A stretch of 64,000 nt of DNA from the NCBI GenBank assembly GCA_048634875.1, contig JAIVZN010000001.1, positions 3,858-67,857 on the forward strand, written 5' to 3'. The position numbers and the translations under genes were made by a program. Shown here one piece after another: positions 1 through 64,000 of this stretch (the stretch's first letter is position 1; every line of letters starts with the position of its first letter). Below the pieces are notes generated by a model, which saw only the letters and a program-made list of their open reading frames with translations, was not told the origin of the DNA and ran no database searches. Source of the stretch: Deltaproteobacteria bacterium. GTDB lineage: Bacteria; CG03; SLGR01; JBDRKX01.

Positions 1-478
1 TCCATGTAGAAGAAACTTCATAGATTTTATTATCTAAAAATATCGCATTACTTTTAACTTCCGACGGAATATCTGCTTCTTTCTTTCTTTCACCAATAAC
101 AAGAGTGGTAATTTCAAGGATTTTTTGCCACTCGTGCCATGTTTTGAAGTCTTCTGCCTCATCAGTTCCAATAAGAAAATAACTTTTTTTATCTGGATAC
201 TTTTCTTTAAACATCTGAATTGTTTCAATAGAGTATCCTGAATGGTTTTTATCAAGTTCATTATCAGAAACTGTAAACCCCGGTTTATTTCTAAACCACC
301 ATTTTAACATATCTACCCGCCTGGCAGCAGGTAAACCCCGGGCCTCGCGATGGGGGGGATATTTTGCCGGCACCCAGATTAACTCTTCGGGCTTTACTGC
401 ATTATATGCTGCAAGGGCTATCTCAAGATGTCCAAGGTGAGGAGGATCAAACAATCCGCCATACAGGATATAACTCAC
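1..478 (-). CDS. nadD: Nicotinate-nucleotide adenylyltransferase (NadD), 3' end runs off window start; not in ORF track because partial
   Basis: Minus-strand translation from GTG at 478-476 gives YILYGGLFDPPHLGHLEIA...FLIGTDEAEDFKTWHEW...EVSSTW with GxFDPxHxGH and ISST motifs of NadD; GTG overlaps proA stop as GTGA. Confidence 0.75.
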   Translation of the reverse strand, partial: MSYILYGGLFDPPHLGHLEIALAAYNAVKPEELIWVPAKYPPHREARGLPAARRVDMLKWWFRNKPGFTVSDNELDKNHSGYSIETIQMFKEKYPDKKSYFLIGTDEAEDFKTWHEWQKILEITTLVIGERKKEADIPSEVKSNAIFLDNKIYEVSSTW

Positions 479-1800
479 TGACGTATCTGGCCGCTCCCGG
501 TAATAAGATATTTGTATGTTGTCAATTCCTTTAGTCCCATGGGTCCGCGGGCATGTAGTTTTTGATTTGATATACCTATCTCAGCTCCAAGCCCCATCTG
601 GTTACCATCGGTAAATCTCGTTGATGCATTACAATACACACATGCAGAATCCACATTCACCAAAAACTTTTCTTTAGCTGACACATCTTCTGTAATTATA
701 CAATCTGAGTGATGCGAGCCATATCTTTCGATGTGGTCAATAGCTTCTTCAACAGAATCAACCATTTTTATTGACAGAATCAGCGACAGATACTCAGTGC
801 TCCAGTCTTCTTCAGTTGCCATATTCATATCAACAATTTTTCTTATTCTATCATCACCCCTGAGTTCAACACCTGCCGTATTTAGTTTTTCACATATCCC
901 GGGAAGTACATCTTCAGCAACTTCTGAATGCACAAGGAGAGTCTCCACAGCATTACAGACACCCGGACGCTGAACTTTAGCGTTAAAAACAATATCTACA
1001 GTTTTTTCCACATCAGCTTCCTTATCCACATAAATATGGCACAACCCTTTGCCATGGCCGATAACCGGAATTAAACTCATTTTATGAATTGCCTTAATCA
1101 TTTCTTCGCTTCCTCGGGGTATTACAACATCTATCATACCTTTTAAGGATACTAAATACTCAATAATTTTTCTATCAGAGTCATCAATTACCAGCACAGA
1201 GCCTTCAGGTATTCCGGATTCTTTTAAGGCTTCTGTTATATAATGCCCTATAGCAAGGTTTGAATTTAAGCTTTCAGTCCCGCCGCGGAGTATTACTGCA
1301 TTTGAACTCATTATGCAAAGAGCAGCCGAATCGGCAGTAACATTAGGACGGGATTCGTAAATCATTGTTATTACCCCGAGAGGCACTCTGACCTTGGCAA
1401 TCTTTAAACCATTTGGCCTGGACCACTGACTAATTATCTCTCCGACAGGATCATCCAGCCCGGCTACTTCTCTTATGCCATCGGTCATGGATTTTATTCT
1501 TTTATCGTCAAGCAAGAGCCTGTCTATCAAACTTTCAGGAAGGTTATCCTCTCTTGCAGCTTCAATATCTATTTCATTTCTAAATTTGATATCATCAGCC
1601 TTTTTATCCAGTATATCAGCCACTCTGATTAAAGCTTCCTTCTTTTTAGAAGTAGGTATACTTCTAAGCTTTCTGCTTGCTACAACAGCATTTCTTGCAA
1701 TATTAAACACCTTTTGCTTTTTTTCCTGTTCGCCATTAATATTATTCATTTTTTCCTCTTTACAACATGACGAGATTATCTCTGTGAATAACCTCGTCAT
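475..1800 (-). CDS. proA: Gamma-glutamyl phosphate reductase (glutamate-5-semialdehyde dehydrogenase); true start may be the internal Met near 1749
   Basis: 441 aa ORF with aldehyde dehydrogenase-like ProA signature blocks (VRVPLGVI..., ILRGG, GHGKGLCHIYVD); downstream of proB. Confidence 0.9.
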   Translation of the reverse strand: MTRLFTEIISSCCKEEKMNNINGEQEKKQKVFNIARNAVVASRKLRSIPTSKKKEALIRVADILDKKADDIKFRNEIDIEAAREDNLPESLIDRLLLDDKRIKSMTDGIREVAGLDDPVGEIISQWSRPNGLKIAKVRVPLGVITMIYESRPNVTADSAALCIMSSNAVILRGGTESLNSNLAIGHYITEALKESGIPEGSVLVIDDSDRKIIEYLVSLKGMIDVVIPRGSEEMIKAIHKMSLIPVIGHGKGLCHIYVDKEADVEKTVDIVFNAKVQRPGVCNAVETLLVHSEVAEDVLPGICEKLNTAGVELRGDDRIRKIVDMNMATEEDWSTEYLSLILSIKMVDSVEEAIDHIERYGSHHSDCIITEDVSAKEKFLVNVDSACVYCNASTRFTDGNQMGLGAEIGISNQKLHARGPMGLKELTTYKYLITGSGQIRQ

Positions 1801-2836
1801 AGCCCTTGTAACCTAATATTTTTTTTATTTCGGAACTCTTTTTGCCAATTATTTTCTTTAAATCCATAGATGAATAATTTACAAGTCCACGCGCTATTTC
1901 TTCACCCCTATCCATACAGCAAACCGCGTCGCCTTCTTTAAAATTACCTAAAACTTCTTTAATTCCTACAGGCAGAAGGCTGGAATTTTTTTCCCGAATA
2001 GCGTTAACTGCGCCTCCATCAAGGACAACACCTCCTGATGGTTTCAAGCCGTATGCTATCCAGCGTTTCCTGTGAGAAACCCTGTAATTTTTTCTGGTAA
2101 AAACAGTTCCAGGGTTTTCTCCATCCGCGATTTTTTTTAACACCCCCCTAATTCTGCCGCTGGCAATATAAGTATCTGCGCCGCAGATTTTTGAAACACT
2201 CTCTGCTGCCTTTATTTTTGTAACCATTCCACCTACGCTGTAGTCTGAACCTTTTCCTTCAACTGTATTTAATATATTATCAGTTACTTTATCTACTTCT
2301 TTTATAATTTTTCCATCCTTATCCATTAACCCGTCAACATCGGTGAGTATTATTAATTTGTCGGCATCTACTTTAGAAGTTATTACCGCAGCAAGATGGT
2401 CATTATCTGAAAACTTTATTTCTTCCACTGCGACACTATCATTTTCATTTATTACAGGTATGACATTCATTTTAAGCAGGGTAAAAAGCGTGTTTCTTAT
2501 ATTCAGGTAACTTTTCCTATCCGCTAATTCCTGCACAGTTATGAGAAGCTGCCCTACAATACGATTCTGGCTGGAAAATGCCTCTTTATATAGATTCATC
2601 AAATCCGTCTGCCCCACACTGGCAACTGCCTGCTTTTCTCTTAAACTTAACTCACCTGGATTACGCTCCAGTCTCCCGCAACCCGCACCTATAGCGCCAG
2701 ATGAAACAATTATTATCTGGATTTGATTATCCAACAGTTCGCCTATTTCTTCTACAATCCTGAAAATATTATCTCTATCAAGGATACCGTTGGATCCGGT
2801 AAGTAGCCGTGTTCCTAATTTAACTACTATTCTCAT
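1760..2836 (-). CDS. proB: Glutamate 5-kinase
   Basis: 358 aa; N-terminal MRIVVKLGT kinase fold plus C-terminal PUA-like region; proB-proA adjacency. Confidence 0.9.
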   Translation of the reverse strand: MRIVVKLGTRLLTGSNGILDRDNIFRIVEEIGELLDNQIQIIIVSSGAIGAGCGRLERNPGELSLREKQAVASVGQTDLMNLYKEAFSSQNRIVGQLLITVQELADRKSYLNIRNTLFTLLKMNVIPVINENDSVAVEEIKFSDNDHLAAVITSKVDADKLIILTDVDGLMDKDGKIIKEVDKVTDNILNTVEGKGSDYSVGGMVTKIKAAESVSKICGADTYIASGRIRGVLKKIADGENPGTVFTRKNYRVSHRKRWIAYGLKPSGGVVLDGGAVNAIREKNSSLLPVGIKEVLGNFKEGDAVCCMDRGEEIARGLVNYSSMDLKKIIGKKSSEIKKILGYKGYDEVIHRDNLVML

Positions 2837-2856
2837 AAGTCACAATATTTTGCTAT

Positions 2857-3111
2857 TTAAGCAGGTATAATACTTATTACTTTTTTATCTCTGCCTTTTC
2901 TTGTAAAATCAACTTTTCCGGCTACTTTCGCAAACAGGGTATCATCTCTTCCCCTGCCTACATTAAAACCAGGATGATAACATGTCCCCCTTTGACGAAC
3001 TATAATACTCCCTGCTTTTACAACCTGTCCGCCAAATATTTTAATCCCGAGCCTGCGCCCGGCACTGTCTTTCTTGTTCTGTGTTGAACCCTTTCCTTTT
3101 TTATGTGCCAT
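2857..3111 (-). CDS. rpmA: 50S ribosomal protein L27
   Basis: 84 aa [12 protein letters not shown]...GRD, classic L27; no N-terminal propeptide. Confidence 0.95.
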
Positions 3112-3142
3112 TATTGAACCTCCTATATAAAAAGAGCCACTG

Positions 3143-3463
3143 CTAAACCTCCAATTTTATTTCTTCTACTATCACTTCAGTGTATTTCTGCCGATGTCCT
3201 ACCTTTCTTTTGTAACCCTTTCTTCTTTTCTTCTTAAAGTTTATTACCTTGGGCCCCTTGGCTAAATCTCCAACTGTTCCTTTAACCGTTACATCTTTAA
3301 GATATGGTGTCCCTACATCAATCTTATCTGAATCCCTGTAAACAAGGATATTATCCCATGTATATGCTTTCCCTTTCTCTAAACTTAAGCTATCCACTAA
3401 AACCTTATCGCCCTCTTTTACCATTACCTGCCTGCTTCCATTTTCTACTATTGCGTACTTCAT
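3143..3463 (-). CDS. rplU: 50S ribosomal protein L21
   Basis: 106 aa [12 protein letters not shown]...; L21 signature; precedes rpmA. Confidence 0.95.
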
Positions 3464-3879
3464 AATTTTAATCCTTCTAATCCTGTTTCTTCTTCTTTCT
3501 CTCTCCTCACAGCTATATCCGTAAGATATATAAATATTTCTCCTGTACCATGTATTTTAGCTTCCTCTAAATGCCCGCCCACTACCCTGCCGTCATCATC
3601 AGCAAGAGATACATGCAGATGAGCAAAAAATTTTGATGAAACATTTATAAAATTTCCCGTAAGAGAAACTATCTCCCTTGCTCTATCAAAAATATTCTCT
3701 TTATATCTTCCATGACCTAAGAAATACCCCAGTCTTATATCTTTTAACATTCCAGCGCCGCTTATAACTATTCCAAGAGGCTTCCCTGTTGATTTAAAAG
3801 CGCTGCTTAAAGATGAAACTATATCCTCGCCCTCATATAACCGCACCGCTAATATATTACTGTCTAATTTTTGCTTCAT
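3460..3879 (-). CDS. PPC/DUF296-domain (PCC, AT-hook-like) protein
   Basis: 139 aa, resembles DUF296/PPC fold proteins; 4-nt ATGA overlap with rplU start, first gene of the rplU-rpmA-proBA-nadD operon. Confidence 0.55.
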   Translation of the reverse strand: MKQKLDSNILAVRLYEGEDIVSSLSSAFKSTGKPLGIVISGAGMLKDIRLGYFLGHGRYKENIFDRAREIVSLTGNFINVSSKFFAHLHVSLADDDGRVVGGHLEEAKIHGTGEIFIYLTDIAVRREKEEETGLEGLKL

Positions 3880-3886
3880 TTAATAA

Positions 3887-3915
3887 TTTATATAATAATT
3901 AACAATTATTGTCAA
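3887..3915 (-). promoter_or_regulatory. Candidate sigma70-like promoter (TTGACA-17-TATAAA) ending 7 nt before the PPC-gene ATG, implying a leaderless transcript
   Basis: Minus-strand TTGACA at 3915-3910 and TATAAA at 3892-3887; AT-rich context so chance match is possible. Confidence 0.3.
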
Positions 3916-3931
3916 AAATTCATTTCAACCG

Positions 3932-4030
3932 CAAATAAATCCTTTATTGAGACCTAAATGATGTATTTTTTGCGACTTGTGACTTTTTATAGAAACTATG
4001 AAAACTTGTTTGACCCGGCTCATGTCTGTT
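3932..4030. repeat. Dispersed intergenic hairpin repeat, family A, copy 1 (left half plus extension variant)
   Basis: taaatcctttattgagacctaaatgatgtattttttgcgacttgtgactttttat... shared with copies at 9043, 51567, 59077. Confidence 0.85.
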
Positions 4031-4957
4031 TCATGCCGTTTTACACATCTCATAAAAATTACACCATGGACATAACCTCCTATGTTTTGCCAATGGATAA
4101 TATTCTTTTTCCCTTGGTATATTATTTCCAGGATCAAGCAAGACTTCCTTCATTTCATCTATACTATGTTTAATTTCGTTTTCAGTCTCCTTAAGAGACT
4201 CCCTGGAAATAGCAATATCCAGAGTTTTACCTGTCCCTAAATATTCTGCTCTTCCAAGTATATTCTCCTCATTAATACCATATTTTTCCCTGATATACAT
4301 ACAGTAAACACTTATCTGGTTAGGATGGCTCGAATGCTCTTTCCCTGTCTTCCAGTCAACCACTACCCATTTGCCATTGGGTCCTTCAAAGACAAGATCA
4401 GGTATTGCATAAATCGGAGTATCAAAAAGCTCAAATGTATCCATATTCTCAGTAATTCTTATTTTGCACTCATCTTTTAGAATTTCCTTTACACTATCTG
4501 ATTTTATTATATTAGGCACAGATTTCTGCATTTTGTCTTTAATTTTCTCAACAATTTCTTTTAAAACTTTACCGCCATAGTAAAATTCATGCAACATGGA
4601 ATAACTCTTAGGATTTTTAAGCCATTCCTCTCGCTTATTTATGGATTCTTTCCACGCATTATTTAATATATCCCTTACTATATTTATAAGAATTTTTTCA
4701 TCAGGGAGTTTTCCTGTTTGCGTAATAGTATTACAGGTCTTTTCCGCTGCCTGATGTACAGCACTTCCTAGAAGTAGATGAAGCCCTGTCAGTTGCTTTA
4801 AACGGTACGCCTGTTTTGACTCTGGAGAAGCTTCTTCTTCCCATCCGTTATGAGAGAGATAGTAATTGTAATAATATCTTCTCTGACATTCACTGAATGT
4901 AGATTTTCTGGATGAAGACCAGCTCCATACGGGATATTCTGTTCTTTTATATGCCAT
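4031..4957 (-). CDS. PD-(D/E)XK nuclease superfamily protein, Cas4/AddB-like with predicted 4Fe-4S cluster (standalone, no CRISPR nearby)
   Basis: N-terminal SWSSSxxSTFxECxRRYYYNYY motif, catalytic D...VVDWKTGK (D/E-x-K) and C-terminal C-x2-C-x5-C (CPWCNFYEMC). Confidence 0.7.
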   Translation of the reverse strand: MAYKRTEYPVWSWSSSRKSTFSECQRRYYYNYYLSHNGWEEEASPESKQAYRLKQLTGLHLLLGSAVHQAAEKTCNTITQTGKLPDEKILINIVRDILNNAWKESINKREEWLKNPKSYSMLHEFYYGGKVLKEIVEKIKDKMQKSVPNIIKSDSVKEILKDECKIRITENMDTFELFDTPIYAIPDLVFEGPNGKWVVVDWKTGKEHSSHPNQISVYCMYIREKYGINEENILGRAEYLGTGKTLDIAISRESLKETENEIKHSIDEMKEVLLDPGNNIPREKEYYPLAKHRRLCPWCNFYEMCKTA

Positions 4958-5116
4958 CTAAAACCTCCGGCAGGCATGGACGCCTGTCCTACTACAGCAG
5001 AGCAAGCTCTGCCACTACAATTTTTTTCTTTATCAGATAGTGCCGACTATAACAAATGCAAAAATCAAAATGTAAAAATAAAAATGACATATTAAAATTC
5101 AAAATGAAAAATTAAC

Positions 5117-5170
5117 AAATTGTAGATTTACGATTGAAAATTGTAGATTGATAAATCAAAAAATCTACAA
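5117..5170. promoter_or_regulatory. Direct and inverted repeats AAATTGTAGATT x2 / AATCTACAA in 270-bp intergenic region upstream of nuclease gene
   Basis: aaattgtagatt at 5117 and 5138, inverted partner aatctacaa at 5162; similar motif upstream of the Pur-alpha-like gene at 55534-55590. Confidence 0.4.
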
Positions 5171-5227
5171 CCAGTAAATTTAAAACAAAAAGATAATTTT
5201 TAATTTTTGATTTTTTTCAGACACCTG

Positions 5228-6652
5228 CTACACTGAAATTTTAAATTCCTCATGGTGCAGTTTGTAGTCTCTTCTCAATTTTATTTTTTTTCTTATCACT
5301 TTTTCTATATTTCCAATGCCTTTTTCATCAAAAATTTCTGCTACACGGGGATGCAGAAAAAGATTTATGAACTTTGACGGCATATGGGGTCCCTTTCTCA
5401 TAAGTTCTCTTTTTATTTTAATATACATTGTTGTCTCAGAAAATATCATACCGCTTCCTCTGCAGTAAGGACAATCCCTGCATATAATCTTTGCTATTGA
5501 TTCTTTGCGTCTCTGCCTGGTCATCTCAATTAAACCTAATCTTGTCACTGGAAATATAGTTATCTTTGCCTTGTCATCACTCATTTCCTCTTTTAATATA
5601 TTAAAGAGCCGTATTCTGTTTCTTCTCTTCTCAAGGTCTATAAAATCAATTATTACTATTCCGCCTATATCCCTTAAAATAATTTGTGAAGCTACTAACA
5701 CTGCTGCTTCCGTATTTACCTGCATTGCTGTCTCTTCCCTGTTCGACCCTTTAGTAAAACTGCCTGTATTGACATCAATTGCAGTCAGCGCTTCAGTTTG
5801 TTCTATAATTATATAGCCGCCACATTCTAAATATATTATCCTCTTCTTAAGATTCTCAATTTGTTTCTCAAGATTATTCTTTTCAAATAACGGGACATCA
5901 GATTCATACAATTTTATCTTGCCCTTTAATTCAGGAAATGTATTTTTTACAAACCCAAAAACTCTTCTGTAAACATATCTATCATTAATGAGAAAAACAA
6001 CTGTCTCTTTATCTAAAAATTCCCTTGCTGCATAAAGCACTATATCTGATTCCTCATATATAAGTCCTACGATTTTTCTTTTTTTTGCTCTACTGTATTC
6101 TTTCTTAATATGCTCCCATCTCTTAATTAGAAATTTAGCCTCTCTAACTATTTCCTTCCTATCCCTATTTAAAGCACCTGTCCGCGCAACAAAACCACCA
6201 CCATTAGGCGCAACTGAAGACATAATTTCCTTTAATCTTTTGCGTTCATTCATGTCTGTAATATTTTTTGATACACCAATTTTCGCTTCCATAGGCATAA
6301 GCACGATATATCTGCCCGGCAGAGTAATTTTACCTGTAATCTTCGCGCCTTTTTTGTGAATTTCTTCCTTATTTACCTGGATCATTACCAGTTCACCTTT
6401 TTTTATATCCCCCTGATAATCTGAAATTGACAGAAAAGCATTTCTACCTTTTCCTATATCCACAAAACAGGAATTAATCCCCTCAACAACATCTTTAACC
6501 ACCCCTAAATAAATATTTCCTATAGATTTCTTATCCGCAGCTCTGCGTATATTTAAATCAAGGAGCTTGCCATTTTTAACAATAGCAACTCTCATTTCAT
6601 CGCTATTAACATCCGCATATATGCTTTTACTCACCATTACCTCCACAAACAC
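5228..6652 (-). CDS. rng: Ribonuclease G/E family (Rne/Rng) endoribonuclease
   Basis: 474 aa with N-terminal S1 domain and RNase E/G catalytic core; 16-nt overlap with upstream TIGR03936-like gene. Confidence 0.85.
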   Translation of the reverse strand: MFVEVMVSKSIYADVNSDEMRVAIVKNGKLLDLNIRRAADKKSIGNIYLGVVKDVVEGINSCFVDIGKGRNAFLSISDYQGDIKKGELVMIQVNKEEIHKKGAKITGKITLPGRYIVLMPMEAKIGVSKNITDMNERKRLKEIMSSVAPNGGGFVARTGALNRDRKEIVREAKFLIKRWEHIKKEYSRAKKRKIVGLIYEESDIVLYAAREFLDKETVVFLINDRYVYRRVFGFVKNTFPELKGKIKLYESDVPLFEKNNLEKQIENLKKRIIYLECGGYIIIEQTEALTAIDVNTGSFTKGSNREETAMQVNTEAAVLVASQIILRDIGGIVIIDFIDLEKRRNRIRLFNILKEEMSDDKAKITIFPVTRLGLIEMTRQRRKESIAKIICRDCPYCRGSGMIFSETTMYIKIKRELMRKGPHMPSKFINLFLHPRVAEIFDEKGIGNIEKVIRKKIKLRRDYKLHHEEFKISV

Positions 6653-7164
6653 TTAATCTTTTTAATTTTAAATTCCCCTGCACCGAGGAGTTTTACAGGA
6701 TTTCTAAAACCACCGTTTTTTTTTAATACATCCAGTATAATATAATTTTTTCCTCTTTCCACAACATTTTTTAGTTCTTCTGTCTCCTCAATATTGCCTT
6801 GCAAAAATTCCACCATATACCTGAACCCTTTAAGTTCCTCATTTATTCCAGGCTCATCTCCTGATAAAATCTGCACATCCTTTATCCTTATTCCCTGAAT
6901 GGAGCTATTATTGAATCTTTCAATCTGGTATTCTTCTAAAGGACAGTTTAAAGCTACATCTATGTACTCAGCTTCACTTGAAAATCCCAGGCTAAGCGAT
7001 GGAGTAAACGAAAGTTTAATTCTCGGATTAAAACCACAGGTAAATTTTAAAGGCCACGCTGCTCTCCTCATACTTCTCTGTAATGCTTTAACCGTATCCA
7101 AATGCCCTATAAGATTCGCAGGGTACAATTTTGAATACTTAATTCTTGCTGTAACTTCACTCAT
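6637..7164 (-). CDS. Radical SAM-linked protein (DUF2344/TIGR03936-like)
   Basis: 175 aa; partner of the B12-binding radical SAM immediately upstream; conserved trio with Rne/Rng. Confidence 0.6.
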   Translation of the reverse strand: MSEVTARIKYSKLYPANLIGHLDTVKALQRSMRRAAWPLKFTCGFNPRIKLSFTPSLSLGFSSEAEYIDVALNCPLEEYQIERFNNSSIQGIRIKDVQILSGDEPGINEELKGFRYMVEFLQGNIEETEELKNVVERGKNYIILDVLKKNGGFRNPVKLLGAGEFKIKKIKCLWR

Positions 7165-7235
7165 AATTCAAAACTTGTTTTTTCTTGAGTCCAGAAAATG
7201 TGTTTTGAGTGCAATAAATCGCACCGCTACATTTC

Positions 7236-8933
7236 TTAACTTTCAACTTCAGCAAAGCGTCCTTCCAGTTTCCTACCTGCCAGCTCCATTGCCTTCTCAT
7301 ATGATTTCCTTAAAGTAACTTTGCTGAGGCCTGTTTCTACCATATCCCAGGGAAGCTCCTCCATTTTTTCAAAATCCCTATAATAATAATCCTTCCAATC
7401 CATACCATTATCTTTAAATGCCTTTTCCCAGATATTAAAGTCAAAATGCTCCCCCCATTGATCAAAACGGGCGCCATTCTTCCATGCACTATAAACTACT
7501 ACAGAAAGCGTTGAATCCGCTCTTACCATTATACTCTCTAATATATGCTGTCCGTAATGAATACCTTTAATATCTACTGCGGCTTTTTTCTTTATAAATT
7601 TAATTTTTTCTTCCAGGATATCCGGGTCATTGGCCTTAAGCCACTGAAAAGGCGTGTGAGCTTGAGGCACTAAAGGAGATATAGTAACATTTACTTTCAG
7701 TCCACTAAGTTTTCTCACTTCCCTTATAAACTCAACAATCTCCTGAATATCTTCCATTGTCTCACCGGGTAACCCGACCAAAAAATAAAGCTTTATCTTA
7801 TTCCAGCCTTTTGAGGCAGCAATCTTTGCTGCTTCTATTACATCAGCATTTTTTACATTCTTATTTATTACTCTTTTTAATTTCTCTGACGGTGTCTCAG
7901 GAGCAAAAGTTAAACCTCCTTTTTTAAGTCTTGTAAGCCTGTCAGATAATTCTCCTGGAAAGCTCGCAGGCCTCATACTGGACATCACTATAGAAACACC
8001 TAAATCCCTGAAAGCATAATGAAGTTCGTCTAAAATATCAAGAAGCTCAGGATGGTCTGTTGCAGAAAGCGAAGTAAGAGCTATTTCGTCATGACCTGTA
8101 GAAGCTACTGAATTTTTAGCAATCTCCATGATTTGTTCGGTGCTCTTCTCTCTGTACGGATTATAAATTACCGTTGCCTGACAAAACCTGCAGTTATTTT
8201 TACAGCCCCTGTTTATCTCAATATTAAGACGGTTATGCGGTATATCAACAACTGCAACAGGCGGGTTCACAGGGAAAAACTTATTATTAAACTCAGAATA
8301 TATTGCTATTTCTGTACTTTTGCTTTTACCCGGAATATATACTCCTTTCATATCAAGTGCAATATTTAAAAACTTCTCTTTATCCTGATTTTCTTCAAAT
8401 GTTTTCAGTAGTTCAGGTAACATTGCTTCTGCTTCACCAATATAAATTAAGTCAAGAAACTCTGATAATACCGCAGGATTACTACAGGCAGGCCCTCCGC
8501 CTATGATCAGCGGAGCGGAAACTTTGCGATTTCTCCTGAATAGCTCTATGCCGGCTAAATCAAGCATATTCAAAAAATTCGTATATGAAAGTTCATAATG
8601 AAAAGAGAAACCTATTATGTCAAATTCTTTTGCCGGCGACCTTGTTTCAAGAGAAAACAAGGAAATATTGTTCTGCCTCATCCATTTCTCCATATCAAGC
8701 CACGGAGCAAAGCACCTCTCGCAGGCAAAAGAACTGTGATTATTTATAATATTGCCGACAGTATGATAACCCAAACTGCTCATTCCTATAACATAATCAT
8801 CGGGGAAACACAAAAGAAACTTCTTTGCTCCTTTCTTCCCGGGATAAGAGTTCCATTCTGTACCGAGATATTTACCCGGCTTTTGAAACTGTTTTAATAC
8901 ATTTTCTGTTATCCCTACTCCCTCATTACTCAT
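7236..8933 (-). CDS. B12-binding-domain radical SAM protein (TIGR03960-like uncharacterized family)
   Basis: 565 aa; CKNNCRFCQA CxxxCxxC radical SAM motif; N-terminal B12-binding-like region. Confidence 0.8.
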   Translation of the reverse strand: MSNEGVGITENVLKQFQKPGKYLGTEWNSYPGKKGAKKFLLCFPDDYVIGMSSLGYHTVGNIINNHSSFACERCFAPWLDMEKWMRQNNISLFSLETRSPAKEFDIIGFSFHYELSYTNFLNMLDLAGIELFRRNRKVSAPLIIGGGPACSNPAVLSEFLDLIYIGEAEAMLPELLKTFEENQDKEKFLNIALDMKGVYIPGKSKSTEIAIYSEFNNKFFPVNPPVAVVDIPHNRLNIEINRGCKNNCRFCQATVIYNPYREKSTEQIMEIAKNSVASTGHDEIALTSLSATDHPELLDILDELHYAFRDLGVSIVMSSMRPASFPGELSDRLTRLKKGGLTFAPETPSEKLKRVINKNVKNADVIEAAKIAASKGWNKIKLYFLVGLPGETMEDIQEIVEFIREVRKLSGLKVNVTISPLVPQAHTPFQWLKANDPDILEEKIKFIKKKAAVDIKGIHYGQHILESIMVRADSTLSVVVYSAWKNGARFDQWGEHFDFNIWEKAFKDNGMDWKDYYYRDFEKMEELPWDMVETGLSKVTLRKSYEKAMELAGRKLEGRFAEVES

Positions 8934-9042
8934 TCTTCATTCCTTTTTTTCATATGTAAATAAACCATTTATCGGGCTTGATAAATCAAGCCCCTACAAA
9001 ATCAAGCCTTTACAGTTTTGCGTAGGGGTCAGATTTATCCGA

Positions 9043-9215
9043 CCATTTATTGAGTCCTAAATGATGCATTTTTTGCGAGCTTTAAGACTTTTGCCAAAGG
9101 CAAAAAGTCTCCGGAGCAACAAAATACATTTTTAGGGCTCAATTATTTTCACCCAGCTCCTGTACGCAGGAGCTGGATTCATCCGCTTTTGTGCTGGCTC
9201 GCCGGCATGTCCGTT
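9043..9215. repeat. Dispersed intergenic hairpin repeat family A, copy 2 (both halves plus extra hairpins)
   Basis: ccatttattgagtcctaaatgatgcattttttgcgagctttaagacttttgccaaaggcaaaaagtctccggagcaacaaaatacatttttagggctcaattattttcaccc, then cagctcctgtacgcaggagctg hairpin; region 8940-9040 also holds hairpin gggcttgataaatcaagccc. Confidence 0.85.
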
Positions 9216-10472
9216 TCACCTGCCAATAATCTCCGTTCTTCTATTTATATTTAAAAGCACCCCTATCAATGCCATAAATAAAACCATCCCTGTACCACCG
9301 TATGAAACAAGCGGGAACTGCACTCCTATTACAGGAAGTAATCCAAGAGTAACACCTGTGTTTAACACAACCTGCGCAAATATCAGCGCAAAAATTCCGC
9401 CTGCAATTAATCTGCCGCTTAAATCTTCTGTCCTTTCCATTATTCTTAAAATCTGCCAGAGCAGTATTCCTATAAAAGAAAGTATTGCTATGGCTCCCCA
9501 AATTCCAAGCTCTTCGGAAATAGTGGCAAAAATAAAATCAGTATGTCTTACGGGCAGAAATCCAAGCTGAGTCTGCGTTCCGCCAAATAAACCTTTGCCA
9601 AAAATCCTTCCCGAGCCTATCGCTAAAAGCGACTGCCTGATATTGTAACCCACGCCTAATGGATAAAGCTCAGGAATCATAAATGAAATAATCCTTTTTT
9701 TCTGGTACATTTTAAGAAAATTAGACCCTAAAATACCTGCGCCTGAAGAAATCCAGAATAAAAATATCAACCATAATAAATATTTTAAGTTTAAATATTT
9801 CAATACTTTTCTGGCTTCCATGAAAATAAAATATATAATTACAGATGCTATAAGAGGATAAAGCATGTATTTCAAATTTAATAGAGAGAGAGATTTCACG
9901 CTGAGATAACTCTCTAAAAATAAAGTTACTACCGCAATCCCCGCATATGGCAATGCTATAACCATCCAGTTTGTATTAACCGGCGCGACCTCAAGCATCA
10001 TAGCAAGGACAGGAATAAAAAGAATTGCAGAACCGGCATCAGGCTGAACTGTTACTAAAGCCATGACAATAACTGTGGGTATAAATGCATAAAGCAATCT
10101 GTTATATTTTCCTATTATTAATGCTAAAAACATAATCATTGAAAACTTTACAAATTCTACCACCTGAAAATGAAAAACTCCAAAATTAAACCATCTTCTT
10201 CCGCCGTGAATCTCAACTCCAAAAACTAATACACCAATTAACAGCAAAACTGAAACAAAATAAAATAATGGACTTAACTCTTCCAAAATTTTATACGGAA
10301 AACTCCTTAAAATAAACATAATTGCCACACCGATAAAAACTGCAAAAGTCTGTTTAATATACAGCGTCTGAAAATCCGCTGAGTTTATAGTTGAAGATAA
10401 TACCATAACTATACTCAGCATTCCTAAAAATAATGTAATCACTAAGATTATATTCTCAATTTTTTTTCTCAT
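9216..10472 (-). CDS. rodA: SEDS-family peptidoglycan glycosyltransferase RodA (FtsW/RodA/SpoVE family)
   Basis: 418 aa polytopic membrane protein; downstream of PBP2 and mreBCD. Confidence 0.85.
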   Translation of the reverse strand: MRKKIENIILVITLFLGMLSIVMVLSSTINSADFQTLYIKQTFAVFIGVAIMFILRSFPYKILEELSPLFYFVSVLLLIGVLVFGVEIHGGRRWFNFGVFHFQVVEFVKFSMIMFLALIIGKYNRLLYAFIPTVIVMALVTVQPDAGSAILFIPVLAMMLEVAPVNTNWMVIALPYAGIAVVTLFLESYLSVKSLSLLNLKYMLYPLIASVIIYFIFMEARKVLKYLNLKYLLWLIFLFWISSGAGILGSNFLKMYQKKRIISFMIPELYPLGVGYNIRQSLLAIGSGRIFGKGLFGGTQTQLGFLPVRHTDFIFATISEELGIWGAIAILSFIGILLWQILRIMERTEDLSGRLIAGGIFALIFAQVVLNTGVTLGLLPVIGVQFPLVSYGGTGMVLFMALIGVLLNINRRTEIIGR

Positions 10473-12232
10473 TTTAATTTAAACGCTTTCAAAATTCCTC
10501 TTGCTACAGGCATTGCTGATGTTGAACCATATCCGCCATTTTCTACTAAAACCACTATAGCAATCTCTGGATCATCAACAGGCGTAAAACATGCAAACCA
10601 TCCGTGATCATCGCCAGATGGAGCTTCAGCAGTGCCTGTCTTACTGGCAACTTCAAAAGGTAGATTAAGAAATTTTGCTGTCCCGTAATCCGTCACTTTT
10701 TTCATTGCCTCTTTAATTTTCTTAAATGTATCTATGGAAATATCTATATTTTTTTCAAGTTTAGGAGTATTTTTTTCCAGTACTTTCTTATCAGAAGATA
10801 CTACCATTTTAACAATATGAGGCGCGTACATCTTTCCTTCTGTTGCTATCACAGATATCATTTTTAAAATCTGCAGCGGGTTTACAAGCACATACCCCTG
10901 TCCCACACACATATTTGCAGTATCTCCGGGGTACCACCCTGTGCCGGCGTGCTTCTTTTTCCATTTCCGGTCTGGAATTAAACCTGTTTTTTCTCCTTCA
11001 AAGATGCCCTGCGATAACTTACCAAGCCCCATTTTTTTAGCATTTTTATAAATAGCATCTACCCCTATATCCATACCCAATTGATAAAAATACACATTAC
11101 AGGAATTTGCAATTGCTTCTAATAAGTTCAGCCTCCCGTGTTTTTTATCTTTCCAGCATCTATAAACTTTTTTATCGTAACCTATTTTTATAGAACCTTT
11201 ACATATATACTCAGTGTTAACATTTAAAATATCTAATTCTAACGCACTGATTGCTGTTATTAACTTAAAAACAGAGCCCGGAGCGTACTGCCCCTGTATC
11301 ACCCTGTCAAACAACGGATATTCCGGGTCCTCAAATATTTCCTTTGCTTTATCTATTGAAAGCGGTAAAGTAAAATCCTCAGGATTAAAACCCGGTTTAG
11401 AAAGCCATACAAGTATTTCGCCTGTCTCAGGTTTCATTGCAACCACCGCGCCGGCTCTATCACCCATGGCTCTCATAGCTGCTTCCTGTAAATCCCAGTC
11501 TATAGTCAACAGTAAATCATTTCCAATTTCAGGCATGCAGGTATTGATAATTCTACGGTGAGTTCCTGTAACTCCAACTTCTACTTCCTGGAAACCATCC
11601 GAACCGCGAAGCACCCCGTCATATACTTTCTCCAGTCCGCATTTGCCGACTTTATCTTTTAATTTGTACCCATATTTCTTCATTCTGCTTAATTCAAATT
11701 TATTTATTTCACCAATATATCCTAAAAAATGAGAACCATTTTCACCAAAGGGATATTTTCTCCGCGGCTCTATTTGAATTGAAGCCTGCCTGAGATGATG
11801 AATATTTTCCTCTATTTTAACTATCTCCTCTCTTGAAAGATAAGTCATAAGTTTAATTACCCCGAACGGCAGTATATCGCCGACTCTAAATCTTTTAAGA
11901 ATACTTTCCCTTGACCTGCCTGTTATCCGGGAGAGCTTTTTAGCAATCTTATTTTTTTCTTCAACACTAAGCCCGCGAGATGCAATATAAAGTGAATACA
12001 CAGGTTGATTTCCTGCAAGTTTTCTTGATTTTCTATCAAATATTCTGCCCCTTGGAGCAGGAATATAGAAATACTGTATTCTGTTTTTTTCAGCTTTCCT
12101 CCAGTAATAGTCTCCTTTTAATACCTGTAACTGAAAAAGCCTGAGTGCAAAAATTGAAAAAATCAGAATTAACAATATTTTTGCCCACCTGAATCTTTGC
12201 GCAGGCAGGAAAAAATAACTTTTATTTAGCAT
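10469..12232 (-). CDS. mrdA: Penicillin-binding protein 2 (elongasome transpeptidase)
   Basis: 587 aa; N-terminal TM, PBP dimerisation and transpeptidase domains (SxxK in LVENGGYGSTSA region); ATGA overlap with rodA. Confidence 0.85.
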   Translation of the reverse strand: MLNKSYFFLPAQRFRWAKILLILIFSIFALRLFQLQVLKGDYYWRKAEKNRIQYFYIPAPRGRIFDRKSRKLAGNQPVYSLYIASRGLSVEEKNKIAKKLSRITGRSRESILKRFRVGDILPFGVIKLMTYLSREEIVKIEENIHHLRQASIQIEPRRKYPFGENGSHFLGYIGEINKFELSRMKKYGYKLKDKVGKCGLEKVYDGVLRGSDGFQEVEVGVTGTHRRIINTCMPEIGNDLLLTIDWDLQEAAMRAMGDRAGAVVAMKPETGEILVWLSKPGFNPEDFTLPLSIDKAKEIFEDPEYPLFDRVIQGQYAPGSVFKLITAISALELDILNVNTEYICKGSIKIGYDKKVYRCWKDKKHGRLNLLEAIANSCNVYFYQLGMDIGVDAIYKNAKKMGLGKLSQGIFEGEKTGLIPDRKWKKKHAGTGWYPGDTANMCVGQGYVLVNPLQILKMISVIATEGKMYAPHIVKMVVSSDKKVLEKNTPKLEKNIDISIDTFKKIKEAMKKVTDYGTAKFLNLPFEVASKTGTAEAPSGDDHGWFACFTPVDDPEIAIVVLVENGGYGSTSAMPVARGILKAFKLK

Positions 12233-12671
12233 CTGCCTTTTTAACTAAATAATACACAATTGGCGCAAGTATGCCGTTAATACCCGCATATACAAAAATG
12301 TTTTTCAGCATTGGCGGCGGGTAATTAAAAATCAATCTTATAAAATATATAAAAAAACTAAGTAACAAAAACACTATAAATGTCAGGAAAAACTGAAAAA
12401 ATATGTTCTGCGCTGTAAATTTACCTTTTAAACTTCCAGCAAAAAAACCTATCATTGTTCTAATTAAGGCTCTTGTTCCGATTATTCCCATAACAAAAAT
12501 ATCTTCTATCAGGCCAGAGAAAAACCCAAACAGTTCACCATAATATTGACCCTTAACTAAAGATATTTCTATAGTTAAAAGAAGCATTATATTAATACCT
12601 ATACCTTCAAATGAAAAATACTTTGATAGTATCAACTGAACTACAAACCCAATTAGTAATGTCAATATCAT
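12222..12671 (-). CDS. mreD: Rod shape-determining protein MreD
   Basis: 149 aa hydrophobic multi-TM protein between mreC and mrdA. Confidence 0.65.
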   Translation of the reverse strand: MILTLLIGFVVQLILSKYFSFEGIGINIMLLLTIEISLVKGQYYGELFGFFSGLIEDIFVMGIIGTRALIRTMIGFFAGSLKGKFTAQNIFFQFFLTFIVFLLLSFFIYFIRLIFNYPPPMLKNIFVYAGINGILAPIVYYLVKKADAK

Positions 12672-12719
12672 AATAATTGGATAATAGGGGGTATTAGGTT
12701 CCCTATTCCCCTTTCCCTA

Positions 12720-13526
12720 TTACCTCTTTTTTAGCACATACACATACTTTGCATTCTGAGGATAATAAGCTCCTTTAACAACCGCATATTTACCTGTTGA
12801 AAATTCCAGTGTTTCTACTCCTGTAACTTTTCCAACATATAACGCAGGCGGGAATATGCCACCCATACCGGAAGTATATACTTCATCGCCCCTCGATATT
12901 TCAGCATCAGGAGAAAGATACTTTACTTTCAGTAACCAGCTATTATTCCCCTTTATCACTCCGCTATAAATTTTACTTACATTTACGGCGCATCTGAAAT
13001 CAGATGAAGTAATTAAAACTACTCTGCTGAAATCTTTAAACACTTCCGCTATTCTTCCTATTAACACCCAGTTTGAATCTACCGCAGTTACCACAGGCAT
13101 ATCTTCCTTTAATCCGTCATTTTCACCTTTATTTATATTAAACTCTGAAAAATAATTTTCAGGAAATTTTATTAATACTTCTGCAGGAATTACTCTGCCT
13201 CTGTATATATTTCCAAATTTCAGCAGCTTTTTTAACCTTGTGTTTTCATTTCTTAAGCTTTCAAAAACCATGTATTTGGTCTTTAAACTTTTTATTTCTT
13301 CTTTCAATTTAATATTTTCAGTATATGTATTTAGTAAGGTTTTTGAACGGCTGTAAATTGACCCTGCCTTAACAGCAGGGTATTCCACTGCCATGGATAC
13401 GGGAACCATAATTTTAACAATTATATTTTTTATTACCAATACAGCGGGCAGTTTATTAGCAATAAGTAAAAACAAACTTATTACCATAAGTACAATAAAA
13501 GTATGTAATATAACTCGTCTATTCAC
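12720..13526 (-). CDS. mreC: Rod shape-determining protein MreC
   Basis: 268 aa; N-terminal TM then coiled-coil and beta domain; follows mreB. Confidence 0.8.
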   Translation of the reverse strand: MNRRVILHTFIVLMVISLFLLIANKLPAVLVIKNIIVKIMVPVSMAVEYPAVKAGSIYSRSKTLLNTYTENIKLKEEIKSLKTKYMVFESLRNENTRLKKLLKFGNIYRGRVIPAEVLIKFPENYFSEFNINKGENDGLKEDMPVVTAVDSNWVLIGRIAEVFKDFSRVVLITSSDFRCAVNVSKIYSGVIKGNNSWLLKVKYLSPDAEISRGDEVYTSGMGGIFPPALYVGKVTGVETLEFSTGKYAVVKGAYYPQNAKYVYVLKKR

Positions 13527-13583
13527 TATTTGTAGACAGGAAGAATGGAATAATTAACTCAGCCTTTGAATGCAAGAGCGGGA

Positions 13584-14627
13584 TTAATATTTTTTGTAGT
13601 ACGGAGATATGCGCTTTGATTTTTTTAAATTGTCCATCTGCTCCAGATATTTTCCTGTGCCCATTACCACGCAATTCATAGGTTCATCTGCAATATGTAC
13701 AGGAAGAGAGGTAGCTTCTCTTAACAAGTCAGTTATCCCGCCCATCAAAGCACCGCCCCCGACCAGAACAATCCCGCGATCAACTAAATCAGCAGAAAGC
13801 TCAGGTGGAGTCTGATTAAGAGTATCTTTAATAACTTTTACTAATTCTTTCATGGGCCCTGCTAAAGATTCTCTGATATTATCAGTTGATATTGTTATGA
13901 TCTTTGGTAAACCGCTTACTAAATCTCTACCCTTTATTTCCATTTCCTTTGATTCTGTAGTTGGATATACGGAACCAATTTTTATTTTTGCTTCTTCAGC
14001 AGTTCTTTCTCCTATAATCATATTTTCTTTTTCTTTAAAATGCTCCACTATTGCCTGATCAAAGTCATCCCCTGCTATTCTTAAAGCATTTGTTAAAACC
14101 ATTCCCCCGAGGGAAATAACAGCTACTTCCGTAGTCCCTCCCCCTATATCAACAATCATATTTCCTGCAGGCTCATACACAGGCAGTTCTGCTCCAATAG
14201 CTGCTGCCATAGGCTCTTCAATAATATGTACCTGGCGCGCTCCTGCTCGCTCTGCGGATTCTCTTACCGCTCTTCTTTCAACCTCTGTGCAGGAAGATGG
14301 AACACTGATTACTATACTGGGATGTAAGAGACTTTTTCTCGTATGAACTTTTTTTATAAAATACCTTATCATCCTCTCAGTAGTCTCAAAATCAGCTATA
14401 ACTCCATTTTTAAGAGGCCTGACTGCAGTTATACTTGCAGGTGTCCTGCCGAGCATCCTTTTTGCGTCTATTCCCACTGCCAGTATATCATCAGTATCTT
14501 TGTTTATTGCAACAACAGAAGGTTCCCTTAAAACTATGCCTCTTCCTTTTACATAAACCAACACATTTGCTGTACCTAAATCTATTCCCATATCGTTTGA
14601 AAATAATCCAAATAAATAATTAAACAT
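13584..14627 (-). CDS. mreB: Actin-like rod shape-determining protein MreB (start may be Met at 14591)
   Basis: 347 aa; MGIDLGTANVLVYV... actin/Hsp70 fold signature. Confidence 0.92.
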   Translation of the reverse strand: MFNYLFGLFSNDMGIDLGTANVLVYVKGRGIVLREPSVVAINKDTDDILAVGIDAKRMLGRTPASITAVRPLKNGVIADFETTERMIRYFIKKVHTRKSLLHPSIVISVPSSCTEVERRAVRESAERAGARQVHIIEEPMAAAIGAELPVYEPAGNMIVDIGGGTTEVAVISLGGMVLTNALRIAGDDFDQAIVEHFKEKENMIIGERTAEEAKIKIGSVYPTTESKEMEIKGRDLVSGLPKIITISTDNIRESLAGPMKELVKVIKDTLNQTPPELSADLVDRGIVLVGGGALMGGITDLLREATSLPVHIADEPMNCVVMGTGKYLEQMDNLKKSKRISPYYKKY

Positions 14628-14940
14628 TAATTATTTCTAAAATACACTTCTGAGTGCCATCACCTTTTTGGGGACTGTCAAGGCGTAACATCCTGGTATA
14701 TCCTCCGCACTTAGAAATATTCGCAGGTCCTATCACACTTAACAATCTATCTACACCGTCATCCGGAAGAAACCTTGCTATGCGCCTTCTATTTACAACA
14801 TTATCTTTTTTAGCGCGGGTTATTAATTTTTCAACTCTTCTTTTAACAAGCCTTGCTGCAGGAACTGTTGTCGTAATCCTCCCCCTTTTAATTAAATGGT
14901 ATGTAAGATTCTTTATTCTTCTTTTTTCCTTAATATTCAA
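14620..14940 (-). CDS. rplQ: 50S ribosomal protein L17
   Basis: 106 aa; L17 signature; follows rpoA. Confidence 0.9.
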   Translation of the reverse strand: MNIKEKRRIKNLTYHLIKRGRITTTVPAARLVKRRVEKLITRAKKDNVVNRRRIARFLPDDGVDRLLSVIGPANISKCGGYTRMLRLDSPQKGDGTQKCILEIINV

Positions 14941-15018
14941 TGCCTAATTCTCCATTCTCTCTTTTTTTAGTGCACAATCTCTTAGTCTCCCAGTCTCCTA
15001 ATCTCCAATTCTTAATTC

Positions 15019-15975
15019 TCAATCCTTAAGTTTAAGTTCTGTGCCTTTTTCTGCATTAATCTCATCTAATCTTTCTTTAATTTTATCAACAGACTTTTTA
15101 CCTACTTTTTCAATCTCTAATATCTCTTTTTCAGACATTTCTAAAAGTTCCTCTACCACCTTTACCCCCATCTGACTCAATAAACCTGTAACTCTTGCTC
15201 CAATATTCAGGTTTGCTACCGGCATTTTTCTTATGTCTTCTTTTTCTTTTTCTTTAGACGCTGCTTCACCAAGTTCAATTTCTTCAACTTCGGATACTTC
15301 AAATACATCAAATGACTTCTTTAAAATCTGCGAAGCATAGGCAACAGACTCACTGGGTTTTATACTGCCATCAGTCCATACCTCTAAGATGAGTTTGTCA
15401 TAATCTGTTTTCTGGCCAACGCGTGCATTTTCTACATCATAACTCACTTTCCGGATTGGAGAAAATGCTGCATCTACTGGTATTTCACCTATTGCTGTAA
15501 CTTCTTCCTGTCTTGTTGCAGCTAAAGAATATCCTCTTCCCTTCTCTATAACTGCCTCCATATATAGTCTTCCGTTTTCACCTAAGGTTGCTATATGCAT
15601 TGCAGGATTAAATAATTCTATTGATTCATTTAATTTAAAATCCTGAGCCTTAACTTCCTTTCTACCGCTTACTTCTAAAGTTATAATCTGCCTTTCTTCA
15701 GTATATAACTTAAAACGCAATTGCTTTAAATTAAATATTATCTCAATTATATCCTCTTTAACTCCTTCAATAGAAGCATACTCATGATCCACGCTATCTA
15801 TCTTTACTGAAGTTATCACCGTACCTTCCATTGATGCAAGAAGTACTCTTCTCAGAGAATTACCTATAGTATGGCCATAACCTCTCTCAAATGGTTCACA
15901 AGAAAATTTCCCATAATTATCGCTTTCCTCAAGCCACTGTATTTTTCCGGGAAGCTGAAAATCCCTGAATTTCAT
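15019..15975 (-). CDS. rpoA: DNA-directed RNA polymerase alpha subunit
   Basis: 318 aa; NTD dimerisation and alpha-CTD; between rpsD and rplQ. Confidence 0.95.
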   Translation of the reverse strand: MKFRDFQLPGKIQWLEESDNYGKFSCEPFERGYGHTIGNSLRRVLLASMEGTVITSVKIDSVDHEYASIEGVKEDIIEIIFNLKQLRFKLYTEERQIITLEVSGRKEVKAQDFKLNESIELFNPAMHIATLGENGRLYMEAVIEKGRGYSLAATRQEEVTAIGEIPVDAAFSPIRKVSYDVENARVGQKTDYDKLILEVWTDGSIKPSESVAYASQILKKSFDVFEVSEVEEIELGEAASKEKEKEDIRKMPVANLNIGARVTGLLSQMGVKVVEELLEMSEKEILEIEKVGKKSVDKIKERLDEINAEKGTELKLKD

Positions 15976-16026
15976 ATATCCTCCTTCTTAAATCGTGAAG
16001 TGTTTTACTCTTTACCCTTTACGCTA

Positions 16027-16662
16027 TTATTTGCTGTACAACTCAACTATAAGACTTTCTTTAATATCTCCACCTGCTAAAGTTATCTCATCGCGAGTTG
16101 GTTTTCTTACCATAGTGCCTACAAGAGTTGAAGTATTGAGTTCAAGCCAACCCGGCCTCCCAATACCTTCTGCTTCTTTTAGCGCATCTTTTATAATTTC
16201 AAGTTTCATAAATTTTTCATTAATAGAAATCTTATCATTCTCTTTTACAATATAAGAAGGTATATTGCATATTCTTCCATTAATTTTAATCATTCTATGA
16301 AGTACCATTTGCCTTGCCTGAAGTATTGAAGATGCAAACCCGAATCTCTTCACAACATTATCAATGCGACTCTCTAATTTAATTAAAAGATTTTCACCTG
16401 TTGGACCGGCTTCTTTTTCCGCCTTCTCAAAAAATAAACGGAACTGTTTTTCTGTCATAAAAACAGTTCTTTTTACTTCCTGTTTTTCTCTTAATTGAAG
16501 GCCATACTCAGTCACCCTTTTTTTCTTTTTACCGTGTTGTCCGGGCGCATATTGTCTTTTCTCAAACGAACATTTCGCAGTTAAACATCTGGATCCCTTC
16601 AGAAAAAGTTTTTTCTTTTCTCTTCTGCATAACTTGCAAACAGCCTTTCTATATACAGCACA
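16027..16662 (-). CDS. rpsD: 30S ribosomal protein S4 (ORF-track N-extension to 16764 rejected)
   Basis: Start at MCAVYRKAVCKLCRREKKKLFLKGSRC, matching the S4 N-terminus with zinc-finger-like CxxC...C. Confidence 0.9.
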   Translation of the reverse strand, partial: CAVYRKAVCKLCRREKKKLFLKGSRCLTAKCSFEKRQYAPGQHGKKKKRVTEYGLQLREKQEVKRTVFMTEKQFRLFFEKAEKEAGPTGENLLIKLESRIDNVVKRFGFASSILQARQMVLHRMIKINGRICNIPSYIVKENDKISINEKFMKLEIIKDALKEAEGIGRPGWLELNTSTLVGTMVRKPTRDEITLAGGDIKESLIVELYSK

Positions 16663-16729
16663 CATATTTGTCACTTCCCTCCATCTTAATTGGGTAATAG
16701 GTATTGGGTTCCCCATTCCCTTTTTTTCA

Positions 16730-17125
16730 TTATACTCTTCTGGCTTTGGGTGGCCGGCATCCATTGTGAGGAATTGCAGTAATATCCTGGACAGAAATAA
16801 TTTCCAGCCCTTCTGCCTCTAAACTCCTTATTGCCGTTTCCCTTGATGAACCAGGCCCCTTAACTCTTATCCTTACCTTCCTCATTCCATTATTTTTGAT
16901 TACTTTCCTGGCTGCAGTCTGCGCAGCAAGCCCTCCTGCATACGCAGTCCCTTTTTTTGAACCTTTCATTCCAATACCGCCAGCAGTGGCCCAGGTAAGG
17001 ACATTTCCCTCTTCATCGGTTATTGAAACAATTGTATTGTTAAAAGTGCTTTTTATGTATGCTATTCCTGAATTTACCTTTACTTTTTTCTTCCGTTTTG
17101 TTTTTGTATCACTTTTTTTAGGCAT
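16730..17125 (-). CDS. rpsK: 30S ribosomal protein S11
   Basis: 131 aa; S11 signature. Confidence 0.93.
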
Positions 17126-17132
17126 ATTTTCT

Positions 17133-17507
17133 TTACCTTACTACTTTCTTTCCTTTAGTGGCAGCTCCCCGCTTTCCCTTCCTTGTTCTTGCATTAGTTT
17201 TTGTCCTCTGTCCCCGGAGCGGCAAACCCCTTTTATGTCTGTAACCCCTATAACTTCCAATTTTTGCTAACCTCTGTATATCTTCTCTTACAGATCTTCT
17301 TAATTCTCCCTCAAGCTGAAATTCCTGAACAGTCCTCTGAAGGGTATCTATTTCCTCCTCAGAAAGAGCATGAACTCTTTTTTCTCCATCAATATTAGCT
17401 TTCTCAAGAACTTCTTTAGCAATATTCGGACCTATACCATATATATAAGTTAAACTAATCTTTACCTTTTTTTCCTTGGGTATATTTATTCCTGCTATTC
17501 TAGCCAT
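17133..17507 (-). CDS. rpsM: 30S ribosomal protein S13
   Basis: 124 aa; [10 protein letters not shown]... S13. Confidence 0.95.
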
Positions 17508-17533
17508 AATTACCTTTCAACTTTTGCATTTTC

Positions 17534-17647
17534 TTAGCCCTGCCTCTGTTTATGACGCGGATTAGAGCACAACACCCTTACCACACCTTTCCTTCGTATA
17601 ACTTTACAATTTGGACATATTGGCTTTACTGATGCTCTAACTTTCAT
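17534..17647 (-). CDS. rpmJ: 50S ribosomal protein L36 (not in ORF track, <60 aa)
   Basis: Minus-strand translation [37 protein letters not shown] between infA and rpsM. Confidence 0.9.
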
Positions 17648-17662
17648 AATCTTCCTTCTTTT

Positions 17663-17884
17663 TTACCCTATTCTATATATAATTCTGCCTTTTGTAGGAT
17701 CATACCTGGTAATTTCTACCTTTACTCTATCGCCAGGTAATACTCTTATATATTTTACTCTCATTTTACCTGAAATATGCGCCAGTATCTGGCCGCCTAA
17801 GTCAAGTTTCACACGAAACATTGTATTTGGTAATGCTTCTAATACCCTACCTTCAAGTTCTACTGTATCTTTATCTGTCTTCAT
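17663..17884 (-). CDS. infA: Translation initiation factor IF-1
   Basis: 73 aa S1-like fold, [17 protein letters not shown]... IF-1 signature. Confidence 0.95.
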
Positions 17885-18648
17885 AATAAGTCAGTTAAAT
17901 TTCTATGTCCTTTTTCAGTTATAGCAACTGTGTTTTCAAAATGACATGAAAGCTGACCATCTTCTGTTACTACAGTCCAGTTGTCTTCTTTTGTTCTAAT
18001 ATTATACTTACCAACATTTATCATAGGTTCAAGCGCTAAAACCATGCCTGATTTAAGAATTAATCCTGTATTTTTTCTTCCGTAATTTGGCACCTGAGGT
18101 GGCTCATGTAATTTTCTTCCAATTCCATGCCCGACAAGATCCTTTACAACGCTGTACCCCGCACTTTCAGCTACCTGCTGTATCGCATGGGAAATATCGT
18201 ATAATTTGTTATTAGTATACATTTTTGATATTCCCATTTCAAGGGCTTTTTTAGTAACCTCAATTAAATCTTTCTCTTTTTTGCCTATTTTACCAACTCC
18301 AACTGTAAAAGCCATATCCGTATAAAAACCCTGCCATATTCCACCAATATCAATACTTATAATATCTCCTTCCTTTAATACCTTATCCATGGAAGGTACT
18401 CCATGGACTATCTCCTCATTTACAGATGTACAGATTACTGCTGGAAAAGGCGGATTCCCGTAATTTAAAAAAGCTGGCAACAATTTCTTTTTCTTAAATA
18501 ATTTTCTTGCCTTCTTATCCAAATGCATTGTTGTAATTCCAGGTGAAACCATATTTTTCAATTCCCGTGCAATTTCAGAAAGAAGCTGCCCGCCTGTATA
18601 CATTATGTTTATTTCAGTTAAATTTTTTATATCTACCATATTCCTCAA
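17881..18648 (-). CDS. map: Methionine aminopeptidase type I
   Basis: 255 aa; pita-bread fold metal ligands (D..D..H..E..E pattern). Confidence 0.9.
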
Positions 18649-18718
18649 TTCTCAATTCTTTACCTAATCTCGCAATCTCCCAGTCTCCTAATCTCCAATT
18701 TTTACTATCAAAGAACAA

Positions 18719-19249
18719 CTACACAAATGCTCTTATATCTTCAAAGATTTCATCAATTTTTCTATTGCCGTCTATCTCATTTAAAATATGCTTTTTTCTA
18801 TAATAATCAATTAAAGGTTGGGTTTGTTTATAATAAGTCTCAATTCTCGCTTTAATAGTGTCTTCTGTATCATCTTCCCTTTGTCTGTTTTTCAGCCTTT
18901 TAATTACTTCTTCCTCTGGAATTGTAATATAAAAAACCCTGTCTAAATTCTCCAATTTATCAAACTCTTCTGCCTGAATTATAGTGCGGGGAAACCCGTC
19001 TAAGATATAACCATCCTTCACATCCTCTTGACTCATTCTGTCTTTTACTATACCTAAAACTATATCATCAGGTATAAACTTTCCTTCTTTCATTATTTTT
19101 TGCACCTTTACTCCAAAATCAGTTCTTTTTTCAGCAGCATCCCTGAAAATATCTCCTGTTGAAATATGAGGAATTCTTAAAAACTCAGCAAGCTTTTTTG
19201 CCTGAGTTCCTTTACCTGCGCCTACAATTCCAATCATCACTATCTTCAC
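18719..19249 (-). CDS. adk: Adenylate kinase (short form, no zinc lid)
   Basis: 176 aa; GxxGxGKGT P-loop, between secY and map. Confidence 0.9.
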   Translation of the reverse strand: MKIVMIGIVGAGKGTQAKKLAEFLRIPHISTGDIFRDAAEKRTDFGVKVQKIMKEGKFIPDDIVLGIVKDRMSQEDVKDGYILDGFPRTIIQAEEFDKLENLDRVFYITIPEEEVIKRLKNRQREDDTEDTIKARIETYYKQTQPLIDYYRKKHILNEIDGNRKIDEIFEDIRAFV

Positions 19250-19259
19250 TCGTAACTCA

Positions 19260-20579
19260 TCACTTGATATTAAAGTGCCTGCCCTTTAACCTGCCTTTTT
19301 TCATAAACCCTTCATATTGTCTCATAATGAGATGAGACTCTAACTGACCCATGGTATCAAGAGCAACTCCCACAACAATTAAAAGAGCGGTTCCGCCAAA
19401 ATAAAAAGGGACATTAAATATTCTCTCAAAATAAGAAGGCAGAATAGCAATACAAACAATAAATATTGCGCCTACAAAAGTAATTCTCGTTAAAACTTTA
19501 TCAATAAAATCTGCTGTAGGCTTACCAGGTCTTATACCTGGAATGAAACCACCCCACTTTTTCATATTTTCTGCTATATCGCGTGGATTGAAAGTTATAG
19601 CAGTATAAAAATAACAGAAAAAAATAATAAGACCCGCATAAATAATAGTTCTTGCCCAGAAACCAGGCCTGAGATACTGGCTGATGGCTACAAAAACAGG
19701 TGAATTCGGGAAAAATTGCGATAACTGTATAGGCAAAAGAAGTACAGCCATTGAAAATATTACTGCAATAACACCTGATTGATCCACCTTCAGCGGAAGA
19801 TAAGTACTCTGCCCGCCATACATCTTTCTACCTACAACTCTTTTAGCATACTGGACTGGAATCTTTCTCTGTCCCTGCTCAACAAAAACCACTACCATAG
19901 TCACAAGCACCATTGCTGTAGTTATAAACAATGCAGTAAAAAGACTCATTTCTTCAACTCTTATCATCCTGAAAAGATTGTTTACTCCTGCAGGCATACG
20001 GGCTACAATTCCTGTAAATATAATAAGAGAGATTCCATTACCAATACCATCGTCAGTAATTCGTTCTCCAAGCCACATTATAAGAATAGTTCCTGTCATA
20101 AGAGTTATAACTGTTATAAGTTGAAATCTTAAACCAGGGTCATGCACAACCCTGACACCTCCGGTCTCCATAGACTGCATCCAGAAAGTCAGACCAAACG
20201 CCTGTATAGCTGCAATTGCCACTGCAGCATATCTTGTTATCTGGTTAATCTTTTTTCTTCCTGCTTCTCCTTCTTTTTGAAGTCTTTCAAGATAAGGTAT
20301 TGTAGTTCTGAGTAAACTCATGATAATAGAAGCATTTATATACGGCATAATACCCAGCGCAAATACTGAAAGCCTCCCAAGCGCCCCACCTGAAAACATA
20401 TCTAAAAAACCAAAGAGCGTTCCTGCCTGTGCCTCAAAAAATGCCTTTAATGTCCTTACATCTACTCCAGGCACCGGTATGGTAGTACCAATTCTATATA
20501 CCACAAGAATTAAAAGTGTAAAAAGTATCTTCTTCTTTAAATCAGCTATTTTAAAAACATTACCGAAACCTTTAAGCAT
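19260..20579 (-). CDS. secY: Preprotein translocase subunit SecY
   Basis: 439 aa, 10-TM SecY signature. Confidence 0.95.
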   Translation of the reverse strand: MLKGFGNVFKIADLKKKILFTLLILVVYRIGTTIPVPGVDVRTLKAFFEAQAGTLFGFLDMFSGGALGRLSVFALGIMPYINASIIMSLLRTTIPYLERLQKEGEAGRKKINQITRYAAVAIAAIQAFGLTFWMQSMETGGVRVVHDPGLRFQLITVITLMTGTILIMWLGERITDDGIGNGISLIIFTGIVARMPAGVNNLFRMIRVEEMSLFTALFITTAMVLVTMVVVFVEQGQRKIPVQYAKRVVGRKMYGGQSTYLPLKVDQSGVIAVIFSMAVLLLPIQLSQFFPNSPVFVAISQYLRPGFWARTIIYAGLIIFFCYFYTAITFNPRDIAENMKKWGGFIPGIRPGKPTADFIDKVLTRITFVGAIFIVCIAILPSYFERIFNVPFYFGGTALLIVVGVALDTMGQLESHLIMRQYEGFMKKGRLKGRHFNIK

Positions 20580-21021
20580 TTATCTTTCCCCCTGCTTTTT
20601 CTATCTTTTCTTTAGCTTTTACTGACAGGCTGCACCCTGATACATTTATCTTTTTCTTAATTTCCCCATTACCTAAAACCTTAACTCTGTACTTACCTTT
20701 GATTAAACCTTTTTCTTTTAGCTTTTCAGGGGACACAACTTCTCCACTTTTAAATTTATCTGAAAGCTGACTGACATTAACTATCTCTATTTTTTCAGCA
20801 AACATCTTATTGCTGAAGCCTCTCTTTGGCACTCTTCTTGTAAGAGGCATCTGTCCGCCTTCAAAACTAACTTTCTTTGAAAGTCCTGTTCTATGGCCGC
20901 TTCCTCCCCTGCCACGACCGCAACTTCTTCCTTTACCGGAAGCCGGCCCGCGGCCTTTCCTGACTTTCTTTTTCTTTGAACCTTTAGCAGGCTGTATAGA
21001 ATCTATTCTTAATATATCCAT
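20572..21021 (-). CDS. rplO: 50S ribosomal protein L15 (true start MDILRI; ORF-track extension through repeat rejected)
   Basis: L15 glycine/arginine-rich N-terminal region; start codon at 21021-21019 directly abuts repeat family B. Confidence 0.9.
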   Translation of the reverse strand: MDILRIDSIQPAKGSKKKKVRKGRGPASGKGRSCGRGRGGSGHRTGLSKKVSFEGGQMPLTRRVPKRGFSNKMFAEKIEIVNVSQLSDKFKSGEVVSPEKLKEKGLIKGKYRVKVLGNGEIKKKINVSGCSLSVKAKEKIEKAGGKINA

Positions 21022-21027
21022 CTTCTT

Positions 21028-21136
21028 TAAGGAATGTGGTATGAGGTATGTGGGAGTAGGGAATAATATCTTGCTTTCTTCAGCGAAGCGTTCTTCCATC
21101 TTCTATCTTTCCTCATTCCTATACCCTCATTCTTCA
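21028..21136. repeat. Repeat family B copy (rpsE-rplO intercistronic hairpin element, long variant)
   Basis: aaggaatgtggtatgaggtatgtgggagtagggaataa...cctcattcctataccctcattcttc; imperfectly self-complementary arms. Confidence 0.9.
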
Positions 21137-21643
21137 TTATAATTCTTTCGCCTCTTTGCCTCTGCCTTCAGCTATACACTCTTTTGTTCTAAGTCTTTTT
21201 AAACCATTTATAGTGGCGTATACAACATTAAGGGAATTTCTGGAACGCAGGCACTTTGCAAAAATATTTTTAACACCTACTGCTGTAAGTACATCCCTTG
21301 CAGGACCTCCTGCAATAATTCCTGTTCCGGGACACGCAGGTTTTAATAGAATTTCAGCCGCTCCGCATCTTCCTATTATTGAATGCGGAATAGTAAAATC
21401 TTCAGTTAATGATACATTATTCATATTTTCTTTTGCTTTAGCAATACTCTTTTCTATTGATATTCTAACATCATTTGCTTTCCCGATAGCACAGCCAATT
21501 CTGCCATTTCCATCACCAACAACAGTTAGAGTAGAAAACCCGAACCTTTTCCCACCTTTTACAACTTTAGCTACCCGCTTTATATCAACTACTCTTTCTA
21601 TTAATTCCTGGCCTTCTTTCTGTAATAATCCTGACTTTTCCAT
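21137..21643 (-). CDS. rpsE: 30S ribosomal protein S5
   Basis: 168 aa; S5 dsRBD and C-terminal domain; no rpmD (L30) between rpsE and rplO. Confidence 0.95.
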   Translation of the reverse strand: MEKSGLLQKEGQELIERVVDIKRVAKVVKGGKRFGFSTLTVVGDGNGRIGCAIGKANDVRISIEKSIAKAKENMNNVSLTEDFTIPHSIIGRCGAAEILLKPACPGTGIIAGGPARDVLTAVGVKNIFAKCLRSRNSLNVVYATINGLKRLRTKECIAEGRGKEAKEL

Positions 21644-21738
21644 TAAACCTTTCCACCTTCCACTTTTTTGCCATTCAGCCGCTCGCTGACGCTACGCTTT
21701 TCATGTATAGACATGCACTCGCTCCTTCATACTTTCCA

Positions 21739-22038
21739 CTAAAATTCCAGTCCTCCTTCTCTTGCGCCTTCAGCAAGCTCCTTAACTGCACCATGGTACT
21801 TAAATTTACCGCGGTCATAATATACTTTTTTCACTTTTTTTTCAAGAGCTTTCCCGGCAACAAGTTTCCCTACTTCATAAGCCCGTTCTTTTGGACTCTC
21901 AAACTTTTTATTCTTTATATCAAATGAAAGCGACGACACACCTGTTACAACAATACCATTAAAATCATTTATTATCTGAGCATATATATGCCTGTTTGAC
22001 CTAAAAACCGCTAATCTATGCCTTTCTATCTTTCTCAT
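21739..22038 (-). CDS. rplR: 50S ribosomal protein L18
   Basis: 99 aa ending ...AREGGLEF; followed by unusual 95-nt GC-richer spacer before rpsE. Confidence 0.9.
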
Positions 22039-22595
22039 TTGCCAGTACCTGTAAAACTACCGCCGATAGCTGTTTTTCCTGCTTTCTTTCTTACCTTTTC
22101 ACCTTTATATCTTATGCCCGAGCCCTTATAGGGTTCTGGCGGTTGAATATCTCTTATTTCAGCGGATACCTCTCCAACTTTCTGTTTATCTATCCCTGAA
22201 ATTTCAATTATATTTTTCTCAACTTTTGCCTGAATCCCTTCAGGTAGCTGAAAATCAACAGAGTGGGAAAATCCAACTTCTAAAACCAGGCTCTTTCCCT
22301 GTACTTTTGCCTTTTTTCCCCTTCCTATAATTTCTAATTTTTTACTAAATCCTTCTTTAACACCTGTTACCATATTATATATAAGTGTCCTTGTCAGCCC
22401 GTGAAGACTCCTTAATTTTATAGAATCATTTTCCCTATTTATTATTATCTGCCCTTCCTCTATACGGACTTTTATCCCATCAGGTATTTTATATTCAAGT
22501 TTTTTCCCTGAAGACTCCACTGCTATATCCTGTCCGGATATACTGACATTGACACCCTCGGTTATCTTTATTGGCATTTTTCCTATTCTACTCAT
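22035..22595 (-). CDS. rplF: 50S ribosomal protein L6 (true start [11 protein letters not shown])
   Basis: L6 two-domain signature; start codon abuts repeat family B. Confidence 0.9.
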
Positions 22596-22601
22596 CTTAT
22601 T

Positions 22602-22684
22602 TAAGGAATGTGGTATGAGGTATGTGGGAGTAGGGAATAATTTTTTTCCCCTCATTCCTCATTCCTATACCCTCATTCTTCGTT
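22602..22684. repeat. Repeat family B copy (rpsH-rplF junction)
   Basis: Near-identical to 21028 and 24151 copies. Confidence 0.9.
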
Positions 22685-23083
22685 CTACCACACATATAAA
22701 ATTACTTCACCGCCAAGATGGTTCTTTCTGCATTCCTTATCAGTCAGCAAACCTCTTGAAGTTGATATTATTGCTCTTCCCAAACCCTCAAGTACTTTTG
22801 GAATGTTATCTACTCCAACATAAATCCTGCGGCTGAGATGTGAAATTCTCTTTATATCCTGTATTACAGAATCGCCATCCACCGTATATTTTAAATATAT
22901 TTTCAATATTCCCTGTTTGTTATCTTCAATATTTTTATAATTTGCAATATATCCCTCATCCTTTAAAAGGCGGGCAATCTCCTGCATTATTTTTGACGAC
23001 GAAACATCAACCTGGCTCTTTTTCCGCACAAGAGCATTTTTTACACGACAAATCATATCTGATATTGGATCTGTTACTACCAT
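22685..23083 (-). CDS. rpsH: 30S ribosomal protein S8
   Basis: 132 aa; S8 signature. Confidence 0.95.
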
Positions 23084-23262
23084 GATGATTTTACAACTCC
23101 CGGAATTTTTCCTTCAGACGCTAACTTTCTAAAACATAGCCTGCATATACCGAAATCTCTCATAAATGCACGCCTTCGCCCGCATAAATTGCATCTGTTA
23201 TACTTCTGTACCTTATACTTTGGTTCTCTCTTCTGTTTTACTACTAATGCTTTTCTTGCCAT
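23077..23262 (-). CDS. rpsZ: 30S ribosomal protein S14 type Z (zinc-binding)
   Basis: 61 aa with CxxC...CxxC. Confidence 0.92.
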
Positions 23263-23287
23263 CTTCCTTTTAACCTTCCATTTTCAA

Positions 23288-23836
23288 CTATTTAACAAAC
23301 GGAAATCCCAACAACTCAAACAGCTTTATGGATTTTTCCCTGTCTTTTTTGTCAGTAACAATTGTAATACTCATCCCTTTAATTGATTTTAGCTTATCCA
23401 TATCAACCTCAGGGAAAATTGATTCATCTGTAATACCTATAGTTAAATTTCCTTGAATATCAAACCTTCTTTTTAAACCGCTAAAATCTCTTATTCTCGG
23501 AATTGCTATCCTGAGCAGCTTTTCTAAAAACCCGTACATCATTTTTCCACGCAGAGTAACTCTGCATCCAATAGGCATTCCTTTTCTTAGTGTAAAATTA
23601 GATATGGCCTTTTTTGCCCTTGTAACAGAAGGTTGCTGCCCTGTTATTGAGACAATTTCATTCATAGCTTCTTCTAAAACACTTTTGTCGTCCTTTGCAG
23701 ATTTCAAACCCATATTGATCACTATTTTTTCTATTTCAGGAAGAGCATATACATTTTTAACCTTAAACTCTTTTAACATCTCGGGAATTACTTCCTCTGT
23801 ATATTTTTTATATAATAATGCTGATATCTGCCTCAT
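23288..23836 (-). CDS. rplE: 50S ribosomal protein L5
   Basis: 182 aa; L5 signature. Confidence 0.95.
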   Translation of the reverse strand: MRQISALLYKKYTEEVIPEMLKEFKVKNVYALPEIEKIVINMGLKSAKDDKSVLEEAMNEIVSITGQQPSVTRAKKAISNFTLRKGMPIGCRVTLRGKMMYGFLEKLLRIAIPRIRDFSGLKRRFDIQGNLTIGITDESIFPEVDMDKLKSIKGMSITIVTDKKDREKSIKLFELLGFPFVK

Positions 23837-24144
23837 ACAATCATCTCACCGCATTTCTTACAGACTCTTACTTTCTCGCCATCTTCTAACCTGTCAAACT
23901 TTATTCTTGTAGGCTGTGAACACTTTGGACATACAAGCTGAAGGTTTGAAATATGGACAGAAGCTTCTTTTTCTACAACTCCACCCGGATTCTGCTGGGT
24001 CGGACGTGTATGTCTCTTAACAATATTAATTTTTGAGACTATAACACGGTTAGAATTCGCAAATATTTTCATAACCTCGCCCTGCTTTCCCTTATCTTTA
24101 CCTTTTTTTACTATAACCGTATCTTTTTTCTTAATCTTTAACAT
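23833..24144 (-). CDS. rplX: 50S ribosomal protein L24 with C-terminal CxxC...CxxC zinc-ribbon extension
   Basis: KOW domain MLKIKKKDTVIVKKGKDKGKQG..., then CPKCSQPTRIKFDRLEDGEKVRVCKKCGEMIV. Confidence 0.88.
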   Translation of the reverse strand: MLKIKKKDTVIVKKGKDKGKQGEVMKIFANSNRVIVSKINIVKRHTRPTQQNPGGVVEKEASVHISNLQLVCPKCSQPTRIKFDRLEDGEKVRVCKKCGEMIV

Positions 24145-24150
24145 TTTCTT

Positions 24151-24231
24151 TAAGGAATGTGGTATGAGATATGTGGGAGAAGGGAATAAACATTTTTCCC
24201 TCATTCCTCATTCCTATACCCTCATTCTTCA
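24151..24231. repeat. Repeat family B copy (rplN-rplX junction)
   Basis: Near-identical to 21028 and 22602 copies. Confidence 0.9.
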
Positions 24232-24600
24232 TTATATTACCTCCGGAGCAAGTGAAATTATTTTTGTAAATTCTTTCTCTCTTAACTCCATTGCTATCGG
24301 ACCGAATACCCTGGTTCCTCTGGGTTGTTTTTTTTCATCTATTAAAACAGCGCCGTTATCATCAAATCTTACAACAGTTCCATCTTTCCTTTTAACAGGA
24401 TATTTAGTTCTAACTATCACTGCTTTTACTACCTCTCCCTTTGAAACACCGCTGGCAGGAATAGCATCCTTAACTGCGCCTACAATTATATCGCCAACCC
24501 TGGCGTATCTTTTTCTTGTACCTCCAAGTACATTAATACACTGTATTTTTTTTGCCCCGGAATTATCCACAACATTTAATAAGGTTTCCCTCTGAATCAT
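24232..24600 (-). CDS. rplN: 50S ribosomal protein L14 (start [10 protein letters not shown])
   Basis: L14 signature; ATGA overlap with rpsQ. Confidence 0.93.
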
Positions 24601-24857
24601 TCCCTGACCTCTACTACACGCCATCTCTTTAATTTACTCATTGGCCGTGATTCCTCAATGACAACTGTGTTGCCTAACTTAGATATCTCTTTCGCGTCAT
24701 GGGCATAAAATTTTTTTCTCTTCTTTATAGCCTTTTGATACAACCGATGACGAACAAGCCGCTCTACTTCCACCACTCTCGTGTTTTTTACCTTGTCGCC
24801 TACCACAACTCCCTGAAGCCTTTTTCTTGAAGTTTTCTTGTAATTATTATTTTTCAT
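24597..24857 (-). CDS. rpsQ: 30S ribosomal protein S17
   Basis: 86 aa OB-fold S17. Confidence 0.93.
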
Positions 24858-25138
24858 CCAGCCCTTTCTCCTTTCTTTTTCTCCTTCTTCTTTTTATCCG
24901 GCTCCACCTTTGTAATTTGTTTTTCTTCAGAATTGAAAGGGCGGGGTTCACTCTTCATCTCACTAACAACAGTTATAATTTTTGCAATATCTCTTCTAAT
25001 TATCCTGAGCCTCAGTGGATTTTTTAATGTTCCTGAAGCATGCCCGAATCTAAATTCCATATTCTTTTTCCTTAAATCCTCTAATCTGCTTTCAAGCTCA
25101 CCAATAGTTTCTTTTCGTAAATCCTGAACTTTTAACAT
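24854..25138 (-). CDS. rpmC: 50S ribosomal protein L29 with lysine-rich C-terminal tail
   Basis: 94 aa; L29 helical core then [18 protein letters not shown] extension. Confidence 0.88.
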
Positions 25139-25554
25139 TATTGATATTCACCCCTTGCGACAAATCTACATTTTATAGGCAACTTTGCAATAGCTAATTT
25201 CATTGCTTTTTTCGCATCTTCTTTATCTAAACCCTCAAGTTCAAATAAAATTCTTCCGGGCTTCACCACTGCTACATATCCTTCAATATCACCCTTTCCT
25301 TTTCCCATTCTTGTTTCAGCAGGCTGTTTTGTCACAGGCAGGTCAGGAAATATTCTTATCCAGACTTTTCCACCCCGTTTCATGTAGCGGGTAATAGCAA
25401 CCCTTGCTGCTTCTATTTGTTTTTCTGTAATCCACGCAGGCTCTACCGCCTTTAAGGCAAACTCGCCAAAACTAATCAGGCTGCCTCTAACAGCTTTGCC
25501 CTTCATACGGCCCCTGTGTTTCTTGCGGTATTTAACTCTTTTAGGTCTCAACAT
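25138..25554 (-). CDS. rplP: 50S ribosomal protein L16
   Basis: 138 aa; [19 protein letters not shown]. Confidence 0.95.
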
Positions 25555-26197
25555 CTTCCTTGTACAGGGACTCCCTTAATACCTCTCCGTTGCAAATCCA
25601 GACTTTTACACCTATATTACCATAAGTCGTTTTAGCCTCACAAAAACCATAATCTATATCTGCCCTTAAAGTCTGAAGAGGGATTCTTCCTTTTTTCATC
25701 CATTCAGTTCGGGCTATTTCTGAACCGTTTAACCTGCCGCTCACTGCTATTTTAACTCCCTGCACTCCCTCTTCCATTGCATTGGATACTGCTCTTTTTA
25801 ATATGCTCCTGAATCTTATCTTTTTTACAAGAGCCGTAGCAATACTTTCGGCAATTAAACGGGCATCTGTATTAGGTCTCTTTATCTGTTCAATATTTAT
25901 AATGGAGCGTTTTCCTGTCATATCATCAATCTCATTTTTTATATTCTCAACTTCAGATCCACCTCTTCCAATTATAATTCCAGGTTTATCTGTATGTATT
26001 GTAACCCTTATTGTTTCGCCCATTCTCTCTATCTCTATTTTTGAAATTCCAATATTCTTGACACGATTTCTGATATATTTTCTTACCTTTTCATCCTCAA
26101 CAATAAACCTCGGCATTTCTTTAAGATTAAACCATCTTGACTGCCACGTCTTATTTATTCCTAATCTAAACCCTATTGGATGTACTTTTTGTCCCAT
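25541..26197 (-). CDS. rpsC: 30S ribosomal protein S3
   Basis: 218 aa; KH domain S3. Confidence 0.95.
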
Positions 26198-26535
26198 TAT
26201 ATCTCCCTCTTTTTTTCTCCTACCTCAATTTCTATGTGAGCAGTGGGTCTTCTTAAAATATCAGCTCTCCCCATTGCTCTCGGGCGCATTCTCTTTAATA
26301 CAGGCCCGTGACCAACCCAGGCCTTTATTATGCTTATTTTTTCTATAGAATCCACTGCGCCTGCATTTGCAACTGCTGATTCAAGCGTTTGCTTTACCGG
26401 TTCTACAGCCCTTCTGTTTATAAACTTCAAAATCCAGTATGCTTTGTCCACTCTTTTACCCCTGATTTTATCCAGCACTAAATTTATCTTTCTTGGGCTC
26501 ATTCTGATATATTTTGTTCTTGCTTTTCCAATCAT
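26197..26535 (-). CDS. rplV: 50S ribosomal protein L22
   Basis: 112 aa. Confidence 0.93.
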
Positions 26536-26825
26536 TTTTTCATTGATGCATCTATTTCCTTAGAATGCCCTGCTCCATGGCCTTTGAACCACCGCGTCGG
26601 GGAAAACTCCCCGAGACGATGACCGACCATATCTTCAGTTATTAATACTTCTATAAATTTTTTTCCATTATGAACTGGTATAGTTAAACCAACAAAATCA
26701 GGTATTATCATTGAACTCCTTGAATATGTGGGAGCAGTTTTCTTACTTCCGCCAGCCCTGGCTCTTCTAACTTTCTTTAATAACCTTTCTTCAACAAAAG
26801 GACCTTTTTTTGCAGATCTACCCAT
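26532..26825 (-). CDS. rpsS: 30S ribosomal protein S19
   Basis: 97 aa. Confidence 0.95.
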
Positions 26826-27649
26826 TACTTTTTTCTCCTCCGCACTATCATTTTATCAGATGCTTTATTTTTTTTGCGTGTTTTTACACCTCTACATTTC
26901 TTGCCCCATGGATTTGACGGTATATTATTTCCCTTGCTCTTTCCTCTGCCTCCACCATGAGGATGATCTACAGAATTCATTGCAGTTCCTCTAACCCTTG
27001 GCCTTTGCCCCCTGTGTCTGGTAGCGCCGGCAAAACCCAATTTGATTTTCTCATGATCGGCATTGCCAATTTTTCCTATGGTAGCCGCGCAGTTCGCATT
27101 TATCCTGCGGACTTCACCTGAGGGAAACTTCACCAGGACAAATTTTTCCTCCTTTGCAGTAAGTGTTGCTTCCCCGCCTGCACATCTTACTAAAATCCCT
27201 CCCTGACCTGGATTTAATTCAATGCCATGAATTACTGTTCCTTCAGGAATATATTTTAACGGTCTTGTATTCCCAATTTTAAGTGGAGCATTTTCTCCAC
27301 TTTGCACCTTATATCCGACTTTCAATCCATCAGGGTGCAGAATATACGATTTTGTTCCATCAGCATATTGTATAAGAGCAAGATTTGCAGAACGATTTGG
27401 ATCATACTCTACAGCTAACACATTAGCTTCATCGCTCCTGGCTCTCTTAAAATCAATTATTCTTATTTTCTGTTTACTGCCACCTCCACGATGCCTTATA
27501 GTTACTCTTCCATAACTATTGCGTCCACCGCTTTTCTTTTTTGTGATAGTTAGAGACTTCTCGGGGTTTTCCTTGGTTATTTCATCTTTCTTTACCCTTG
27601 AACTACCTCTTCTTGCCGGTGTTAATGCTTTGTATTTTATTATAGCCAT
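26825..27649 (-). CDS. rplB: 50S ribosomal protein L2
   Basis: 274 aa. Confidence 0.95.
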
Positions 27650-27673
27650 TCTTCTATCTTCTATCTTCCATCT

Positions 27674-27961
27674 TTACGGTCCTTCCATTAGCTTAATTCT
27701 GTCACCTTCTTTTAAAGTAACTATAGCTTTTTTTCTTTTAGAAGTTTTTCCCGTAAATCTTCCTAATCTTTTTGGTTTCCCCGCTACAGACTGAGTATTA
27801 ACTGAAAGTACTGTAACGCCAAAAACACTTTCAACTGCACTTTTAACCTCTTTCTTGTTTGCCCTCAAATCCACATAAAAAGTAAATTTATTTTTTTCTA
27901 ACTTATCATTTGTGGTTTTTTCTGTTACCACAGGGCCCATCAATATATCATATCCTGACAT
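27674..27961 (-). CDS. rplW: 50S ribosomal protein L23 (start MSGYDIL; the upstream Met at 27979 would overlap rplD)
   Basis: L23 signature YDILMGPVVTEK. Confidence 0.9.
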   Translation of the reverse strand: MSGYDILMGPVVTEKTTNDKLEKNKFTFYVDLRANKKEVKSAVESVFGVTVLSVNTQSVAGKPKRLGRFTGKTSKRKKAIVTLKEGDRIKLMEGP

Positions 27962-27962
27962 C

Positions 27963-28601
27963 TTACTTTCCACTTTCAACCTTCAACTTTCCACCCTCTC
28001 CCAAACCCCTTGAACTTAAGAAGCTATCCCATGCTTTTTGAGAAAATAATATTTTTTCATGTTCTAATAATCTGTATGCATTAATATCTTTCCAGAGTGT
28101 TACTGTAACATTCTTTATATTTCTAAATAACCGCAAAATTTCAGGATTCCTTTCTTCTAATAAAACTAAAGTTTTGATGCTATTGTCATTAAATATATCT
28201 TTCAAAAAAGCAACAGCTAACTTTGTCTTAGGTTCTTTAAATTCAATTTTATCAACTACTTTCAAATTATTTTCTTTTATTCGCTGTACAATCATCTGCA
28301 CAGTGGCTATCTGTTTCTTTTTCTTTGGTATCCTTTTCTTAAATGACTGTTCCCGTGTAGGGCCAAATGTAACTCCACCGCCTCTCCATATCGGCGATCT
28401 GTTAGAACCTGCCCTTGCCCTGCCTGTTCCTTTCTGCCTCCATGGTTTTTTCCCTCCGCCTGACACCTCCGAAATAGTCTTAGTACATGCATTACCGCTT
28501 CGCTTGTTAGCTAAAACCACAGTTACCACTTCATGCAAAAGCGCCTTATTAACTTTAGTCTCTTTTAATTTTTCTGGTAATTCTGGTATTACTGCTTTCA
28601 T
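27963..28601 (-). CDS. rplD: 50S ribosomal protein L4
   Basis: 212 aa; C-terminal codons (KLKVESGK) are encoded by the GTTGAAAGTGG SD-like motif. Confidence 0.93.
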   Translation of the reverse strand: MKAVIPELPEKLKETKVNKALLHEVVTVVLANKRSGNACTKTISEVSGGGKKPWRQKGTGRARAGSNRSPIWRGGGVTFGPTREQSFKKRIPKKKKQIATVQMIVQRIKENNLKVVDKIEFKEPKTKLAVAFLKDIFNDNSIKTLVLLEERNPEILRLFRNIKNVTVTLWKDINAYRLLEHEKILFSQKAWDSFLSSRGLGEGGKLKVESGK

Positions 28602-29215
28602 TTTTTAATATTTTTCTGTAAAAAAAGCAGGCTCTTTCTTGGTCCAGGAACAGCACCTTTAACAATTATAATATTTTCATTCTTGTTAATATCCATAACT
28701 TCTAAATTCCAGACTGAAACCTTTGTCCCGCCTTTTCTTCCTGCCATTTTCACTCCAGGAAAAACTCTGGAAGGAGAAGCTGCCTGCCCTATAGAACCTG
28801 GTGCCCGGTGAAACCTTGAACCATGCCCGCCAGGGCCTCCTTTAAAGCCCCACCTTTTTATAACCCCTGTAAAACCCTTTCCCTTGGATATACCCTGAAT
28901 ATCTATCTTTTCGCCAATCTCAAAAACATCCACATAAAGTTTTGCGCCTATTTCCGGGGGTTCTGTATTCTTCCCATACCATTTAACAACCTTTAGATAC
29001 TTTAAAGGCGGTAATTTTTTCTTCTTCAAATATCCAAGCTCGGGCTTATTCAGCCGGGATTCCCTGATTTCTTCATACCCGATTTTAATTTTATTATCTT
29101 CCCTGCCAACAACATAACACGGCCCGCAGGAAATCAAAGATACAGGAATACTGTTTCCTTCTATATCAAACCATCTTGACATCCCTATTTTAATTCCTAA
29201 TAATCCATGTATCAT
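28598..29215 (-). CDS. rplC: 50S ribosomal protein L3
   Basis: 205 aa. Confidence 0.95.
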   Translation of the reverse strand: MIHGLLGIKIGMSRWFDIEGNSIPVSLISCGPCYVVGREDNKIKIGYEEIRESRLNKPELGYLKKKKLPPLKYLKVVKWYGKNTEPPEIGAKLYVDVFEIGEKIDIQGISKGKGFTGVIKRWGFKGGPGGHGSRFHRAPGSIGQAASPSRVFPGVKMAGRKGGTKVSVWNLEVMDINKNENIIIVKGAVPGPRKSLLFLQKNIKK

Positions 29216-29282
29216 CTTAATCTTTCCATTTTATATTAAACATTTTTATTTTAGATTTGTTAATTTTAATCCCCAATTTCCT

Positions 29283-29594
29283 TTATGCCTTTATCTCCAC
29301 CCCGATGCCTGAAGGAAGCTCTAATTTACCAAGTTCATCAACTGTTACCGAAGTCGGATTATGTATGTAAATTAATCTCTTATGTATCCGCATTTCAAAT
29401 TGATCCATACCCCTTTTATCCACATGAGGCGACCTCAGTACTGAATATTTCTTTATTCTTGTCGGAAGCAGTATCGGGCCGGAAACCCTGGAGCCTGTTC
29501 TGGTAATTGTATCTACTATGCGCTTGACAGATTTATCAAGCATCCTGTGGTCATATCCCTTTAATTTAATCTGTATTTTCTGTTCAACCGCCAT
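29283..29594 (-). CDS. rpsJ: 30S ribosomal protein S10
   Basis: 103 aa. Confidence 0.95.
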
Positions 29595-30784
29595 TATTCA
29601 ACTACTTCAGCTACAACACCCGCTCCAACCGTATGTCCGCCTTCCCTTATCGCAAACCTGAGTCCCTGCTCCATTGCCACTGCCTGTATTAACTCGCCCT
29701 CTATATCCACATTATCGCCGGGCATCACCATCTCCCTGCCTTCAGGTAACTTTAACACTCCTGTCACATCTGTCGTACGAAAATAAAATTGAGGCCTGTA
29801 TCCGCTGAAAAACGGAGTGTGTCGCCCGCCTTCTTCCTTGCTTAATATATATACCTTCCCCTTAAACTTCTTATGCGGTGTTATCGTCTTAGGCGCCGCT
29901 ATCACCTGACCCCTCTCTATCTGCGTCTTATCTACACCTCGAAGCAACACTCCTATGTTGTCGCCGGCCTGCGCCTCTTCCATCTCCTTGCGAAACATCT
30001 CTACTCCTGTTACCACGGTCTCCTTACTGTCCATTAATCCCACTATCTCTACCTTGTCCGATACCTTTACCTTACCCCTCTCTACCCTGCCTGTCGCTAC
30101 TGTACCGCGCCCTGTTATTGAAAATACATCTTCTACGCTCATCAAAAACGGCTTATCAACTTCCCTGTCAGGCTGGGGTATATTCGCATCCAGCGCTTCC
30201 ATTAATTCCCCTATTACTTTACCTTCATCGCTATCCGCCTCACTATTTAACGCCTTTAACGCAGAACCCTTTATTATTGGTATATCATCTCCGGGAAACT
30301 CATATTTGTTTAATAATTCCCTTATCTCTAACTCTACTAACTCCAACAACTCAGGATCATCTACCTGATCTACCTTATTCATAAATACTACCATTGCAGG
30401 CACGCCTACCTGCCTCGCTAACAATATATGTTCCTTTGTCTGAGGCATCGGACCATCTGCCGCCGACACCACCAGTATCGCGCCGTCCATCTGCGCCGCT
30501 CCTGTTATCATATTCTTTATATAATCCGCATGACCGGGACAGTCTATATGCGCATAATGCCTGTTCTCTGTCTCATATTCCACATGCGCTGTCGCTATCG
30601 TTAAACCCCTCTCCTTTTCCTCGGGCGCATTGTCTATCTCATCTACATTCTTGCAGGATGCCAGTCCTTTGGAACTTAAATATCTCAATATCGCTGCTGT
30701 TAATGTCGTCTTCCCGTGATCTACATGCCCTATTGTCCCTACATTAACATGAGGCTTTGTCCTCTGAAATTTTTCCTTTGCCAT
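29594..30784 (-). CDS. tuf: Elongation factor Tu (copy 1, str-operon copy)
   Basis: 396 aa GHVDHGKTT...; ~98% identical at nt level to second copy at 45306-46496. Confidence 0.97.
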
Positions 30785-30798
30785 CTCTTCCTCCTTCT

Positions 30799-32853
30799 TT
30801 ATCCCAGCATCTTATCAGAAATTTGTTTTGGTAACTTCTGAAAATATAAAGGCTCCATAGAATATGTAGCCCTCCCCTGTGTTAATGACCGGAGCGCTGT
30901 TGCATAGCCAAACATCTCTGAAAGAGGTGCTTCACCTTTTATAATTTTATTTTCCTCTTCATTTATTAACTCTTTAACACTGCCCCTTCTGGAATTAATA
31001 TCTTCTAATACATCGCCTAAATATTCATTTTGAACCATAATTTCTATTTTCATTATAGGCTCAAGAAAAATAGATACCCCATTCTGTAGTGCCTTTTTAG
31101 TAACTTTAGATGCCGCTATCTTAAAAGCAAGTTTTGATGAATCAACCTCATGGAACGAACCATCTAAAAGGGTTGCTTTAATATCGGTTACTTCAAATCC
31201 TCTTAACACACCATTTGTTAAAGATTCCGAGACACCCTCTTCTATTGAAGGAATAAATTCCTTTGGTATTTTCCCTTCTCTTATCTTATTTTCAAATATT
31301 ATACCTTCTCCTAATTCAAGCGGCTTAAATTCCATTACTACATGACCGTATTGACCCCTGCCGCCTGTCTGTTTTATATGTCTTTCTTCTACTGAAACTT
31401 TTTTAGTAATTGTCTCTTTATATGTCACTACAGGCTCGGACACCCTGCAATTTATACTAAATTCATCCCGCAACCTCTCTACAATCACTTCCAAATGAAG
31501 TTCACCCATTCCCTTAATAATAATCTGTCCGCTTTCCTTGTCAACTTTCAATTTTAATGTCGGATCTTCTGAAATAAGCTTACTTAAAGCATCGCCGAGT
31601 CTTTCTTCTTCTGTCTTATTTGCAGCTTCTATTGCTACTGAAGCTACAGGTTCGGGAAAATGTATCGGCTCTAAAAGTATTGGATTCTTTTCATCACATA
31701 AATTATCTCCTGTAGAAGTTTTTTTAAGCCCTACAATTGCAGCAATTTCTCCTGCGGAAATTTTGTCTCTGTCAAGCCTTGAATTTGCATGCATTTCAAG
31801 TATCCTTGAAATACGCTCTCTCTTTTTTAAATTAAGATTATATATCATACCACCTTTTTTTAATGTACCAGAATACACCCTTATATAAACAAGCCTTCCT
31901 ACATATGGATCAGACATAATCTTAAAAACCAAGGCAGAAAAAGGAGAATCAGTATCTGCAATTCTATCTTCATCCATATTAGTTAGAGGATTAATTCCCT
32001 TAACAGGCGGAATATTCAAAGGGGAAGGCAGATAATCTACTATTGCATCCATCAATAATTGAATCCCTTTATTCTTCAGTGCTGCCCCGCAAAACACAGG
32101 TATAAATTTATAGGTTACTGTCGCCTCCCTTATAGCGTCTTTTAAAAGAGCCACAGGAATTTTTTCTTCTTCAATATATTTTTCCATTACCCTATCATCA
32201 ATTTCAGCAACTGCCTCAATTAATTTTCCCCTCATCTTTACAGCTTCTAGAAGCATTTCACCGGGTATCTCGGTAATTTCTATCTTCTCTCCAATCTTAT
32301 CTAAATGAATCTTGGCATTCATTTCAACTAAATCAATTATACCCTTAAAATCATCTTCATGCCCCAAAGGAAGCTGAACTGGACAGGCATGCGTGGCTTT
32401 TAATCTATCTCTTATTTCACCAACCACTTTCATGAAATCCGCACCCACCCTGTCCATTTTATTTACAAATGTTATTCTGGGAACTTTATACCTGTTAGCC
32501 TGCCGCCATACTGTTTCTGACTGCGGCTGTACTCCGCCGACACCACAAAAAACTACCACACAGCCATCTAATATCCGGAGCGACCTTTCAACTTCAACAG
32601 TGAAATCAACATGTCCTGGAGTATCAATAATATTCACTATACTGCCATTCCAGTTGCATGTAGTTGCAGCAGAAGTAATTGTAATACCTCTTTCCTGTTC
32701 CTGTTTCATCCAGTCCATTACTGCGGTACCGTCATGAACTTCACCCATTTTGTAAGTTTTCCCTGTATAATAAAGTATTCTCTCGGTAACAGTAGTCTTT
32801 CCTGCATCTATATGAGCAACAATGCCTATATTTCTAATTTTGTTTAAATCCAT
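30799..32853 (-). CDS. fusA: Elongation factor G (likely start [11 protein letters not shown]; ORF-track start 32934 adds 27 aa of leader)
   Basis: [10 protein letters not shown]-domain and domains II-V. Confidence 0.95.
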
Positions 32854-32975
32854 AAAATTTTGTCGGTTTAGTGATTCTAAATCCTTCAATCTCCAATCTA
32901 AAATTTTTTCATTTTTACATTGAACATTGAACATTTTATTTTTCCACTTTCAACCTTCCACTTTCAACTTTTCAT

Positions 32976-33449
32976 TTACCATCTGTAATGTGCAAATGCC
33001 TTGTTTGCCTCAGCCATCTTATGAGTATCTTCACGCTTTTTAACAGCTGCGCCTTCTCTCCTTGCAGCTGAAATTATTTCTCCGGCTAATCTTTCATTCA
33101 TAGCCTTACCTTCTTTAGCGCGGGCAAATCCCACCAGCCACCTTATACCAAGCACAATGCTCCTCTTCCGCGATACTTCAACAGGAACCTGGTAAGTAGC
33201 GCCGCCAACTCTGCGCGATTTCACTTCTAAAACAGGTTTTACATTTGATAAAGCTTTATCTAAAGCCTGTTGAGGCGAACAATTTAATTTATCGCCTGCC
33301 AAATCTAATGCATCATAACATATTCTGTATGCAATGCTCTTTTTGCCTCCCCACATGATTTTATTAACTAACATTTCAATTACTTCACTGGAATATCTAA
33401 TATCAACTTTTTTCTTATCCTTTAGATGCCTTTTTATTTTTCTACTCAT
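32976..33449 (-). CDS. rpsG: 30S ribosomal protein S7
   Basis: 157 aa. Confidence 0.95.
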
Positions 33450-33452
33450 TAT

Positions 33453-33824
33453 TTAACTTCCCGCTTTCTCTCCATATTTTGAACGCCCCTGTTTGCGTCC
33501 CGAAACACCTGTAGTATCCAATACTCCTCTTATTATATGATACCTGACACCAGGTAAATCTTTAACACGCCCCCCCCTGATCAGCACTATTGAATGTTCC
33601 TGTAAGTTATGTCCTTCCCCTGGAATGTATGCAGTAACATCTACTCCGCTTGTAAGCTTTACCCTTGCAACCTTTCTTAATGCAGAATTCGGCTTTTTAG
33701 GTGTAGTAGTATATACCCTGACACAAACCCCTCTCTTCTGCGGGCAACTGTTAAGCGCAGGCATCTTACACTTCTTTACATGTTTTTTTCTTCCATTTTT
33801 TATTAGCTGATTTATAGTTGGCAT
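33453..33824 (-). CDS. rpsL: 30S ribosomal protein S12
   Basis: 123 aa [14 protein letters not shown]. Confidence 0.96.
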
Positions 33825-33847
33825 AATTTACCTTCCACTTTCCACTT

Positions 33848-36800
33848 TCAACTTTTCCTCTGTCCTTTCCTTGTAACAAACCCTGTTCCTACGGGAATTA
33901 ATTTTCCTATAATAACATTTTCTTTTAAACCTTTCAAATAATCAACCTGACCAGCTACAGCCGCTTCAGTTAAAATCCTGGTTGTTTCCTGAAAGGACGC
34001 TGCTGATATAAAACTTTCTCCAGCAAGTGATGCTTTCGCAATACCAAGCAGTTTAGAAGTATGACGAGCCGGCCGTTTACCTTTTTCTTCCATTTCTTTA
34101 TTAATTTTATCTACAACACGTTTCTTTACAATTTCTTTTTCAAGTAAGGTAGTATCTCCGCTATCAACAATCTGCACAAAAGAAAGCATCTGTCTTATTA
34201 TAATTTCAATATGTCTGTCATTAATTTTCACACCCTGGAGTCTATAAACTCCCTGAACTTCATTAACCAGATACTCCTGCACATCCTTCTCGCCCTTTAC
34301 CATCAGCATATCATGCGGATTTATCGGCCCGTCAGTAAGAGGCTCCCCTGCGTAAACCTTATCTCCTTCATAAACAACCAGATGTTTTCCAGGCGGCATT
34401 GTATATGTACGCGGCTCGGTTTTTTCACTTTCAATTGTAACTTTAAACGCACCTTTTTCCGTTATCCCAAGCCTCACAACACCATCTACCTCTGTTATTA
34501 TTGCGCAGTTTTTTGGTTTACGGGCTTCAAAGAGTTCCGTAACCCTCGGTAATCCGCCTGTAATATCCCTTGTTTTAATTACTTCCTGTGGAATCTTTGC
34601 CAATATATCTCCCACCTTAACTTCACTACCTTCATTAGCAACTAAATGCGTATCCACAGGTAACGGGTAATTGTTCTTTTCGCCACCGGGAGTATGTACC
34701 TCCATCTGAGGATGTAATTTTGGTGATTTATACGGAATTATTACTCTTTCCGTTCTGCCTGTTGCCTGATTAATCTCCTCTTTTACTGTAATTCCCTCTA
34801 TTATATCCTTTAATTTTAATTTTCCATCAACTTCATTAATTATCGGCATGGAAAATGGGTCCCATTCAGTAAGGACATCACCCCGCTTTACAGGCTGCCC
34901 TTTTTTCAATGGTCTCTTATAGAGCCTTGCTCCGTATCTTAAATCATACTCATCAATTATTTTTCCATTTTTTCTAATAACAAGCTTACCTTTCCTGGAA
35001 ACATTAATATACTCTCCCTTTGAATTTTTAATTGACTTTACTCCTACAAATTCAACATCTCCATTATAATGGGAAACAATAGCTGATCTTTGAGCAACCC
35101 TTGAAGCTGTACCACCAATGTGAAATGTTCTAAGAGTTAACTGAGTCCCAGGCTCGCCTATAGATTGAGCTGCTATTATTCCAACAGCAAGCCCCGGCCT
35201 GGCAAGTTTGCCTGTAGAGAGGTCAGTTCCATAACATTTACTGCATATACCATTCTTAGTTTCACAGGTCAGCGCAGAGCGGATTCTGATATTTGTAATC
35301 TCACTTTTTTCAATTCTTTCTGCGGCCTTACGGCTTATTAATTCATCTTCAGAAACTATCTTTTCATCAGTGACAGGATCAACAACACTTTGCAGGCTGA
35401 CTCTGCCTTCAATTCTTGATGCAAAGTCTTCTATTACCTCATTCCCCTCTTTCATAGCACCAACTCTTATGCCGTTTACGGTCGCACAATCTTCTTCTAC
35501 AACTACAACATTATGCGCAACATCAACAAGACGCCTTGTAAGATACCCGGCATCTGCTGTTTTTAAAGCAGTATCCGCTAAACCTTTACGGCCCCCGTGC
35601 GTAGAAATAAAATACTCTAATACAGTCAGGCCTTCCCTGAAGTTTGATTTTATCGGAGATTCTATTATTTCACCAGTTGCTCCGGTAACCTTCTTTTGAG
35701 GCCTCGACATCAGACCTCTCATTCCGCCAAGCTGCCTAACCTGATCAATGGAACCTCTTGCTCCGGAAGTTGCCATAAGCTGCACCGGATTAAATTTGCG
35801 AGCCTTACTATCATATATTTCCGCATCTTTTCCCTTGATCTCTTTTATCATTCTATCAGCAATCTGTTCAGTTACATGACTCCAGATATCAATAATGTTA
35901 TTATACCTTTCAACATTTGTAATTATTCCCTTACTATAATTTTTTTCTACTTCCTTAACTTTATTTTCTGCTTTTTTTATAAGTTCTTCCTTATTGGTAG
36001 GCACATGCATATCATCAATGGAAAGAGATATGCCGCTCAGCGTTGCATACTTGTATCCAAGCTTTTTTATTTTATCAAGCAACTGAATGGTTTTATATTT
36101 ACCTTTTCCCCAGAAACACTTTTCCACAATTTCATTCATCACTTTCTTTGTTATTTCTTTATTTACATATTCTAAATCTTCAGGTAAATAACTGTTAAAT
36201 ATAACCCTTCCGACAGAAGTATAGTCTTTCCACATATCAGGAGCATTAAAATCTTTTTTAGACCAGCTTTTATCTTCCTTTATTTTATTTATACCCTTTA
36301 CTTTTATGCGCGCATGCAGGTCAATTTCATCTGAATAAAAAGCGCTTTCAACTTCTTCTGACGATGAAAATATATTTCCTTCACCTTTTACCCCTCTTTT
36401 TATTTTTGATAAATAATTGCATCCCATAACAATATCCTGAGTAGGAGTCACTATTGATGCTCCATTAGACGGAGAAATAATATTGTTTGTGGCTAATACC
36501 ATTATCTTTGCTTCTATACAGCTTTCAGGAGATATTGGCACATGAACAGCCATCTGGTCACCGTCAAAGTCAGCATTAAATGCAGCAGTTACTAAAGGAT
36601 GAAGCTGTATGGCTTTTCCTTCTATCAAAACAGGTTCAAATGCCTGGATACCCAATCTATGAAGCGTGGGCGCCCTGTTTAATAAAACGGGATGCTCTGC
36701 AATAATATCTTCTAAGATATCAAAAATCTCAGGTCCCTTTGCCTCAAGCATGGGCCTTGCTGTTTTTAAGTTTGAAGCCAAACCTTTCTTCAGCAAATCT

Positions 36801-37969
36801 CTTAATATAAAAGGGCTGTATAATTCAAGAGCCATTTCCTTGGGCAAACCGCATTGATTTAACTTAAGGTGCGGCCCTACAACTATAACCGATCTACCTG
36901 AATAATCCACTCTCTTACCTAATAAGTTTCTTCTAAATCTCCCCTGTTTTCCTTTTATGGTATCCGAAAGAGACTTTAACGGACGATTCCCTGTTCCTGT
37001 TACTACCTTACCGCGCGCGCCATTTTGTATAAGAGCATCTACTGCCTCCTGCAGCAATCTCTTTTCATTGTGCAGCATCACAGTCGGCGCGCCCATTTCG
37101 GAAATCTGCTTCAGGCGGTTATTACGGTTTATAATTCTTCTATATAAATCATTTAAATCTGAAGAAGCAAATTTCCCGCCTTTCAGCGGAACAAGCGGCC
37201 TTAAATCGGGAGGGATTACAGGGACGCATGTCATTAACATATTTGTCGGAACATTACCTGACTTTATAAAATCCTCAATAACTTTTAATCTGCGTCTCCA
37301 GTGCCTTCTCTGTCCCTTCCCGCCCTTGTCGGATTCAAGATTCCTGCGAATATCTTTTGCAATTTTCTTTAAATCTACCGTTTTTAGAAGTTTATAAATA
37401 GCTTCTCCGCCAATCAGAGCCTCAAAATCAGTGCCATATTCCTCTGTAAGCACCTGATAATCCTCTATAGAAATTAAATCCCCTACCTTCAACCTTTTAT
37501 CGCCAAGCCTTATACTTTTATCTACAACTTTTGTTATTATATATGCTGCATAATAGACAATTCTCTCAACATCCGATCTTTTTAAATCTAAAATCATACC
37601 TATTCTTGAAGGCGGCTTGCGCATATACCAGATATGGGCAACAGAAACAGCTAATTCAATATGTCCCATTCTTTCACGGCGCACTTCCTTTTCCGTTACT
37701 TCAACACCGCATCTTTCACATACCACACCCCTGTGGCGGGGATATTTATAGCGACCGCAATTACATTCATAATCCTTTATAGGTCCAAAAATCCTTTCAC
37801 AAAACAAACCGTCTCTTTCAGCTCTGAATGTCCTGTAATTTATAGTTTCCGGTTTCTTAACTTCCCCATATGACCATTCCCTGATATCTTTAGGAGATGC
37901 AATCATTAATTTAATAGAATTAAAATTATCGTAATTTAATTTCTCAACTGCCTTTTCTTTTTTATTCAT
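33848..37969 (-). CDS. rpoC: DNA-directed RNA polymerase beta' subunit
   Basis: 1373 aa; NADFDGD catalytic motif, zinc-binding CxxC segments. Confidence 0.97.
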
Positions 37970-40900
37970 TTTCTTTCCTGTTTTCCAGCAGTACTTTCAT
38001 GCCTAATCCCTGCAGTTCCTTTACCAGTACCTTGAAGGACTCAGGAATACCCGGTTCCTGTATCTCCTCGCCTTTTATTATTGCTTCATGCACTGCAGTT
38101 CTTGCTTTGACATCGTCACTTTTATAAGTTAACAGTTCCTGTAATAAATAAGCTGAGCCATATCCTTCCATTGCCCAGACTTCCATTTCTCCAAATCTCT
38201 GCCCGCCAAACATAGCTTTTCCGCCTAAAGGCTGGCGGGTTATTAATGAATAAGGCCCTGTAGCACGAGCGTGCATTTTATCTTCAGCCATATGTTCTAA
38301 CTTCATTACGTACATGTAACCAATAGTTACATTATCCCAGAGAGCTTCTCCTGTTCTTCCGTCGTAAAGTTTAGTTCTGCCAGTTGCAGGAAGTTTATTC
38401 TTTTTTAACATCTGCTTCACATCTTCCTCAGTTGCTCCATCAAATACCGGTGTAACTACCTGAATATTTTCCTGTTTTGCAGCCCAGCCGATATGCGCTT
38501 CAAGAATCTGTCCGACATTCATCCTTGAAGGCACACCTAATGGATTTAAAATTACATCAATTGGAATACCGTCTTCTGTGTACGGCATATCTTCTTCAGG
38601 GAGAATTCTTGAAATAACACCTTTATTTCCGTGCCTGCCTGCAACTTTATCACCGACAGAAATTTTTCTCATGCATGCAATATAAACTTTCACCTTCTTT
38701 GAAACCATAACAGGAAACTCATCACCTCTATCAATAGTAGAAATTTCCTTCTTTTTATCTTTTTCCAATTTCATTATAAGAGACTGAGTCAATGCACCAT
38801 TTCGTTCCTTACGGGTTTCATATTCTTTCTTTGAAAGTTTTTTCTCCTTTACCTGATGGTACATCTTCTGGGTCATTGAGTTTCTTTCTCTTCTCAGTTC
38901 TTCTATTTGTTTATTATATTTATCTTCTATTTGCTGGATTAATTTCTGTCTCTTCTTTTTTGTCAGGCTGCCTTTCCGCTGGAATATTTCAACTCTTATT
39001 ACCTTTCCTTCCACACCGGGACGAACCCTGAGCGAAGTATCTTTTGTCTCCTCAGCCTTTTTACCAAATATTGTCTTTAAAAGTCTTACTTCTGGAGTGT
39101 ATCTCGTTTTGCCTTTTGGTGTAATTTTCCCTACAAGAATATCATTTGCCCGCACATGTGACCCGACCCTGACTATCCCATTTTCATCCAAGTTCCCTAA
39201 TTTATGCTGGCTGACATTCGGGATATCACGGGTAATTTCTTCACTGCCCATTTTCAAATCCCTTGCTTCTACTTCTTCCTCACGAATATGTATAGATGTG
39301 AACATATCCTCTTTAACAAGTTTCTCTGATATTAAAACAGCATCTTCAAAATTGTATCCTTCCCATGACATAAAAGCAACTAATAGATTCCTGCCTAATG
39401 CAAGCTGTCCTTTTGCAGTAGCAGGTCCATCTGCAAGAATATCACCTTTTTTTACTTTAGCGCCTTTTGAAACAACCGGTATCTGGTTACAATTTGTATC
39501 CTGGTTACTCCTTACATATTTTTTTAATTCATATATATCTAAAGCTTCAGGAGAAATTGTCTTTTCATGGTTCTTATGCCACACTACAATGCGGCCGCCA
39601 TCTACATAAATTACTTCCCCTGCCCTCCTTGCAGTTACTAATGCGCCTGAATTTTCAGCAACAATACTCTCCATGCCAGTAGCTACTATAGGTGGTTCAG
39701 TTATCATTAATGGGAGTGCCTGCCTCATCATATTTGAACCCATAAGAGCGCGGTTAGCATCATCGTGTTCAAGAAATGGTACCAACCCTGCAGAAGCTCC
39801 TACCATCTGTCTGGATGAAATATCAACATAATTAATATCCTTTTTCTTAACCAGCGGGAAAGTGCCCCTCTGTCTTGTAATTATTAAACCATCCTGTAAA
39901 TTACCATTCTTATCTACGCTATTGGCAGGTGCTACTATATTTTCATCTTCAATATCAGCAGTAAGATATTCTATTTTATTTGTAACCTTACCTGCCTCAA
40001 CTTTTCTATATGGAGTTTCTATTAACCCATATTTATTTATTCTTGCATAAATGGCAAGAGAAGTCCTGAGTCCTATATTTGCGCCTTCCGGTGTTTCTAT
40101 TGGACATATCCTGCCGTAATGGGTATGATGAACATCTCTGACCTCAAATCCCGCCCTCTTACGACTTAAACCTCCCGGCCCGAGCGCAGAAGTCCTTCGT
40201 TTATGGGTAAGTTCTGCCAGCGGATTTGTCTGAGCCATAAACTGCGATAATTCACCTGTGCCAAAAAACTTATTAATTGCCGCAGAAATTGGCACAGGAT
40301 TTATAAGTGACGACGGTGTAGCATCTTCCACGGAGAGTAAATTCATCTTACTCTTTACTAAACGGGTAAGATGACTAATACCACGTCTCAACTGATTTTC
40401 AAGCTGTTCTCCTACTGTCCTCACCCTGCGGTTTCCAAGATGATCAATATCATCTACCTCTCCGCCAATACCATTATTTAACATAATTATATATTTCATT
40501 GTGCATATTATATCTGCGGGCACAAGATTTCTCTTATTCTTATCAGATAACGGAATATTATCTTTTTTATATATCTCATTCAATTTTTTGTTTATTTTAA
40601 ATCTTCCAACTTTTGTAAGATCATATTTTTTTATTCCTTTAAAAAATAAAGTATCAAAATATTCCTCGGCCGCTTCAGGAGTTATATACTGCTGTGACCG
40701 TAGAATTTTAAAAATTTCAAAAATTGCATCCATTTTAGAAGTAATACTGTCTTTATTTAATGTAAGATGTATAGTCTGGTCATTAACAGTCTTTCCAGTC
40801 TGCCACTGGTTAAAATCAGCAAGCTCTACTTTTCTCACGCCATATTTTCTCCACTTGGTCAATATGGCTTTATTTATTACCTGGTTCGGTCTTCCAAGGA

Positions 40901-41684
40901 ATTCATTCTCAGCCTCTTTACTTCCTGCTGCATCCGGCTCTGTTACAATAATTTTCCCAATTAACTGGTCGCTTCTTTTTCCCCTGATATCAACTATCTT
41001 TGTTTTATAAAACAATCTCAAAATATCTTCATCTTTTTCCCAGCCCATAGCCTTAAGTATAACAGTTGCAGGAACTTTACGCTTGCGGTTAATCCGCATA
41101 AATAATTCATTTTGATTGTTATATTCAAATTCTATCCAGGAACCGCGATACGGCACTATTCTTCCTACATAAAGAGATTTTCCAAGATTAGAAATACCTT
41201 TCTTTTCATCTTCTTCAAAATTAACACCAGGGGATCTATGTAATTGATTTACTACAACCCTTTCCACGCCATTTATTATAAAGGTTCCTGTTTCAGTCAT
41301 CATAGGCAAATCAAACAGGTATATCTCTTCTTCCCTGATTTCCGGTTTTGCTCTACCTTCTAATTTAACCTCCAGAGAAAATTTAACTTTTAAAGGAGAA
41401 GCATAAGTTATATCTCTTTTAACTGATTCATTAAGGTCGTAAGTTGACTCTTCCACCTTATAACTTACAAAATTTAACTTCATACTTCCGTCTATGTTTT
41501 CCACAGGGAAAATATCCTCAAACAATCCATGAAGACCCTGTGATTTCATTTCTCCGCCTTTAGCATCTTTCTGTAAAAATTCATCATATGATTTCTGCTG
41601 AACCTGAATCAAATCAGGAAGTTCAAGCAATGACCGCCTTGAGGAAAAATCTCTCTGTTTATCTGGAATATCAAAATGTAACAT
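37962..41684 (-). CDS. rpoB: DNA-directed RNA polymerase beta subunit
   Basis: 1240 aa; conserved beta regions incl. GEMEVWAMEGYG. Confidence 0.97.
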   Translation of the reverse strand: MLHFDIPDKQRDFSSRRSLLELPDLIQVQQKSYDEFLQKDAKGGEMKSQGLHGLFEDIFPVENIDGSMKLNFVSYKVEESTYDLNESVKRDITYASPLKVKFSLEVKLEGRAKPEIREEEIYLFDLPMMTETGTFIINGVERVVVNQLHRSPGVNFEEDEKKGISNLGKSLYVGRIVPYRGSWIEFEYNNQNELFMRINRKRKVPATVILKAMGWEKDEDILRLFYKTKIVDIRGKRSDQLIGKIIVTEPDAAGSKEAENEFLGRPNQVINKAILTKWRKYGVRKVELADFNQWQTGKTVNDQTIHLTLNKDSITSKMDAIFEIFKILRSQQYITPEAAEEYFDTLFFKGIKKYDLTKVGRFKINKKLNEIYKKDNIPLSDKNKRNLVPADIICTMKYIIMLNNGIGGEVDDIDHLGNRRVRTVGEQLENQLRRGISHLTRLVKSKMNLLSVEDATPSSLINPVPISAAINKFFGTGELSQFMAQTNPLAELTHKRRTSALGPGGLSRKRAGFEVRDVHHTHYGRICPIETPEGANIGLRTSLAIYARINKYGLIETPYRKVEAGKVTNKIEYLTADIEDENIVAPANSVDKNGNLQDGLIITRQRGTFPLVKKKDINYVDISSRQMVGASAGLVPFLEHDDANRALMGSNMMRQALPLMITEPPIVATGMESIVAENSGALVTARRAGEVIYVDGGRIVVWHKNHEKTISPEALDIYELKKYVRSNQDTNCNQIPVVSKGAKVKKGDILADGPATAKGQLALGRNLLVAFMSWEGYNFEDAVLISEKLVKEDMFTSIHIREEEVEARDLKMGSEEITRDIPNVSQHKLGNLDENGIVRVGSHVRANDILVGKITPKGKTRYTPEVRLLKTIFGKKAEETKDTSLRVRPGVEGKVIRVEIFQRKGSLTKKKRQKLIQQIEDKYNKQIEELRRERNSMTQKMYHQVKEKKLSKKEYETRKERNGALTQSLIMKLEKDKKKEISTIDRGDEFPVMVSKKVKVYIACMRKISVGDKVAGRHGNKGVISRILPEEDMPYTEDGIPIDVILNPLGVPSRMNVGQILEAHIGWAAKQENIQVVTPVFDGATEEDVKQMLKKNKLPATGRTKLYDGRTGEALWDNVTIGYMYVMKLEHMAEDKMHARATGPYSLITRQPLGGKAMFGGQRFGEMEVWAMEGYGSAYLLQELLTYKSDDVKARTAVHEAIIKGEEIQEPGIPESFKVLVKELQGLGMKVLLENRKENE

Positions 41685-42082
41685 TACTTAAGTTCCACTG
41701 TAGCTCCCTGTTCTTCAAGTTGTTCCTTTAATTTCTGGGCTGTTTCCTTATCCACGCCTTCTTTGACTGCTTTAGGAGCTCCATCTACAAGGGCTTTAGC
41801 TTCTTTCAAACCTAAAGCAGTTATCTCGCGAACTACTTTAATAACCTGAATTTTTTTATTGCCGGCAGCCATAAGCATAACATCAAATTCAGATTTCTCT
41901 TCTTCAGCAGCGACTGCAGCAACCGCGCCACCTGCTGCAACCATACCCGCAGGAGCAGCAGCTGAAACTCCAAATCTTTCTTCCATAGATGATACAAGTT
42001 CTGAAAGTTCCAATACTGTTAATTTCTCAATTTCCTCTAAAATCTTATCAGTACTACTTTTTTTTTCTGTTGTTGTTGTCAT
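41684..42082 (-). CDS. rplL: 50S ribosomal protein L7/L12
   Basis: 132 aa; Ala-rich hinge and CTD; SD GGAGG 8 nt upstream. Confidence 0.95.
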
Positions 42083-42095
42083 TTTATTCCTCCTT

Positions 42096-42160
42096 GTTCC
42101 GTGAAGCGTAAAGCGTAAATCGTGAAGTCTTTTTCATCTTTACGCTTTACCCTTCACGCT
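42096..42160. repeat. Repeat family C hairpin (GTAAAGCGTAAA/TTTACGCTTTAC arms) spanning rplJ stop to rplL SD
   Basis: cgtgaagcgtaaagcgtaaatcgtgaagtctttttcatctttacgctttacccttcacgc; related copies at 46515, 46661, 56914, 15990. Confidence 0.8.
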
Positions 42161-42670
42161 TTTTAAATCATTTAAAGCATATAAAACTTTTTTGATTACC
42201 CCGGCTAATGAATTACATAAGCCCTGGATTGGGGCATTTAAAGCATATACTGTCTTAGCTATCATTACATCTTTAGATGGCAAATCTGCTATTTTCTCAA
42301 TTTGAGAGCTATTCATAAAGGTATCCATTATAATAGCTGCTTTAAATTCCATTAATTTATTTTCATCAACATATCCTTTAAAAATTTTTATTGCCTTAGA
42401 TGGATCTTCGTTGCCTAATAAAACTGCTACAGGTCCTTTAAAAAATTCTTTAATATCAAAATAACTTTCAATACCTGCTTCTTCAATAGCCCGGAGCGCC
42501 AGTCTGTTCTTAACCACTCGCATTTTACAATCAGCTTCCTTTAATTTTTTTCTTAACTCATTAATACTATTAACGCCAAGACCCTGGTATAGAGTAAGTA
42601 TTACACTTTTTGAATTTTTTAACTCTTCAACAAATCCCTTAACAAATTGTTTTTTTTCTTTTAACTGCAT
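42140..42670 (-). CDS. rplJ: 50S ribosomal protein L10
   Basis: 176 aa; 177-nt leader upstream (42671-42847). Confidence 0.93.
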   Translation of the reverse strand: MQLKEKKQFVKGFVEELKNSKSVILTLYQGLGVNSINELRKKLKEADCKMRVVKNRLALRAIEEAGIESYFDIKEFFKGPVAVLLGNEDPSKAIKIFKGYVDENKLMEFKAAIIMDTFMNSSQIEKIADLPSKDVMIAKTVYALNAPIQGLCNSLAGVIKKVLYALNDLKSVKGKA

Positions 42671-42847
42671 TTTTTTAATTTCTTTTTATACATTTTACCC
42701 TGTTAACCAGCAATATTTAAAATTCAACTGGCGCACAAGTCAACTTATATAAGCTACTATACTACCAAAAAAAACTTAATTTTGTCAAATTTTCTTATTT
42801 TTTAATTCCAAATTCTCAATTTTTCACCTAATCTCTTCTTTCCAATT

Positions 42848-43522
42848 CTATACGGTCACATTCACTGACAGTCCCATTGTAGAAGCTATAGATATTTTTT
42901 TAATAAACTTCCCTTTTGCCGAAGCAGGGCGATTCTTTTTTATAGTATTTATATAATGATTAAAATTCTCAATAATTTTTTCAGGTGGAAAAGAAACCTT
43001 GCCTAAAATACCATGAATTACTCCCTTTTTATCCATTTTAAATTCCACTCTCCCCTTTTTAACACTTTCTACAGCTTCAATAACATTTTTTGTAACAGTT
43101 CCTGATTTAGGAGACGGCATAAGTCCTTTAGGCCCTAACACCTTGCCAAATCTTCCAAGGTCTTTCATACAATCAGGTGTTGCAATAAGAACATCAAAAT
43201 TTATATTACCTTTTTTTACTTCTTCAATAACATTATCCAGGCCTGCTAAACATGCTCCGGCAGAAATAGCATCTTCAATATCCTTATCATCCTTGGTTAC
43301 CACTGCAATTTTTACTTCTTTTCCTGTTCCATGCGGCAAACTTACACTTCCTCTGACCATCTGGTCAGATTTGACAGGGTCCACTCCAAGAACAACTGCT
43401 ATTTCTACAGACTCATCAAATTTTGCAGTAGATGTCTCTTTTATTTTTTCTACAGCTTCACTGATATCATACTCAATTTTCCCAATTTTCTTCTTTAACT
43501 CTTTATATCTTTTACTTCTCAT
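42848..43522 (-). CDS. rplA: 50S ribosomal protein L1
   Basis: 224 aa. Confidence 0.95.
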   Translation of the reverse strand: MRSKRYKELKKKIGKIEYDISEAVEKIKETSTAKFDESVEIAVVLGVDPVKSDQMVRGSVSLPHGTGKEVKIAVVTKDDKDIEDAISAGACLAGLDNVIEEVKKGNINFDVLIATPDCMKDLGRFGKVLGPKGLMPSPKSGTVTKNVIEAVESVKKGRVEFKMDKKGVIHGILGKVSFPPEKIIENFNHYINTIKKNRPASAKGKFIKKISIASTMGLSVNVTV

Positions 43523-43650
43523 CTCTCATTATCCTTACATCTATAAATCTCCCTCTAACTTCTTTCCAGAGAAATTCAGAGATTGAGAAACTGTGTTAGA
43601 AATTAAGAAAATAGAAAACAGATATTAAGAATATTTTGATTTTTAAATTT

Positions 43651-43705
43651 CTTAATCTCTTCTCAGTCTCTTAATCTCCTAATCTCCTAATCTCCTAATC
43701 TCTAA
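43651..43705. repeat. Tandem short repeat (CTAATCTCC x3 on plus strand = GGAGATTAG in mRNA sense) in rplK-rplA spacer
   Basis: tctcagtctcttaatctcctaatctcctaatctcctaatctctaat; similar motifs at 14981-15018, 18655-18705, 45010-45030, 50500-50535. Confidence 0.8.
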
Positions 43706-44126
43706 TTTTTATTCCCATACTTCTTGCTGTACCCTTTACCATCTGCATTGCTGCTTCAATATCATCTGTATTTAAATCAGGTAGTTTTTCTTTTGCTATT
43801 TCTCTTACCTGTTCTTCGGTTACTTCACCTACCTTCTCTTTATTAGGTGTTGAACTTGCAACAGCTATTCCAACAGCTTTTTTCAATAAAGAAGATACAG
43901 GCGCAACTTTTGTCTCAAATGTAAAACTTTTATCCTTATAAACAAATATTTCAACAGGGACAATCATTCCAGCTTCCCTGTTTTTTGTTTTCTCATTAAA
44001 CAGCTTACAAAAATCCATAATATTTACACCTTTTTGCCCAAGAGCAGGCCCGACAGGAGGCGCAGGGGTTGCTTTACCTGCTGGAATTTGAAGTTTTATT
44101 TTTGATTCTACTTGCTTTTTTGCCAT
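43695..44126 (-). CDS. rplK: 50S ribosomal protein L11
   Basis: 143 aa; PPVGPALG motif. Confidence 0.95.
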
Positions 44127-44249
44127 AATACCATTCAGTCTCTCACTCCTCCATGCTTAAACATGCGTTCATGACATTCGGTCGTTCAAGGCATTCAGTC
44201 GCTCTCTTCATTTGGATTAACCAACGTTTGCTCCCTCATCCCTCATCCC

Positions 44250-44804
44250 TCATACTTTCTCCACTTGCAGAAAATCCAACTCCACCGGAGTTATCCTTCC
44301 AAATATTGTAACCATTACACGGACCTTCTGTTTTGCTTCATCAGCATCTTCCACAATACCCATAAAATTATCAAAAGGACCATCAATAATTCTGACCCTA
44401 TCCCCTTCCTTAAAAAATATTTCGGATTGAGGCTCCTCTTCCTTCTTCTTATCAATCATATTTTTTATCTTTTCAAATTCTTTCTTTTGAAGAGGAACAG
44501 GATTTTCTTTTTTTCCGCAAAGAAAATCCATAACTCCCTGGATATTCTTTAAATTCCAATAAGTTTCATCATCCATTATCATATTTATTAATATATATGA
44601 AGGAAAAAAATCTTTCTCTATTACCTGTTTTTTCCCTTTTCTAAGGGCAATAACTTCATTATATGGTATCAGTACTTCAAAAATTTTGTTATCCAGCCCC
44701 TTACTTTTTTTCAATTTTTCTATATAATTCTTTACCTTTTCTTCATATCCCGTATAGGTATTAATTACATACCATTTCCCTTCTTTCTTATTATTCTCAA
44801 TCAT
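44250..44804 (-). CDS. nusG: Transcription termination/antitermination factor NusG
   Basis: 184 aa; NGN and KOW domains. Confidence 0.9.
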   Translation of the reverse strand: MIENNKKEGKWYVINTYTGYEEKVKNYIEKLKKSKGLDNKIFEVLIPYNEVIALRKGKKQVIEKDFFPSYILINMIMDDETYWNLKNIQGVMDFLCGKKENPVPLQKKEFEKIKNMIDKKKEEEPQSEIFFKEGDRVRIIDGPFDNFMGIVEDADEAKQKVRVMVTIFGRITPVELDFLQVEKV

Positions 44805-44986
44805 TGTACCACCACATTTAATAACCAGGAAAGGATAAAATCAACTACCCCTATATATGAAGCAATGATTAAAACTAATACAATCACTACAATTGTAGAA
44901 GCAATAAGTTCCTTTTTTCCCGGCCAGGTTACTTTTTCTACTTCAGATAAAACTTCCCTCAAAAATCCTTTGACTTTTTTAATCAT
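44801..44986 (-). CDS. secE: Preprotein translocase subunit SecE
   Basis: 61 aa single-TM protein directly upstream of nusG. Confidence 0.85.
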   Translation of the reverse strand: MIKKVKGFLREVLSEVEKVTWPGKKELIASTIVVIVLVLIIASYIGVVDFILSWLLNVVVQ

Positions 44987-45062
44987 TTAACTTTCCGTTT
45001 TCTTTTCATTCACCCAGGTTTCCTAATCTCCTATTATATTTCCACCTTCATACTTTCCACAT

Positions 45063-45140
45063 CTGGCAGGCCTGGCAGGACTTGAACCTGCAACCCCCGG
45101 TTTTGGAGACCGGTGCGCTAGCCAATTGCGCCACAGGCCT
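45063..45140 (-). tRNA. tRNA-Trp (anticodon CCA)
   Basis: Manual fold: AGGCCTG acceptor, anticodon loop CTCCAAA, T-arm GCAGGTTCAAGTCCTGC, encoded CCA. Confidence 0.85.
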
Positions 45141-45141
45141 T

Positions 45142-45306
45142 TTATCCCTTAATTGACTTATGCACCGTATGCTTTCTACAAAACCTACAGTGCTTCTTTA
45201 ATTCTAACTTATCCTGTCTGTGAAGTTTATTTCTTCTGTATGTATAGTTTCGGCGTTTACACTCCTGACATTCAAGATGCTGAACTATCCTATCCTTTTT
45301 TGCCAT
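45142..45306 (-). CDS. rpmG: 50S ribosomal protein L33 (not in ORF track)
   Basis: [54 protein letters not shown]; zinc-ribbon L33; start overlaps tuf stop (TAATG). Confidence 0.9.
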   Translation of the reverse strand: MAKKDRIVQHLECQECKRRNYTYRRNKLHRQDKLELKKHCRFCRKHTVHKSIKG

Positions 45307-46496
45307 TATTCAATTACCTCAGCTACAACACCAGCTCCAACCGTATGTCCGCCTTCCCTTATCGCAAACCTGAGTCCCTGCTCCATTGCCACTGCCTGTA
45401 TTAACTCGCCCTCCATATCCACATTATCTCCTGGCATCACCATCTCCCTGCCCTCTGGTAACTTTAACACTCCTGTCACATCTGTCGTACGAAAATAAAA
45501 TTGTGGCCTGTATCCGCTGAAAAACGGTGTGTGTCGCCCGCCTTCTTCTTTGCTTAATATATATATCTTCCCCTTGAACTTCGTGTGCGGTGTTATCGTC
45601 TTAGGCGCCGCTATCACCTGCCCCCTCTCTATCTGCGTCTTATCTACACCGCGCAGCAACACTCCTATGTTGTCGCCGGCCTGCGCCTCTTCCATCTCCT
45701 TGCGAAACATCTCTACTCCTGTTACCACGGTCTCCTTGCTTTCCATTAATCCCACTATCTCTACCTTGTCCGATACCTTTACCTTACCCCTCTCTACCCT
45801 GCCTGTCGCTACTGTACCGCGCCCTGTTATTGAAAATACATCTTCTACGCTCATCAAAAACGGCTTATCAACTTCCCTGTCAGGCTGGGGTATATTCGCA
45901 TCCAGCGCTTCCATTAATTCCCCTATTACTTTACCTTCATCGCTATCCGCCTCACTATTTAACGCCTTTAACGCAGAACCCTTTATTATTGGTATATCAT
46001 CTCCGGGAAACTCATATTTGTTTAATAATTCCCTTATCTCTAACTCTACTAACTCCAACAACTCAGGATCATCTACCTGATCTACCTTATTCATAAATAC
46101 TACTATTGCTGGCACGCCTACCTGCCTCGCTAATAATATATGTTCCTTTGTCTGAGGCATCGGACCATCTGCCGCCGACACCACCAGTATCGCGCCATCC
46201 ATCTGCGCCGCTCCTGTTATCATGTTCTTTATATAATCCGCATGACCGGGACAGTCTATATGCGCATAATGCCTCAAGTCTGTCTCATATTCCACATGCG
46301 CTGTCGCTATCGTCAATCCCCTCTCCTTTTCCTCGGGCGCATTGTCTATCTCATCTACATTCTTACAGGATGCCAGTCCTTTGGAACTTAAATACTTCAA
46401 TATCGCTGCCGTTAATGTCGTCTTCCCGTGATCTACATGCCCTATTGTCCCTACATTAACATGAGGCTTTGTCCTCTGAAATTTTTCCTTTGCCAT
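45306..46496 (-). CDS. tuf: Elongation factor Tu (copy 2, tufB-like, downstream of tRNA cluster)
   Basis: 396 aa; differs from copy 1 at ~6 residues. Confidence 0.97.
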
Positions 46497-46514
46497 ATCT
46501 TCCTCCTCTTTATT

Positions 46515-46570
46515 TCCGTAAAGCGTAAAGCGTAAATCGTGAAGTGTTTTTTTTTACCCTTTACGCTTTA
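46515..46570. repeat. Repeat family C hairpin between tRNA-Thr(GGT) and tuf
   Basis: ccgtaaagcgtaaagcgtaaatcgtgaagtgtttttttttaccctttacgctttactctttacg. Confidence 0.8.
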
Positions 46571-46576
46571 CTCTTT

Positions 46577-46652
46577 ACGACCATGGTGGAGCTGGGAACG
46601 GGATTCGAACCCGTGACCTCATGCTTACCATGCATGTGCTCTACCAGCTGAG
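46577..46652 (-). tRNA. tRNA-Thr (anticodon GGT)
   Basis: GCTGGGATAGCTCAGCTGGTAGAGCACATGCATGGTAAGCATGAGGTCACGGGTTCGAATCCCGTTCCCAGCTCCA. Confidence 0.88.
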
Positions 46653-46660
46653 CTATCCCA

Positions 46661-46712
46661 GCATCATAAACCGTAAAGCGTAAATCGTGAAGTGTTTTTC
46701 TCTTTACCCTTT
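46661..46712. repeat. Repeat family C hairpin between tRNA-Gly and tRNA-Thr(GGT)
   Basis: ccgtaaagcgtaaatcgtgaagtgtttttctctttaccctttacgctttac. Confidence 0.8.
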
Positions 46713-46714
46713 AC

Positions 46715-46788
46715 GCTTTACAACCCTGGAGCGGGTGATGGGGATCGAACCCACATTACTAGCTTGGAAGGCTAGGGCTTTACCACTA
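46715..46788 (-). tRNA. tRNA-Gly (anticodon TCC)
   Basis: GCGGGTGTAGCTTAGTGGTAAAGCCCTAGCCTTCCAAGCTAGTAATGTGGGTTCGATCCCCATCACCCGCTCCA. Confidence 0.88.
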
Positions 46789-46833
46789 AGCTACACCCGC
46801 CTTACTAATTCAAATTTTGCATTTTTCCACCTT

Positions 46834-46919
46834 GGTGGACAGGGGAGGATTCGAACCTCCGTAGGACAACGTCCGACAGATTTACAGTCTGTTGCCTTTA
46901 ACCTCTCAGCCACCTGTCC
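46834..46919 (-). tRNA. tRNA-Tyr (anticodon GTA), long variable arm
   Basis: GGACAGG...CAGACTGTAAATCTG anticodon arm, variable arm CGGACGTTGTCC, T-arm GGAGGTTCGAATCCTCC, CCA encoded. Confidence 0.85.
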
Positions 46920-47002
46920 TCCTCTATATTTTAGGAATATGAGATGAGGTATACGGAACTAGAGAACAAAAAAAATTTTTCCTCATTCCTCATTCCTTCT
47001 AT
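46920..47002. repeat. Degenerate repeat family B copy filling the tRNA-Thr(TGT)/tRNA-Tyr spacer
   Basis: aggaatatgagatgaggtatacggaactagagaac...cctcattcctcattcct shares both arms with the spc-operon copies. Confidence 0.65.
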
Positions 47003-47078
47003 TGGAGCCGATGACAGGAATTGAACCCGTAACCTGCTCATTACAAGTGAGCTGCTCTGCCAGTTGAGCTACATCGGC
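47003..47078 (-). tRNA. tRNA-Thr (anticodon TGT)
   Basis: GCCGATGTAGCTCAACTGGCAGAGCAGCTCACTTGTAATGAGCAGGTTACGGGTTCAATTCCTGTCATCGGCTCCA. Confidence 0.88.
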
Positions 47079-47096
47079 ATTAAAATCAATATGAGA

Positions 47097-47125
47097 ATAT
47101 TAATTAAATATATAAATTTTGTCAA
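47097..47125 (-). promoter_or_regulatory. Consensus-like sigma70 promoter for the tRNA-tuf-secE-nusG-rplKAJL-rpoBC transcription unit
   Basis: Minus strand TTGACA (47125-47120), 17-nt spacer, TAATAT (47102-47097), about 18 nt upstream of tRNA-Thr 5' end. Confidence 0.6.
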
Positions 47126-47141
47126 ATTTTGTAGGATTTTC

Positions 47142-47203
47142 TTGCCAAATTTCTTCCAAATTCTTCCAAATTCTTGACAATTATAAATAAATGTATTAAT
47201 ATT
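47142..47203 (+). promoter_or_regulatory. Divergent plus-strand promoter TTGACA-17-TAATAT preceded by three direct CCAAATTCTT repeats; predicted near-leaderless start for the M23 peptidase gene
   Basis: gccaaatttcttccaaattcttccaaattcTTGACAattataaataaatgtatTAATATtttattgttcATG. Confidence 0.5.
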
Positions 47204-47212
47204 TTATTGTTC

Positions 47213-48127
47213 ATGTTAAAAAGTTTTAAAATTTGGTTCAGTAAAAAAATTACAATAATATTTGCTCCAAGCCATGGCAGCAGGTCATTTCATATACAAT
47301 TATCATATCCATTTACAACATTTCTCCTGTTGTTAATTGTATCAATATTTACTGTAGGCGGATATTTTTCAAAGGTTTATATCAGCTATATTCATGCAAT
47401 TGAAGCAAATAAAAAATTAGTTGAAGAGAAAAACCTATATTCAACAAAAGTTGAAGAAACCCTTAATATGCTCCAGAAAGTTAAAAACATTGAAGTTCGC
47501 CTAAAAGGCATGCTTGGGATGAAATCAACAAGAAATATTATTGAAAACTATCATATAGGCGGAGCGCATTCAAAGGATAAAGTAAACCTTCCTATTGAGA
47601 TTAATTCTATCTATGAACAAAACCGTTTTAATTCAAACATAAATGAAGTAAAGAGAGAAACCTGGGAACAGCAGCAAAATATTAAATACATAGAAAATTT
47701 TATTAATAAAAAAAGAAATATGCTTCTGTCCACTCCTTCTATCTGGCCTGTTTTTGGCTATATGACAAGCGGTTATGGCTGGAGAACACATCCCATACTC
47801 AAAAGGAGGGAATATCACAGAGCAATAGATATATACAGCGTTCTTGAAAGGCGTTCCCCAATAAGAGCAACTGCGCAAGGCAGAATAATTGTTGCAGGCT
47901 GGGCAGGTTCATATGGCAAAACAATAATAATAGACCATGGTAATGGATTTTCTACAAGATACTGCCATTGTTCTAAAATACTGGTAAAACAGGGAGAAAG
48001 AGTTGAACATGGACAAATAATTGCATATATCGGGAATACAGGGCTTTCTACAGGGCCGCATCTGCATTATGAAGTATGGTACAGGGGAAAACCTGTAAAC
48101 CCCCTGCGTTTTGTTAAAGAGAGGTAA
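47213..48127 (+). CDS. M23 family (LytM-domain) metallopeptidase with N-terminal TM helix (ORF track begins at TTG 47174; ATG 47213 preferred)
   Basis: HxxxD...HLHYE zinc-peptidase motifs (RAIDIY..., GPHLHYEVW). Confidence 0.85.
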   Translation: MLKSFKIWFSKKITIIFAPSHGSRSFHIQLSYPFTTFLLLLIVSIFTVGGYFSKVYISYIHAIEANKKLVEEKNLYSTKVEETLNMLQKVKNIEVRLKGMLGMKSTRNIIENYHIGGAHSKDKVNLPIEINSIYEQNRFNSNINEVKRETWEQQQNIKYIENFINKKRNMLLSTPSIWPVFGYMTSGYGWRTHPILKRREYHRAIDIYSVLERRSPIRATAQGRIIVAGWAGSYGKTIIIDHGNGFSTRYCHCSKILVKQGERVEHGQIIAYIGNTGLSTGPHLHYEVWYRGKPVNPLRFVKER

Positions 48128-48130
48128 CTT

Positions 48131-48538
48131 TTGAACAAATTAAATAAAAAGATATTCGGTAAAATAGAAACTCTAATCAGTCAGGATACAAAGATAGAAG
48201 GCACAATTGAAGCATCAGGAACACTTAGAATTGATGGAACTGTAATAGGCGGTATCAGTAAGGCTTCAGGCGTTATAATCGGCGCTACAGGAATTATAGA
48301 AGGAAATATTAATGCGCAAGGAGTAAGCCATGCAGGAAAAGTAATTGGAAATATAAATGCTGAATCCTCACTTGAGTTAATGCATGAATCTGTTTTACAG
48401 GGTGACATAAGAACAGCCCAGCTTTCCATAGCTGAAGGCGCTCACTTTGATGGCTCCTGCTCAATGATTAGTGAAAAGAACAATGAAGCATCGGGGTTTT
48501 CCAAAGAAACTCTAGAAACAACAGAAGAACCTACCTGA
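48131..48538 (+). CDS. Bactofilin (DUF583) cytoskeletal protein
   Basis: 135 aa beta-helical bactofilin repeats (GTIEASGTLRIDGTVIGG...). Confidence 0.8.
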   Translation: MNKLNKKIFGKIETLISQDTKIEGTIEASGTLRIDGTVIGGISKASGVIIGATGIIEGNINAQGVSHAGKVIGNINAESSLELMHESVLQGDIRTAQLSIAEGAHFDGSCSMISEKNNEASGFSKETLETTEEPT

Positions 48539-49046
48539 GAAATTCAATAGTTTCATCTATTTTTTCTTTCACGCTTCTATTTTTAACCATATCCTTTGAA
48601 ATTAAAAGATGTTCAATTGTTCGAGAATATTTTAACTCTTTCAAGGATTCACATGCCCTGAGCCTCACTATCTCCTTTTCAGTATTATTTTCTATTACCT
48701 CAATAAGCGGGATTATATTATCCTTATTTGCAATAAAACCAAGTATATCAACTATCCAGAATCTGAATTTCCAGTTTTGCGATACCTTTAATTTCTCAAC
48801 AAGAACAGGAGATACCGCTGTTCCGATATCCATCATCTCAACTGACTCATTCATTGTATTTCTTCCGAGGTAGCCGAGATCATACTCCTTAGCTATTTCT
48901 TCTACTTTTTCTAATACACTTTCCGCTTTTTGCCAGGTCTCTGTATCTATCTTTTTTTTAGGAACAACGGGAATTTTATGAGGCATTCTGACAACGCTGC
49001 AGCCTGATAAAAAAATAATTATTAATAATGTTTTAATGAAAGACAT
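48531..49046 (-). CDS. Putative lipoprotein with HEAT/armadillo-like repeats
   Basis: Signal peptide plus lipobox LSGCS; convergent with bactofilin, 8-nt overlap. Confidence 0.5.
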   Translation of the reverse strand: MSFIKTLLIIIFLSGCSVVRMPHKIPVVPKKKIDTETWQKAESVLEKVEEIAKEYDLGYLGRNTMNESVEMMDIGTAVSPVLVEKLKVSQNWKFRFWIVDILGFIANKDNIIPLIEVIENNTEKEIVRLRACESLKELKYSRTIEHLLISKDMVKNRSVKEKIDETIEFLR

Positions 49047-50044
49047 TTAAATAACTTCTGAGCTTTTATATCTGTAAGAAATGCAACCAAATCACAGGCG
49101 GCCCTCTGAGCTGTCTCATTTTTCAAATACGGCATCTCTTCAATAACAAAATCGCAGTTATCTGTGTAATATTTATACAGGAAAGCTATGATTTCTCTGG
49201 CTTTTTTGTCCCTTTGTGCAACCCGTGGTAATTTATATACATAATCATACAGGAACTGTCTGAGTTCATCAGTTGCGGTCATTACGCCTTCACTCATCTC
49301 AATATGTTTTTTCCCCACGCTTTCTTTTATTACACACTCAAGCATTGTAACTAACCTGCTTTCAAAATTGTGTCCAAGTATTTCACCTGTACCCGCAGGT
49401 AAGTCCTCTTTTGAAATTATTCCCATGTTAAACGCATCATCTATGTCGTGATTAATATACGCAAACCAGTCTGCAAACTGAACAACCTCTCCTTCTATAC
49501 TTGATGCGCGGTTGACACCATCATGGAGACTTACAATACTTAATGTCCCCTTTGAGTGCTGACTGATTCCATCTTTTACTTCACAAGTCAAATTCAAACC
49601 TTCACCATTGTTCTCAATTAACTCAACAATCCTTATACCCTGATCGCTGTGTGCAAATTTAAAAGGAGTCAGTTCGTCAAGAACTTCTTCTCCAATATGG
49701 CCAAAAGGCGTATGTCCAAGATCATGCCCGAGCGCTATAGCTTCAACTAAATCCTGATTTAAATTAAGAGCCCTTGCAATATATCTTGATATTGCAGCAA
49801 CTTCTAATGTATGAGTAAGGCGCGTTCTGAAATCCTCGCCGCTTGTTGAAAGAAAAACCTGGGTTTTATGCTTTAACAGGCGGAAACTCAATGAATGTAA
49901 AATTTTATCCCTGTCTTTCTGAAACTCAGTCCTTACAGAACAAAATTCTTCTTCTCTGCCGCGTCCTTTTGTGAGAGTATTTAAAGTAGCAAAAGATGAA
50001 AGATTTTCCTTTTCCCACTTTTCAATTTTCTCACGGGTGTTCAT
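49022..50044 (-). CDS. dgt: dGTP triphosphohydrolase-like HD-domain protein
   Basis: 340 aa; HD motif (HDLGHTPFGH), dGTPase family architecture. Confidence 0.8.
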   Translation of the reverse strand: MNTREKIEKWEKENLSSFATLNTLTKGRGREEEFCSVRTEFQKDRDKILHSLSFRLLKHKTQVFLSTSGEDFRTRLTHTLEVAAISRYIARALNLNQDLVEAIALGHDLGHTPFGHIGEEVLDELTPFKFAHSDQGIRIVELIENNGEGLNLTCEVKDGISQHSKGTLSIVSLHDGVNRASSIEGEVVQFADWFAYINHDIDDAFNMGIISKEDLPAGTGEILGHNFESRLVTMLECVIKESVGKKHIEMSEGVMTATDELRQFLYDYVYKLPRVAQRDKKAREIIAFLYKYYTDNCDFVIEEMPYLKNETAQRAACDLVAFLTDIKAQKLFKCLSLKHY

Positions 50045-50478
50045 TGCTTTCCCTTTAGATCTTCTAAATTTTTTCTAAAAACATCGCCTTTATCAAAATG
50101 CGGTATTAACTCCTCAGCCATATACATATTATAATCTCCATTAACGCCGCAGCAGAAAACTTCCGCAGATTTACCAAATTCTATCAGGACCTGCCTGCAC
50201 GCTCCGCATGGCAATGAGAGATTCTTATCAGAAGTCACCACTGCGAGTCTCTTTATTTCTCTTTCACCCTCAGAAATTGCTTTTGTAATTGCCACCCTTT
50301 CAGCGCAGATTGTTAAGCCATATGAAGAATTTTCAATATTACAGCCGCCATAAACATTCCCTGAACCACATTCCACGGCTGCACCAACCTTAAAATTACT
50401 GTACGGTTCATATGCCGTTTCCCTGTATTTTACTGCTGTTTCTATTAATTTTTCTTTTGCCATTTCTCCTCCACACAT
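50041..50478 (-). CDS. cdd: Cytidine deaminase
   Basis: 145 aa; CAERVA...PCGACRQVL zinc-binding motifs. Confidence 0.9.
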   Translation of the reverse strand: MCGGEMAKEKLIETAVKYRETAYEPYSNFKVGAAVECGSGNVYGGCNIENSSYGLTICAERVAITKAISEGEREIKRLAVVTSDKNLSLPCGACRQVLIEFGKSAEVFCCGVNGDYNMYMAEELIPHFDKGDVFRKNLEDLKGKQ

Positions 50479-50537
50479 TAGCGCACAAGTTAATTTTTAT
50501 GTCCTAATCTCTTAATCTCGTAATTTCCTAATCGCAT

Positions 50538-51560
50538 TCATTTTATCAGTCTGCCGCATTCTTCCATGACCAGTTTTCTTAATTTATCTTTCTCTTCAGT
50601 CTCCATGAAGGCAGCTTCAACACCATTCATTATAATCTCAACAAGTTCACTTATAGAAATTCCTATCTCCATTGCCTTTTCAAATTCGTATGTTAAATCT
50701 ATTCCGCTTACACCCCTGTCATCTGTGTTTAATGTAACTTTAATGCTACTTGCAATAAATTTTTTTACCGGATGAGTATTATAATCTTTAACAACCTGTG
50801 TATGTATATTTGATGTAAGACATATTTCAAACGGGATTCTTTTTAAAGCCATTTCACGCATTAATTTTTCATCTTCAACAAGTGTAACACCATGCCCTAT
50901 TCTATCAGCGCCTATCTGTACAGCTTCCCTGATATATTCAGGACCTGCTGCTTCGCCTGCATGAATAGTTACAGATACTCCCTCATTTTTGCATATCTGA
51001 ATTGGTTTTTCAAAATCCCTCAGTGGGAATTTATTCTCATCGCCAGCAACATCAATGCCAGAGACACCCTCATTCCTTAATTCCACCGCACATTTTGCAG
51101 CCTGGATTGAATCCTCCAGCGGAGTTCCGCGATACAAACACAGCAGCACCCCGCACTTTATGGGAAATTCTTTTTCACCCTTTTTAACTCCTCTTAGTAC
51201 TGCTTCCACAACATCAGGTATGGGGAATTTTTCAGTTTTCTGAAGCACAGGAGCAAACCTTATCTCAAGATACTTCACATTTTCTTCAGCGCAATCCCTG
51301 CATAATTCATATGATATCCTCTCCTGTGCATATGGGTTTGTCAAAAGCGGGTAAAAGACTTCAAATCTCTTTAGAAAGTCGCTTAAACATTTACAATTAA
51401 TGGACACTCTTACAAATTTTCTCAAATCCTTTACATTGTCAGCAGGCAAAGAAAAATTCTGCATTTTAGCAAGCTCCAAAATCGTAGAAGTTCTTATGGA
51501 GCCATCTAAATGACAATGTAAATCAACTTTAGGTAATTTTCTTATAATTTCCTCTTTCAC
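50538..51560 (-). CDS. add: Adenosine deaminase (GTG start)
   Basis: 340 aa; LPKVDLHCHLDGS metal-binding signature. Confidence 0.88.
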   Translation of the reverse strand: MKEEIIRKLPKVDLHCHLDGSIRTSTILELAKMQNFSLPADNVKDLRKFVRVSINCKCLSDFLKRFEVFYPLLTNPYAQERISYELCRDCAEENVKYLEIRFAPVLQKTEKFPIPDVVEAVLRGVKKGEKEFPIKCGVLLCLYRGTPLEDSIQAAKCAVELRNEGVSGIDVAGDENKFPLRDFEKPIQICKNEGVSVTIHAGEAAGPEYIREAVQIGADRIGHGVTLVEDEKLMREMALKRIPFEICLTSNIHTQVVKDYNTHPVKKFIASSIKVTLNTDDRGVSGIDLTYEFEKAMEIGISISELVEIIMNGVEAAFMETEEKDKLRKLVMEECGRLIK

Positions 51561-51566
51561 TTGTAA

Positions 51567-51700
51567 ATAAATCCTTTATTGAGACCTAAATGATGTATTT
51601 TTTGCGACTTGTGACTTTTTAGTCTCCGGAGCAACAAAATGTATTTTTAGGGCTCGATTATTTTCACCCACTTTTGTGCCGGCGAGCCGGCTTGTCCGTT
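51567..51700. repeat. Repeat family A copy 3 (compact, both halves)
   Basis: taaatcctttattgagacctaaatgatgtattttttgcgacttgtgactttttagtctccggagcaacaaaatgtatttttagggctcgattattttcaccc...; its terminal AAAGGA supplies the SD for add. Confidence 0.85.
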
Positions 51701-51731
51701 CCATGTCTTTTTTGACATTACCAAAGATATT

Positions 51732-52373
51732 TTATCTACGGGATTGATAAATTACGGAAACGACTTTTTCAACTCCTTCATATAATTTTCTGAAATCATT
51801 TCCTTCTTCTGTATCAGGATTAATAAATATTACAAGCATCGGAAGTTTTTTCTTTAACATATCTTTATCATCGAATCCGTATGTCTCTTCCATTTCTTTC
51901 CTTGAAACTAAATGGTCATCAGAACCTGCTTCTATTGCCTTCTGATGACGACGGACATTCCTCTTCCAGCATATATCAAAAGGCACATCAAGATAAACCA
52001 CAATTGCCTGCCGGAGAATCTTTTTTGAAAAATTATTAAGGATGGAATGAACATAATTCGGCCTTGAAAATTCAATAAAAAGAATAGTGTCGGAAATTTC
52101 GGACTCCATTAATTTCAGCACATCTCTATTAACTTCTTTTAAGATGTCATCCCACACCGTATTATCAGTAACTTTGTATCCGCTGTCTTCAGTCAGGCGG
52201 CATTTTCTCCACTGGCCGGTTCTTTCATCTTCCTGAAATATCGCCCACAATTTCGGGAAGTCATCAATCCGGGTAAAATTCTTAAAGAGATTTCCCTCTT
52301 TAAGCTTCTCCACTATACAACGATAAAACTCTGATTTGCCCGAGCCGGGAGTTCCAAGTAAAAAAACAATCAT
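51732..52373 (-). CDS. P-loop NTPase, kinase-like (AAA_33/zeta-toxin/nucleoside-kinase-like), function unknown
   Basis: 213 aa; Walker A LLGTPGSGKS; small kinase-sized protein. Confidence 0.55.
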   Translation of the reverse strand: MIVFLLGTPGSGKSEFYRCIVEKLKEGNLFKNFTRIDDFPKLWAIFQEDERTGQWRKCRLTEDSGYKVTDNTVWDDILKEVNRDVLKLMESEISDTILFIEFSRPNYVHSILNNFSKKILRQAIVVYLDVPFDICWKRNVRRHQKAIEAGSDDHLVSRKEMEETYGFDDKDMLKKKLPMLVIFINPDTEEGNDFRKLYEGVEKVVSVIYQSRR

Positions 52374-53347
52374 CAGTTAAAAATCCTGTTTAAATACTCA
52401 GTCTCTTTTTGCAAAATTTCCTTTGCATTCAACAATTCATTTATTTCTCTTACTGCTGTTTCAACAACAACAATTTCAAGTTTTTTTTCATAGAACTTTT
52501 TTGCGAGACTAATTAAGTTTTCTTTTTTGAGAAACCCTTTTTCATAATAAAGCGGAGGGTGGAATTTTTTTATAACAGGAATATAATCATTAAGATGCAC
52601 TTCATATAAAAGACTTTCAGGTATTTCATCAAAGACCGATTCAGGTGGTTCTGGAATCTTTTTATCTTTATCAACATCAACCCTTGTAAACCAGTGGCCT
52701 ATATCAAAACAATATTTAATATTCATTCCCTTTTTATTAACAGTATTTATAATATCCAGTAGTTCGTTGTTTTCAACTCCGAAACTGTCAAATGCAGTGT
52801 TATTTTCTAAATGAAATACAATATTCCTTTTTTCAGCATAAGGGTATAACTCCTGTAAAGTTTTTACGAGAGATTCTTTTAACATCACAAGATATTCTCC
52901 AACTGCCTGATAGAAAGGTACGGCGCCTGGATGCATCACCAACGATATACAGCCTAACTTAGAGGCAAAATCTATGTATCTTTTCTGTAGTTCAACTGCA
53001 ATTTTCCTGTCAGATTCCTGAAATGCACATGTTGAAGCAGCTGCATATGTATAAGGTAAATGAAGTGAAATTGTCATATCAGTATTTATTGCATATTTTC
53101 CTGCTTTCTTTATCTCATCATCGCTAATTTCAAGAAACGGATTCGGCACACCTCCATCTAATTCTATATGAGTCAACCCTATTTCCCTGCCTACCTTAAG
53201 CTGATTTATTATATCCCTTTTTGCCCGTATCTGGACGCGGGCGTCCATATTATACACAGGAAGTTTCCCGTCTTTGAAAAGTATTCTTTCCTCATCATTT
53301 AAGAACGAGGCTTCAAGCATATTTGTAAAATTTCTTCCAATTCTCAT
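52373..53347 (-). CDS. Xylose-isomerase-like TIM-barrel protein (sugar phosphate isomerase/epimerase family)
   Basis: Metal-ligand pattern HLPY...MHPG...HLENN...DIGHW...HLND typical of AP_endonuc_2 fold; ATGA overlap with PfkB gene if start at 53347. Confidence 0.6.
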   Translation of the reverse strand: MRIGRNFTNMLEASFLNDEERILFKDGKLPVYNMDARVQIRAKRDIINQLKVGREIGLTHIELDGGVPNPFLEISDDEIKKAGKYAINTDMTISLHLPYTYAAASTCAFQESDRKIAVELQKRYIDFASKLGCISLVMHPGAVPFYQAVGEYLVMLKESLVKTLQELYPYAEKRNIVFHLENNTAFDSFGVENNELLDIINTVNKKGMNIKYCFDIGHWFTRVDVDKDKKIPEPPESVFDEIPESLLYEVHLNDYIPVIKKFHPPLYYEKGFLKKENLISLAKKFYEKKLEIVVVETAVREINELLNAKEILQKETEYLNRIFN

Positions 53348-54291
53348 CTTGTGATTTTTATATTCTCCATATAAGAAATATTGCGCAAACAGCATAACCG
53401 CTTACTTACTTCCTTTAAATCCACATTCTTTAACACATCTACACTGAACCCTTCTACTGTAAAAGATGCCACCACGCTACCAACGGCAACTGCGGACCGT
53501 ATAGTATCAGGATTTACATTATCCGCCGAAGCAAGGTATCCCATAAAACCACCGGCAAAACTATCCCCTGCGCCTGTAGGATCAACTACATTTTCCAGAG
53601 GAATAGAAGGCGCTGAAAAAACCTGAATTTCATTTTCTTTGCCTTTATAAAACATCGTTACCCCATATTCGCCCTGTTTAACTATTATAACTTCTGGGCC
53701 CCATGTAAGAATCTTACGGCAGGCTCTCACTAAATTTACTTCCTCCGCTAATTGCCTTGCCTCAGCATCGTTTACTAAAAGAAAATCGGTGATTTCTAAA
53801 ACTTTAAGTAAATCGTCTCTTTTACTCTCAATCCAGTAATTCATTGTATCCGTAGCAATTATACCAGGATTTTTCATCTCTTTAGCAACTTTTAGCTGAA
53901 TTACAGGATCAATATTTGCCAGAAAAAGATAATTTATCTCCTGCTGATAAGGGAAAAGCCGGGGGTTAAAGTCAGCAAAAACATTAAGTTCTGTTTTTAA
54001 AGTATGAGCAACATTAAAATCAAAATCATACCTTCCCTGCCATAGAAAAGTCTTCCCTTTTTCTTTTTTTATGCCCTGTGTGTCTATGCCTCTTTCATTT
54101 AATGAACTTATATGTTCGGGAGGAAAATCTTCTCCTACCACACCTACCATACTAGCCTTAGAGAACAAACTGCAGGCATAGGAAAAATATACTGCTGACC
54201 CGCCTAAAGAATCTTTTCTGCTTTCAAAAGGCGTTTCAATATCATCCAGGGCGACAGAGCCAACTACTAAAACTTTATTTTCTTTACTCAC
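53344..54291 (-). CDS. PfkB/ribokinase-family sugar or nucleoside kinase
   Basis: 315 aa; DPTGAGDSFAGGF ribokinase signature 2, N-terminal GG dipeptide region. Confidence 0.8.
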   Translation of the reverse strand: MSKENKVLVVGSVALDDIETPFESRKDSLGGSAVYFSYACSLFSKASMVGVVGEDFPPEHISSLNERGIDTQGIKKEKGKTFLWQGRYDFDFNVAHTLKTELNVFADFNPRLFPYQQEINYLFLANIDPVIQLKVAKEMKNPGIIATDTMNYWIESKRDDLLKVLEITDFLLVNDAEARQLAEEVNLVRACRKILTWGPEVIIVKQGEYGVTMFYKGKENEIQVFSAPSIPLENVVDPTGAGDSFAGGFMGYLASADNVNPDTIRSAVAVGSVVASFTVEGFSVDVLKNVDLKEVSKRLCCLRNISYMENIKITR

Positions 54292-54299
54292 TGATTTTT

Positions 54300-54380
54300 G
54301 CCTGTAAGGCGTTAAAAAAAAGTCGTTTTAATAGACTTTTTTAGCCGAGCACACTTGTTATAGCAAGCTCGGCCACTACA
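54300..54380 (-). terminator. Tandem hairpins after MTA phosphorylase gene; second is a rho-independent terminator
   Basis: Minus sense: GGCCGAGCttgctataacaagtgtGCTCGGC, then AAAAAGTCtattaaaacGACTTTTTTTT. Confidence 0.6.
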
Positions 54381-54382
54381 TT

Positions 54383-55255
54383 TTACTTTAGATACTTTCC
54401 AACTAAAATACCCAGATCTTTTTTCATATTTTCATCTATCTTTTCAGGCGCAGTCATAATTGCATTCTTCAGAGCTTCATTACAACTACATCTGCTCAGT
54501 TCTTCTTTAGTTAACTCGGGGATGAGCCTACGCAGGATTTCTTTTGCATGTCCTGCATTTTCCAACAACTGTTTAACCACCATTTCTACAGTAACAGCAC
54601 CATGTTCTGGATGCCAGCAATCATAATCAGTAACCAGCGCCAGTGTGGCATAACAAATTTCCGCTTCCCTGGCAAGCTTGGCTTCAGGCATTGCAGTCAT
54701 ACCTATAATATCAACGCCCCAGTTTCTATAAATCAGCGATTCTCCGAGAGTAGAAAACTGCGGGCCCTCCATGCAGATATAAGTTCCGCCGCCATGAACT
54801 TTCAACCCGTCTATCCGGCAAGCTTTATAAAGTTCATCGGAGAGAACAGGACATACAGGATTAGAAAACCCTATATGCGCAACCATTCCATTGCCAAAAA
54901 AAGTAGATGCCCTGTTTTTTGTGAAATCAAAAAACTGATTTACAACTACCACATCACCAGGAGCAATATTTTCTTTCATACTGCCTACTGCACTTAGAGA
55001 TATTATCTTACTGCATCCTAATTTCTTTAAAGCAAAGATGTTTGCCCTGTAATTAACCCCTGAAGGCGTATAACAATGCCCCCTGCCGTGACGGGCAAGA
55101 AATGCAACCTCCACTCCTTCTAACTCGCCTACTATAATACTATCCGAAGGACTACCAAAAGGCGTATCAACTACAACTTCCCTGATATTTTTAATGCCGT
55201 CTAATTGATAAAGGCCGCTACCGCCAATTACAGCTAATTTAACTTCTTCTTTCAT
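54383..55255 (-). CDS. mtnP: S-methyl-5'-thioadenosine phosphorylase (PNP family 2); start likely MKEEVKLAVIGGSG
   Basis: AVIGGSGLY..., PNP/MTAP fold with C-terminal conserved block; ORF-track start 55309. Confidence 0.8.
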   Translation of the reverse strand: MKEEVKLAVIGGSGLYQLDGIKNIREVVVDTPFGSPSDSIIVGELEGVEVAFLARHGRGHCYTPSGVNYRANIFALKKLGCSKIISLSAVGSMKENIAPGDVVVVNQFFDFTKNRASTFFGNGMVAHIGFSNPVCPVLSDELYKACRIDGLKVHGGGTYICMEGPQFSTLGESLIYRNWGVDIIGMTAMPEAKLAREAEICYATLALVTDYDCWHPEHGAVTVEMVVKQLLENAGHAKEILRRLIPELTKEELSRCSCNEALKNAIMTAPEKIDENMKKDLGILVGKYLK

Positions 55256-55523
55256 TTTTACTCTCTGTAAAATAGTCCAGTGTATTTTTGAGGTTTTCAA
55301 CAAATTCACCTAAAAAGTCTTCAGATACTGTCATAAAATTTCTGATGTAACTGTTTTCCTCACCCATGCGGGGACGGCTCTCGGTTATTTTTACAAACCT
55401 GCCATTTTCGTTTTGCTTTACATCAAAGAAAAAAGTTTTACCCTTGTCTGTCTTAAACCTGTAAGACACTAATACATTATCCCTGTTTTCTTCCATCTTT
55501 CCCTCCTGTCTCTTCAGCTTCAT
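55239..55523 (-). CDS. Pur-alpha-like nucleic-acid-binding protein (DUF3276-like)
   Basis: 94 aa; YRFKTDKGKTFFFDVKQNENGRFVKITE resembles bacterial PUR repeat proteins. Confidence 0.45.
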   Translation of the reverse strand: MKLKRQEGKMEENRDNVLVSYRFKTDKGKTFFFDVKQNENGRFVKITESRPRMGEENSYIRNFMTVSEDFLGEFVENLKNTLDYFTESKNERRS

Positions 55524-55605
55524 TGTAAAATGAAAATTGTAAATATTAAATTTTAAATTTTCTTATTTTGTCTATTCTTTAAATTTACAATCTTTAATTT
55601 TCAAT

Positions 55606-56913
55606 TCAACATTCTTTGAATGTTGCTGCTTTTTCCATATCCATAATAAGTTTTGAAAACACTTCTAATGACTCGGCAAGTGTCACTCCACTTTTCCTTG
55701 TCTTGCATTCAGCCGCCCTGTAATGTCCACCGCCTGTAATCTGTTCTTTGTTATTATACTTTTCTACTAAACGCTTTGCTAAATTAGAGCATATCTTACC
55801 TGCATGTATGTAATCATCCGTACCCCTGATAGAAAAATGTATTCCTCCGTCTAATTCTCTGTTTACCATTATAAATAATACTTCTCTATCTATGGATTCT
55901 TCTTTTAATTTGTTTAAATATACCGAACCTGCCATAGGCATAAGTAAAACTCTGTATCCTAAAAACAAATACACATCGGTAGTTCCCAGTGTTGTAAGAA
56001 GTGTGATGCTGGAAAAACTTTCAATAGTTTTTTCCCAGTCCTTCCTGAAATATTCATAAATCAGGTTTACCCTGTACCTGTCAATTGTGTTATCTATAAA
56101 ATCATGGAGATTCTTCCAATCAAATCTTTCGCAGTATTTCTCCATAACCAGAAAACTAAATTCACTCTGATTGATATCTTTTAATTCATCATGCCTGTCA
56201 TTGTAAAAATACTGAAATCCGCCACCGCCCAGCGCAAAATACAACTCTGTTATTTGATTTAAAAGTGTTGTCTTTTCTCTCTGATTTACCTCAAACATAG
56301 TCGGGTATGAATCTATTTTTTTTATCAAGTTTTTAAATTGTTCCTCAACCTTTTCTTTGTAAAAAGCACTAACATATTCAGATACTATATCGGTTGCAGG
56401 TTCAACTGCCCAATCTCCCTTCAATCCTACAAGCGCGAGGAAATCATCATACTTTTCTCCTTTTCCAAGATAGGTCATCAGCATATGCGCAAGGTATGAA
56501 GCCGAACACATTTTATAAGATATCGTATTGGGATTTATCAACAAACATTTTTTAATCTCCCCAATTGGCGGATGGTGATCTATTACAAGGAATTTTTCTA
56601 CTTTATCCACATATTTATCATAATATTCCATTGTTCCTTTATCAGAAACAATAACCATATAATAATTATCTTTCTTTAATTCATCATTTAACTGGCTCTC
56701 TGCAAGCTCGTAAGTTGCAGGCAATTTTACCTGAGCCCTGCCTCCCATCATCCGAACCAGCCTCTTTAGTATACAGCCGCTTGACAATCCATCAGGGTCA
56801 TCGTGCGTAAAAATTAAAACTTTTCTGCCTTTAATTTCTTTAAAAGTCTCTGCTGCTGAAATCCAGTTATTCTCTTTAAACTCTTTTATTACAAAATCTT
56901 TATACGACATCAC
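55606..56913 (-). CDS. DHH/DHHA1 phosphoesterase (NrnA-like nanoRNase/pAp phosphatase family)
   Basis: 435 aa; DHH motif (VIDHHP) and C-terminal GGGH DHHA1 motif. Confidence 0.75.
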   Translation of the reverse strand: MMSYKDFVIKEFKENNWISAAETFKEIKGRKVLIFTHDDPDGLSSGCILKRLVRMMGGRAQVKLPATYELAESQLNDELKKDNYYMVIVSDKGTMEYYDKYVDKVEKFLVIDHHPPIGEIKKCLLINPNTISYKMCSASYLAHMLMTYLGKGEKYDDFLALVGLKGDWAVEPATDIVSEYVSAFYKEKVEEQFKNLIKKIDSYPTMFEVNQREKTTLLNQITELYFALGGGGFQYFYNDRHDELKDINQSEFSFLVMEKYCERFDWKNLHDFIDNTIDRYRVNLIYEYFRKDWEKTIESFSSITLLTTLGTTDVYLFLGYRVLLMPMAGSVYLNKLKEESIDREVLFIMVNRELDGGIHFSIRGTDDYIHAGKICSNLAKRLVEKYNNKEQITGGGHYRAAECKTRKSGVTLAESLEVFSKLIMDMEKAATFKEC

Positions 56914-56946
56914 TCTTTACTCTTTACGCTTCACGCTTTTACGCAT

Positions 56947-58257
56947 TTAATTAATTACTTCATAGATCAAAGATGGCGGTTCTACTTTTTTCTCACTAAA
57001 CTCCAGTGAACTCAGATAATCCATGGCAACCCGGCTCATATCAGCAACTTTTGATGAATATAAGCAGGCAACCGCCTCTCCAACTGAAACCATGTCTCCT
57101 ATCTTTTTATAGACTTCTATCCCTGATGTATTGTCTATTTTTTCTCCTACCCGCTCTCTTCCCGCACCGATAGTTAGAGCGCACATGCCAATACTTCTTG
57201 TATCTATTGATTTAATAAATCCCGCTACAGTGCTTGTTACTTCAAATTTATATTTAGCCGGCTTTAATAAGTTATCCGGTTCATCCGGGACCTCTGCAGT
57301 TCCCCCCTGTTCAGCTATCATCTGACGGAATTTTTTCAGGGCTTTTCCGTTACTTAAATTCTCCTTAGCCATCTTTTTAGCTTCGCGGGTATCGCGAGCT
57401 GCATCCCCCATTACAAGCATTCTTGAAGCCAGTTCAATTATTACTGTTTTTATATCCTCAAACCCTTCCTCTCCTTTCATTATCCGGATAGCCTGTTTGA
57501 TTTCCATGCCATTTCCTATTACACGCCCGAGCGGCTGGCTCATATCAGAGATTATAGCTGCCATCTTCCTTTTATAGGATTTCCCAATGCTTATCATGCT
57601 TTCTGCAAGTTTCCTGGCATCTTCAAATTCCCTCATAAATGCCCCTGAACCGGTCTTCACATCGAGAACCAGTCCATCTGCGCCTTCAGCAATTTTTTTA
57701 CTCATTATGCTTGCAGATATAAGGGGAATGCTGTCCACTGTTGCTGTAACATCTCTCAAAGAATACATTTTCTTATCAGCAGGGGCAATATTTTCAGTCT
57801 GTCCAATCATTGCAACACCAATCTTTTTTAACTGCTCCAAAAATTCATGGGGAGTTAAATCAACCCTGAAGCCCGGTATTGATTCTAATTTATCAAGGGT
57901 GCCGCCTGTATGGCCTAAACTTCTTCCGCTCATCATAGGTACCACCACACCAAATGAGGCAACAAGGGGCGCAAGAGTAATTGATACCCCATCCCCTACC
58001 CCGCCTGTTGAGTGTTTATCTATGGCTTTTCCTCCTGTCTCACCCAAATTTATTTGCTCCCCCGATTCCACCATAATACTTGTAAACTCATAAAGTTCCT
58101 CAGTATTCATTCCTTTAAAATAAACTGCCATTAAAAATGCTGACATCTGATAGGGAGGAACTTTCCCATTTAAAAAACCCTCCACCATAAACTGCAGCTC
58201 CCGATGCGACAGGGACAAACCCTCTCTCTTTTTTAATATTATATTATAAGTATTCAA
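56947..58257 (-). CDS. pdp: Pyrimidine-nucleoside (thymidine) phosphorylase
   Basis: 436 aa; DKHSTGGVGD phosphate-binding signature. Confidence 0.9.
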   Translation of the reverse strand: MNTYNIILKKREGLSLSHRELQFMVEGFLNGKVPPYQMSAFLMAVYFKGMNTEELYEFTSIMVESGEQINLGETGGKAIDKHSTGGVGDGVSITLAPLVASFGVVVPMMSGRSLGHTGGTLDKLESIPGFRVDLTPHEFLEQLKKIGVAMIGQTENIAPADKKMYSLRDVTATVDSIPLISASIMSKKIAEGADGLVLDVKTGSGAFMREFEDARKLAESMISIGKSYKRKMAAIISDMSQPLGRVIGNGMEIKQAIRIMKGEEGFEDIKTVIIELASRMLVMGDAARDTREAKKMAKENLSNGKALKKFRQMIAEQGGTAEVPDEPDNLLKPAKYKFEVTSTVAGFIKSIDTRSIGMCALTIGAGRERVGEKIDNTSGIEVYKKIGDMVSVGEAVACLYSSKVADMSRVAMDYLSSLEFSEKKVEPPSLIYEVIN

Positions 58258-59035
58258 GTAATTTTCTGATAAATATTTTAAATTTTTCCTGAGCCATTTG
58301 AGTAGTTTTGATAACTTCCTCGTGGGATAATGGACTGCCTGTAATACCTGCAGCCATATTTGTTGTCATGGATAATCCTAACACCTTAATTCCTAAACTA
58401 TTTGCAACAATAACTTCAGGCACTGTTGACATTCCTACAATATCTGCCCCTATCTTACGAGCCATTCTTATCTCAGCAGGTGTTTCATAAGAAGGGCCGC
58501 TCATAGCTAAGTATACACCCTCTTTTATTTCCATATTAAGCATACTGGCAGTCTGATGCGCAAGTTCTCTTAATTTACTGTTATAAGCATCAGTCATATC
58601 AATAAAATCAGCACTACCTATCAAAGGATTGGCGCCCATCATATTTATATGATCGGAAATAACAACAATATCTCCTGGCAAAAAATTTTCATTCACTGCT
58701 CCAGTAGCACTTGTAACAATTAATTTTTCTACTCCAAGTGCAGCCATAACTCTTACAGGAAAACAAACTTCCCTGATAGTATAACCTTCATAATAATGCA
58801 CCCTTCCTGAAAGAGCTACTATATCTACACCTGAAAATCGCCCTGCTACAACTTCCCCTTTGTGACCCTCTACAGTTAATGTAGGAAATTTTGGTATCTC
58901 TTCAAATTTAATTGTAACAGAATCCTTAAACTCATCTGTTAAATCTCCAAAACCGCTACCAAGTATTATTCCTGTTTTTGGTTGAACTTTTATCCCTGAT
59001 TTAATTTTTTCTAATGCTTCTAATACTTTATCCAT
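58244..59035 (-). CDS. punA: Purine nucleoside phosphorylase (PNP family 1, trimeric PunA type)
   Basis: 263 aa; GIILGSGFG...VALSGRVHYYEG...MSGPSYETPAE motifs. Confidence 0.88.
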   Translation of the reverse strand: MDKVLEALEKIKSGIKVQPKTGIILGSGFGDLTDEFKDSVTIKFEEIPKFPTLTVEGHKGEVVAGRFSGVDIVALSGRVHYYEGYTIREVCFPVRVMAALGVEKLIVTSATGAVNENFLPGDIVVISDHINMMGANPLIGSADFIDMTDAYNSKLRELAHQTASMLNMEIKEGVYLAMSGPSYETPAEIRMARKIGADIVGMSTVPEVIVANSLGIKVLGLSMTTNMAAGITGSPLSHEEVIKTTQMAQEKFKIFIRKLLEYL

Positions 59036-59076
59036 ATAAAATACTTACCTTTCGACATAATTCCTTTCATGTGTAA

Positions 59077-59292
59077 GTAAATCCTTTATTGAGACCTAAA
59101 TGATGTATTTTTTGCGACTTGGGACTTTTTAGTGAAACTATGCCGTTAAAAAACTAAAATTTGTTTGACTCAGCTCTTGCCTGCAAGGGCTGGGGAGTTT
59201 TTTAGTTTTAGGCATAGTTTCATATGCCAAAGGCAAAAAGTCTCCGGAGCAACAAAATACATTTTTAGGGCTCAATTATTTTCATCCTCTTT
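59077..59292. repeat. Repeat family A copy 4 (extended variant with nested hairpin insert); right end replaced by group II intron
   Basis: Shares both halves with copies 2 and 3; diverges from them at ...attattttcat|cctctttgag. Confidence 0.85.
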
Positions 59293-59524
59293 GAGTGAAT
59301 CTGTAGAATAGAGAATTGGCGTAGTAGTTTAGGTTAAGCCTATTTGTTTCTGCCCCTTTCGTCTGGCAGTGCCTCAATATCTTATCCATGCTCTATCTCC
59401 AACTCCCCCTCATCAAACCATGCAGGAAGTTCTCCTTCACACGGCTTTCCGATAACCACTCGTCTAAAAGCTTTCACTATTTAGCCACTTTCTATTGGTA
59501 GTTAAATAATATATCCCCAACACC

Positions 59525-59773
59525 TTATACAGAATAACGGTCTGGATATTTGTTAAATCCAAATCCTTTCTTCTGTTTGCGTTTTTGTATAAAACGTCTA
59601 ACTTTATTCTCTGTGTAATATCGGAGTTTACCAAACCATTTTGAGGAATTTCCTTCAATGAAGTAGTTAGCCCACCCTCTTATTACAGGATTAAGCCTTG
59701 AAACAATTACCTCTGCCTTTTCTGGTATTCGGTGATTGGTTATCTTTCTTATCCTGTTTCTGATTACACTCAT
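59525..59773 (-). pseudogene. Group II intron maturase (X/GIIM) domain in a different frame from the RT ORF; no En domain
   Basis: 82 aa; LNPVIRGWANYF hallmark; separated from RT ORF by a ~45-nt frame change. Confidence 0.75.
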
Positions 59774-59818
59774 AGCTTTAGCTGATGGAAAGGATATGAT
59801 ATACCTTATCTTCTTTCT

Positions 59819-60769
59819 TTAATCATATACCTTCTTAAAACTAAAGCCAAGAAAGGTGAATTTGTCTTTCTCCATATCCAGTATTTTTGTCTTCTCCTTA
59901 TTTAGCTTTAAGTTTAATCCCTTAATTACTTTAATTAAGGTCTCCCATATTTCCTGTGGATACCTACAAGATAGAATGACAAAATCATCTGCATACCTTA
60001 TGAGATGAGCAGCAAGTTTGGATTCATATCTTTTCTTCCAGATTTTATCTAACTCATTAAGATAGATATTCGCCAGAAGAGGCGATATTATCCCTCCTTG
60101 TGGAGTGCCAGATATGTTATTTCTTAAGATTGCCTTTTCACTTACTACTCCTGCTGTTAGCCATTGTTTTATTAGCCTGAGAATGTTCTTATCACATACC
60201 CTTTTAGCTATTAGTTCTAACAAACGGTTATGGGATATAGTGTCAAAGTATGAGCTTAAGTCAGCGTCAACTACATATCTATAGCCCCTATTCAATAGCC
60301 TTTTAATTATCTTCAAGGCTTGATGGGCTGAACGCTTCGGTCTAAATCCATATGAACAATCCTGAAATTCAGCTTCAAAAATAGGTTCTATTACTATCTT
60401 TACTGCCATCTGTGCCACTCTATCCTTGACAGTAGGAATTCCTAAAGGTCTTTTAGTTTTATCAGGTTTGGATATATAGACTCTTTTGACCTTGTCGGGT
60501 CCATAAACCTTCTTCTTTAGTTCTCTTTGGATTCCTTTAAGAAATTCTTCTACCCCCATTTGCACAATCTCTTCAATCGTTTTGTCATCTATCCCTGCAC
60601 ACCCTTTATTACTGCAAACCCTTCTCCAACTCTCCACAAAAACATCCCACCGATAGACCTTATCATACAGAGTATAAAAACGCTTTACCTCCTTTCGCTT
60701 TGCCTTTAGATATAGCCCCCTCTGAAATTCCCGAACCTTTTCTCGGGGAGTTAATAGCCTTTTTGGCAA
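59819..60769 (-). CDS. Group II intron reverse transcriptase (RT domain; ORF terminates before maturase domain)
   Basis: 316 aa; ...PQGGIISPLLANIYL..., IRYADDFVIL, GFSFKK. Confidence 0.9.
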   Translation of the reverse strand: MPKRLLTPREKVREFQRGLYLKAKRKEVKRFYTLYDKVYRWDVFVESWRRVCSNKGCAGIDDKTIEEIVQMGVEEFLKGIQRELKKKVYGPDKVKRVYISKPDKTKRPLGIPTVKDRVAQMAVKIVIEPIFEAEFQDCSYGFRPKRSAHQALKIIKRLLNRGYRYVVDADLSSYFDTISHNRLLELIAKRVCDKNILRLIKQWLTAGVVSEKAILRNNISGTPQGGIISPLLANIYLNELDKIWKKRYESKLAAHLIRYADDFVILSCRYPQEIWETLIKVIKGLNLKLNKEKTKILDMEKDKFTFLGFSFKKVYD

Positions 60770-61795
60770 TCTCCCAGTCCTTCCTTCGGGGGCATAGTTA
60801 ATAATGCCCCTTCACTCTGTCTTAGTTTTGTTGTCTCTTGACTTCATAAGTTCGCCTAAAAAACAGCCATTTAGGCTGTTTTTCTTTATGTCTCCGTTTA
60901 TGAGTATATCCGACCACCTTAATAACCTCCTTTGACTTCGGATTTCCCTTATACAAAGAAGCCTTTCGTTATCAAGGCTCTCCCAAGTTCCCTTCGTAAT
61001 CTTTCTCAGCATACCGCCCCTGATACCCCGAGTAGAGTCACCCCTTCTTACTCCTGTTAATCCAAGATGACTGTCGGGCTTCCCTCAAACATGAAAAGGT
61101 CGCCTCTACTTCTTAATGAACTAACGAGTCTACTTATAGGTTCATTCACATTACGGTCTGCTGTTTTGCGTCTCCCAACTAAATCGGGATTTGTCGAGTG
61201 GCTAAAGCTTCGAGATTAGTCCCTTATCTTCACTCCTCGCTACATAACCGAACAGGAAATTATTATGACTGACACCTTTCAGTCAGTTAGATTACAAAGA
61301 GCTTTTCTTGACATGCCATGTCCCTTTCTTATTATTGTTATATAATACATAGTTTTTAATTGCTTATCAAATTTTTTACCAACAATATCTCCGACAATAT
61401 AAATCAATGGGACAATATATACTATTTTAATCAAAGTTATTTTAGCACAAATTTTTCTTATGGGCAAATATGAGTCTTATCCCAAGACTGGATGGGTCAA
61501 GATATTTATTATTAAGGGTATGTTCAACATTACGAAAGATATTTGAAATATATGAGCAAGCGAAAAGACGATGTTGGCAATTACAATTAGAGTTTCAATA
61601 ATTGGAATAGTTGTTAATAACTTTTTGATATACAGGGATAAGGGGGATAAAAGGACAAGTGCATCCAAAAGTCTGGGTTTTGCCTGAATATATAGGGAAA
61701 TCTGGTTAGTACGGTGTAATTCCTTGACTTTTATTCCAAAGAAAGAAATATAGGATAGATTTTTTCAGCTAAAAAGCTGATTTTGGCGGAAGCCA

Positions 61796-61811
61796 GGAAC
61801 CAATATCGGTT
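61796..61811. promoter_or_regulatory. Perfect 5-6-5 palindrome GAACCaatatcGGTTC ~95 nt upstream of the secreted-repeat-protein gene (candidate operator)
   Basis: Seen directly; followed by AT-rich -10-like tataat at 61854-61859 and strong SD AAGGAGGA before ATG 61905. Confidence 0.35.
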
Positions 61812-61904
61812 CTTGGATCGTGAATTTATATTATACAATGATATAAAAAAGAAGTATAATTAATATGTATTTTCAAGGTTTTATAGATTTTAAGGAGGAT
61901 AATC

Positions 61905-64000
61905 ATGAGAATAAATAAGTTCTTTCCGAGAACGTTGGCATTTATTATCGCAGTACTGTTCTGTATCAGCGCTACTTCGTCATCGGCTGTACCAAGTTTA
62001 ATTAATTTTCAGGGCGTACTTAAGGATTCTGACGGTAAAGCTGTGGCTGGAAGCAAGAGTATTGTCTTTGATATTTATACCAAGGAAAGCGGCGGGAGTG
62101 CTGTATGGAGTGTAACGGAAGTTGTTTCACTTGATTCCAAAGGCTTATACAGCGTGATGCTTGATGTGAGCGAGCTGGATTTTGATGTCCAGTACTGGCT
62201 GGGGGTAGATGTGGCCGGAGATGGCGAGATGACCCCGAGATACAAATTGGCATGTACAGGATATGCGATGAATGCAAAGAAACTGGACGGCCATGTTGCG
62301 TCGTATTACCTCAACTGGTCTAATATAACTAATATGCCTGAGGAATTTTCTGACGGAGATGATATCGGAGCAGGTGAATCAATACTTGCTGTGCAGTTAA
62401 ATGACGTTAATATCTCAAGTCCAACTGCTGCGATTGATTTCAATTCAAGTCATTTCAGTGTGACAAAGGAGGGGAGCTATGAGTCTGATGTAAGCATAAC
62501 TACTGCCCCCTATGCCCTGATGGCTGGAACAGCGAGTTATGTCTCGGGTAATATGGACGCAAATACTCTGGACGGGCTGGACAGTGCAGCATTCCAGCTT
62601 GCTCTGGATACGCCGGCATGGAAGGCGGCTGACAGCGCAAAGTTAAACGGCAGGGCTTATACTGCTTATGTGTCTACAGATGCCATAGATCAGGTTATCG
62701 GAGGGACAAAGACCTTTGTTGCCCACCCGAAAATAGCTGTATATACTGCACCAATTGCTAATGAAGAATATGCTCCCAAGCAATATGTAGATGACAGTGC
62801 TGTGGCCGGAGCTGCTGTAAAGAGTGCCACTAACACGTTTACCGGACAGAATACTTTTGTGAATATGGTCACTGTTTCAAGTGATGTTCTTGTGACAGGA
62901 GGGCTTTCCGTGACCGGCCAGGGCGGATATTCTATTCAGACAAGTTCCGGGATTAAAGTGGGCGGATCGATAAATACGGGGGAGGATGGGACCGGATATG
63001 ATATTAACTTTTACGGAGATAGTTCCGGCGGCCGTTTTTTATGGGATGAAGCAAAAATGGCATTAAGAGCCGGCATAGACTCTGACGGGACTCACTGGGA
63101 TAATGATAATGTCGGTTCGCAGTCTCTTGCTACAGGCAGCAATTGTATTGCCAAGGGACAGTGCGCTGTAGCAATGGGTCAAGATTCCCACGCGCTTTAT
63201 CCTGCTTCTTTTGCTGTGGGAGGCAATGCGTATGCAATCAATAATTATGCAGTTGCAATGGGAGTTAATACTGTTGCTTTCGGACAGCAGTCATTCGCTA
63301 CTGGAGGGGCTACTTTAGCCAAGGGTATTTCTTCTACAGCAATGGGAGACAGTACTGTCGCCGGAGGAGATTATTCTTTTGCTGCGGGCAGAAAGTCAAG
63401 CGCAACAGCCCGGGGCGCATTTGCCATCTCAGATTCGGTGGAAGCACAGTTCCTGGTCGATACCCAGGATGCGTTCGGCGCAAGGTTTCAGGGGGGATAC
63501 AGTTTAACCGGTGGTGAGGTGAGTATTTCCAGTAATGTTGCGGTAAACGGTAAGCTTACAGTATCTGAAGCTGCGGGGTATTCGGGAGACATTGTCGTAG
63601 TATCAACCGGGGCAGTGAATCTGTTCCGGGTTAATTCATCCGGTGATGTATATGCGCATAAGGCTTTTCATGATACAGGAGCGGATTACGCGGAATGGTT
63701 CGAGAAGGAAGGCAGTATAGCAGAGAATGATGTAGTGGGCTTGAACGTCCTGACCGGGAAGGCAAGGAAGTACCTGAGAGGTGATGTTGTTTTAGGTGTC
63801 TGTTCATCAAATCCGGGTTTTGTGGGGAATAGGGATATAAATAAGAATGAAGAAGATATGAAGAGTAATCATGTACTTGTCGGGCTTATGGGCCAGCTGG
63901 ATTTTAATAAGGAACAGGTGGAGATTGCAGACGGCAGAGTGATAACAAAAGACGGGAAACAAATCGGATACCTTTTATCTAACGGGAATATGTTTTTAAG
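61905..64000 (+). CDS. Secreted tail-fibre-like / YadA-head-like beta-repeat protein, 5' portion (continues beyond window; not in ORF track)
   Basis: ATG with AAGGAGGA SD; signal peptide MRINKFFPRTLAFIIAVLFCISATSSSA; N-terminal INFQGVLKDSDGKAVAG...VFDIYTKESGGSAVWS module; then repeats of SxAxGxxAxAxG type. Confidence 0.7.
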   Translation, partial: MRINKFFPRTLAFIIAVLFCISATSSSAVPSLINFQGVLKDSDGKAVAGSKSIVFDIYTKESGGSAVWSVTEVVSLDSKGLYSVMLDVSELDFDVQYWLGVDVAGDGEMTPRYKLACTGYAMNAKKLDGHVASYYLNWSNITNMPEEFSDGDDIGAGESILAVQLNDVNISSPTAAIDFNSSHFSVTKEGSYESDVSITTAPYALMAGTASYVSGNMDANTLDGLDSAAFQLALDTPAWKAADSAKLNGRAYTAYVSTDAIDQVIGGTKTFVAHPKIAVYTAPIANEEYAPKQYVDDSAVAGAAVKSATNTFTGQNTFVNMVTVSSDVLVTGGLSVTGQGGYSIQTSSGIKVGGSINTGEDGTGYDINFYGDSSGGRFLWDEAKMALRAGIDSDGTHWDNDNVGSQSLATGSNCIAKGQCAVAMGQDSHALYPASFAVGGNAYAINNYAVAMGVNTVAFGQQSFATGGATLAKGISSTAMGDSTVAGGDYSFAAGRKSSATARGAFAISDSVEAQFLVDTQDAFGARFQGGYSLTGGEVSISSNVAVNGKLTVSEAAGYSGDIVVVSTGAVNLFRVNSSGDVYAHKAFHDTGADYAEWFEKEGSIAENDVVGLNVLTGKARKYLRGDVVLGVCSSNPGFVGNRDINKNEEDMKSNHVLVGLMGQLDFNKEQVEIADGRVITKDGKQIGYLLSNGNMFL

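Follow-up and report, generated by a model that had tools for sequence, protein, structure and literature searches.

A probable Sec-exported surface fiber of the Bdellovibrio MAT kind, with a Peptidase_G2-type C-terminal domain, encoded in an Elusimicrobiota genome

For RpoB, all named matches at 50-79% identity are from Elusimicrobia or Elusimicrobiota; judged by this sequence, the host is an Elusimicrobiota bacterium (MAG). At its end, the window (the whole 64,000-nucleotide stretch of DNA that was analyzed) carries the gene for a large fiber-like protein, read without interruption on the plus strand from the ATG at 61905 to the last base, with nucleoside-salvage genes upstream and housekeeping genes as its neighbors. 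The gene and the features around it are as follows.

47174-48127, plus strand: M23 peptidase gene.
48131-48538, plus strand: bactofilin gene.
59525-59773, minus strand: GIIM maturase domain of a group II intron.
59819-60769, minus strand: reverse transcriptase (RVT_1) of the group II intron.
61146-61281, minus strand: group II intron RNA domains D1-D4 (Rfam).
61829-61904, plus strand: conserved 76-nt upstream region (promoter candidate and 5' leader), near-identical in the loci L003 and L004.
61832-61837 and 61855-61860, plus strand: sigma-70-like promoter candidate, TATACA and TATAAT with a 17-nt spacer (score 10/12).
61892-61899, plus strand: Shine-Dalgarno sequence AAGGAGGA, read from the sequence, 5 nt before the ATG and conserved in L003 and L004.
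61905-64000, plus strand: fiber gene, supported by its translation, its own full-length product (P0073) and a 95%-identical orthologue (P0001).

The full-length product P0073 has 702 residues and ends in ...NGNMFLRINQ; 698 of the 702 codons lie inside the window, so only four codons and the stop fall beyond it. The first-pass annotation had described a large gene that runs off the window, which is correct, although the missing end amounts to no more than this. It had also called the gene the only large one on the plus strand; it is the largest, but the M23 peptidase and bactofilin genes lie on the same strand. The strong Shine-Dalgarno sequence that it reported is in place, as is the group II intron upstream, followed by a stretch of 623 bp (61282-61904; about 600 bp had been given) that holds short ORFs only.

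Within this intergenic stretch, the segment 61829-61904 is the only one common to the orthologous loci L003 and L004, and transcription would most likely start from its promoter-like site, 45-73 nt upstream of the ATG, if the match to the sigma-70 pattern reflects promoter function. Rfam families, riboswitches included, were not found in 61282-61904 even at E<=0.1, nor was a terminator-like site found in 61000-62100. The gene had been placed behind a perfect palindromic operator at 61796-61811. The palindrome, GAACCAATATCGGTTC, in fact occupies 61797-61812, one base further on, and is imperfect, with seven of eight pairs symmetric. An intergenic inverted repeat of 5 bp around a symmetric core (ATAT), 92 nt upstream of the ATG, would suit an operator for a dimeric regulator of the fiber gene. 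Against this, 16-mers at least as symmetric number 31 in the window, and one or more arises in 45% of shuffles of 61282-61904. Moreover, the conserved promoter-like site is downstream of the palindrome, which falls inside a 357-bp segment unmatched in any other related locus compared. The palindrome is missing from the 96%-identical orthologous locus, where similarity begins only at 61829, 17 nt downstream of it; absence from homologous loci is what the first-pass annotation had named as speaking against its own proposal. An operator role is thus a most unlikely reading, and the palindrome looks like a product of chance. The hairpin that had been noted at 61765-61778 does exist, at 61766-61779, with a 5-bp stem and a 4-nt loop, but it is within chance, the window holding 80 inverted repeats with arms and loop of these lengths. 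Neither element would have a role in transcription.

The encoded protein has five main parts: a Sec signal peptide, a beta-sandwich N-domain, fiber segments, turns of the YadA-head type and a C-terminus of the Peptidase_G2 type. Their coordinates, with those of the neck between the last two, are given below.

61905-61988, plus strand: predicted Sec-type signal peptide, residues 1-28, predicted cut SSA/VP (sequence features and structure model).
61989-62279, plus strand: N-terminal beta-sandwich domain, residues ~29-125 (~100 aa), a homologue of the N-domain found in the mosaic adhesive trimer (MAT) fibers of Bdellovibrio.
62280-63092, plus strand: fiber shaft segments, residues ~126-396, with the NWSNITNMPEEFSDGDD...TTAPYAL module and GGTKTF and TNTFTGQNTF motifs.
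63093-63428, plus strand: YadA-head-type beta-roll, residues 397-508, eight 14-residue turns.
63429-63683, plus strand: neck, residues 509-593, ending at the cut predicted before D594; conserved in P0002, P0004 and P0006.
63684-64000, plus strand: Peptidase_G2-type intramolecular chaperone/autocleavage domain (predicted), residues 594-702, the last four residues lying past the window.
63684-63686, plus strand: codon of D594, at the predicted cut between A593 and D594.

The signal peptide that had been proposed is borne out by a basic n-region (MRINKFFPR), a hydrophobic core and an A-x-A-like site, SSSA/VP, at which cleavage is predicted. The structure model places a helix at residues 7-21 and a beta domain from residue 32, and this arrangement recurs in homologues, whose mature end begins at "VP." A lipoprotein was considered and rejected, the lipobox being absent from the N-terminus.

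The N-terminal module singled out at first pass, INFQGVLKDSDG...VFDIYTKESGGSAVWS, is a real and widespread domain, whose profile matches no fewer than 1497 protein clusters (E<=1e-5). The NCBIfam model Bdello_MAT_N (NF053851) is matched by all 22 of the 22 family members, with a best E-value of 1.6e-12, and the window protein itself scores 24 bits against a curated cut-off of 60; it is therefore a relative that lies outside the curated Bdellovibrio subfamily. Of the shaft, the NWSNITNMPEEFSDGDD...TTAPYAL module is present three times in P0005, a protein from Elusimicrobia (E 1e-21 to 1e-24); P0002, P0004 and P0008 contain other shaft parts.

The repeats, earlier described as of the SxAxG type, keep a strict 14-residue period over their eight turns and match Pfam YadA_head (PF05658) at E 3.8e-8. 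In the PDB, this region finds the head of BpaC (7o23, E 2.2e-8) and, weakly, that of YadA (1p9h). The neck is modeled as beta strands with lower confidence. YadA_head repeats together with head matches to BpaC, YadA and BimA might be taken to indicate a trimeric autotransporter adhesin of the YadA/Hia type, which exports itself via its own C-terminal beta-barrel. However, Pfam and NCBIfam scans found no YadA_anchor or translocator domain, the NCBIfam models for such adhesins give 19-24 bits where the cut-offs are 750-800, and the protein stops 109 residues past the cleavage motif, in a soluble Peptidase_G2 domain. This reading is hardly credible and was rejected on the complete C-terminus (P0073), which is a chaperone domain.

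The identity of this C-terminal domain is supported by several lines of evidence. Scanned alone, residues 546-702 score 27.1 bits against Pfam Peptidase_G2 (PF11962; cut-off 25), the full-length protein scoring 24.1 bits, slightly below the cut-off, and all five of the five close homologues match the same model. A profile search finds gp12 of phage phi29, and the segment D594-YAEWFE aligns with the first residues (DFAEYFE) of the cleaved chain 3gqh; D594 and E597 are invariant across 31 sequences. The structure model of the domain has a pLDDT above 90. In a Foldseek comparison with the PDB, 3suc (E 2.6e-4) is the only match at E<=0.001, with 3gqh next at 2.0e-3 and a probability of 1.00 for both; the TM-scores to gp12 are low (0.34-0.39) because the domain here is shorter. 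The cleavage position, predicted to lie between A593 and D594 and to depend on D594 and E597, is based on PDB chain boundaries and on the phi29 study in which residue 691 is the last of the mature gp12* (PMC6542822); the gp12 chaperone domain is missing from virions (PMC9863714). Given the shorter domain (109 versus 163 residues) and the low TM-scores, details of the mechanism may differ from those of phi29. The phi29 chaperone domain binds ATP, which would be lacking outside the cytoplasm. The first-pass annotation had looked to the C-terminus for a Peptidase_S74 chaperone or a C-type lectin: an autoproteolytic chaperone is indeed what the homology points to, but of the phi29 gp12/Peptidase_G2 type, and S74 (PF13884) is absent from this protein in the Pfam scan. 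Across the wider collection, the domain has 4034 representatives (E<=1e-3), almost always at the C-terminus. Relatives sharing the N-domain end variously in S74 (P0010, P0026, P0042, P0053), in G2 (P0001, P0002, P0004) or in neither (P0003, P0005).

The characterization of the product as a secreted, tail-fiber-like and YadA-head-like protein thus stands, and it raises the question of whether the gene belongs to a phage, either as a tail fiber or tail spike in a prophage remnant or as part of a contractile injection system, as had been suggested. The chaperone is of a sort typical of phage tail spikes and occurs widely on viral contigs, with at least 304 matches there. Just upstream are a group II intron, itself a mobile element, and two breaks in synteny. 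The head/repeat region is also 40% identical to that of one annotated phage tail fiber; yet this is a single phage among 50,697 phage records, and it matches in that region only. PHROGs yielded just two weak matches, to families of unknown function, and F[DS]xQYWLG, one 8-residue pattern of the N-domain, found no viral relative when scanned. The protein bears a Sec signal peptide. No phage or injection-system genes lie upstream of the fiber gene in the window. In L003, the 96%-identical orthologous locus, the genes downstream of the fiber gene are housekeeping genes, and neither there nor in two more distant loci (L009 and L010) were phage, contractile-injection or diversity-generating retroelement (DGR) genes found. 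The protein cluster table places orthologues, at least 90% identical, of three of the L003 downstream proteins on a contig equal in length (79,225 bp) to that of P0073, which indicates that the same downstream genes are present on the window's own contig. The homologous loci therefore present the ordinary surface-protein setting, free of phage or injection-system genes, that had been named at the outset as contrary to a phage origin, and we consider such an origin very improbable.

A second suggestion was that the protein is the variable target of a DGR served by the nearby reverse transcriptase. The reverse transcriptase gene lies 1.1 kb upstream, and fiber-like surface proteins are typical DGR targets. 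As the first-pass annotation itself remarked, however, the enzyme does not support a DGR: it carries the GIIM domain and sits between the RNA domains D1-D4 and D5/6 of the group II intron, to which it belongs. No part of the fiber gene has a second copy within the window, and therefore no template/variable pair is present there. In addition, the C-terminus is a chaperone domain rather than a C-type lectin or Ig-like variable region. The likelihood of a DGR target is accordingly negligible.

Taken together, these observations make it rather likely, on sequence and model evidence, that the gene encodes a cellular, chromosomal surface fiber broadly of the type represented by the Bdellovibrio MAT proteins, in an Elusimicrobiota host. 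The product is probably a secreted fiber of 702 residues, probably trimeric, on the cell surface. The precursor would be exported by the Sec pathway, with removal of the 28-residue signal peptide, and its 109-residue C-terminal domain would act as an intramolecular chaperone that aligns three chains, as in phi29 gp12. By homology, this domain would then cleave itself off between A593 and D594 through the invariant Asp594 and Glu597. We infer a homotrimer because solved YadA heads and gp12-type chaperone domains are trimers; the structure models are monomers of what is presumably an intertwined trimer. The mature fiber would comprise ~565 residues, with the conserved N-terminal beta-sandwich at its membrane-proximal end and the YadA-head-like beta-roll and neck, the likely adhesive part, at its distal end. 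Export, trimerization, cleavage and adhesion are all predicted from homology to characterized proteins. On this interpretation, the gene is one further member, from Elusimicrobiota, of a very large group of tail-fiber-like surface proteins encoded by cells, mostly without names in the source records, in which a cellular N-domain is recombined with shaft, head and chaperone modules that phages also have. The MAT layout of Bdellovibrio would extend to nonpredatory phyla, and the phi29-type G2 chaperone would be able to take the place of S74.

The gene neighborhood raises a further, more tentative possibility concerning attachment. In L003, a small gene next to the fiber gene overlaps its stop codon, and the cluster table gives a 97%-identical copy on a contig as long as the window's own (79,225 bp). 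The small protein consists of a ~45-residue "NGGG...GQ..IG...GFWY" module followed by a T9SS-type C-terminal domain (CTD), the best match of which is the CTD of PorZ. Full-length relatives flank fiber genes on the same strand at 22 of 88 loci in several phyla, and in L009 and L010 the following gene encodes a PorV/PorQ-family barrel that scores above the family cut-off. It is conceivable, although we would not favor it, that MAT-like fibers are held on the outer membrane by a two-part anchor made of the small CTD protein and such a barrel, in which the barrel would grip the PorZ-like CTD and the small module would dock the fiber's N-terminal beta-sandwich. Against this, the pair occurs in only about a quarter of the loci and the barrel is usually not adjacent. 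If true, the anchor would name the surface element bound by the MAT N-domain, left open in the Bdellovibrio study, and the pairing of PorV/PorQ with a CTD would operate in a phylum from which type IX secretion is not known. In Porphyromonas gingivalis, the CTDs of PorZ and PorU are retained, and PorQ and PorV keep these two proteins on the surface (PMC5562754). The likeness to the PorZ-PorQ and PorU-PorV pairs is one of the neighboring genes only (the small CTD protein and the L009/L010 barrel), and not of the fiber. Here, by contrast, the CTD of the small protein is preceded only by a module of ~45 residues, further T9SS components were not observed, and the barrel gene does not adjoin the fiber gene in the window's genome; the pairing is putative.

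The fiber itself may be compared with four known systems. With the heads of YadA, BpaC and Hia (PF05658) it shares, through direct sequence matches, the 14-residue repeats of a left-handed beta-roll, but it has neither a coiled-coil stalk nor a membrane anchor barrel and is not an autotransporter. In S74 spikes and fibers, such as the K1F endosialidase and the T5 L-shaped fiber (PF13884), a C-domain likewise drives trimer folding and then removes itself, and many relatives with this protein's N-domain or head carry S74 at the same position; nevertheless, the two domains are unrelated and have different catalytic residues. The pre-neck appendage gp12 of phi29 (3GQ7, 3GQH, 3SUC; PF11962; MEROPS G2) has the same D-[FY]-A-E-[WY]-F-E at the start of its C-domain and the fold recovered by Foldseek, and there too the domain terminates a trimeric fiber of beta structure. 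It differs in its longer chaperone (163 residues versus 109 here), in a mature part that is a teichoic-acid-degrading right-handed beta-helix rather than a YadA-like roll, and in being assembled cytoplasmically onto the virion, whereas the protein described here is cellular and predicted to be Sec-exported. A further parallel is with the MAT proteins of Bdellovibrio bacteriovorus (Caulton et al. 2024, PMC10769870; NF053851), which are laid out as a signal peptide, a ~130-aa beta-rich N-domain, a trimeric fiber and a variable or self-cleaving C-terminus. In the present case the gene comes from an Elusimicrobiota MAG rather than from a known predator, the protein has 702 residues versus ~1000, its chaperone is Peptidase_G2 (Asp/Glu) rather than S74 (Ser/Lys), and its N-domain falls below the curated Bdellovibrio cut-off. 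In both cases, however, a signal peptide (predicted here) directly precedes a beta-rich N-domain, homologous by sequence, which is followed by a long fiber of beta-helical modules and a swappable C-terminus, a self-cleaving chaperone in many members, and in both the genes are cellular rather than phage-borne, with relatives in tandem arrays.

The fibre gene lies at the end of the window, behind a Shine-Dalgarno sequence:

61892-61899, plus strand: Shine-Dalgarno sequence AAGGAGGA, 5 nt ahead of the fibre-gene ATG
61905-64000, plus strand: fibre gene, an unbroken reading frame from its ATG to the window end

An exact look-up among protein clusters recovers its full product, P0073, a protein of 702 residues with the C-terminus ...SNGNMFLRINQ; therefore, just four codons and the stop of the gene fall outside the window. 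An orthologue (P0001; 695 residues, 95% identical) is carried by the short contigs L003 and L004. All named matches of the window's RpoB (37962-41684, minus strand) at 50 to 79% identity come from Elusimicrobia/Elusimicrobiota, making the host an uncultured Elusimicrobiota bacterium. The remainder of the window is ordinary chromosome, with a ribosomal-protein and RNA-polymerase region (judged by ORF size and order, RpoB alone having been checked), five tRNA genes, and nucleoside-salvage genes. Two ORFs match in length and resemble each other in their antisense ORF patterns; the first or second adjoins an EF-G-sized ORF, the other the tRNA cluster. They look like a duplicated gene, probably tuf:

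29594-30784, minus strand: ORF of 396 aa
45306-46496, minus strand: ORF of 396 aa

The fibre protein can be divided as follows:

Residues 1-28: putative Sec signal peptide (basic start, hydrophobic core, SSA|VP)
Residues ~29-125: beta-sandwich N-domain (AlphaFold model, core pLDDT 93-98)
Residues ~126-396: shaft segments, including a NWSNITNMPEEFSDGDD...TTAPYAL module
Residues 397-508: head of eight turns with a strict 14-residue period
Residues 509-593: neck
Residues 594-702: compact C-terminal domain (model pLDDT >90)

No lipobox is present in residues 1-28, and the shaft module occurs in three copies in an Elusimicrobia relative, P0005. The head is recognized by Pfam YadA_head (E 3.8e-8) and matched by the solved BpaC head. 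The first-pass annotation's description of a secreted, tail-fibre-like or YadA-head-like protein is borne out, and the gene and its domains are real. A trimeric autotransporter is excluded by the lack of an anchor barrel in the protein.

Scanned alone, the C-terminal domain reaches 27.1 bits on Pfam Peptidase_G2 (“IMC autoproteolytic cleavage domain”; cut-off 25), and its four closest homologues pass too. A five-sequence profile picks out gp12, the pre-neck appendage protein of phi29, and gp12 again supplies the sole notable PDB fold matches to the domain's model (3suc, E 2.6e-4; 3gqh, 2.0e-3). Of these, 3gqh is a separately crystallized C-terminal fragment starting DFAEYFE, which aligns to D594-YAEWFE. 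The mature form, gp12*, terminates at residue 691 (PMC6542822), and virions lack the chaperone domain (PMC9863714); the aligned Asp is thus the first residue past the cut. Together with the invariance of D594 and E597 in a 31-sequence alignment, the Peptidase_G2/gp12 match and the aligned cut site lead us to predict that, after trimer assembly, the fibre protein would cleave itself between A593 and D594. Of the C-termini that the first-pass annotation had suggested checking for (Peptidase_S74 chaperone, C-type lectin), a chaperone is borne out, but of the Peptidase_G2 type instead of S74. Searching all 1.84 billion representatives with HMMER yields 4034 proteins that carry this domain (E<=1e-3), nearly always at the extreme C-terminus of proteins of 130 to >2700 residues, and it is also common on viral contigs (at least 304 confirmed stretches).

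The N-domain matches Bdello_MAT_N (NCBIfam NF053851), the N-domain of the “mosaic adhesive trimer” (MAT) fibres of Bdellovibrio, weakly (24 bits against a cut-off of 60), and the window protein lies outside the curated Bdellovibrio subfamily. The homology is nevertheless real, because all 22 diverse sequences in the N-domain alignment match the same model (best E 1.6e-12). The N-domain profile retrieves at least 1497 clusters (E<=1e-5) from many phyla; some relatives that carry this N-domain terminate in S74, others in G2, and others in neither of the two. A scan of viral contigs with one 8-residue N-domain pattern found no relative, and against PDB and BFVD the N-domain model gives nothing beyond generic Ig-like matches. 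The gene thus encodes a cellular fibre in which a cellular N-terminal domain is joined to modules shared with phages.

The genomic context offers no support for a prophage or contractile-injection locus, as had been proposed. In L003, whose DNA is 96.4% identical to the window, the fibre gene is followed by genes for a protein of 187 aa bearing a C-terminal domain (CTD) of the T9SS type, an AP-endonuclease-fold protein, YjbQ, an RsmD-like methyltransferase, a beta-helix protein, and NAD kinase. Neither L003 nor the comparison loci L009 and L010 show any phage or injection-system gene. The 187-aa protein (as P0463, 97% identical), the AP-endonuclease-fold protein, and NAD kinase have orthologues at least 90% identical on a 79,225-bp contig of the same size as that of P0073, so the window's genome very probably shares this downstream order. 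Among 50,697 phage records, a single phage matches (Verrucomicrobia phage P8625, two records), through the head repeats only. The reading as a diversity-generating retroelement target likewise falls away: no part of the fibre gene has a second copy in the window that could form a template/variable pair, and the nearby RT belongs to a group II intron with a maturase domain. This intron and nucleoside-metabolism genes lie upstream of the fibre gene:

59303-61281, minus strand: group II intron, ~2 kb
61146-61281, minus strand: intron D1-D4
59819-60769, minus strand: intron RT domain
59525-59773, minus strand: intron maturase domain
59303-59449, minus strand: intron D5/6 (36.7 bits, just below the Rfam threshold of 40)
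59059-59142 and 59225-59292, with copies at 3917-4000, 9046-9154, and 51554-51674: two-part intergenic repeat, ~55-84 nt, 89-98% identity

A stop separates the ORF of the RT domain from that of the maturase domain, and the intron protein is divided likewise (362 aa and 82 aa) in a related assembly, L001 (99.4% identity); the intron is possibly in decay. The repeat is present at least four times in the window, one copy being 11 nt from the intron 3' end; it could be an element of terminator-like or MITE-like kind that the intron targets.

Between the intron and the fibre gene lie the following:

61766-61779: hairpin with a 5-bp stem
61797-61812: palindrome with 5-bp arms, a symmetric ATAT core, and one mismatched pair
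61832-61860: promoter-like TATACA-17-TATAAT

The first-pass annotation had read the palindrome as a perfect operator at 61796-61811. The actual site is one base off, with 7/8 pairs symmetric; the window holds 31 16-mers of equal or better symmetry, and at least one such 16-mer turns up in 45% of shuffled versions of the 623-bp intergenic region. L003 resembles the window only from 61829 onward, 17 nt past the palindrome, and the L001 match ends at 61471; thus, the intervening 357 bp, with palindrome and hairpin, has no match in any other locus fetched for comparison. Being imperfect, unconserved, and no more than expected by chance, the palindrome is concluded to be a chance feature. The conserved upstream DNA is the last 76 nt before the ATG, with the promoter-like site and the Shine-Dalgarno sequence, and any promoter would be expected there. 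A 10-nt inverted repeat, TTTATATTAT / ATGATATAAA, at 61825-61847 (90% complementary, 3-nt spacer, AT-rich) overlaps the -35-like hexamer, mostly inside the conserved 76 nt; it may be due to chance, but is a better operator candidate than the flagged palindrome. There are two synteny breakpoints: L001 diverges at 61471 and ends 282 nt further on, and L003 diverges upstream of 61829, carrying a PorV-like gene instead. The stretch between them reflects either a strain-specific rearrangement next to the intron or an assembly join.

The L003 187-aa gene overlaps the fibre-gene stop codon, and homologues (43-48% identity) follow the fibre genes of L009 and L010. Small secreted CTD proteins of 171-197 aa, followed in some loci by a PorV/PorQ-family barrel, are encoded within these stretches, all outside the window:

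L003, 4677-5240
L009, 11566-13289
L010, 10147-11876
L007, 4097-4669
L012, 5448-5972

They share a ~45-residue module, NGGG...GQ..IG...GFWY, ahead of the CTD, and the CTDs from L003, L009, and L010 best match that of PorZ. The next gene in L009 and L010 encodes a PorV/PorQ-family barrel (171 and 160 bits, cut-off 90); in L003 a relative scoring lower, at 46 bits, precedes the fibre gene. The window itself contains neither partner gene. A full-length small CTD protein is directly adjacent on the same strand in 22 of the 88 N-domain fibre loci from genomes and metagenomes (7 of the 30 that extend 700 bp or more on each side). PorZ and PorU of P. gingivalis retain their CTDs, and PorQ and PorV keep them at the cell surface (PMC5562754). 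The MAT study names no partner bound by the N-domain (PMC10769870), and a 2025 review likewise names no anchor (PMC12428579). Given this adjacency, the PorZ-like CTDs, and the precedent, it is possible that the small CTD protein and the PorV/PorQ-like barrel anchor the fibre. A second recurring pair (L003 45-2265; L011 1-2981) consists of the gene for a Big_5 Ig-repeat protein with a terminal CTD and, directly after it, one for a PorV-like barrel, which suggests that single CTD cargo proteins in these genomes have barrels of their own.

Taken together, the protein class proposed at first pass holds, whereas the operator, prophage, injection-system, and retroelement readings do not: the gene appears to encode a cellular fibre, MAT-like and of a kind already known, that ends in a predicted self-cleaving chaperone of the phi29 type. 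Its layout agrees with that published for MAT fibres, namely a signal peptide, a conserved beta-rich N-domain of ~130 aa, a meandering trimeric fibre, and then a C-terminus that is a self-cleaving S74 chaperone or another tip; other bacteria, predatory or not, may employ further domains (PMC10769870). With respect to phi29, the chaperone domain is 163 aa in gp12 as against 109 aa here, and details of the mechanism may differ. Fibre genes with the same N-domain also form tandem arrays in 22 of the 88 loci, with three to five on one strand in L007, L107, L109, L154, L161, and L162, recalling the 21 MAT paralogues of Bdellovibrio.
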